From assembly GCA_904063045.1 (NCBI GenBank), contig CAJFCJ010000006.1, positions 930,001-994,000 of the forward strand: a stretch of 64,000 bases of DNA. Reading direction: 5' to 3'. Origin of the DNA: Dimorphilus gyrociliatus. Its lineage: Eukaryota > Animalia > Annelida. The translations under genes were made by a program, and so were the position numbers. Under the pieces are notes generated by a model. That model was not told where the DNA came from, ran no database searches, and saw nothing but the letters and a program-made list of their open reading frames with translations. The stretch's first letter is position 1, and each line of letters opens with the position of its first letter. Shown piece after piece: positions 1 through 64,000 of this stretch.

Positions 1-1863
1 GCCCGCTCTCCTTTTCTCCTTCGATTTCCATAGCAACGGACGGCAGTCGCTTAGAAATATAATTCGTTGCTGCTCTTGTCTAACGAAGCTTATTTATTCT
101 GAACCATATAGCTCTACTTTTATCGATTTTCGATATATCTTGCTTTTTTCCCTTCTTGCTGATTGATAGTCAAAGCAAGATGATATTAAAAGGGAGGCTT
201 AAAAATTACTATCTTCATTACAGATTAAATATTCTCGTACTTCAATTCAAATTTAGTCCAAATTTGGTAAATTCACTATGAGACAATAACAAATACCTTA
301 TCGCAATCAATTTCCTGAATACCCTAATATATCATTGGATATGTTACAATAGCTTTTTAAATCAGGGTTACTCAGCTCAAAAACACATTCTAGCCCTGTT
401 GTGTATCACACGTTGAGAGTTGCATGATGAACTATTATTTTTGCATAGAAACTTGTTTCACTATGCTGCTGTAATGAGAATTATCGATTCGAGTTACATC
501 AAGCTATTTTATAATTGCAGAATATATTTTTTAACATATGCATATCTAGCTATATACAGTATTGTCATATTTGTTATACAAGTGAGTTAACTTCTTAACT
601 TTCATTTGTTGAGCTCACGTAAACGAGATAAATGTACTACTCGAAGAGAAATGACAGATGATTCCTGATCAATGAGCAGATAATCAGGACTTGAAGCGAG
701 CGTAACAGAGACTCTAAATAATTCTAGGCATGAAGAGTGTTTGTAAGCGACGAAAAAAGCAAATTTTTTTAACTCTAAAAGCAGATTATAATCTTTATTA
801 CACTGCTAATTTTCACAATTTTTTTATTTAAACATAATATGATAGAATAATATTGCTAAGTACTGAAGATATATATTTTCCACATGTATTCGATGAATTC
901 TGTGCCAGAAGTCATTATCCTTAGGATAGATAAGTAATGCTAGTTATATAAATATCCAGAACAACGACACACTCGAGATAAAATAATGGAAAATATTTAA
1001 CATCTATTATTGTAAGAAATCGATTTTTATCAATTCATAAGTATTCAATAGCTTTAATTTGTTCTAGTTTTTATCACAATGATGGCTGCTACAGATTGTT
1101 TTGGTGATTTACAAATTACTTCTTTGTACTGCGAATATTGATATTATTTAAGCGAAATTATAGGGAGACTAGTCATCTTAAATATCACAATAATGTAAAG
1201 GAATACGAGATATCCCTTCTTTTCTATATAATGAGATAACAAAAATATGAAGGCTTTAGTGCAAATACTTATATTTTATAAACGTTGAAAGTCATTTTCT
1301 AGTTAACAGTCACAGCATAAATAAATACAAATAATCCCTTATTTGCATAATGAATGATTCTTTTGATCTAAAATACAATAAAAAAAATGACTACGAAATA
1401 AAATTTTCGAACTTGGATCAATCATAATTAATTTTTGTATTAAAAACTTTAAAAAACTATACAAATTTTTTTCTTTTTTGTAATGCTATCAACCTTGTAT
1501 TATCAGTCTTATCTCTCGAGTGCAAAAAAATACGATTGCATAGACTTTTTATTAATATTAAGTTGTTAAATATAGATAAAGAATCTAATTTCGCATATTG
1601 ATAGCATATTTATACTAACTTCACTAAATTTTCCATTAGAAATGTTTTCAGTACTTAATTGTTTTTTTTACACATTTATCTTTGTTATTTTTAAACTATT
1701 CTTTTTGTGTAGATTTTTAAGCCTGTATCAAAACGAGTTATAAGTTATCATCCAATTAATAATATACATACACGCATTTAATGTAATATTATTTAAGATT
1801 CGACAAATAGTTTTATCTTCTTTACAAAACAAATTATCTTCGGTTAAAACGCGATTTTTGCAG

Positions 1864-4564
1864 TCCGTATATTGTGGACACATCGGGTTGGAATTCATGT
1901 TCATTAACGACATGGAACAGTGTAATTGGATAAAGCAAAAGTTCGAAACTCCCCAAAGCATGCAGATATCTGTTGAAGATAAACGGATTTTACTTGATCG
2001 ACTAATCAGATCCCAAAAATTTGAAGAATTTTTAGCCCAAAAATTTCCAGCAGAAAAAAGGTTTGGCTTGGAGGGATGTGAAGTATTAATACCTGCCATG
2101 AAACATGTTATTGATATCTCATCAGAAAAAAATGTTGAGTCTTTTGTTATTGGAATGCCCCACAGAGGCAGATTGAATGTACTTGCAAATGTTTGTAGAA
2201 TACCGTTAGATCGAATTTTTTGTCAATTCGATTCAACATTGGGGTCGAGTGATGAAGGTTTCAACTTTTTGTCCTTTCTTACAAATCATATAAATTTCTA
2301 AAATATACTTCGTTTTTAGGCTCTGGAGATGTAAAATATCATTTGGGAATGAACCATGAGAGAGTCAATAGATTAACAAACAAGAAGATACGATTAGCAG
2401 TGTGCGCTAATCCTTCACATCTTGAGGCTGTCGACTCTGTAGTTCAGGGTAAGACCAGAGCCGAGCAATATTTTAGGGGAGATACAAAACGGAAACAAGT
2501 TATGCCCATTCTTCTTCATGGTGATGCGGCTTTTTCTGGTCAAGGTATTGTCTACGAAACCTTCCACCTTTCAGATCTTCCAGAGTATACAACAGGGTAG
2601 ATAATCAATTAATAAGTAAAACTATTTGCCAGTAATTAATAAGCTCTTTCCCTCGCAGAGGTACAATCCACATAGTCGTAAACAATCAAATTGGATTCAC
2701 AACGGATCCAAGACATTCAAGATCTTCACCATACTGCACTGATGTTGCTAGGGTTGTTAATGCTCCAATTTTCCATGTAAATGCGGATGATCCAGAGGCC
2801 GTCATGAAAGTTTGTCGCGTTGCATGCGAGTGGAGAAATCACTATGGAAAAGACGTTGTTATAGATTTAGTTTGCTACAGAAGAAATGGCCATAATGAAA
2901 CCGATCAACCTATGTTCACCCAGCCTCTTATGTATAAAAAAATTCATCAGATGGAAACAGTTATGAAAAAATATAGCACAAAATTAATTGCTGAAGGTAT
3001 TGTTTCTGACGAAGAAGTTAAAGACAGAATTAAGATCTATAATGACATATGTGAAGCGTCATACGAAAAGGCGAAAGAGGAGCCAGCAGCAAGAAATAGC
3101 AACTGGTTAGATTCACCTTGGGATGGCTTCTTTCAGAAAGCTGACTCAATGACATTACCTAAAACTGGAATTGATGATAACCAGATAAACCATATTCTTA
3201 CAAAATTTGGTAGTTACCCAGAGGACTTTAATTTGCACAGTGGCCTAAAGAAAATATTAATGAAAAGATTAACCATGCTAAACGAGGACAAGAAAACGGA
3301 CTGGGCCATGGGAGAAGCTTTGGCATTCGGTTCATTACTAATGGATAAAATTCATGTAAGATTGAGTGGACAGGATGTTGAAAGAGGAACATTTTCACAC
3401 AGACACCATGTTTTACACGATTACGAAATTGACAAGAAAACTTATTTGCCGTTGAACAATCTTTCAGATGATCAGCAAAAATACATCGTTTGTAATTCAT
3501 CCCTTTCTGAATTTGGTGTCTTGGGTTTTGAATTAGGTTATTCAATGCAAGACCCATACACTTTAGTAATATGGGAAGCCCAATTTGGTGACTTCTCAAA
3601 CACTGCTCAATGTATCATTGATCAATTTATAAGGTAAGTTTTCAAGAGTGATCTTCAGTCTCTAATTAAATGATAATTCTATTGTTAGCTCCGGACAATC
3701 TAAGTGGGTTCGTCAGACTGGTATCGTTCTGCAATTACCTCATGGCTATGAAGGTATGGGTCCGGAACACTCGTCAGCTAGATTAGAGAGATTCCTTCAG
3801 ATGAGTAACGATGATGAAGACCATTTCCCTGTGGAAGGAGATGACTTTGAAATGCAACAATTGCATGATATAAATTGGTTCGTTTGTAATCCTACAACAC
3901 CTGCCAACCACTTCCACGTTATCAGGAGGCAGATAGCTCTCCCCTTCAGAAAACCACTTATTTTAATGACCCCAAAATCTTTGCTTCGACTCGCCGAAGC
4001 TCAATCTCCCCTTTCGGACTACGCTAAAGGAACTAGATTCCAAAGGTAAATATAACTTATTTTTCTTCAGAATAACAAAACACAATTCAATTTTCAGAGT
4101 TATACCTGAAAATGGTGTAGCAGCAGAAAATCCTCAGAAAGTACAGAGGCTAATTTTCTGCTCTGGAAAAGTGTATTATCATCTAATAGGGGAGCGTAAA
4201 GCAAAATCTGATATTGCTATCTCTAGAGTGGAGCAAATTTCTCCTTTCCCATTTGATCTAGTTAAGGCTGAAATATTGAAATATCCCAACGCTGAAGTTG
4301 TATGGGTTCAAGAAGAACATAAAAACATGGGTGCTTGGTCTTATGTTGAACCAAGATTTTTGACCGTAATGAAAAACTTGCAAAAGGAACCACAAATAAG
4401 GTTGTAAAGTTAATTGATTTTGTGCAACATAAGTATAACTTACTTTTATCATTTTTATTAGGTATATTGGTCGCCACTGTTCACCTTCAACCGCTACTGG
4501 ATATAAAGCATATCACATAAGAGAACTTGGCCAATTTTTGCAAGATGCAATGAAATTAGAATAG
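1864..4564 (+). CDS. OGDH: 2-oxoglutarate dehydrogenase E1 component, 3' portion (about the first 200 aa lie upstream of the window). Exons approx. 1864-2257, 2320-2596, 2659-3633, 3689-4045, 4098-4400, 4462-4564
   Basis: Spliced translation gives [62 protein letters not shown] (TPP binding), [56 protein letters not shown]; five GT-AG introns of 52-62 nt restore the frame; stop TAG 4562-4564. Confidence 0.97.
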
Positions 4565-5039
4565 AAGGTGATTAATTACCAATTCAAGTGTGCTGTCATC
4601 TGCAGAAGTTTTTCTTTACTTTCGTTTTGAAAAATGAAGTAACAACTAATAAAATACGTCTTTTAAATCCCAGAGGGATCTTAAATTGCACAAAACCTGT
4701 ATTTTAAAGTTGAATTTTTATGTATTATTTCCGTTTGAACTAATATCATCACTATGTTTCTCAAATTTTAAAAGAGAAATTTCACCGATTGATTTTACAA
4801 CCTGTACATTGAAAGTCTATCGAACTTTGATGAAACTAGCATAAACTTGATGGCTTGAAGTTAGACATACTAATAAACAAGAAAACAAGAGTGACTTCTA
4901 AATTCTCTCCTAACTAATTACGCTCTGCTTATTAGTGGCTTAAGATTTAATAAATCAGAGAGTCTCTATAAAAAGAAATTTAAATAACAAGAGATACTTT
5001 TTTAGAGATTTTAATAGAGCTTTTTTTTATAAGTAATAT

Positions 5040-8000
5040 TATATTAGAAAAAGACTTGTTGTCGATTAATTCAACGGAAGAAGACTTTGAGAAATGTAAA
5101 TAATATAGTTTTATTGACAATATTTATTATAAATTACCATTCTATTTAGAGTTCTATTGAGTTTATTCATAATATTATTGGTGACTTCAAATGAAGAGTA
5201 ACTGTGTATATGATCATCTATTTATGATGATCGTTTTTTTTTCAAGTTGAAAAGATAATATTTAGTATACATTTTAGTGTGTCCACTATCTTTAAAACTG
5301 GAATTCTCATCATTTAAATAATCTATACGGCCACTGTCTAAATCTTCATTTGTTGTCTTATGTGATGTTTTTTCACTCTTTCGATATTCTGTCGCATGGC
5401 TGTCTGTCTCTGTACCTTGAAATTGAATTTCTTTAGTGTCACTCTCGGCTTGATTAGTTTCGTTATCTACATACGCTTGGGGGGGAATGTTACGATTTGC
5501 ATCGTCCTTATTCGAAAACTGGGCTTCAGTTATTTTCTGCACTTCTTCAGGACTCGATTGTTTACTTAATGATTTATCTCTTGATTTTCCTCCACTGTAT
5601 TTGGAATCATTTTCGCAAATAATGTCACCATCACTTCCTCGACTGAAATCATTTTGTTCCAAGTTGTAAACTTGCGAGGATTCCTTCTGATTTTGTTTCT
5701 TTGCAATAATTGGAAGTCGAATGGAACTATCGAACAAACGCTTCGAATTTTTCAATTTTTCGACTAGTTTCTTGAGAGTTATGGCCTCGTTTTCGGTTAA
5801 TTTGGTGTAATCGAGCGGTTTCGGTATAATTAACTCTCCATTGGAGCACTTAACTTTTAATCCAATAGCCTTAGAAGACAAAGTTTCAAAGACCAATCTG
5901 TCGGCTGTCTTTACGTCTGAGAGATTAAAGACAGCAGGTTCGAAGTCTAAGAACAATGGAGAATGTTCACACTTATGTAGTAGATCATTTAATAGTGTTT
6001 TCTCTTCATTAGGTAGACTTGTAGTGTTCATTTTTATTTTAAGTATTATTTTACAATTATCACTTTCCTCTACGCAAATATCTGGAATTGTCCTAAATAA
6101 TTGGACAACAGCTATTCTTTCAACGTTTGTTAAATTCTCTGTATTAATAATTTTAATAATTTGACTACAATCAGGGCAATCAATCTCTTGACAAGAGCAA
6201 TTAAACGTTGTAGATGAAATTGGAAAAGACCATTTAACGTCCTTCTTTTCTTCTTCATCTTCTTGTGATTTTATTGTGCTTTCTTTGCCTGATTTTTTTA
6301 TTTCGCAACTCTCCGATACCGTCGGTTGCTGACCTCTATCTTCAGAAAGTAGTATTGTACTGCCATCTTTCTCTAGAACTAAGAAAATAGAATTGACATT
6401 TAAAAACGATTCTAATTGTTAATGATAAGTTTTTAGGATTTATTCTACCGTTATTTTTCCATTGTTGTTGACCAGTGTCTGTAATTTTATATCGAGCAGG
6501 CATTGAATAACTTCTAACTTGCTTATTTTCTTCTAACTTAGGAACGGGCAATGATTTTCTATATTGAATCTCTGCTTTATCTTTAATATATTTCTTTCGT
6601 TGTTTAAGATCAAAATCATCTTTTCCGCCTTCAAGCCTCTTGTGATTGGACTCAAATTTGTTCAGTTCCTCCAAGGAAACTGTCTGAAGGTGTTGACCTT
6701 TATTACTAGTCGCATTGCCTTCAGTAAAGGGGACAGACGTTTCAGTTTCTGCTCGGATGCCTATTCGTTCGTTCGAAAAGGGCTGTTGACCTTCTGTCCT
6801 TTCACTCTTTGCCATTGACTTGGCATGTAATGTAACATTTTTTCTCGTATCCAATAAATAGATTTTTCCACAAGGCAATTTAATGGGTGTCGTCTGATCA
6901 CAACCAACGTAAATAACATCGTCTTCCAATTCTTTATGAGCTAATTGATTAGTACTAGGCCTATCTGATTGGTGGCTATAAGCCGGAGGCGGACCATTTT
7001 TCTTGCATTCTCCGCTCTCACTCTCTTCAGCATCTTCAATGTCGTTCTTAGCTCTCAAGCTTTCTTCATACCCTTTTTGTTCCGCTTTTATCAAATACTC
7101 ATCTTTGTCTTTTACGTTTACCCTTTCATTCATTTTTGGTTTACAACTTGTAGAAGTTTTAGCCCCGTTATCTGAGATTATAACATCTCTGTGACAAATT
7201 TCGCGCGAGCTATCAGCAGTTTTTAAGTGAATATTTAAATTTGTATGAATATCCCATTCCATTTTGAGGGGAAAGCTGTTAAATATTTCTTTTTGCTGAG
7301 GAAGTGATTTAGACTTTTTCCTACCTTTTCCACCCCTTTTCCTTTTATAGTTTCTGCTCTTTGATCGCTTTTTATCAAGCAATTTCTTTTTATTCATTAC
7401 GGAGTCTTCATCATCCTCGTATCCCTTTAACGATGAAACCTCGCTGAACACAGTAGCGTCTTTGTCAAAAGCTTGTTTTTTATTTTCAGGTTTTAGAATG
7501 CTTCGCTTAAACTCTGTTGGAGAACTTCTGTGTTCCTCATTTCCCAGTCTATTCTTTTCATTATTACTACTTGTCAGTAGAAACTTGGCATTTCCCTTTT
7601 TACAAGCTTCAGATTTATCTGTATTATTAAGATGATTAGCTTTTGTTTGTCCTACTCTTCTCTCTTCATCAGTCTTCCGAGCGTTGCCAGGGAGGAACGA
7701 ACGTATAGAACCTTCACCTATAATTTAAAAGAAGAATAAATAAATAAAACATTTTTGCATAAAAAGCATAAAAGATAAAATTAATGGAAAATTGATAATA
7801 AAATACTTTCCCTCTTCGTTAAGGCTTTGACATTCATCTTTTTCCGCTTCATCTGCTTGTAATATAAAGAAAAGAATTACATTTTATGGTTTATATTTCA
7901 TTAGCATTGCTTTCCTTTCTATTATTAACTAAAAGAAATATACCTGATAATAGCTCTAGTAATTGATTTATTGATATCCTATTACTTTCTATAGCTTGGC

Positions 8001-9308
8001 TTATTTGCAAGAGAGCGTTATGCGCTCTTAAAATTTCGTATTCCTTCTCCTTTAACAGTTTATAAGCTAATTGGATAGTATAGCAACTCTTTTTTGTTGA
8101 TATTTCAATTATCACAGTGATTAAACTAATTATTTGATAAAAAAGAGAAAATAATTTATAGCTTTAAACTTAATGAGTAACTTTTAACCTTCCAGAAAGA
8201 ACTGTTTTTATACAATTACTTTTGTATCTTCTCTCGTATCCTTCACTATCGCATTCTGGTTGGATTGCAATATCACCCCATATCTCATCCTTAACCTTGC
8301 GAAAGATTATCATCATTCTTCTCCATTTACTCGAACCTTCGTTTAGACCTTTACATAGGTTGGTTGGCTTAATTAAAACATGTACTGGAGCGTCTAAAGG
8401 TAGAATAAATTGAGCATCTATTTCAATTTCGCTAGTAGGTGGTTGATATGACGGGTTTCCTTTTGATAAGAAAATATTCTGTATCAACTTATTGCAGTTT
8501 GGATATTCATCTATGTTTATGTTATCTCGAATCATGATCAATTTATCAATTACGCTTTTCAGGGCATCTAATTTTGTGGTTTAAGACTAATTATTTTCTC
8601 TAATTAGACTAGACTTTGGTACAATAATTGACCTAATTTTTCCATTATACAACATCAATATTAGTGTCAAACCACACCCCTTGCGTATTAAAAGCTATTT
8701 GATTCTCTATAGTTTCAGTTGAAGATAAAATGGAAACATCTTTAGACGACGATGATGATAGAGCGGGAACATTTTCAATTCCGTTCTCTCTAATAAGCGT
8801 TTCCTTCCAGATAGGCCTACCAGTTTGTGGGGACGTTGTAAATTGTTCCTTGTCCTTATCTGTTACTTTTTCTGATCTACTTTCTCGCTTTTCCCTTTTA
8901 GAATTTAATAATCTATTATCAGATTTGAACTGACAATAATTTCTACAGCACTTGAGTAGTTTCTCGTCCCTTTCTATTTCCTTTAAAAGCTCATTTACTT
9001 TCTTGCAACATTGAGAGCCTTTTTGTTTCTCATAACCTATATAATTTTAAAGTCTATGTATATAGATATATATATACTGTATATATTACTTATTAATCTA
9101 CTTAAAGTATCAATCTGACATAAATATAATGATGACTACTGCTTTATTAGAAAATTTTACCTTCATTTGTTACTCTAAACTCCTTCATCCTCCTTATTCT
9201 TAAAGGCCGATATTCGTTATTCATTTTATTAAGGCGTCTAAGTAATTTATCGGAATACTGTCTCTTATTCGTTGTCTCGTTATCGATATTTAAGTTCTTG
9301 CCGTCCAT
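5040..9308 (-). CDS. Large multi-exon uncharacterised protein (roughly 1100-1200 aa), mostly low-complexity and charged; exon boundaries partly uncertain
   Basis: ATG at 9308 (MDGKNLNID...), exon 1 ends GAAG|GTAAAA at 9161 and joins in phase to TATAG|GTTATG at 9036. Long open frames at 8170-8541, 7891-8115, 6342-7721 and 5222-6380 join through AT-rich GT-AG introns (e.g. about 6381-6448). No recognisable family motif; the 3' end is approximate. Confidence 0.7.
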
Positions 9309-9909
9309 AATCTCTTCATGATATTTTTTTTTCCCTTTATTTAAAAATTCCTTTCATTTTGTATTATCTTTTAACCAAATATTTAAATTTAATTAATGAT
9401 GTTAATTATGGTGTTTTTTTTTAATGACGAAAAAAAAAAATTAAATAGATCTCTTTAGAAGATGAAAAACCTCCTCTGCCCCCTCCCCCTTCTATAATAC
9501 TGTATATACAAAAAACAGGGATTGCTCGATAGAATACGTAATGGATATCGACGTCTATCTTACATACATATCACGCTTTTCAATGTAAACAGTTAAATAA
9601 GGTTCAAATTAATGGTATTTATGGGTTCTTTTTCCTTACTCTATTTACTTTATACAGTTGAAACCAATATAAAATTATATAACAAATAGAAGCTTTTAAC
9701 GATTTTGTACAATTTTAATGAATAAATTTAAACATTTAATTTCTTTATTTAAAAGTTTATTGTGACGAAAAAATTGTTTTGATGTAGTTTTTTTTTCTTC
9801 TTCTATGTTTCTTTCTCTCTTTATTCATTCATTTTTCTTTTATTATTCAACTGGAATGTCTGCAGGGATGCTTAAGAAAGAAGAAAAAAAAGACATGCTA
9901 AAATTATGT

Positions 9910-12900
9910 TTATTTCTTTCTTCCCACTCTTCTAATGTTTCCCAATTGGAGTCTTTGAACTAATTTAGAAAAATCCATTGTTACTTCGTCTTGTTTACTG
10001 TCGATTGTCTTTAATTCTTCTTTATCAATCTTGAAGATAGAGTGAAATCAAATAGTGGGATATATAGTCAATAATGAATGGAAATTACTTACTTTAAAGA
10101 CCCAGGATAAGTATTTTAGCATAGTTTCTATCTCGATTTCAGGATCAACGATAGAGAAAGCTTTCTTCAGAGATTTCACGCTAACAGGGCTAAATAAAGA
10201 AGGAGTAGAAGATGAGCGAATAATTTAAAGAACTATGAATAATTTTTTTTCTATAATAAAGCAACTAAGTGGATAAAGCTTTTGAATCTAATTAACTCTA
10301 AGGTATGGTGTAAATAGTACAAAACTGTTTAATACATATTAATACTATAAAGGTATACAGTATATACAAAAAAAGGGCGAAATACCGATATTGTAAGGAA
10401 CTAATTAAAGAAAAATATTAGAACGGAAAACATCATTCTTTATAAGTAGTCATTAATATCTTATCCAAAGAGGTTAAAAGAGCTAAGCAAAAACAGAAGG
10501 GGTTATTCCGTCCTAATATTTCGTCTTATTCATAAATATTTATATAAATATATAAAGCAGAGATTAATACGTATTTATCATCGTTATCGATATCATTACT
10601 CATTTATTATTCTACTATTTCTAAGCCTATATAACGATTGAATTTTATCCTAGGAGAATATTCATCTTTTTACCGCCTGGGTTAGGCCTATATACCTGTG
10701 TTTCTTTATAACAGATCCATCTCGTTTTCTTTTAACAAGTTCATTGATTTGTTAAAAAAGAAAAATTTTTTGTTGTTTAAAAAAGAAAAGAGAAAAAGAA
10801 AAATTATTGAAGAAAAATTCGAGAAGAAGAAGAAAAAAAATTTTTATAAAAAAATTTAATCATGCAACTTTCAGTTGAGTTTTCCTGTAAAAAGAGAGAA
10901 AAGAAAGAAAATCGATTGTAACTCACTTTTCATCTTTTAGTTCCGTTTTTAAATCATCTACATAATTCATTCTTTCAGTTTTTAGTAGTTTCAATATTTC
11001 TTCGCAAAAAGTTCCCATTCTGCCTTCATCGTCTTCCGTGAACAAATTACTATAATTAAAACCTTCTGAAGAATCTTTAGGCATATCAAGATCGCTAATA
11101 GCCGCCTTAATACAATTAGAGATTTCATCATCATTCCAGCTAGGAAATTGCTCTTTGAGAACTTCTTGAATCTCTTCACGATTTAATTGGCCGCTTCCTG
11201 CATTGTTTGAATCAACTTTAATAAAAGCACTTCTAATATTCTCCAACAGTTCGTAATCGTAATGGTACAACTCTTCGTCAGCCTATAAAAAGATACAGTT
11301 TTTTTTTGTTTCAATATGAATATGGTTTATACTGAATTTAAAATCCCTTACATCTCCGCTTAAGATAAAACCAAACAATCCAATCTTTTGGTCGTGGCTG
11401 TATCTTTGGCAAGCATCTCTCATATTATAGGCCCACTCAGCTACCATGGATTCGGCAGGAAATCGACTGTTTAAGTAATCCTTGACAAAATCTGCCATAT
11501 TACTTCTAATATTATCATCGTTCTCACTATCCTTAACCATTTTTTGTCTCCAAATATCTTTTATTAATAGGGCAGCGTCCCTCTTTCCCAGCCTTCTATT
11601 ACGAACCTTTCCTTCGTATTGTAAATAGCTAGGTATAAGCTCGCTCGTTCCCAAACCGTCAAAATATTCAGCTCCCGTATTGTCGGAAGAAGCGGCTCCG
11701 GATATTTCATTAAGGAGAACCTTAACCTTCTGCTTGCTTGTTTTTCCATCTGACAATTGTTTCCAACGAGTGGCCCCACCAGCAACATAATCGGCACAAG
11801 ATTCCCAGTCTGGACGAGGTGTTGCGCTTCTACGCAAACTTTCAGCATTAACAAAGTATTCATCTCTTTCTTCTACAGTCTTCTTGTAGAGATCATCCTG
11901 GATTCTAGGTACATTTTAATAAATTACTATTCATTTTGTTAATAATATGCAATAGTCCTTACTGGCGTTCCTTAAGGGCAGTATTAAAGTCCGCTTTCAA
12001 TTTTTGGTGAAGAGCAATTATATCCTAAATATTTAGAAGGATAAATAGAAATAAGACAATGATATTATCTATTCTATAATAGCCCATTTACCTCGTAATC
12101 CTTTTGCAATTTTTCCATGTTTCTTCTCGGAATAACATCGCCGTAATTAGCAATCATTTCATTGAGTCTTTGAGTAGCTGAAGCTTCATCTCTTCTAGCT
12201 TGTCTTTTTTAATTAAAAAAAGAGGCTAATTTAGCATTCAACTCGAAAGGTTTAAAGTAACAATCATGTCAATAAATTGCAAGTATTTAAACAATCTTAT
12301 AGATATATATGTTTAATACATATATATATAGTATATGCAAATCCGCTATCTAATTAATAAATATCATGCATATAATAAAACATATAACTAAAAACTATAA
12401 AAGCGTTACATTTTGATCCTTCATGTATATAATCAAAACCAAAAATTGTATATACATGATATAGAAAAGCTGGTGAAAATCGATATTGAAAAAAAGTAGG
12501 AGACGCTTAAAAAAGACGTTTCCAAAAATAAAAAAATTAATATATTCTAAATTTTTGATAAATCTCACTCTGATATGTCTGTAAAACTGTCTGTTTCCAT
12601 TGAGATGCTAGATCTTACATGAAATATACATAAGATATATAAACACCAAAATCTAATGTAAAATTATACTTTAAAAAGTTAAAAGGAGACAAAAAATTCT
12701 AGTAATCCGTTATCACATTATTCTTTGCTAATCCCTCTTCTTAAAGAAAGAAAGAAAGAAAGAAAGAAAGAGAAAGGCATCGGAATATTAAAATATATGC
12801 AGTCGCTTAATTATTAAGAAAGACTATTTAATATCTTAAAGCTGAATTAAATTCAATATGATCTTTGTTTAAAGAATAATTTACAACTTACTGTAACGCA

Positions 12901-14131
12901 GTTCTTAGGAAGACTGGATCATTCTTTAACTTTTCTTCTTCATCTTCCTCCAAATCGGGATTCTGTTTCATACTATCCTCTTGTTCGTAACGTAGATTAT
13001 TATATTCGGTTATAAGTAATTTACGTTCGTCACATTCATCTCTATATTGTAGATACTGTACGGCCAATTCGTCCTGAAGTTTTTCAACTTGAGATTTCAA
13101 TTCTAATTTTTCATTGTTTATTTCCGATATTTTCTGATATAGACGGCTATTTTCCCCTTTCAAATCTCTAATTTCTATAATTTAGGTTCGAATTAATATT
13201 TTATATTATTATTTTAATATTTCAAATTAAAGATAAAAAAAACACAGCAATAAAGAATAATTAAAAGAGGAAATCAATTATTTTTCTTCATAAAAAACGA
13301 TAATAAATTACCTTGTTTCTCTTCATCTCTAATAGCCATAATTTTCTGATCGCATTGTTCTGAAACCGTAACAATCATTTGCTTCAGAGGTTCTAATTGT
13401 CTAATTACATTTCTCTGATAGCTAAGCATCATTTCATATTCATTCTTAATCGCTGACAGGAGAGGCCGATAGGTGCGAAAGTCTTCAATTAAGTATTCAA
13501 AAACTTCTCTATGTGCTTGCAATCTTAATTCACTTGGGCCTACTTCGGTAACGCCTAGAGCTTGTAATTCCTTTTTTAGATATTTTTCTAATTGTTCCAA
13601 GAATTTAGGCTTTGGAACATGAGATATTGTTTTCCCACTTGATTCATCAGTAACCTTTAATTGTTTATCTTTTGTCAAGCTAACAGCTATTGGAACTGTA
13701 CGAGAATTATTTGCATGAGCTGGCCAAGTATCTAAAGCTCCTGATTGAGTGTCGACGTAGGGCTAGGATCATTAATCAAATACATTATTCATTATTTCGT
13801 CTATATAATCGTATAAAAATATATCAATTCTATTTATACAACATATATAAACATTTCTTGTCAGATAAATTACTTTAGATATTTGATTTAGGTAACAATA
13901 TGAAACTTTTTTTTTCTACCTTCATTGTGGATGGCGGTGGAAGTTTATATTTGACATCGCTATTTCCAATTTTATACGATGTGGACTTCTTGCTGGTGGG
14001 CGAATTTGGAGAATTTTCATCTCTAAACAATCATCAAATAATATAACTTTTAAAATATAACTTTCCATCTACTTTTAAGATACATACGGTGAAACAGGAA
14101 ATAATCTAGCTACAACCATATGATCCGCCAT
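9910..14131 (-). CDS. TSNAXIP1: Translin-associated factor X-interacting protein 1 homolog (coiled coil, EF-hand-like C-terminus; ciliary/sperm-associated)
   Basis: PKPKFLEQLEKYLKKELQAL, HREVFEYLIEDFRTYRPLLSAIKNEYE, RSATPRPDW, YFDGLGTSELIPSYLQYEGKVRNRRL, AEWAYNMRDACQRY, NYSNLFTEDDEGRMGTF, KAFSIVDPEI match the family from memory. ATG 14131, stop 9910-9912; several junctions checked for phase. Confidence 0.85.
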
Positions 14132-14232
14132 TATTTCAGTTTTAGAATTTCTTCTTTCTTATTAAAAAAAAACTAAATTGAAATAATTTTCGTAATCTCT
14201 CCTTTTCATTTATTTTTCCGCCATGTTAAGCT

Positions 14233-14246
14233 GTTGCTGTGGTAAC
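14233..14246. promoter_or_regulatory. RFX X-box-like motif GTTGCTGTGGTAAC in the TSNAXIP1/JMJD6 divergent promoter
   Basis: Imperfect palindrome close to GTTNCCATGGNAAC, about 100 bp upstream of the TSNAXIP1 ATG, the usual position for ciliary-gene X-boxes. Confidence 0.6.
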
Positions 14247-14503
14247 ATTAATACCGCACTAAAAATTTAGGAATTGAATTTTACAACTTGATTCTTTTTC
14301 TAGCTCTGTAATAATTTTAAATACTAGTTTAAAAAATTAAAAAAAATTACAGTTTACATAACCGGAAATCAATCCTGGCTGCCACCATATTGAAATCAAT
14401 TTCAATCCGCACGTTTATTGAAACTGTGAAATAATTGTTGGGCTATATTATTCTCTTAATAATATATAACTATAAATTGACAATAAGAAATTCCTGTTAG
14501 CGA

Positions 14504-16373
14504 ATGGAATCGGATATTCTATCAGTAGCTGATTCTCGAATTGCTGACGCTAAAGCAAAGGCTAGACCTGGTTTGTTTCCCTTCGTTCTAGAATATTCTA
14601 AAAATACTTTCTCTTTATATTACTCTTAGAATTACAATGCTTCTCCATAGGCAAGTGTAGAATAAGATTTTATATCATTCAATTAACGCTTCAAACAGCC
14701 ATTATCTTTTTTCTAAATTCGACAAATTATTATTCAATCCATATTATTTTTATTGAATAACATAATTTAGAGCTAATTATTGACTTAATATGCCTTCTGC
14801 AGATGTTTATCTTCAATAATCAATGATGAATTGAACCACTTGTACATTAAATTCAATATTACTTTTTATTATTCCTCTTTGCATAGAAAGAAGCTTTTGT
14901 AATTTCAGTTTTTTTTCTAAAAGAAATAAATTTTGTGTGATCTGTGATAAATTAACTTCATCTTTTCTTACGACAAACAGAGTTACAAGGTGACGAAGGT
15001 TGGACAAAGTGTAATTATTATGAAAAGTTTGATTTATCATGGGAGCATATCGATGACACTCTGGAACGAGTAGATGCCAGAGTAGTTTCGGAAGAAGAGT
15101 TTATTGAACGATTCGAGAAACCTTATAAACCAGTAGTTGTAAGCCATGGACAAGATGGCTGGATGGCAGCTGAAAAGTGGACCTACCCTGTAATTATCTA
15201 AAACATAAAATATATATCATGACAAATTATAATTTTTTTCCAGCGACTGGCAAAGAAATATAGAAATCAAAAGTTTAAGTGCGGCGAGGACGATGATGGA
15301 TATTCAGTTAAATTGAAAATGAAATACTTTGTTAAATATGCAGCTGATCAGAAAGATGATAGTCCATTATACATTTTTGATAGCAGCTTTGGAGAGGTAC
15401 TGCAAATATAAAACTATTTCTATATGCATACAGTATTTCTCTGTTATAGCATTCGAAAAAGAGAAAAATATTAGAAGATTATCAAATACCGAAGTATTTC
15501 AAAGATGATTTGTTTAAGTATGCCGGTGAAGCCAAAAGACCACCTTATAAATGGTTTGTAATGGGTCCTGCTCGATCGGGAACTGGAATACACATAGATC
15601 CTTTAGGAACAAGCGCATGGAACGCTCTTGTTAAGGGTCACAAACGGTTTGTCTCCTCTGAATATTTCCTCATCAAATAATTTGAATGTCGAATAACTTT
15701 TTTGTAGATGGTGCCTTTTTCCTACAAACACACCTAAGAAACTGTTGAAAGTGGCTTCCGGAGTTGGGGGTAAACAAAGAGACGAAGCTATAACATGGTT
15801 TCAGCATGTTTATCCTCTAACTCAAATGCCTGAGTGGCCTGCTGAATTTAAACCTATCGAAGTAATTCAGAAACCTGGAGAAACCATGTTTGTTCCTGGC
15901 GGATGGTGGCACGTTGTTTTGAATCTCGATGAGACAGTGGCAGTAACTCAAAACTTTTGTAGTGTAACGTCTTTCCCTGTAATATGGCATAAAACTCTTC
16001 GAGGACGTCCAAAATTAAGCAAACGATGGTATGAAGCCTTGAAAAGGTTTAAACCCCACTTGATACCGATTGCTGATGCAGTCGATTTGTCCAAAAAGAC
16101 GCATGTCGTTAGCGACTCTTCGTCATCGAGTGATAGCAGTTCGTCAAGCTCGGATGCGGAGAGCATAGACTCTGATAGCGATTCGTCGGTTGGTAGTGCC
16201 GTGGGGATAGCACCATCACCGAACTCTTCATTGAGGCCCGCGGCTAAGAGAAGGTAGATGAGAGATATTTTTTATTCAATTGTTTGAAATTTTCAATTTA
16301 TAGAAAGAAAGGCCCGGAAAGGTGCAAAAGTCCATCCGGATGTTCATGCAACTCAGACAAAGTTACAAACTAA
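14504..16373 (+). CDS. JMJD6: JmjC hydroxylase/arginine demethylase JMJD6. Exons approx. 14504-14570, 14981-15189, 15244-15396, 15450-15646, 15708-16253, 16304-16373
   Basis: [11 protein letters not shown]|[64 protein letters not shown] (HxD), [23 protein letters not shown], poly-Ser tail. Confidence 0.96.
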
Positions 16374-16802
16374 TGAGAGAGTACTCGGGGAGGAAGACTG
16401 AACAAACATTACTTTCTTAAATGGTCTCCGAGAATGAAATTGTACACGTCAAACCAGAGTAACCTAATTGAATAAAAAGTCTATTTCGTTCATCTTTTTA
16501 TCCGTTGATCCTATGGCATTTTAAAAATTTTTTTTGCTGTCTAAGTGTTCTAGCATATTACGTATTGTTTTTATAACATAATCATCTAGATGTCACTAGT
16601 CCCGCTTAATATTGCTCTAGATATTACATATTGAATATGTCAAAAAAACAAATTGTTTGAGGTAATACTTCTCATTTTAGTTCATAAAAATGGCGGCTTT
16701 GGTTGCCTCCCTATAATATAAGTAATAAACGATATTTTCTGTGGAAGCAATTTAATATTTCAAAACTCAAGATTCTGCTGTCGCTCTATAAAGTAGTAAG
16801 CA

Positions 16803-17617
16803 ATGGCCCTGGAAGTATTGGGCAAAAGACTCCTTACAAGGGCCACAACTAACGAGGTAGTCTTTTAAATTATGTTACTTTAACTCCTATATTATCATTT
16901 ATGCTCTCTAAGACCGTCGAAATGAAGGAGCTTTGGTCTAACAGGAACGCTGTTATTTACTTCTTAAGACGATTCGGATGACAAATATGTAGGCTTTATG
17001 CTAAACAGGTTCGCCTAAATATATGAAGGACGGACAGATCTATTAAATTAGGTATAAAATATTAAACGTTTCAGCTATCTGAGATTGCAGAGCTACTTAG
17101 ACGACATAATACTGTTATCGTTGTTATTGGCGTAATGGAAGACGCTGGCAGCTTTCAAAGTTTTATGGATGGTAATTACCTAGACGGAGGTAAACGCTTT
17201 CGAAGAGAATTTTTTCCATCTCATTATATTGTAATTAGCATTCTCTTTACAGAGGTTTACACAGGCGATGAACAATTGTATCAGGACATAGGCTTTAAGC
17301 CATATTCATGCTGTGGACTTTGCTGTCTAGCGTGTACGTGTTGTTGTAGATCTGCCGTTCGTTCACAAATGAAGGGAATTCGAGACAATAAAATAGATGG
17401 TGATTTAGTTGGAAATCCTTTCAGGAATGGAGGAACTCTTATTATAAAAGATAACCAATTACTTTTAAGCCACATTCAGGAAACAGCGGACGACCACGTT
17501 GAAGTTATCCAAATTGTAAACATACTTGGTCTCACCCTGGATCAGTCTCTAAAAATAGTTACTAAGCAACCGAGGACAGTTTGTAATGACGAAGTTTGTC
17601 GGATTAGAAGAGATTAA
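16803..17617 (+). CDS. PRXL2B: Peroxiredoxin-like 2B / selenoprotein U family protein with in-frame TGA (Sec) in a UxxC motif. Exons 16803-16856, 16913-17008, 17075-17189, 17253-17617
   Basis: Spliced reading MALEVLGK...AVIYFLRRFG[TGA 16979-16981]QICRLYAKQ|LSEIAELL...FMDGNYLDG|EVYTGDEQLYQDIGFK...GDLVGNPFRNGGTLII...HIQETADDHV...VCNDEVC aligns with the PRXL2B-type LRRFGCxxCR motif, with TGA at the first Cys; SECIS in the 3'UTR. Confidence 0.88.
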
Positions 17618-17666
17618 TTTTCATAGTATCTCCTTCGGCAGGAAGATTTTTAAAGAGATTAGCATC

Positions 17667-17731
17667 TACGTATCGATGATGAAAAATAGTTAAATCCTTT
17701 TAAGGAATCTATTTTTTTGATGTTTAACGTA
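17667..17731 (+). promoter_or_regulatory. Eukaryotic type-II SECIS element (3'UTR RNA structure for selenocysteine insertion)
   Basis: AUGAU 17676-17680; helix II GAAAAAUAG 17681-17689 pairs with CUAUUUUUU 17709-17717; AAA 17692-17694 lies 11 nt after the core; apical mini-helix UCCU/AGGA; UGAU 17718-17721; helix I UACGU 17667-17671 / ACGUA 17727-17731. Confidence 0.88.
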
Positions 17732-18307
17732 TTTTGGCTTATCTCTTAAAAATCTTTATATGATTTATAGTATTTCTGTTAAAAATCAAAAATTTCTCTT
17801 TATCGTAAGGTAACTTCTTTCTAAAACATTGTTTTTGATTAAACAAATAAAAAAGAAATTAGCATAAAACTATTAGAAGTACTGTATTAAAATTCTACTA
17901 TTTCTAAAAATTCTTAAACATCAAACGGTGCTTTAATGCTGCATAAGTATAGACGAAGCACTTTCATAAGCTTGTAATTAATTGAATAACACCGCAGATT
18001 TTGCGTACGGCAGCAATAAAAAAAATTCAAAACAAAAGCCACCGTTATAACTCAGACAACTGCTTTGAAGCTTTCTTTTTTTAACATTTTTAGCCTGTTT
18101 TTTAATTAGAAAAAAAACGCCGGAAACGTACACACTCAAACGGGTTTATATCTTGCTCTACAGAGGAGAACGCGTGTATTTCTTTCTCTGTACCTAAATC
18201 GTTTTTGACAATAATAACGTAATCTTTTTCAATCTTTAATATACTATACAATGGAAAAAGAGAACAACGAGTAACATTGCTATTTTTTTATCATCTCTTC
18301 TTCTTAC

Positions 18308-18364
18308 CCCTCCTCCTCCTCCTCCTCCTCCTCCTCCTCCTCCCCCACCTCCCCCTCCTCCTTC
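18308..18364. repeat. (CCT)n microsatellite / C-rich tract
   Basis: About 11 perfect CCT units followed by degenerate C runs in otherwise AT-rich intergenic DNA. Confidence 0.95.
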
Positions 18365-21244
18365 TACCGTCACTCCCATTTTTTTGCTGAATTAATTATA
18401 TGGCTAGTGAAAAATATTACCAATCTTTTCCGTTTTTTACAAATTCTACTTGAAAAACTTTATCAATTATCAGTAAATGATTTTCGATCGATTACACACA
18501 AGCAATCCTTATTTAGTAATTGATACTTTAATAAAAGGTTTGTTATTAACAATATGAATAAGACATTAGAAATATAGAATATACAGAATAAATGAGTCTG
18601 AAAATTCTTTAATATTTTTCTCTTTTCTTAAAAGAAAAGCTTTTGAATTTTCTCTTTCTGTTCCACTTTTTAATATCATCTTTGCCAAAAATAGAATACA
18701 ATATACAAAGTTATTAGTAGGCAAACAATGTCAGCTAAAATCTTGGGTTTTTCTTTTAATAAATATCTTTACTATTTAAAGCCTCTTTACCGACTTTTGT
18801 ATCTGCAGTTATTAAAAATACAGATGGGAGATGAGAGGAAATTTCCAGATTTAACTATCTTATATGTCTCTAAAAAGGGCTGTTTTTTTTGTAGGCAATT
18901 TTGTATAAGTCTATAAATCTATGGTAAGATTTCTTGAAAATTTCTAAGGATTTCTGTTTAGAAATGGTATTTTTTTTATCTTTTAGTTACTCTGTCATAT
19001 ATTAAAACTAGTAAATACCATAAATATACTATAAAGCAGATTTGCGGTAATCTACATTTGTTAATCCATTCACCATTCTTTTAGTAGTAATATATTCAAC
19101 CAATAATTGGTCCATCCCTCGTTTCTCTGAGGTCGTTTACCATTGATCGATTGACTGTTTGTGAGTCATCATCAGTCTATACATCAATAAGAATAATATT
19201 TTTAAGGAATATACATTTTCCATACATTGTTCAGTGTATATTTGTAAAGATAGACAAGCTTTGATATTAATTATTCATATTTTCTTTTTGAAGAAATCTT
19301 CTCTTCCTTTGACTTTTATCCCTTTAAAAAAATGACGGTTCAAGATTCATTAATTCGATCTTTTTCATCTTTCATCTATCCCATATGTTTTGTGAACCAT
19401 CGAAGCTCAACGATTAAGCTAGTTAGCTTTTTAAGTCATGTTTTAGCGAAAAGAACGAGGCAAGTAGAGGCTTCATTTTATATCCACTAAAATACTACCG
19501 ATAAGTTAAAGGATCTTCCCTTCGCTCCCTCCTTCTTTATTCTCTTTCTTTGAACATTCCATTAATTGATCTCGCATCGTTTCGTGATTTTCCTTGATAA
19601 TCGAGACTCTTCTATTAATGAGTAGAGATTTAATTCTATTTCTATTATTCATTTAAACAATCATGTTTCCATACATATAGACTAATAAAATACATAGATT
19701 TTCTAACAGAAAAAGAAGAAGAAGAAGAGAATGTGTAGATTTACCTAAGAAATGAAAACGTGTAAAACCAAATAATTAATTGCATACACTCCACTTATAC
19801 ATTTTCGATAGATAGAAGAATTAGGACAGCAGTAAGCAATTAGCCCTTTAGGGGAATTTTCTTTTTTAAAACTATGACGTATGTCTTTGATTGAAACTAA
19901 CGGAAAAATTGCGTGAGCAGGTTTTTTCTTTTTTTTTTGGCATGTCTAGTAATTGACAGCTAATTTAATATTCAGTTCTTCAAAACACCGAGTAAATAAA
20001 AATAAGCAGGAAAAATTAATAAATTAATCTAACTAAATGTATTGCTAATTAGTGCGATTCTTCTCTTATTACTCATACATTACTTTGTAAGCTTAAAATG
20101 TTATATAGTCTATTCTATAAATTTATATATATATTGTTAATATGATATGTATGAATTTATTGTATGAGTTTGATATATTGAATATACTTTATTCTTTATT
20201 TCTGTGGTTTTATAGAAGGGTTTCTCAAGTTGAAATCGTTTTCGATTAAATTTTCTAGTGGGGTAACAAATGGCAAGTCATTAGTAAGCGAATAATTTAA
20301 TTAAATTCTCATACGGAAGGGGCTTTAATTACAATTTAACAGTAAGGTGAAGTTCAATGAATCAGTATGCTTAAAATTCTAAACATGGGTAGTACAAATT
20401 GCAGTGAAAAAGAACTATTTCCTGCTATACACAGCAAAAATAATAAGGTACGGCATTCCTGACTCATATTGTTTTATCAGCAATATTGTGAAATTCAATG
20501 CAAAAGGGCACCCGCCATGTTTATGTCATGGTGATATTATTCATTGTACCCCGTCTCCACAGTATATAGATATATGTATATAAGATATATATATATTTAT
20601 TCATTTTAGCTGAATTTATCATATAATTTAGCCGGCTTTAAGCATATGTCGAAGCAGTCTTCGAGTGGGCACCAGCGAACTGAGACTGATACATTTTCGG
20701 TATAAATTGATTTGCCACTACTTATTTAAGTGTTAGATTAGTTTCATAGATAATTTTCACTCTAAATATTTTGCTTAATGTCAATCTTTGATTAACATAA
20801 TTAAATTAGCTGAGAAAATGTTTCATAGTTATTATTTCATATCAATTTTATGAGGAATGCACTCTTTCTTTGTTGTACTCTTTGTTTTCTTCTGAGAACC
20901 AGTCTGCGATCTTGAATTTCGTTGTTTCCTTGAAATAGATTAATAATTTTTAATACTATTTCTTCGTTTCTATTGCAAGAGATGACATCTTCTTTACTTT
21001 ATTAACAGACTTAATGGATTTGTTCACAGAGCTTGACTAAATTTTCTGTCCCCATCAAAAAACACGTTTTTTTTTCGTTTTGCACTCAAAAGTATGGTTC
21101 GTAAGAAACGCAGGATTTCTGCTCTAGAATAAACACGCCCTTATTTTACACTTTGCTTTCTCAAAACAGCAACAAGTTGAATTACAACCTCTTAGAACAG
21201 GAGTTGATACCGTTGTTAGATATCAACAAGACAACAGAAATTCA

Positions 21245-22305
21245 ATGGGAGACAGTAAGAAATGTCTAATCTTAACAGTGTCCGTCCTAGTGGCAATTGG
21301 ATCCATTCTAATTTTGATACTTGTCCCACTAAGCTTTTCCGGAGTTGAATATTACGAGGTGACTAATTTTTACCAATTTTTCTATTACTATTCGAAATCC
21401 TATATGTTTGACATTTTGTATTTACGCAGTTCGCTTTCAAAAAGAGAAAGTCCACGGGATCTATCTACAGAGAGAAAGCATACGATGTTGGAAAGTATCA
21501 TTTAGGTCCAGATTTTTCTTTTCTAAAATTCCCGGCTTATGCACAACACGAATCGCTTCATGTAACAATATTCGATTCTGGAAAAACCGAAATTACAATC
21601 CAAGCAAGGTTTCAATATTTCCTTAGAAAGGACTTATTAAAATATTTACATGGAAAATTCGGCATGGGATATAAGCCTATCGTAAGGAAGAATGCTATAA
21701 ATGCGCTGAAAAATACTGCAACGAATTTTGCTCTTCGTCAGTTTATTCTAGAGAGGAGTATTGTAGAAAAAGAGTTGTTTCAGCGTATCAAAACTATTCT
21801 TGGAGGAGAATGTTGTGCACCCGATTGTAAAGAAAATTGCAAGTGTATTCCCTATAAAAAATGCACGGAAGACGATTTCGGAACTTTCGTAGACGTCCGA
21901 TTTTTTCAATTGCTTAGCGTTAAGCCTCCGCCGGGGAGACAAGTTAAAAAATTATCTTCGTTAGTTTTACCAGAACAGACTGAGGTTGAAATTATAAAGC
22001 ACGACGCTAAACAAATTAGATTAGAAACTGAAAAGGAGGTGAATGAAATTGAAAATTCAGCCAATGAAATAAAAATGAACGCAACGGCCGACGCCGATTA
22101 TCTAAAAGCTAAAGCTCAAGCCGAAGCCGCCGCCATGATTGAAAAAGCTCGATATGACGGATTAAAGAAGTTTTACGATACTGTCGGATTGTCAGACGCC
22201 AAGCAGAAAATCGCTTTCGATTATTTGAGATCGGTTCAGAAAAGCGGTAACACTCGCCTCAAAGTTAATTTTGATAAGATGGTAGCCATACTCAACGATA
22301 AATAG
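21245..22305 (+). CDS. SPFH/band-7 domain membrane protein. Exons 21245-21358 and 21430-22305
   Basis: N-terminal hydrophobic helix (LILTVSVLVAIGSILILILVPLSF), then YHLGPDFSFLKFP, EITIQARFQYFL, F..R..VEKELF, VDVRFFQL..V..P and an A/E/K-rich coiled coil (IKMNATADADYLKAKAQAEA) typical of SPFH proteins; phase-0 GT-AG intron 21359-21429. Confidence 0.75.
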
Positions 22306-22708
22306 AATTGACTAAAAGACATTATTGTAGTGATTATTATTAATTGTCTATACTGCTTTTCTTTTAAAATAAAAGCGTCTACCTGTCGATATAAGTGCCT
22401 AGAATCGATGATATTTGCCGCTCAATGCTCTCAAGAGCCCCCTAGCGGTTCTGTACTCTCTTCACTTTCGCATCTAATATGGATACCGAAGAGGAGGAAA
22501 ATTCGGTTAAGGGAAAATTAATGCAGGTAAAACTTTCTTTTTCATTTTACTTTCCTTACCTGACAAGGTGAAGTGAGGAGCCTTTTCAGTTTGAGTGACC
22601 GGAATGAAGAAAAATTAAAAAGGAAAGGAAAACGTGCGAGGTCCTTGGTTACGCTTTGTACATGTAAATACGCGTATTTCTTATACATTATATGTTTACA
22701 CGCAATTG

Positions 22709-22718
22709 ATGACGTCAT
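22709..22718. promoter_or_regulatory. Palindromic CRE (ATGACGTCAT) upstream of the cholinesterase gene
   Basis: Perfect TGACGTCA core in a GC-richer island about 480 bp upstream of the probable ATG at 23193; motif match only. Confidence 0.4.
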
Positions 22719-23192
22719 AAGCGTCTTCTAGGTGCGCGAAAAGTTTGGCGAGGTTAAGCTTGCCTAAGGCCGCTCAATTTACAGCCTAATCAAGTACGCT
22801 GATAAAGTTAGCAGGCGTTCCAACTGGCTTTGATGATCGACTTTTTTCGACGGTTGAAAACGCTTTTTCTATTCTATACAACAATTAGTCGATCCGTAAT
22901 TGACACTCTTCTCTCTGGCAGGATTACAAAGAAGAGAACGAGAAACCGGAAGAGAATGGCAAATCAAAGTTCGATTTCAAGATCGATATTTACATTCGAA
23001 AACACAGTTTCAGGGGTAAAAAGTATGAGAACTTTATACTTTTTTGTATAATCTAGAGAACGACTGAAACGTGCCTTAAAGCAAATTGAAATTCCACCGT
23101 CAAAGTTAGTTAATCGAAATGAATCGAACGAGACGGTCGCCCTCGCGCGACCAATCAGTAGAATATCGATCGACGTCTTTCGAGGCGTCAAA

Positions 23193-25587
23193 ATGGCATC
23201 CGTAGATGACCTGCTATTATTCGAAGATCGGACTAGCATTAGGTTTTCGTAAGTAATTAAGGCCTACAGGGTGCGCTTTTTAACGAAATCGATAGGTCGA
23301 TCTATAGATGCACATAATGGAAACATTTTAGTGTGAAACCTATTGCATGAAACGAAAGAATATTTTAGAAATATTAGAGAAATATTTAGATAAAAACATA
23401 TCTATGAAATAGAAATGAGGCTAACACAGGCTAAAGACGCAGTTTATAGAAATTTAAGGCCACTAGAAGAGCTAAGGTGTTAGAATGAGTTCAATTCTTT
23501 CTGCAATTATGAAATTGACGCAGAGGAAGAAAATGAATTCTGAACAGAAGTCTGGAGAGTCGGTTATATAGCTTAGAGGTGAATCATTTTATTTGTACAT
23601 TTCATCATCTACAGGACTCAAGTGAAACGGTATAGAGCTGACTTTCGCAAGTGCTGCCTATCTTCGTCGATTGTAATACTGCTTTTGTGCATAGTCGTCG
23701 TAGCCGTCGTATTGATTTTCCTCCTAAATAAACCGACAGGTATACGATTTACTTAATTATAGGTATTTTTGCATCTAACCAATACTACTTAACATGCAAA
23801 TACTTAATTTTCTATTATTCAAACTAAAAAAGAATCCTTTGTTATTACATTAGATGAACAAACGCCGAGTTTCGTGCAAACAAAATTAGGAGAGATCAGA
23901 GGAAAGCGCGTTAAGTCACCACAGGGTGATGAGGTTATAGAGTACCTCGGCGTTCCGTTCGCAGAACCTCCGTTAGGCGAATTACGATATAACGACCCGC
24001 GACCTTTAAGAAAGCTGAAGTCGGATCCGTATGAGGCTTTCGACGTTAAATACGCATGCATTCAGTTTTTGGACACGACTACTTTTCCAAATTTCCCTCC
24101 CATGGATATGTGGAATGCTCAAAACCCTTTGAATGAAGACTGTCTTTATTTAAATATTTGGGTTCCTGGCAAGAAAAGGAAGAAAAAATTAACTGTTATG
24201 GTCTGGATTTATGGAGGGGGGTTTTACGGCGGGGCAAATTCTCTTTGGATCTATGATGGCAGAGCGTTAACAGCCTACGGCGACGTAATTGTCGTGTCCT
24301 TCAATTATCGAGTGGGTAGTTTTGGCTATCTCAGTACGGGTGATGGTAGAGTGTTGGGAAATTTTGGTATGAAAGATCAAGTCCTTGCATTAAATTGGAT
24401 ACAAGAAAACATAGCAGACTTTGGTGGTGATCCTGACGATGTAACTCTGTTTGGAGAGAGTTCAGGAGCTACAAGCGCTGGCTTACATATGATGTCACCT
24501 ATGAGTGGTCACCTATTTAAACGTGCCATCTTTGAAAGTGGATCTCCTGATATTCATTGGGGCTTCATGTCGAAAAAGCAAGCACGTGAACGATCTAAAA
24601 AATTCTTTAAGGCTGTTAATTGCCCGGATGATGATCAAATTTTAACTTGTCTAAGGAGATTACCAGCCAATTTCATTCAAAATAACGAATGGGTTGACTC
24701 TAACTTTCTGGTCTTTCCTTGGGCACCGTCTGTGGATGGAACTTTTTTAACAGACACGCCCCATAATTTATTAAAGAATAAGAACTATACAAAGAAAGAC
24801 TGCTTATTGGGTGCCAACAAAGATGAAGGAACTTTCTGGATTCTCGCATTAAAACATTTCAGCAAGGACACCGAAAGTTTACATACAAATGAAACTTTTT
24901 ATGAAACTATTGACTTAATAGACCATGACTTGACGGACGAGTGGAGGACGAAGATCAAGCAAATGTATATGCCCAAAGATCAAACAGATGGCGCTGCCCT
25001 TCGCGACAATTTGGATAAAGTTTGCGGAGACCGAAGTTTTACATGTCCAACGTTCGATGTAGCAAACGTTTTTGCTCAAGAGTTTAATGAGCACTCCGTA
25101 TATTTCTACTATCTTACTTATCGGGCGTCAAATGAGCAATGGCCACCTTGGATGGGCGTCATACATGGAGCAGAGATACAAGTAGGTTAAAAAAATATAT
25201 TGTGTAAAGAGTATGATTAAGTTTTTTGTATATTCTAACAGTGGATATTCGGAATGCCATTGAACTCTTCGAGAAACTACACAAAGGAGGAAGTAAAATT
25301 CTCCAAAATAGTAATGGATTATTGGGTTAACTTCGCAAAAACGGGGTAATTAATAAAGATATTGTTAATTTAAACATACTAGAATTATTAACTCGTTTCT
25401 CTATTCCTTAAATAGAAATCCCAATAGTCCAAATCTTCCAGAATGGCCAAAGTATAATAAAGTCGAAGGAAAGAAAACATACTTGGAAATGAGGTCACCT
25501 GAAGATTTTATCGTTGGCGATGGTTTACGAGAAAGTTTTTGTAAATTGTGGGCATCCATTCATTTGGAACTTCAAACTTCCATTTAG
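23193..25587 (+). CDS. ACHE: Acetylcholinesterase-like carboxylesterase with intact triad and an apparent N-terminal membrane anchor. Exons approx. 23193-23248, 23615-23740, 23854-25181, 25222-25346, 25416-25587
   Basis: YLGVPFAEPPLGELRY, MWN (choline-binding Trp), EDCLYLNIWVP, VWIYGGGFYGG, FGESSGA (catalytic Ser), ANKDEGTFW (Glu), WMGVIHGAEI (His), YWVNFAKTG|NPN; stop 25585-25587. Confidence 0.92.
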
Positions 25588-25642
25588 TTCATCTGCTCAG
25601 ATTATCGGCCTGCACAAATTAAACTCTAATTTACATATGCCA

Positions 25643-25862
25643 CATCTATATATATATATATATGTATAAATTCATATATATATCTACTAATATATATATA
25701 TATATATACTAATATATATATATATATACTGTATATATATATATATACTAATATATATATGTATATGTATAAATTTATATATGTATATATATGTACATAT
25801 ATATATAAGCGTCTACTGTATATATTTATGCATATACGTATTATATATGTATATATATAGAT
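25643..25862. repeat. Degenerate (TA)n / TATG microsatellite tract
   Basis: About 220 bp of interrupted TA repeats; it produces the spurious YIYI ORFs in the track. Confidence 0.92.
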
Positions 25863-26264
25863 TATATAGTTTTCCTTCATTTTTTTTACTTATGTGTAAA
25901 GAAATTACATGCGAACTAGGCTCAGAGATGAAGCATATTAACTATACAAAAAAATATAGTGCAAGTCAATGAATTGATACATTGATAGTTGGATAGAAAT
26001 AAACTACACAAAAATTGAGTCGATGGCATTAGCAATACATTTTCAGCAAACTTTTAATCCACAGCTGACGTATTATCTCGTTTTAGGAGGCTTCACGCAA
26101 GTATTAATAGTAAACGAAAAAAAGTACAGATAAAAATTCGCTTACTATTCAACGAATAACTAACACGTGTTTGCGCTTACACTTAACATATATACGGACA
26201 CGCCCGAACTCTTCACCAACAATATCTCGACAACGAAAGAAAACTAAATGCAACTTGGCCAATT

Positions 26265-28590
26265 TTAGTTTTTGCGATTTGTTAAACAGGCTTGCAAACT
26301 GTTTAAGTAGGCTTCATGTAGTTTATCCAAAAATTCGCTGTCGTTCTGGATGGATATAAGTAAATATTTTTTAAGCACTTGATAATTATGTTCGTACGCT
26401 AAGTACCTTTATGAGGTGTAGTATTGCCTGCTGCATTTGATCCTTCGTCAGTGGAGATATGTGTGGCGGAACAGAAGCTATCAGAGGTGATGATGATGAA
26501 TTTACGCTATCGTTCATGTCCATCAGAAGGGATTTTTTAAAGGGAGACGTTGCTAGAATATCAGAATAAATTTCAATTCAAAAGCATGCAAATGTGCTAA
26601 AAACATTTTCTGCAATTTAAAATAAATTATATTTACACAGTGAAAACAATGTAATCCACGATAAAAGCGTTGATTAACAAAAGAAATTAACATAATAAAA
26701 ATAAACTATTACTTAGCATCGGAGAGACATTGTTTGGAGACATGCCAGTGTGTAGTGGAGTCAACAAATTTACAGGATGCTGGAAAAAATCTATTTTTCA
26801 ACAATATGCTTCAATTTTATTACTTGACTAACTTACTGGGGGTAAAACAGTTGATGGTAAACTAGACTGCTGCAATTGAGCAGGAGTAATGAACTTTTGT
26901 GCAACGCCTGATGGAGGTGTTGTACTATTACTATTCTCCATGTTCAATGAACGCCTTAACAAAAGGTTTTGTTGAGTAGATTCTTTAGAGTTAATCGATG
27001 GCTGATCGGATTTTGTATCTTGTAATAATAATTTTGCCGTTTTTCTTACATTTTCCTCTATTTCTCTAGTGTTTATTGACAAAAATTTATAATCATTTTA
27101 TTATTGGTATTTAAGACTTACTCGGTCGCATTCTGCTCTTTAGAGGCGTTTTGAAATAACGACTCAAGTGTAATCGATTTCGAATTACCGTCAGCGGCAG
27201 TAGGAATTAAATGTGTGCCGGAAGCTGTTGCAAAAAAAATTCTCAATATTTTTAATGGTTTCATTTGTTGATGATTCAACCTATATCATTCGATGCGGCT
27301 TTAACAGGTTTTGGTTTGGTTACCGGTGGAGTCGTTGATTCTATAGATACTGGAACATTATTTACAGCGGCAAAACTGTTACTGTTTTCTTTTTGACCCT
27401 ATAAAAATTGCATTATAGCATAAACTTGGTCATTCAAATCTTATAGCTAACTTTTACGTATTCAGATTGAGCTCTTGAGAGCATTTGCATAATATCTACG
27501 CCAGACGAAGGGTTGTTTCCGTCAATGTTCGTTTGGCTGGTTCGTACAGGTGTTGCCTGCATACTTTCACTATCAGATGCTCTTCTTTGTCTACCACCGC
27601 TAGGGACCTCTACAGCTTCTTGTGGCCTATTCATAATTTGAACTAGACTGTTCATTAATTGACCTATTCTAGCACATTCGTCTTTATCATAAAACCATAT
27701 TCCATAAATAGCTAAAACAAAACAAAAAAATAACAGTTATAGATAATTATAAAGCAAGAAAGTGTTTCTAACCTTTCGATGTTTTATACAACAAAAACGG
27801 ATCTTGCAACTGGAATTCAAGATTATTAGCAATTGGTTCCGTTTGATTTTCTGGACCATTTCGATTCAAAATTGTGAATGCATAGACTGGGGAAGCCGAT
27901 CTGAAAAAATGGAAATTTAGTCATTTTATTTTCTCTATAAACAAGTAGTAAAAATACGACAGACTAGTTTCTAGTATAATGAAAGTTTTCAAAGTAAAGG
28001 TCGGTCAGCTTAGAGAAACAAGCCGATGGTAAGTTTTGGCAGAAACAGGTGCGCTCTACTTATAATTTAGCTGTTCTGCCGTCATTCTTAAGTATAGCAT
28101 CATATCGTAGGTTGTTGGAAGGGAGAAAATATACTACTTTTACAGTTTATTCTGTAAGTATTATTTATTTTAGATAAATTTCTTATTGCGATCAAAATCA
28201 ATATGAACATTATCAAATAAAGCGCTAATGTAACAATCTTGCACAAAATCATCAAATTAACATCAGTAGGTTAAGTTGTTTTACTGCTACCTTGAATAGA
28301 CGAATAAAGTTCCGCCAATATCAGTTTTCTCCTGCAATGAAAATTCCATGAATAAATAATGGGGTCATCAAATAACGGAAAATTTGGTTGATAAGTAATC
28401 GATAATAAAGAGCTCAGCGAATAAAGGCGAAAACCGGGTATTTTAGTACAATTTTCTCATGTGTTGTACTAACCCATTCGTTATCTTTGGAATTAAAGGA
28501 GTAAAGGGCAACTTGACTGGCAGTATCAACTATTTGGACGATATAAGGATCCCTTTGGCGCAAGACGGTTAAATTCATTCCTTCAGCCAT
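26265..28590 (-). CDS. DCP1: mRNA-decapping enzyme subunit DCP1
   Basis: MNLTVLRQRDPYIVQIVDTASQVALYSF...EW|EKTDIGGTLFVYSR|SASPVYAFTILNR...LEFQLQDPFLLYK (EVH1-like), DIMQMLSRAQSEY, C-terminal trimerisation domain LTKDQMQQAILHLIK|NDSEFLDKLHEAYL; ATG 28590, stop 26265-26267. Confidence 0.95.
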
Positions 28591-29300
28591 ATTGATGGAG
28601 GGAAATTTTTCTGTTTTAACAGACCGATAACTTCTATATTATGGCTGACATGGCGGAACAGGAAGCCTGATAATGTCCTTAAGATTTAGTTTTAGAGCGG
28701 CCATTTTTGTTTTTCCAGAGACTGGGTCAGAAAGGAATACTTTTTCAACTTGTCCATTTTAAAGAAGATAAATTTTAGAAATATAAAAATTTTTTTTAAA
28801 AGTAATAGACAGAGAAAAAATATTACTCAGTTCTCAATTCTTTTGCGACAGGTTGAACAGTGTCGCCCTCTTTGAATTTTCCGCTCAGTTCAATTTTCGA
28901 ACAAATTTTAGATGAGAAGTGATAGTTGAAAAATTTAAGGTTTTTAAGGATAAATGTAACTTAACAAAAAACAAAAAGCAGTTTAAGAAAAGAGACGAGG
29001 TCTATGAAAAAGGAGCTCGACGAATGAACGCGAAGATGTAAATATTGATTAACAAGCCCCGGATGACTGTAAACCTCATCAGACCGGGCTTCAGCTCGGA
29101 ACCGTCACCATGACTGTGATGCGGATAAAACTCAGTGCTCGGCAAATTTCTAGAAAAGGGGATATAACAAACTGATTATGGCTACGCGTTTTGCAGGTAG
29201 AGCGTTTTTCGCCTGGAACACAAAAGTTAAAAATAGTAGGCGGACGTAGAACACGCGCGCTCACGCTATCCGTTTTTGTTTTTCCTCTAAATTGGATGTT

Positions 29301-46836
<17,536 letters not shown>

Positions 46837-47789
46837 ATGATTACGTCAAGTTTTCTTCGAGTGCCTTTATTCGGTGCTAGGTGGTGCTTGTTATCCACCC
46901 TCTTTCATGCATTGTCTAGTTATGAAATTATATTTTTTTTTAAAGTAACTTCTGTTTGTTTTCTCTTCTCTATCTCTCCTCAATTTACAATTTCACTGCG
47001 TATCTATCTGTCTATCTATCTATCTTATTTCTGTCTCTTTCCGTATCTCAATTGAAAGAAAAAATGAATGAAATATGATTTAAAACACCCTTTTTTAACC
47101 TTCCTTTTAAAAAATTTGAAAAATATAAAGAAAAGAAATGAATTCTGATTGATTTATGTTTCAGAGATACATACATTCATACTTATATATGTGTGTATGT
47201 ACTGATATGTATGCTTATATAATTAAATATATATATATATATATATATATAGTTATATATATATATATATATATATATATTCATAAATACATATGTTCAT
47301 TTTAATGAAAAAACTAATAAATAATGCCATTTTTTTCCTCGTTTTTTTTTGTCTGCAGCACGTGACTGGTGCCGTTTTGGGCATATATCGTCTTTTTTTT
47401 TTGGTGCTCATTGTCTATTAAGACATATTTATATGTATGGAAAAAAAAAACAAAGGAAAAAGTTATATAAATTATTTGTTAAAAAGATATTTGTGTAAAC
47501 AACCGCTTTTTGCCAAACAGTTCGTTTTTACGTGTTTTTATTCGAGCTGTGAATACAATATGGAGGAGTGTATTTATATAAATATATATACACTATATCT
47601 ATTTATAACATATATTTCTGTCCATCTCTTTTTATCTCTTTCCTGGTTATTCTTTGTTTTTTAATCTTTATCTTCGTATCGATAGAAATACTGCGGAGGA
47701 GGAGTAGGTGGAGGAGAAGGAAGAGGGGTGAGGTAGTGGTAGGAAAAAAATCGTTAAAAAGAAAAGATTTATGAAAGAGTAAAACTAAA

Positions 47790-48595
47790 CTAGCAATGGC
47801 ACGATCGTTTTGGCTTGGCCGCTACGCTATTTAATTGAATTCGACTATGTGAACGAGTAGACTTAGTAATATCACTTTCGCCACATCTAACCATAACGGC
47901 CTCTAACAGGAATTTCATCGATTCCTTAACCATTTGACCTTCCTTAACCGAAGTCTCTGTCCAACCGATAAAATCATGTTCTTTACAAAATTCTTCAATC
48001 TCTTCTTGATAAATTTGACGTTGACTAAGATCGCATTTATTCGCCAATAACAGGCAAGGAATGGAACTACCATCTTTTAGATTCGCACATTTATTCTCCA
48101 AATCATAAATCCAACGTCGTGCTCCTAGGAATGTGTCTCTTCTGGATAAATCGAACATAACTATACAAGCTTGGGCGTCTCGGTAATAGACTCTTGTCAA
48201 GTTACTGAAGCGTTCTTGGCCTAAAAAATCCCAGAGGGAAAATTATTAAACGAATTGTAAACGAAGAAGGAGAAAGAAAAACACTAACCGGCCACGTCCC
48301 ATAATTGAAGTTTAACCGCCGTATTTTCCGACCATTCGATCCTCTTTAAAGCAAAATCAACTCCAACCGTCCATTTATAATTAGATTGAAACGCATTTGT
48401 CACGAAACGTTGAATAAAACTTGTCTTTCCCACCGCTGCATCACCGACAATTATTATTTTAATAGTTAGTTCTTTAAAAGGACACTCTGAGTCGTTTTCT
48501 ATTGTTGTTCCATCGTCGAAAACCTCTGGAAAAGATTGCGATTTTTTACTATCAGGCGTTGGAATATCATTGCTATAAGCGTTTCGGGCTAACAT
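47790..48595 (-). CDS. RAB29: Rab GTPase of the Rab29(Rab7L1)/Rab32/38 group, closest to Rab29. Exons 48595-48289 and 48220-47790
   Basis: GDAAVGKTS, TVGVDFALK, LQLWDVAG|QERF, YYRDAQACIVMFD, PCLLLANKCDL and GWTETSVKE are Rab29-type rather than Rab32-type; C-terminal CHC prenylation motif; 68-nt intron. Confidence 0.85.
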
Positions 48596-48954
48596 GACAA
48601 CGAATCCGTCTGTTTCTCTAACACCGCCTGTTAGTTTATCACGGGGTCAGCGATTTCAATACCGACTGCCTGTAGATTCTCATTAAGCATTTACTCACCA
48701 TTTTTTAAATACTGATATCAACAAAATCGTACTTTTTACTATTCAAACGACCTATAAATATAGGCTTAACTGTTATTTTTTAAGCCTCTTTACTAACAGC
48801 CGCTAGCTTATCGTCAGGATGATCACGTGGTTTGATAAGATGTTAGTCAGTCTATATGTACATATATCTATCAGATCGCAGGTATAATATAAGTTTACCT
48901 GAGTGAAAATAGATTATTATAAATTTCTTAATTATATTGCCATCGGATTTTATT

Positions 48955-51900
48955 ATGAAACTAACGTTATTAACGTTAGTCTTTTTTTGTCTCTTTCTCC
49001 CAACTAGACAGGATGTAAACGTTTTTGGTAAGTTAAATAATTCTGTATTCAGATTTCTCCTTGATCTCATTTTCGCTACTCTTGACAAATATCCATTGAC
49101 CTATAGAATGCCCTACTGGTTGGGAGGAACATAAAGATCATTGCTATCGTTTTGTTAGAGACCCTGAGGAAACAGCTGAAGGGGTAAAAATAAAATGTCA
49201 GGAAGACGAAGCTTACGGTCTTAGTATAAACTCCGAAGAAGAGCATATTTTTGTAAGGGATACTCTTGAAAGAATAGATGCAGCTTCTAAGAAATTAGAC
49301 TGGTGGACATCGGGTAGAAGACTCCCATCCAATCGAACTAGAATGTTTTGGGAGGGAGACGGCACTATGATTGAATCTTTTGTCTATTGGCAAGATCCTT
49401 CCATCCCCGGTCAACTTGATAAGGATAGGATACTCTACAACTTCAATGGAATAAGCGGGAAATGGGGCTGGATACTTGGACAAGGCGGTGAGAAACGTCC
49501 ATTTATCTGCGAAATATCAAAAGAGGATATTTTTCGGATAAATAGCAATGATCGAGGTCCAGACTATGGAATAAATGAACCAGATCCAACTAAAATTAAA
49601 AGAGGACCAAAATTTATTACTCAACCAAGGAAAACGGTTTATGAAAATCCAAAAGGTAAAAATGAACAAGATGATGAAGGAGATATTTTATCGAATCCCG
49701 GCGGTATTGTCAAGGAGGAGAAAACCTTTTTAGATTGTGTAGCGGACAGTGTACCTCAACCGAAGTATACATGGCTTAAGCATTATGATGGTAAAACGAC
49801 AGTGATTGAACCATCGGATAAACACTATACCATAATTAACGGACGCCTCAATATAAACAAACCGGATGAGAAAAGAGATGTAGGTATATACCAGTGTATG
49901 GCTGGAAATCAGCATGGTATCATTCTTTCTAATACGGCCGAATTATCTTTTGGATGTAAGTGTTTCTTATTTTGTAAAAACATATCCTCTATTTTAATAT
50001 TTCATATTATCTCTTTATGAAAAAAAAAAGATCTTCACAACTTCCCAAAGAGTCCTCGTGCCAGAGTCGTAGCAAAGTCACATGACACTGCATCCATCTA
50101 CTGCGCGCCTCCAGATCATACAAAACGTAAGCAATTTATAATAATAACAATGGTTTTACAATTATTTAATTATATTTCTCTAATTTAACAACATCAGCGA
50201 TCTTATTTGCTTGGTACAAGAATAGTATATCAAATTTTGTCCGACCAAATTTGAAGCCTTACACCTTTATAAGCTACGATGGTCATTTGTATTTTAGCGA
50301 GGTTACAGTGGACGATAAGGGATCTTATTACTGTATGGTTTATAAGCCAGAGTTTTTAGCAAAGGGAAAAATATCTATGCCTAATCCTCTCCACATAGAG
50401 GAATCTAGCGCGGCCACATACGAACCTCTTATACTTGATAAATTTCCTAAAATATTTCCGTCATCGCCAAAAGTTGGGGATAAAGTTAGAATTGAATGTT
50501 TCGCCAAAGGTTCTGCTAGGCCAGGTCCTAAATTAAATTATTTCTGGAGGCGTTTGGAATCTTCTGTAGCGAAGGATGGTACTGTACAACTAAAGGCTGG
50601 AAAGAGAAAAGAATTACCTCTGCCGAAAAATTCATTCCTAGAAGATCACAATAGAGTTTTAACCTTTGAAAATGTTCAGTTATATGACGCTGGTGTTTAT
50701 GAATGTAAAGTTAGTCGACAAACTGGAAAAGAGGATTCCAGAACAAAAACTTTAAATGTTGTTTGTAAGTATCGCAATGGTCGTTTATTAAAATAATAAA
50801 CAAAATTTCATACTCTTCCACAGCTCCGCCCTTCTTTATAACACCAATTAAGGACAAATTCATAGATGCCAACGTGGACCTTCAATGGCGTTGCGTTGCT
50901 GGTGGAACAGGCGATATAGCTTATAAATGGCTTAAGAATGGACTTAACCTGGAATCCAGTAATAGAATTCAAATAAACAACAACGTCTTAAAAATAAAAA
51001 AAGTTGACGCGGAAAAGGATAATGGAATGTATCAGTGTCGAGCAACAAATACACAGGGAGTGAGATTTTCAACAGCAGAACTTAGAGTTTTGAGTTTCGC
51101 TCCAAATTTCCAAAAGTATCCTCTTAAGCCAAACTTGTTTGCAACTCTTAGAGGTAATGCAACTCTGATATGTAGACCAGAAGCCGCTCCATATCCTAAA
51201 CCAGATGACATTCAATGGTATAAGGGATCTAATCCACTTACGCCTGATGGAAGAATACAAAAATTACCAAATGGTAATCTGCTGATAACTGGTTTAACAA
51301 TGAATGATAGAGGATTCTACGAATGTAAAGTTAAAAATGATTTGGGTGAAGCGTCTACAAAGGGAAATTTAACAATATTGAGTAAGATTTTTAAGATATT
51401 TTTCATATATATATACAGTATATGCATATTATAAGCATATATAAACTTGTTAAACAGCCACAACATCAATTGTCAATCCCCCGATGGATGAAGTTGTTCA
51501 AATAAATAAAACCAGATTCTTTCATTGTATTGCATCTCATGCTACTCAGTTGGATGTAACTTATATATGGTACCAAGGACCTTATATGATTGAATTCGAA
51601 AGAATTTACAGACTTGGTGAAACCAATTTCCAAATATGGCGAAATCCCACATTTAAAAGGGTTTGTTATTAATTTATTAAATTAAATACAATATAAAGAT
51701 TATACAGACTATAAATTAGAATTTAATGTTTACAGGGAACAGGCTTTTATATGGGAGGATTATATATTATGAATGCAAAAGCTGAGAATCAAGGAAAATA
51801 TACCTGTCGGGTAGAAAGCAGCGCAGGGAATTTCGAAAGTAGCGCTTTTCTTAGAGTGATATCCCCCCCAAGTATGCCAGTATCACTGCAAATTATTGGA

Positions 51901-54054
51901 AGAGTAACTGCGTTTAAAGCAACTCTATCATGGAGAGAGGCATTAAATAACGGCGGAAGACCTGTTCATACATTTGTCCTTGAAGCTTTTAACGGTTGGG
52001 AAAAGTTTTGGAAGGTTATTAGAACAAGTTAGTATCATTTTAATAAGCTAATTTCATGGAGAATATTAAATTACACTTTTGTTATTTAAAGATATCCCTG
52101 CGGATAGAGTAGAAGATGTAAAATCAGCTGTAAATCTATACAATATAACTTTGAATGATTTGCGACCTTTCAGTAATTATTATTTCCGGGTAAGGGCTGA
52201 AAACAGCTTGGGAACTAGTGAACCGAGCATACCTTCCAAGATGATAGAAACTTTAGAAACTAAACCGGATCTGGCTCCAAAGCAAGTTGGAGGGGGTGGT
52301 GGTAAAGTTGGAACCCTACACGTTAGCTGGGAACCTTTAAAGCTTTGGGAGCACAATGGTAAAGGTTTATATTATATAGCCTACAGGAGAAAGAAAGGAG
52401 ATCAGGAATTTAAGGTTGATTTTATATATGATCGCAAAGGAAAAACGTCTTATCTCTTTTATTATATTATTCCATAGGCGAGTAAAAAGATAACTGATCC
52501 GGAAAAATCTTATTACACTTTCGAAGTTGGACAAAATAACTTTTACTTATTATACGAAGTTAGAGTGCAAGCTTGTAATAATCTGGGTTGTGGGCCGCTG
52601 TCCGAAATTGTTGAAATATACTCATCAATGAGCGGTAATTAATTATTTAATTAATTTTCAGTTGATGTATTTTGATGTATTTCTTATTGTTTTTTATTTC
52701 TTGTTAGTTCCTGTCATCACAGCAGAGGATGTAAGAGCTCAACCTTTCAACGCAACTGCTTGTATTGTACATTGGATTCCGGTTACCGATTCAAGAGAAA
52801 AATTAAAAGGAAAATTAGGAGGTTATAGAATCAGCTATTGGAAAGACAAAGGAGGTTCAAGAGAGGGAGCTCCACGAGTTACGGTTGACGGTCAGGCAGA
52901 TGAAGCGTTGGTAATTGGATTAGAACCAGATACTATGTATAAATTTGACGTAATGATCTGGAATGAGGCTGGGAATGGACCAAAGAGTCAGGAATTTCCT
53001 CAAAGAACGTTTAGAAATTCCCCAATTAACCAGCCAACTGAAGTGCAAGTGTTACAAATTGATTCAGGAACCATAGATGTCTTTTGGAGAGGAGTAAGTA
53101 CAGACCAAAGAGAAGAACCTTTGGATGGATATAAAGTAAGAATATGGAGGTCTGGTACTCATATAAAAGTGGCAGACGACTACGACGCTGGAAAAGAAAC
53201 GGAGATACGAATTCGGAATATGAATCCACACAATATATATAAATTAAGAGTATTCGGCTACTCTAGAGGTGGAGATGGAACAATGAGCTCACCGTCTATC
53301 AAATTTCATCTAGGTAGGTTCATTATACCTCATTTTACATATAGGACTCATCTTCTACGCCGGAGAGCGCATGTAGGCTTAAGTAAAAAAAATATTCTCT
53401 GCAAATATATCTAAACGCTGCTCTCGAATATAAACCTAGCAAGGTTACTTATTCCATTAATTATAGAGAAACATATGTTTTTAATAATTCTATGGATATT
53501 AATTAGCCTTTTCAAATATTCAATTGACATATATAAATAAATGCGAGATGATTATCACACTGACCCCTAATGACACAGTTTGTCGAAGATAGCTACTATT
53601 TTTCTCTCATATTATAATAATACAGACGATTCATACAGACTTATGAATAATCCCTAGCTTAGCTAATATAGCTATTAATTCGATCCAATATAGATTTACA
53701 ATAGACGCAATTTAGAAAGGCGTCTACCAGCTTCAAAATTCATTGCCATATGCTAATCCATTGTCATTTATCTATCAGGAAAATTTTAGTTTTCCAACTG
53801 ATTGACAATGATATTTATGATGTTTATTGCAATATTACTCTAATAAACCTGTAAATTGATTTTTTCGCCTCATCCTCTATTATGTAGATATACTTGTTTT
53901 CTACATAACGTCAGGATATTGTTTTAGCAATTAGATATATTGATTTTTAATAAATTATGCTTCTCTATTTAAAGGTTCTTCTTCCCAAGTTAAGCCGTCG
54001 TTGCTACTCCTTTGTTTGGCTCTTTTAACCATTATGTGTATAAGAAGTCGGTAA
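48955..54054 (+). CDS. Cont: Contactin, invertebrate type: signal peptide, C-type lectin domain, Ig domains, FN3 repeats, GPI signal
   Basis: MKLTLLTLVFFCLFL signal; ECPTGWEEHKDHCYRF...WWTSG...RPFICE lectin domain; Ig motifs (DVGIYQCMA, DAGVYECKV, DNGMYQCRA, DRGFYECKV, NQGKYTCRV); FN3 motifs (LRPFSNYYFRVRAEN, GLEPDTMYKFDV); terminal exon 53975-54054 GSSSQVKPSLLLLCLALLTIMCIRSR*. Confidence 0.93.
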
Positions 54055-54424
54055 CGTAAAGAAATTGAATAATTCTACAACAATTCTATTATATTTTTTC
54101 TATTATTGTTATCTTTTTTATCATAATATTTGTAAAATTATTAATAAATATATATTAAAAAACTATAGTAAGTTTGTAAGACTTCTTAAAGCGTACTCAC
54201 ATACATACATACATATTAAATTTCTCTCTCCCTCTCTCCCTCTCTCTCCTATAATACATCAGTGTTATAAGTGTAATATCGGTTTAAAATACAACTAACA
54301 CAAGTTGTCCTCTATTGATAAATTGAACGCATTGTCTCTGGCTGGTAACCACTTTAATGTCATATATATACAGTATATATATCCCCTGTCATTCACTTTC
54401 TACTAATTGCTTCTCTTTGTCAGC

Positions 54425-55321
54425 ATGAAATGCGCAACATTTTCCGCAATTCTGGTATTTATTACTATTCATTTTCAATGCTCGACAGGTACACATTTTT
54501 ATTATTCTATTCAAAAGAGCTAAAAGTTTTGTAACATCTCTTTTCATCTCCTTTCAATGCTTTAAATATCCTTCACTTAAAACAGAATTCACTAATATAT
54601 GGCAGTTACTTTTTCGCTATTAGTATAAATATATATATTAATATATATACTGTATATACTTTACAATATATATATATATATATATATTTATCAGGATAAA
54701 TAGCGTGCAATATAAAATATATAGTACGTTTTTCACTTTTCCCTATCTATCTTATTGATGATTAAAAGTTTTTAAAATTAAATTAAGAATAAGAAAAAAC
54801 AATAACAGCCCCAGAATGCTTTGAGTGTACTACCGAAGGAGCATTGAGAGGAGTAAAGTGGTGCTTTGATCAATTTAGTAGACCAGACGAGAAACAATTG
54901 ACTAATTGTAGAGGAAATACATGTCGTAAAGAAGTAATAAATGAGAATGGTATACTTTATATATTTTATTGAATATTAATGAACTATAATTAATTATATT
55001 GATAAATTTGAATTTTATCTTATTATAAGAAATTATAAGAAAATAAGTCACAAATGATAAATGTATTTATATTTTGTAATAATATAAACTTTATTGATAT
55101 TATTCCTAATTTAATTAATGTTTTTAAATGTATATTTAGGAAGAATTTCCGTAAGAAGGGATTGTACAACTGAACTCTTTGATAATGGCTGTAAAGAGGA
55201 AAAAGATGGAAAAGTAATAACTTGTTACTGCAGGGGAACCTATTGTAATTCTGCACCGATTACACTTTTTGTTCCTGCAAATTTTATTCTTAGTATGTTT
55301 TATTTTCACTGTTTAATATAA
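54425..55321 (+). CDS. Ly6/uPAR three-finger (quiver/sleepless-like) protein, probably GPI-anchored. Exons 54425-54488, 54809-54949, 55140-55321
   Basis: Signal-peptide exon; 10 Cys in LU spacing (ECFEC, WCFD, NCRGNTCRK, RDC, GC, TCYCRGTYCN); hydrophobic tail after CNSA; both introns phase 1. Mostly absent from the ORF track. Confidence 0.88.
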
Positions 55322-56786
55322 AAGATATTTAGCTAGTCACGATTTCCACTTTATGTCTCATTTCCGTTCTTTTGTAACATTATTATATAAAGTTGGTTTT
55401 GATAAGTATTTATATGCAAGAAGAAGAACAAAAACCTATATATACTCTATATACAGTATGTATAAATCATTTTTATTCTAAAATCTCTTTTAAATGTTAT
55501 ATGAAGAGTATTATTAATGATTAATAAATATTTAAATATTGTATATCGTTTTCTTGTTTCTTTTTCTTTCATAATTAAGAAAAACTAGTAAAGTTAAAGA
55601 TGAACATAAAATAAGAGTAATAAGCTATCGGAATACTTAATAGGTGTAATATTGCTGCTCTTTTTTTCTCAAGCTGTTGAGAGTTCCTTTTTCTGTTTTT
55701 TTGTCGTACAACAGTGTCATATCGCCTTACTTTATTATAACACTTATAAAATTCACCTGATCCTATTCTAGCTCCCTTAGGGTATCGAAATGTTAACTCA
55801 GAGATGTTTTATTCTTTATATCACTTGTTAGATTATTAGAATTATCATACGATTTCAAACACAATTTTCGATTATTCCTAATAATTCTTATATATATATT
55901 TAGTATTATTAAATCTTAAGATTTCATTTACAACATTAACTATATGCTAACACCGTTTCGAATACTATATAACTAATTACAACATTTAGTTAGCAAAACC
56001 TTGTCTACTATTACTTTTATACGTAAAATAATATTGACAAATTCCACCCCCTCTTCACCTCACCTTCTTCTTTTTAATACGTTTTCTACTTTCAATTTCA
56101 AAGTTTTTGTGATTTTTTTTACCCTCTTCCTTTTCACTAATTACCATGTCAATAATTATTTAACGTTTACATATTAAAGATTCAAGTGATTATTTAAATA
56201 AATGACATGTTCTCTAAAATGTTATTAATGATTATCTTTCTATTTTTAGCCTGGATTATAAGATTACTTTGGTTTGATAAAATACGATTTATAAAAAATA
56301 TAAGTAATATTTATACACACATATATATATATATATATACTTGTATATCCATCATAATATGAACTAGCCTAAGAGAGCTTTTTAACAGCAACGCCATCTG
56401 CTTAATTCTTTATATTTTTCTTCTTTTTTATCAAGAATATAAAGAATGGAATTAATTTTTTACATGCAAGCACCCTTCGATGTTATTTAATTAACGATAC
56501 AATTTCTAAGCTTCATTGATTTCCGGTTTATGTTTGAATTTAGTAGTAATAATACAGTAGACCTATTAAAAATGCTTTTGTTTCTTTCCGCAGAATTACC
56601 AATTAATAAAAAATATCACTCAAAGAATTTTTATAGCGTCAGTTTCTTAGGAACGGCGTCTTTACGTAAACTTTTATTAAATATAACGAACTCGTATTGA
56701 CAAGTTGAGTTTCGAAATAAGCTTGGTCATGGCTGAATACAATATGGCGATTTCCCATATATCGCTCAACGTAGGAAAACAAATTC

Positions 56787-58583
56787 ATGGCAAAAATAGG
56801 AAAATTAAATGACGACATAATAATGGAAGATTTCCAGAGCGACGATGAAAGTGAGAATCTACCGTTTCGGAGAAGAAAAATTCCTAATGAAAACCTTACT
56901 GATAGAATAATGAAACTTCAATATCAAAGACATAGAAAACATACTCATTTGGCGAAAACTCATAAACTATATCAATGTGTTTTTCCAAATTTAACAATTT
57001 CCGATGTTGATTATCCTCAGGTATATGGCAGAAAATTTAGCCCTGATGGACGACATCTTGTCAGTTTTTCAATGGATTTAAAAACTTTAGTCATTTATAA
57101 ATATAATGGAGCCGCATCAGCAGAGCATTTACTTACAAAAATCAAATCTGATGTTAATCTTATAAATCAAGAATCGTATTGTAATTATGAAAAGTTAAGA
57201 ATGGTTTTATTTAGTGCCTTTTTTACGAAGAAATTTGAAATAACTTTAGTAAAAGATAGGGGAGGTTTAAATAGGGAATGTTCAGTTTTCTCGACAGATT
57301 CTAGATATGTTATTGTTTGCCACCATTGTACTCATTCTCAGATGTATGCCACGCAATGTTTTCGGGAAAATTTCTATCAAAATAACGAAACTCTCGCTCC
57401 ATCCTCGAGAACTCCAGTAGGAGAATATAATTTCGAGGTTGTTGATTTATATACTGGTACAAAGACTTTCTCCCTCCAATTCGACAGTGAAAGAATACCA
57501 ATAGCTCATCAGCAAGGTAAGTTTATCCCTGATAAATAAAATTCTGTTCTTTAGTACATTTCTTTATTCTTTTAGGTATTTACCTCTATAGGAATAAATT
57601 AGGAATTATTTGCTTACAACATCAAAAAATCTTACTCTATCACTTTGAAAATGGAATTCTTACTGAATGTGATCAGATTGGAGTAGATACACCTATTGAA
57701 CACTCAAATTTAGAACCTTTTCAATCTCCATATTTTGGTACTACTAGACAGGCTATATTTACATTTTTAGCGGAAAGAGGAAAAATGGAAGCCGAAAATT
57801 CTAAAGATCCATTTGAAAATATGAAGATGTTAGGTACAAGTCAATGCTTGTCAAAGATGAAATTATGGAGATTTCAGTTTTTAGACGAAGATAAACTTTT
57901 TATTAAGTTTATTCACGAAGATGTCGTGTCTGCTAGGGTTGTTGATAACGTGATGAGGTTTGCCGTTTTTTCTGTGTATAGCATATCAGCGAGGAGGATA
58001 TTGTATATGTTTGATGGTGCTTCTTCCACACTATTAAAGGCCTTTGAAGAAAACTGTGATGACTTTAGAAATGCTGAACTGAACGGAAAAGAAGTCCTTT
58101 ACCCATCGTCAATGGCCTGTTGTATTGATTCCAGAATGAATTATTTAAGACAAAAAGCATCTACAGCAACAGATGAAAGAGAGTCTAACAAACGATATCT
58201 TGGACAAATACCAATGCCCTGTCAAAATTTTTCGTATTCTCCCTATTTGGACGCTAAATTATTTAGTTATGATGAACAATTTATATCGAATTTCGAGAGA
58301 CCAAAGCCCGTCTCATCAGCTCCATTAAAGTAAGTGATTTACTCTAGCGACTTTATTCTATTCTCATATCAATTGATTTTTTTTCTCTAGCTTCCTCTCT
58401 CGACCTTCTTTATTAAAGAAATTTCAGATTAAAACTGGTCCAGAACCCGATCAAAGTCCAGCTAATGAAAAAAAACTAGTCGCTTTCAACTTTCACCCGT
58501 TTGAACCTTTTGCTATGAGCCTACAAAGATGCGGTGTACATTTTGTATTAAATTTCCATATTAGGCATAATTCTGTTAAGTAA
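56787..58583 (+). CDS. DET1: DET1 homolog (CUL4-DDB1/COP1 partner). Exons approx. 56787-57515, 57576-58329, 58391-58583
   Basis: RRRKIPNENL, FPNLTISDV...GRKFSPDGRHLVSFS, LNRECSVFS, FLDEDKLFIKF, PYLDAKLFSYDEQFIS..ERPK, KLVAFNFHPFEPFAMSLQR. Confidence 0.9.
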
Positions 58584-59217
58584 AAGAAAAGAGGCTTAAT
58601 GTTGATCACTTTTTTATTAGTTTTTACTGTTTAATATTTTTTTTTGTTAATAAAAAGGTGCAGTTATTATTTTCTTATAAAATCCTTTATAAATGCATGT
58701 TTAATTATTTCTATTCCAAATAAACAAACTCTTTGTTCTTAAAAAAAATAAAGAAGTATTTTGACTTTTATTTCTTATAAACAAAAAGATTCAAATATTT
58801 CCACAGAATATAACTGATACAATCAATAATCGCAATATTTAAGTGCTGCCATCTCCTTTTCAAGAAAGGTCATTTTAAAAAAAGAACCCAAAGAATTAAT
58901 GAACATTCATTTAAGATAATATGGAAAAAGTTATAAATCTTTATAATGAGAAAACTTGAAATAGATTATTAGACTATATATAAAATATAAAGTTTAGAAA
59001 CATTCTTTAATACTGTTTCTGATAGAATTGAATGACTTTTTTTATTTTTGACAGATACTCTTTAAAATTTAAAACTCTCTAGTAGGGCGTCTAATAAAAC
59101 GTCGCGAATATATTCGAATCCTGTATTAAATAAATAAGATTACGACTATCCTAAATATGTGGTAAATTTCTCATACCTAGAAAGTAAAATTTTGAAAGGT
59201 GCGCTATTCATTCCGCT

Positions 59218-59227
59218 GTCACGTGAC
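59218..59227. promoter_or_regulatory. Palindromic E-box GTCACGTGAC (CLEAR/USF/MiT-type) upstream of the L1-family gene
   Basis: Perfect 10-bp palindrome about 215 bp before the ATG in a GC-richer island; motif match only. Confidence 0.4.
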
Positions 59228-59441
59228 GCACAGGTAGTTGTGACGTAGTAAGCATACCCGTTAGGGGTGATCAAACGTTTTACCTGGTTTTTAGAGATTT
59301 GTGTGTCCGAGTTGACTACCTTGAAAATAAATAAAGATCAATGATTTTTTTAATGTGATTTTAGATAAGCTATCAAGAGGTAAGAAAATAATTTAAAACA
59401 ACTTGTTTATCAATTACAAACAACTACTTACAGGTGCAAAA

Positions 59442-62400
59442 ATGAAATTTTTACTCATTCCTGCTTTGTTTTTAATACTCTCTATAAAAGTTATGGGCCA
59501 ACCTAATGTTTTACCTGCTGATAATGAAAGAAAAGTTATTGTTCCCCCTCTTATATATATACAACCGAAAAGTAATTTGACTTTCGTGCTTGGTGAATCT
59601 ATAGAGATGCCATGTGTAGCAACTGGAGTTCCAGAGCCAAGATACAACTGGACATTCAATAATGTATCTTATGATGCTTCAGGTGTTAACGGAAAAGTTG
59701 CTAAACAACCTGGCAAAGGAACTCTAATCTTTGCAGATCCACAACAAAGAGACGAAGGCACATATCAATGTTTTGCATATAATGAAGGGGGAGTATGTAT
59801 GTCCATAAAAATATACTTAAGAATGGCGATATTAGACTCTTTCGTTAGTCGGAAGGTCACTGTCTTAGAACCAAGATTGGGTGATTCCCTTAAGTTGACT
59901 TGCACGCCTCCAAGAGCCTATCCAGAACCAGATATATTTTGGGCAATTCTTGAAGAAAGAGGGTCTTTCTATCCAATAGAAGAAGATGATAGGATAACAA
60001 TGGATCCAGATGGAAATCTTTACATAACAAATGTGGCAGCGCGAGACAAACAATCGGGTAAACGGTGGGCGTGTGTTGTTCAGAATCGGCTCATGAGGGA
60101 GATTCGACACGGCGAATACAAAGTTATTGAACCAATTTCCGGACTTCCGCAGTTAGGATCTCCAACAATTCTTTATAGTCATCCTACTACACAGGTACTT
60201 TAAGCAAAGTAAATACAATAGCATATCAATACAAATATTCCCTTTAAAAATATAGGTGGCTGTGCGAGGAGAAACTTGGAAAGTTAAGTGTATATTTGGC
60301 GGCAATCCAACTCCGAATATTGATTGGATAAGAGGAGAAGGTAAACCAATACCAAAGTCAGCAAAAATTGAAAGCTACAGCCAACAATTGACAATATACG
60401 ACATACGAGAAGAGGATGCTGGATCGTACCAATGCTCTGCAATGAACTCCAACAGTCCACAACCCCAAAGACAATCATTTAACCTTAAAGTTGAAGCCGC
60501 ACCATATTGGATTCATAAACCTATGTCTCAAGACGTTGCCGATAATGAAAGAGTGGAATTTCTTTGCGAAGGACAGGGTAAACCGGATGTCGAGTATTAT
60601 TGGTTTATTAATGAGAGGAAATTAGGCGATGCTCCACCTGATCCAAAAAGAACTAAACTAAAAACCAAAATGATCTTTACAAATGTAACAAAACATGATG
60701 TTAAAGTAATCGCTTGCAACGTTACAAATGCGCACGGCTATATATTCGCTAGTGCTTACCTCAACGTCCAACTTGAGCCTCCGCATATTCGAAGAGCACC
60801 GAAAATTGGAATGAAAGCTGCAGAGGGTCAAACAATCGATCTAACTTGCGAAGTTTATGGAAGTCCAAAACCTTTAGTTATTTGGTACAAAGGACAAGAA
60901 CAGCTAACCGGAGGAAGATTTGAAATACTGCCTGAGGGACACTTGAGAATCACTGACGTTTCACTAGTTGACACAGGTACATATAGGTGCTTTGCTTCGA
61001 ATAGACTTGGAACTGCCTCGGCTGAAGGTACTCTGATTGTACGAAGAAAAACTATGATAAGAATTGCTCCGCAAGATGTAACTGTTTATGAAGGCACCGA
61101 AGCAAAATTCACGTGTACTGCTACAACTGATTCTGAAGAAATTCAAAATTTACGCATCAGATGGAAGAAGGATAACGCTTACATTGACTTTAGCGAAGCT
61201 CAAAGAATATTTCAGAATTCAATGGATAATTCACTAACGATATCAGGAACAATATCTTTAGATACAAGTAAATACAGCTGTGTTGCTGAAAACGGTTTAG
61301 ACTCCGACGAAAAAACTGCTCAATTGGTTGTGCAAAACAGACCCGATCCACCGAAAAATGTTCACGTGAAATGCAAATCTGATGCACAACAACTAAAAGA
61401 GAACCAAGTTGAAGTTACTTGGGAACCTCGAAAAGAAAATTATGCTCCTATTCTCAATTTCATTCTTCAGTACAACACCAGTTTTACACCTGATAATTGG
61501 GTCGACTATGAAACAAACATTAACCAGACACAAGATAACATTAAAGTCTTCCTTACTCCATGGAGTAATTTTACTTTCCGAGTATTGGCTAGGAATAAGA
61601 TCGGTATATCCGAACCTTCCACTCATTCGAGCGAAACATGTCTTACTGAAGAAGATGTACCAAGTAAAAATCCTGATAATGTCATAGGTGAAGGCGATGC
61701 TCCAAGAAATCTAGTCATTTTTTGGACTCCAATGCCTCAAATTGAGCATCACGCTCCTAATTTCAAATACATCATCGAGTTCCGTCGAGCCGATATATCA
61801 AATTCAAAAATTGAGAGAAAGACTGTGGAAGATTGGTGGGAAAATCATTACCGAGCTGGTGATAACCTACCATCATATACACCATATAATATCACCATTA
61901 GAGCTGTAAATCGAATCGGACCTTGTCCAATAGATCCTACAACTGTAGTAGGATACACTGGAGAAGAACAACCAACTATCGTTGTCGGAGCCATAACTGT
62001 AAGTGAGGATAGTATAACAGATTTTACTGCTCAGCTTCAGTGGCAACAAGTTGATACTAATCCTGATCTTATAAAAGGATTTTTCCGAGGCTATAAGGTT
62101 CAATTCTGGAAAGAAGGAGAGAAAGAAAAAACAATGAGAGAACAAGATTTTATTCTCCGCGAACCTGAGAATCCCATACAGCCTAGAATACGCGGTCAGC
62201 AACTTTCGCGGAAAAAGAGAGATTTAGAATCAGTAGTTAAAGCTACTCTTACTCATTTACCAGCAAATTCCAGAATTATTGCCAGAGCTCTAGTTCTTAA
62301 TAGATACTTCGCTAGTGCACCAAGCCCTGAAGTATCCTTTCAAACAAAACCAGGCAAACCCGGACCTCCATCTACGTTCAATATAGTCAATCGAGGTGCT

Positions 62401-63385
62401 ACACACTTTGAACTACGTTGGACTAAGCCCAGAGAAGTAAACGGTGAACTTGTTGGCTATGATATCAGTTACCAAATTGTTAAAGATCTCAATTTGGGTA
62501 GATTGCAATTTCGTGAACAAGTATCCGATCCTGATGCTAATTATGCTAGATTAACTGGTCTGAGACCAGAGACAAACTATAGAATATATTTATACGCAGT
62601 AACAAAAGCAGGAAGAGGAGAGCCTATATTCCTCGATATGACAACGATTCCGGCATCGAGACCATATCCCCCTACATTCTCTATTACCGCAGTCGGTCGA
62701 ACTTTTGTAAATCTGACATTCGAACCATCTCGAATTGGAAACCCCGGAAGTGTCTTCTATCCACAATATAGAATAAGAGGTTTCTATCATTGGACTCATG
62801 CTCCTGACGAAGTAATAGATTTCAACGCATATATCGGTGATCTTGAGCCAGGAACAACGTATCAGATTAGAATGATGTCAAAGAATGGTGAAACATTCGA
62901 GAGTGCTAGCGAGTTCCAAGAATTAAGGACGGATGGTACTCGAGAAGGGAAAGCATCAGCTAGTCAAGGCTGGCATATTGGACTGTGGATAGGACTCATT
63001 CTGGTCATAGCAATCTTCATCGGCTTTATAGTTGGTAAGAAGAGAACCGACGAATGGTGGAAGGATAAAGAAGAAGCTATTGATGATGAAATCCGAGCCT
63101 TACAATCCAGACAAGCAGCGGAGCATTTAAATATGGGATTAACGAATCAGTATGTCGAAGGGTAAGAGAAACACGAAAAACAATATTCTAGCAGCTAATT
63201 TTCTTTCCTTTTTTCGAAACAGAGTGAGTCGGGATTACGACGATTATTCAGCAGCTGAATATCGAGGGGATCAATATCCTCCAGAAACTCCAGTTTCAGA
63301 ATATGCTCCTACTTATAATTACGGTCAAGCAGCAAAAGTTCATCAAGTCGAAGATCCTCAGGAGAAAAGCTCGACGTTTGTTTAG
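59442..63385 (+). CDS. Nrg: Neuroglian/L1CAM-family adhesion molecule (6 Ig, 5 FN3, TM, cytoplasmic tail). Exons 59442-60194, 60256-63161, 63223-63385; 5'UTR intron 59380-59433
   Basis: Signal MKFLLIPALFLILSIKVMG; VPPLI..QP, DEGTYQCFAYN, LTCTPPRAYPEPDIFW, RITMDPDGNLYITNV, EAAPYWIHKP, WSNFTFRVLARNKIG, NPDNVIGEG; TM GWHIGLWIGLILVIAIFIGFIV; C-terminal STFV PDZ ligand. Confidence 0.93.
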
Positions 63386-64000
63386 TTAATAATTATAGCT
63401 TTTTAAAGACTTTTGTTCATATGAGGTTTTCTAATGGGATTTTTTTTTTCAAAAAAATTCTTGATACATAGTTTTCCAAGATAATATTCCGATAACTATT
63501 GTTATTTTTTATTCATTTTTTTTATTATATACTTTATTAACCTATTGTATATTGATTGATTATAGTAATAAAGGTAATTATAATAATTTTATACGAAACA
63601 AGATAGAATCGTTAGTCGATTATTTAGTTCACCTTATCAGTTATAACAAATCTTTTTCAATATTACCTTTCTTATCAGGAGTAAGATAAAACTTTGTTTT
63701 TTTTGTTTGAAATATGTTTTATGAACAAAAAAAGATCTACAACAAACGCTTTCTCCATTTTCTTAATTCCCTTTCTTTTTTTTATCATTTTTGATCAAAG
63801 ATACTTGACTTGTTGATATTTTAAATGGTTAAATATTTAGAGACTTTTTTATGACTTATATTTAAATAACGTATATCAGTGTTTTTTGACTGTACCTGAC
63901 TCTTTTTATTATCAGTTCTCCTTTTTCTTTTACTTGAAAAATTCTTCAACAATACTTCTTATTACGTTGAACTTTTTCAAGAGAATTTTTATCCTTTTTT

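Follow-up and report, generated by a model that had tools for sequence, protein, structure and literature searches.

Gene structure and annotation

The plus strand of the 64-kb window, which is the whole stretch of DNA that was analysed, carries a four-exon gene extending from an ATG at 16803-16805 to a TAA stop at 17615-17617. The window is AT-rich, with a GC content of 33.5%, and the introns are short. Exon 1 (16803-16856; MALEVLGKRLLTRATTNE) begins with the ATG and is delimited by its translation and a GT donor. The 5' untranslated region extends to at least position 16696, the start of the RNA contig from run X1. Exon 2 (16913-17008) is 96 nt long, comprises 32 codons, and holds the active-site motif RRFG-U-QI-C. 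Exon 3 (17075-17189) has a length of 115 nt, and exon 4 (17253-17617) encodes the C-terminal two thirds of the AhpC-TSA_2 domain, the C-terminal residues VCNDEVC, and the TAA stop. The three introns, with lengths of 56, 66, and 63 nt, are all bounded by GT..AG. The spliced exons form 630 nt in frame, corresponding to 209 codons and a stop. A putative polyadenylation signal AATAAA, read from the sequence, is located at 17846-17851 on the plus strand, within conserved sequence shared by L001 and L002, the two genomic contigs of a related species described below. The exons and intact splice sites proposed in the initial annotation of this DNA hold at all coordinates, and the sites are used in RNA.

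The sole internal stop in the spliced frame is the TGA at 16979-16981 (plus strand), which is codon 41 and the predicted selenocysteine (Sec) codon. It is embedded in the protein context ...IYFLRRFG-U-QIC-RLYAKQ and in the RNA context GGA UGA CAA. The TGT at 16988-16990 (plus strand) encodes Cys44, the presumed resolving residue at the second position of the UxxC motif, and the corresponding Cys column is invariant in family alignments. The open reading frame listing splits the gene into two halves given as separate pieces, one of which terminates exactly at the TGA 16979-16981.

In a protein search, the 160-aa open reading frame of the window matches the public protein model DgyrCDS4396 from Dimorphilus gyrociliatus (also P0001, 177 aa). 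This model reads ...TTNE|LSEIAELL..., with exon 1 fused straight to exon 3. It lacks exon 2 and hence the whole active-site motif, and stays in frame because the length of the missing exon is 96 nt. DgyrCDS4396 is an annotation artefact, in which the fusion of exon 1 to exon 3 evades the UGA. It exemplifies the mis-splicing of such genes by automated pipelines that the initial annotation anticipated.

Transcripts of the gene

The RNA data consist of Logan contigs from eight public sequencing runs; these are assembled contigs, not raw reads, and rare isoforms, which might include a minor form that skips exon 2, drop out of them. Transcript-like contigs from the eight runs contain the joints 16854>16911, 17005>17072, and 17187>17251, all with GT..AG introns and with exon 2 included. 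The last two of these joints define exon 3. Runs with named spliced contigs containing exon 2 are X19, X1, X3, X5, X7, X9, and X16. Two of them are from the same species: X19, where the contig is present at high depth, and X1, a coral-tank metatranscriptome that yielded a 692-nt contig. The contig from X3 is approximately 93% identical to the window and keeps the TGA, with synonymous changes at positions 16970 and 16975 beside it. In the RNA contigs of the four nearest runs (X19, X1, X2, and X3), positions 16979-16981 are unchanged. A joint between exon 1 and exon 3 (16854>17072) is absent from the joints listed for the contigs of the eight runs. The mature mRNA thus includes exon 2 with the UGA as codon 41.

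The initial annotation had named exon 16913-17008 with its TGA as the feature to look for in RNA, and an assembly error for TGC or TGT or the skipping of exon 2 as ways in which its reading could fail. The exon is present in the contigs, the TGA is carried by the RNA of the four nearest runs and by L001 and L002, and all spliced contigs include exon 2.

Family profile and position of the TGA

A family hidden Markov model (HMM) was built from 20 homologues, all from outside the dinophilid clade, and was searched against the 4,409 stop-to-stop peptides of at least 8 aa from both strands of the 64-kb window. Two of the 4,409 peptides are significant, and the next best has an E-value of 2. The peptide 16853-16978 (E-value 2.5e-7) covers profile positions 13-44 and ends exactly at the TGA, and the peptide 17066-17614 has an E-value of 1.2e-19. 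With X in place of the TGA, the spliced protein reaches 150.3 bits in one stretch covering HMM positions 6-192, whereas the annotated DgyrCDS4396 scores 90.3 bits and covers positions 49-192 only. In a MAFFT alignment the X of codon 41 is positioned in the first-Cys column of the family motif RRFGCxxCR, which confirms the placement of the TGA proposed at the outset.

DgyrCDS4396, which comprises exons 1, 3, and 4, matches Pfam PF13911 (AhpC-TSA_2) with 37.8 bits against a cut-off of 27, and exon 4 alone reaches 20.6 bits. Word-indexed protein searches gave few relatives (2 and 10 matches). An exhaustive phmmer search with DgyrCDS4396 of 1.84 billion representatives found 58 relatives with E-values of 1e-3 or lower, and the recognisable ones are prostamide/PGF synthase-like proteins, including fragments of mammalian and fish PRXL2B. 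The same query identified human PGF synthase (PGFS) in the PDB (entries 9USA and 9US9, E-value 2e-16); according to its title, entry 9USA is the C44S/C47S mutant of human PGFS.

The structural comparison was based on the AlphaFold model of P0063, a protein of the same clade and length that serves as a proxy and is not the window protein itself. The model has a pLDDT of 93.7 and contains a strand at residues 30-35, the Sec position at residue 41, and a helix at residues 42-52. In the alignment of P0063, the Sec position matches Cys44 of human PGFS, and Cys44 of the window protein corresponds to human Cys47. Judging from this proxy, the window protein probably has a thioredoxin-like fold with the (C/U)xxC motif at the N-terminus of helix alpha-1. 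In a Foldseek search with the P0063 model, all eleven Swiss-Prot PRXL2B entries came first, with E-values of 4e-19 to 7e-17 and TM-scores of 0.80-0.86; they were followed by PRXL2A (TM-score about 0.72) and then by PRXL2C (0.61-0.67). By best hits and the structural proxy, the window protein probably stands nearer to PRXL2B than to either PRXL2A or PRXL2C. Its nearest named and solved relatives are PRXL2B, or prostamide/PGF synthases, in line with the branch to which the gene had initially been assigned.

SECIS element

A type-II selenocysteine insertion sequence (SECIS) is located at 17667-17731 on the plus strand, and matches the Rfam family SECIS_1 with 42.3 bits (E-value 9e-7), above the gathering score of 35. 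The element begins 49 nt past the TAA stop, which leaves approximately 556 nt of mRNA between the UGA and the element. Its minimum free energy fold is composed of a 5-bp helix I, a 9-10-bp helix II, and a 4-bp apical mini-stem, and the element is counted as type II because this apical stem is present. The core is an internal loop between helices I and II, with AUGA (17676-17679) opposite UGAU, of which the 3' GA occupies positions 17719-17720; a second internal loop, between helix II and the apical stem, contains unpaired AAA at 17692-17694. The AUGA...UGAU core fits the eukaryotic consensus UGAN/KGAW given in the SECISearch3 paper (PMC3753652).

Covariation was analysed in a set of five sequences: the window element, one orthologue, and three paralogue-type transcripts. 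Across the five homologous elements, pairing in helix II amounts to 97.8%, with three compensatory pairs. Its covariation score is higher than those of all 500 shuffles and of all slid controls. With five sequences, the covariation is supportive rather than conclusive. The SECIS that the initial annotation placed after the stop is therefore borne out by an Rfam score above the threshold, the expected fold, and covariation in homologues.

The SECIS elements of related sequences differ from that of the window. Where the window element has UGAU on the 3' side of the core, UAAU is present in L001, L002, and the X9 contig, and the Rfam score drops to 31.8 bits. The A in the core of this lineage is derived, because the paralogues keep GA. 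An Rfam search at E-values of up to 1 detected no SECIS in the relatives' transcripts L004-L006, yet hairpins with the arrangement AUGA..AAA..GA are visible in their 3' untranslated regions. For these AT-rich SECIS elements, scores from the SECIS_1 model with its filters are too low.

Conservation of the UGA and selection on the coding sequence

L001 and L002 are genomic contigs of a related species from two runs, and contain the orthologue with the same four exons and the TGA. In the comparison with L001 the identity of the orthologous proteins is 86%. The Nei-Gojobori method gives a dN/dS ratio against L001 of 0.139 for the coding sequence as a whole and of 0.131 for codons 42-209; dS is about 0.5. 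The part of the gene after the UGA is translated and constrained, because its dN/dS is low at this level of dS. Codons 1-40 have a dN/dS of 0.18, indicating that exon 2 is under purifying selection. Together with the HMM E-value of 1.2e-19 for exons 3-4, the ratio of 0.13 for codons 42-209 substantiates the earlier claim that coding similarity continues past the TGA.

The TGA is common to the orthologues and to paralogues that are 44-52% identical. Two full-length relatives, P0062 and P0063, have the TGA called as W by a gene caller (RRFGWPLC and RRFGWSLC), and P0014 likewise carries a TGA-derived W in the column of codon 41. Their transcripts L004-L006 (of P0062 and P0063) have TGA at the W codon and the hairpins described above. 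The same genome contains a paralogue, DgyrCDS12822 (L003, contig CAJFCJ010000021.1), which is 47% identical to the window protein. Its exons are 54, 96, 115, and 362 nt long, compared with 54, 96, 115, and 365 nt here. In the paralogue, exon 2 contains a TGA at the corresponding codon, a separate SECIS is located past the stop, and the public model also skips exon 2. The paralogue SECIS contains AUGA, AAA, and UGAU and scores 25.2 bits in a narrow 101-nt Rfam scan; a scan of the whole 1.9-kb region of the paralogue reported no SECIS.

In a maximum-likelihood tree restricted to PRXL2B-like proteins, the Sec forms constitute one clade with support of 100/100. This Sec-form dinophilid clade has a branch length of 1.63 and is divided into three sub-lineages. 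Searches of metagenome contigs with an exact 40-nt exon-3 pattern and with a protein-profile scan found no further lineages. The 64-kb window contains no tRNA gene, including that of tRNA-Sec. The second gene with TGA and SECIS in this assembly points indirectly to Sec machinery (tRNA-Sec, SEPSECS, PSTK, eEFSec, SECISBP2, and SEPHS) in the genome.

Conserved block downstream of the UGA and cysteine-rich insert

Between a point just past the UGA and the beginning of exon 4, a stretch that takes in introns 2 and 3, the identity to L001 is 92-98%. This block of approximately 300 nt extends from the last part of exon 2 across intron 2 and exon 3 to intron 3. Elsewhere the identity to L001 is 72% in intron 1, 84% in exon 4, and 61% in the 5' flank. 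Exon 3 itself is 98% identical to that of L001, and in five other lineages it has only 2 differences in 116 nt. Among these five is the contig from run X16, in which 72 of the 432 positions compared in exon 4 (17%) are different. The block could be a cis-element for the inclusion of the Sec-encoding exon or for the efficiency of Sec decoding.

Several candidate explanations of the block were rejected. The pre-mRNA segment 16945-17280 folds no better than shuffled sequences (z of -0.58 on the plus strand and +0.53 on the minus strand), which does not favour an RNA structure behind the block. A hairpin resembling a selenocysteine redefinition element (SRE) is not supported either: segments of 100 nt taken from the mature mRNA downstream of the UGA have z near 0, and z is +0.15 for the 150 nt that follow the UGA. 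The best Rfam matches bearing on a small RNA gene in the block, SNORD95 with 19 bits and mir-137 with 16 bits, are far under threshold. The fold of a segment across the junction of exons 3 and 4 (17172-17334) has a z of -3.3.

It is rather unlikely that the UAAU SECIS of the sister lineages and the near-invariant block after the UGA are undescribed features of SelU genes that bear on UGA recoding. In the sister lineages with the UAAU core, the UGA is kept under purifying selection and the mRNA is strongly expressed. If the UAAU SECIS works, the tandem G.A/A.G rule for the kink-turn of the SECIS would have a naturally occurring exception.

Exon 4 encodes a cysteine-rich insert, YSCCGLCCLACTCCCRS, at 17303-17353 on the plus strand (residues 106-122), which contains eight cysteines. 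Similar cysteine-rich stretches are present in P0062, P0009, and P0022, whereas at the insert site DgyrCDS12822 has only two cysteines and human PGFS has none. It is a speculation that the eight-cysteine insert serves as an S-acylation site.

Alternative explanations of the in-frame UGA

The mRNA corresponding to DgyrCDS4396 might be real, or even the main product, in which case exon 2 would be a poison cassette whose UGA triggers nonsense-mediated decay. The skipping of exon 2 is frame-neutral (96 nt), the public annotation has the skipped form, and the surroundings of exons 2 and 3 are unusually conserved, as is often the case around regulated exons. However, no joint of exon 1 to exon 3 is listed for the contigs of the eight runs, and exon 2 is present in all contigs, some of them at high depth. 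The skipped product would be devoid of strand beta-1 and of the whole UxxC motif, and scores 60 bits lower on the family HMM. The purifying selection on exon 2 (dN/dS of 0.18 for codons 1-40) speaks against a poison exon, and a SECIS would be purposeless in a transcript from which exon 2 is skipped. This explanation is accordingly very improbable.

Since UGA is a standard stop codon, the gene could be a decaying pseudogene or could encode a 40-residue peptide only, but the 168 codons after the UGA have a dN/dS of 0.13 at dS of 0.5, and the mRNA is abundant in several runs. Furthermore, orthologues retain the TGA, as do paralogues with 44-52% identity, and the SECIS is conserved among these genes with compensatory changes. 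Termination at codon 41 has a slightly smaller probability than the poison cassette. The TGA could also be a sequencing or assembly error for TGC or TGT, or be read through as Cys or Trp in a selenium-free manner; in favour of this, most members of the family have Cys at the position of codon 41. Against it are the independent occurrence of TGA in RNA contigs from several runs and organisms, in both genomic contigs of the relative, and in the paralogue from the same assembly, which already contradicts an error, and the presence of a canonical SECIS. Of the explanations considered, error or read-through is the one hardest to believe.

Decoding of the UGA as selenocysteine is preferred over these explanations. 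The four-exon gene of D. gyrociliatus very probably codes for a thioredoxin-fold member of the SelU/PRXL2 family, 209 residues long, that is predicted to contain Sec and is nearest to PRXL2B.

Proposed mechanism

According to the established eukaryotic mechanism, SECISBP2 would bind the kink-turn of the SECIS and recruit eEFSec together with Sec-tRNA(Sec), and the ribosome would insert selenocysteine at the UGA of codon 41 rather than terminate. By analogy with the family, Sec41 would be the nucleophile at the start of helix alpha-1, replacing the first Cys of the motif, which is Cys44 in human PGFS. A selenenylsulfide between Sec41 and Cys44 may form during the reduction of a peroxide or endoperoxide, and a thioredoxin-type reductant would then recycle the enzyme.

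Significance

D. gyrociliatus is a reference for genome compaction. In the public proteome of this species, at least two SelU3 models have lost the catalytic exon to evade the UGA, and such models mislead phylogeny, domain counts, and estimates of selenoproteome size. The miniaturised annelid genome very probably keeps the use of Sec, with duplicated PGFS-like genes of the predicted Sec type. The UAAU core, the invariant block, and the cysteine-string insert could inform studies of SECIS tolerance and of the regulation of Sec-encoding exons.

Comparison with known SelU proteins

Jiang et al. (2012, BMC Genomics 13:446; PMC3473315) examined six invertebrates, one of them the annelid Capitella teleta. 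In that survey the commonest SelU group of invertebrates is SelU3, the lineage of prostamide/PGF synthases, and the Cys-form SelUs are all from deuterostomes (PMC3473315). A 2026 preprint equates SELENOU3 with PRXL2B and reports that among vertebrates Sec is present in SELENOU1 only. The genome of D. gyrociliatus has been described (PMC7854359), and a literature search found no paper pairing this species with selenoproteins. The initial annotation considered the Sec form of PRXL2B to be probably unannotated. This is correct for the gene itself, as the public model lacks the exon with the UGA, but the implied novelty was overstated, as Sec-containing SelU3 has been reported (PMC3473315). The gene is a correct but expected further case, the Sec form of invertebrate SelU3 having been known since 2012. 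It agrees with the idea that Sec persists in the SelU3 of aquatic invertebrates, whereas deuterostomes switched to Cys.

The invertebrate Sec-SelU3s of Jiang et al. likewise have UxxC instead of CxxC, a SECIS of the AUGA type in the 3' untranslated region, and a history of routine mis-annotation. The survey lists one SelU in Capitella, whereas the fast-evolving dinophilid clade contains at least three lineages of Sec paralogues. The window gene is set apart from the SelU3s of that survey by its eight-cysteine insert. The paralogue DgyrCDS12822 differs from the window gene in the absence of the cysteine-rich insert and in the weaker Rfam score of its SECIS.

Human PRXL2B (Q8TBF2; 9US9, 9USA) shares with the window protein the thioredoxin-like fold of AhpC-TSA_2 and has RRFG-(C/U)-xx-C-R at the same place. 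The human protein is 198 aa long, compared with 209 here, and the TM-scores of the P0063 proxy are 0.80-0.84. Human PRXL2B has Cys44 where the window gene has the predicted Sec41, and the two proteins are only about 30% identical. In the window protein, a cysteine-rich stretch takes the place of the helical region that follows strand beta-4, and the C-terminus VCNDEVC differs from that of human PRXL2B. The reaction of the PRXL2B subfamily is the thioredoxin-dependent reduction of PGH2 or prostamide H2 to PGF2alpha, and the window protein may share it. Vertebrate SELENOU1, which belongs to the PRXL2A branch and contains Sec in fish and birds, is a member of the same superfamily with Sec at the homologous first redox position. 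However, it represents another subfamily: PRXL2A entries match the P0063 model with E-values of 1e-12 to 1e-10 and 19-24% identity, whereas PRXL2B entries match it with E-values of 4e-19 to 7e-17 and 27-32% identity.

Paralogue and possibly misannotated relatives

The genome of D. gyrociliatus encodes a paralogue of the SelU gene, DgyrCDS12822, on contig CAJFCJ010000021.1 (L003:3001-3973). The paralogue has the same four-exon plan as the window gene, and its exon 2 contains a TGA in the context RRFG-U-SLC. The SECIS of the paralogue is located at L003:3911-3973. The Sec exon is skipped in the public model of DgyrCDS12822, as it is in that of the window gene, and the misannotation is therefore systematic. 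Many database relatives (P0004, P0007, P0010, P0013, P0014, P0031, P0048, and P0052) begin directly past the Sec/Cys position (M-FCR..., LCR...), are misjoined at that position, or have a tryptophan there (P0014, RRFGWLFC). This pattern suggests additional Sec-form SelU3 genes that were cut or misread by gene callers.

Detection and variation of the SECIS

The AT-rich SECIS elements of the paralogue contig L003 and of the transcripts of relatives L004 and L005 are missed or under-scored by the Rfam model SECIS_1 with default filters. A 1.9-kb scan of the paralogue region with SECIS_1 provided no match, and a narrower 101-nt scan of the paralogue SECIS scored 25.2 bits. SECIS_1 also found no match in transcripts L004-L006, yet AUGA/AAA/GA hairpins are visible there.

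In the genomic contigs of a related species, the kink-turn core of the SECIS elements orthologous to window positions 17667-17731 (L001:5385-5447 and L002:1650-1712) reads UAAU, not UGAU, on its 3' side. These elements reach 31.8 bits in Rfam, which is under the threshold. The sequence TAATG is likewise present at the SECIS core of the X9 contig, assembled from public RNA data. The lineage with the UAAU-type SECIS has nevertheless retained the TGA, with a dN/dS of 0.13 and abundant mRNA.

Conservation and surroundings of the gene

Window segment 16976-17275 runs from the last part of exon 2 through intron 3, with intron 2 and exon 3 in between. It shares 92–98% identity with the related species, compared to 72% in intron 1 and 84% in exon 4. 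In exon 3, each other lineage has only two differences, including one lineage that diverges by 17% in exon 4. Synonymous and intronic sites of the block are under constraint.

In the mature mRNA, a 100-nt window across the junction of exons 3 and 4 (17172-17334) has an unusually stable predicted fold (-30.4 kcal/mol, z -3.3), the only one so stable among 34 windows folded.

The gene upstream of SelU has its last exon at 15745-16257 (+ strand), which ends approximately 550 nt before the SelU start. This exon encodes the C-terminal portion of a JmjC/cupin hydroxylase domain, with a score of 48 bits for Pfam JmjC, and then a Ser/Asp-rich tail. A CCT/CTC trinucleotide microsatellite of approximately 70 nt (18296-18365), positioned downstream of the SelU gene, appears as poly-Gly or poly-Leu among the listed ORFs.

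Cysteine-rich insert

The window gene encodes a cysteine-string-like insert, YSCCGLCCLACTCCCRS (17303-17353), in which eight of the 17 residues are cysteines. The insert is located in the helical region C-terminal to strand beta-4 and may be a site of S-acylation or metal binding. Similar stretches are present in the full-length Sec-form relative P0062 and in P0009 and P0022, whereas the paralogue DgyrCDS12822 and human PGFS (PRXL2B) lack the insert.

Follow-up and report, generated by a model that had tools for sequence, protein, structure and literature searches.

Jiang et al. (2012; PMC3473315) have reported selenocysteine (Sec)-containing SelU proteins of all three subfamilies, with SECIS elements of the AUGA_AA kind, from six invertebrates. 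According to the same work, the annelid Capitella teleta has one Sec-containing SelU, and SelU3 is the most abundant SelU group of invertebrates (PMC3473315). The core of the SECIS element has a published consensus, UGAN/KGAW (PMC3753652). For binding, SBP2 requires that the tandem be capped by a non-Watson-Crick pair, usually U.U, and that purine-pyrimidine pairs and a stable helix II follow (PMC1874613). A search of the literature found no paper on the selenoproteins of Dimorphilus gyrociliatus. Here we describe a hairpin of 65 bases at positions 17667-17731 of a 64-kb stretch of D. gyrociliatus DNA (the window). We are highly confident that it is a real SECIS signal of a PRXL2B/SelU-family gene in which an in-frame UGA is read as selenocysteine.

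In a search of the window, the Rfam covariance model SECIS_1 (RF00031) matched 17667-17731 on the plus strand and scored 42.3 bits, above its gathering score of 35. The match was full-length (model positions 1-64), with an E-value of 3.2e-5 for both strands of the 64-kb window. An earlier note on this DNA had claimed a SECIS at exactly these coordinates and had proposed covariance-model scoring as a check; the score obtained lies above the curated threshold for eukaryotic SECIS elements. The hairpin was also the sole match to any Rfam family above threshold in the window, and the sole RF00031 match in a search of the 77.9-Mb genome in which 120 of 1459 first-look candidates were scored. A local permissive Rfam scan again matched the same bases to RF00031 (E 1.7e-7). 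The parts of the element are as follows.

17655-17745, plus strand: full hairpin including the basal extension of helix I (minimum-energy and centroid folds)
17655-17663 with 17736-17745, plus strand: basal extension of helix I, 9 pairs (RNAfold)
17667-17671 with 17727-17731, plus strand: helix I, 5 bp below the internal loop (Rfam model and fold)
17676-17679, plus strand: 5' core AUGA (read directly)
17680 with 17718, plus strand: U.U pair stacked on the G.A tandem (read directly)
17681-17689 with 17709-17717, plus strand: helix II, 9 consecutive bp (Rfam model and fold)
17692-17694, plus strand: unpaired AAA (AAR motif), 11 nt past the last 5' quartet nucleotide (Rfam model and reading)
17695-17698 with 17703-17706, plus strand: predicted apical mini-stem UCCU/AGGA, 4 bp with a UUUA loop (minimum-energy fold)
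17718-17721, plus strand: 3' core UGAU, whose GA at 17719-17720 forms sheared pairs with the GA of AUGA (read directly)

Since the AUGA faces a GA and the U.U pair joins 17680 to 17718, the core can be written as UGAU/UGAU, with the 5' UGAU at 17677-17680 opposite the 3' UGAU at 17718-17721. This core agrees with the UGAN/KGAW consensus. Helix II opens with a G.U purine-pyrimidine pair followed by A-U, and the U.U pair, these two pairs and the nine pairs of the helix in the hairpin match the requirements of SBP2 described in PMC1874613. The AUGA/GA quartet, the 9-bp helix II, the unpaired AAA 11 nt from the core, the apical mini-stem and the lower helix I had all been claimed in the earlier note, and each was recovered at the positions listed above, the mini-stem as a predicted fold. 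In D. gyrociliatus the element is canonical at every core and helix position.

A kink-turn built on G.A/A.G pairs is common to SECIS elements and C/D-box RNAs, and the hairpin could be another kink-turn RNA, such as a small C/D-box snoRNA within the UTR. Its 5' AUGAUGA is a perfect C box, and the permissive Rfam scan listed several C/D families on the same bases. These matches, however, reached 15-18 bits against thresholds of 39-60, with E-values above 1. Moreover, the 3' box is UUGA and not CUGA, the interior is closed by the 9-bp helix with no single-stranded guide, and a snoRNA would leave the AAA at a SECIS-specific distance unexplained. We consider this explanation extremely improbable, the least probable of those weighed here.

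Hairpins may also arise by chance in AT-rich DNA, and an AUGA and a GA could fall within one that has no role in recoding, the UGA being a true stop or its exon being skipped. With 25% G+C in the region and a helix II made almost wholly of A-U pairs, hairpins of this sort form easily. Against this stands the E-value of 3.2e-5 in the window, over the curated threshold. A home-made SECIS descriptor (AUGA, helix II of at least 8 bp, AA at the right distance, 3' GA and helix I of at least 4 bp) found one site on the two strands of the window (128 kb), at 17667-17731. In contrast, 100 simulated sequences of 64 kb with the same dinucleotide statistics contained a mean of 0.09 sites each. The chance rate of the descriptor is thus 0.09 sites per 128 kb, or about 2e-4 per 300-nt UTR on one strand. 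RNAfold gave the hairpin a fold of -20.4 kcal/mol (z -2.89; 3 of 200 shuffles were as good), and its minimum-energy and centroid folds were the same.

The hairpin lies on the sense strand of the host gene, in its expected 3'UTR. Its first base is the 50th nucleotide after the stop codon TAA at 17615-17617, which bears out the distance claimed in the earlier note. In the predicted spliced mRNA, 566 nt separate its AUGA from the in-frame UGA upstream. From the stop codon to the last base of the hairpin there is neither AAUAAA nor AUUAAA; poly(A) hexamers first occur further downstream.

17838-17851, plus strand: AUUAAA at 17838 and AAUAAA at 17846, about 110 nt beyond the SECIS

Both hexamers, the putative polyadenylation signals of this mRNA, sit inside a block that shows no change in the relative described below. 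Immediately downstream of the SECIS there is no sizeable open reading frame on either strand. Another conserved block, at 17850-18050, is 88-96% identical to the relative; it lies downstream of the first AAUAAA and stops close to another AAUAAA, at 18015. This block could belong to an extended 3'UTR isoform or be an element of its own, and its fold was no better than those of shuffled sequences.

The host gene, as predicted from reading frames and splice sites, has four exons.

16803-17617, plus strand: predicted PRXL2B/SelU-family gene, four exons (frames and GT-AG sites)
16803-16856, plus strand: exon 1 (frames and GT-AG sites)
16913-17008, plus strand: exon 2, 96 nt, carrying the UGA (frames and GT-AG sites)
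16979-16981, plus strand: in-frame UGA, putative selenocysteine codon (reading; kept in the relative)
17075-17189, plus strand: exon 3 (frames and GT-AG sites)
17253-17617, plus strand: exon 4, ending in the TAA at 17615-17617 (frames and GT-AG sites)

The exons were searched one by one against Pfam and PDB. Exon 4 matched the solved structure of the prostamide/prostaglandin F synthase PRXL2B (PDB 9us9) over residues 96-185 with an E-value of 6.7e-6. Exon 4 alone scored 20.6 bits against the Pfam family AhpC-TSA_2 (PF13911), below the whole-protein cut-off of 27. Exon 3 aligned collinearly to PRXL2B residues 54-89 (E 0.36). Searched singly against Pfam and PDB, exons 2 and 3 are too short and gave no significant match. 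The sole PDB match of exon 2 was a repeat protein, which was dismissed as spurious. The gene probably belongs to the PRXL2B/SelU family, the subfamily being taken from the matches of exons 3 and 4 to PRXL2B and not from a tree.

The UGA at 16979-16981 lies in exon 2 within the redox motif RRFG-U-QIC-R. It stands ten codons upstream of the codon aligned with PRXL2B residue 54, and by collinearity it corresponds to about residue 44. We take this residue of PRXL2B to be the first cysteine of the CxxC motif. The UGA would accordingly appear to occupy the first-cysteine position of a CxxC/UxxC redox motif, as judged by collinearity with the solved protein. The UGA precedes the junction of exons 2 and 3 by 27 nt and the last junction by 142 nt; nonsense-mediated decay of the mRNA would be predicted if this codon acted as a stop. 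In the public protein DgyrCDS4396 (P0001), exon 1 is followed directly by exon 3; the 96-nt UGA exon is dropped and the frame is kept. Because this skip is in frame, an mRNA without exon 2 and without Sec is formally possible.

The in-frame omission of exon 2 from the annotated protein is a further point on the side of a chance hairpin. Such a hairpin, however, would have to lie 50 nt past a gene of a known selenoprotein family with a UGA at the position of the redox cysteine, and exon 2 and its UGA are conserved in the relative in a gene with a dN/dS of 0.14. A chance origin is therefore very improbable, if not quite so improbable as a snoRNA.

Two other observations concern this gene and its surroundings. 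In exon 4, at 17300-17345, there is a cysteine-rich run, CCGLCCLACTCCC, with 9 Cys in 13 residues, which is mostly kept in the relative; human PRXL2B presumably has an ordinary loop where this run sits. The run could be an insert for palmitoylation or for binding metal. Upstream on the plus strand (15000-16255), the neighbouring gene resembles JmjC genes of the JMJD6 type, with a tail rich in serine, and the gene order is apparently the same in the relative's contig.

A word-based protein search with exon 4 as the query gave the annotated protein and one relative as the sole matches, so that no wider set of orthologous SECIS elements could be assembled for covariation. The relative, a sister species, is represented by two identical Logan contigs, L002 and L003 (SRR23372228 and SRR23372231). 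It has the same gene order (synteny) and exon structure, and its UGA, reading frame and splice sites are intact. Between the coding sequences of D. gyrociliatus and L002, pN was 0.066 and pS 0.361, with a dN/dS of 0.14 (Nei-Gojobori, exon by exon). In exon 4, which follows the UGA, pN was 0.085 and pS 0.478. The codons after the UGA are under purifying selection. The low dN/dS indicates that the sequence 3' of the UGA is translated and selected. For this, the UGA must have been recoded, with the help of a working SECIS, during most of the period since the two species split. The hairpin itself has an orthologue in the sister species.

L002:5385-5447 (and L003): orthologous hairpin of the sister species, identical in both runs

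The AUGA with the U that follows it, the AAA and all nine pairs of helix II are identical between the two hairpins. Helix I keeps five of its five pairs in L002, four of them identical and one changed from A-U to G.U, and the minimum-energy fold of the relative also has a basal extension stem. In both runs the 3' core is UAAU where D. gyrociliatus has UGAU. As a result, one of the two sheared G.A pairs is missing: the UAAU puts an A.A pair at position 2b.2n (kink-turn nomenclature), the site of the second sheared A.G pair. The L002 hairpin scored 31.8 bits, below the RF00031 gathering score of 35. With the 3' G lost and a score under the threshold, conservation of the core is imperfect. SECISearch3 would reject the L002 hairpin, which is without GA-AG (PMC3753652). 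The two sequences gave no statistical support for covariation, as 234 of 500 shuffles did as well. In its minimum-energy fold, helix II of L002 has 11 bp and ends in an open 13-nt loop, and the pairs of the mini-stem are only partly kept. The apical region is therefore type-I-like in L002, whereas it is type-II-like in D. gyrociliatus; close as the two species are, they do not share the type II character. The type II assignment made in the earlier note depends on the 4-bp mini-stem predicted in D. gyrociliatus and does not carry over to the sister species.

The disrupted 3' core of the sister species shows that the locus tolerates damage to the SECIS at least briefly, as would be expected if the hairpin were the decaying relic of a once-working SECIS on a pseudogene or on a truncated or exon-skipped gene. 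All core and helix positions in D. gyrociliatus are nevertheless canonical. The frame, the splice sites and the UGA are intact in both species, and the rate of nonsynonymous change is about one seventh of the synonymous rate. We rate a relic as very improbable, on a level with a chance hairpin. The low dN/dS and the untouched helix II suggest that the G-to-A change is recent or tolerated. The case for the D. gyrociliatus element, canonical throughout, is not diminished by the UAAU core of L002. That the UAAU hairpin still supports Sec insertion, as a natural exception to the GA-AG core that SECIS finders take as obligatory, is unlikely. A search of the literature found no mutagenesis paper on the 3' UGAU. 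If functional, the UAAU core of the sister species would show how far SBP2 depends on the second sheared pair.

Conservation between the two species is also high in the stretch 16950-17250, which covers the end of exon 2, intron 2, exon 3 and intron 3 and is 92-100% identical. Introns 2 and 3 are conserved like the exon 3 between them. In contrast, nearby intergenic DNA is 35-50% identical and the synonymous sites of exon 4 differ at 48%. No Rfam match was found in 16950-17250, and its fold on either strand was no better than those of shuffles.

Searches of the genome for the Sec machinery gave a tRNA-Sec with 80.7 bits against a gathering score of 47 and the anticodon TCA (ARAGORN). SepSecS was matched with 305 bits for its best exon, or 409 bits with the neighbouring exons, and SPS (selenophosphate synthetase) with 188 bits. 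As judged from these predicted genes, the organism has the Sec-decoding components tRNA-Sec, SepSecS and SPS. The earlier note had favoured Sec recoding over pseudogenisation, and this preference is supported by the score above the model threshold, the gene family, the dN/dS of 0.14 and the presence of these three components. A Sep15/SelM-family match with one in-frame TGA was also seen in the genome, with a SECIS-like hairpin about 185 nt downstream.

L019:1907-1969 (G000:C3, about 2062480-2062542): SECIS-like hairpin of the Sep15/SelM locus, RF00031 28.9 bits, below threshold

This locus is probably another selenoprotein gene of this genome. Near it, on the minus strand (L019:601-789), a sub-threshold SNORA74-like H/ACA snoRNA match scored 39 bits (gathering score 71, E 6e-7). 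An Rfam scan of the SPS and Rdx-family loci with 1.5 kb on either side found no SECIS with an E-value up to 0.1.

A mechanism can be proposed on the basis of the known function of SECIS elements. The hairpin probably lies inside the mature mRNA. The sheared AUGA/GA tandem with the U.U pair above it would form a kink-turn, to which SBP2 is expected to bind. SBP2 would then bring eEFSec with Sec-tRNA(Sec) to the ribosome, and the UGA at 16979-16981, 566 nt upstream, would be decoded as selenocysteine. The selenocysteine presumably inserted at this codon would form the first position of the UxxC redox motif.

Overall, the element is a fresh instance of a well-known kind, and we regard the result as a sound annotation and not as a discovery. 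The SECIS provides an independent signal for restoring the 96-nt exon with the predicted catalytic Sec to the DgyrCDS4396 model. The selenoproteome of this miniaturised annelid genome also grows by one member, and SECIS biology is otherwise left unchanged. Compared with the form 2 (type II) elements of RF00031, the hairpin is alike in the AUGA...GA quartet, the U.U pair, the 9-bp helix II, the unpaired AAA 11 nt from the quartet, the predicted mini-stem, helix I, the expected place in a 3'UTR and the score above threshold. There is no essential difference, the nearly all A-U helix II fitting a genome of 33% G+C. The D. gyrociliatus SECIS is unusually near the stop codon for an RF00031 element (50 nt), in a compact genome. 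Compared with the SelU3/PRXL2B selenoproteins of Capitella teleta and Lottia gigantea, the locus shows the same family, a predicted Sec in the redox motif and a SECIS of the AUGA_AA type in the expected 3'UTR. It differs from the described invertebrate SelU3 genes in the species, and in that the public annotation hides the Sec exon of D. gyrociliatus.
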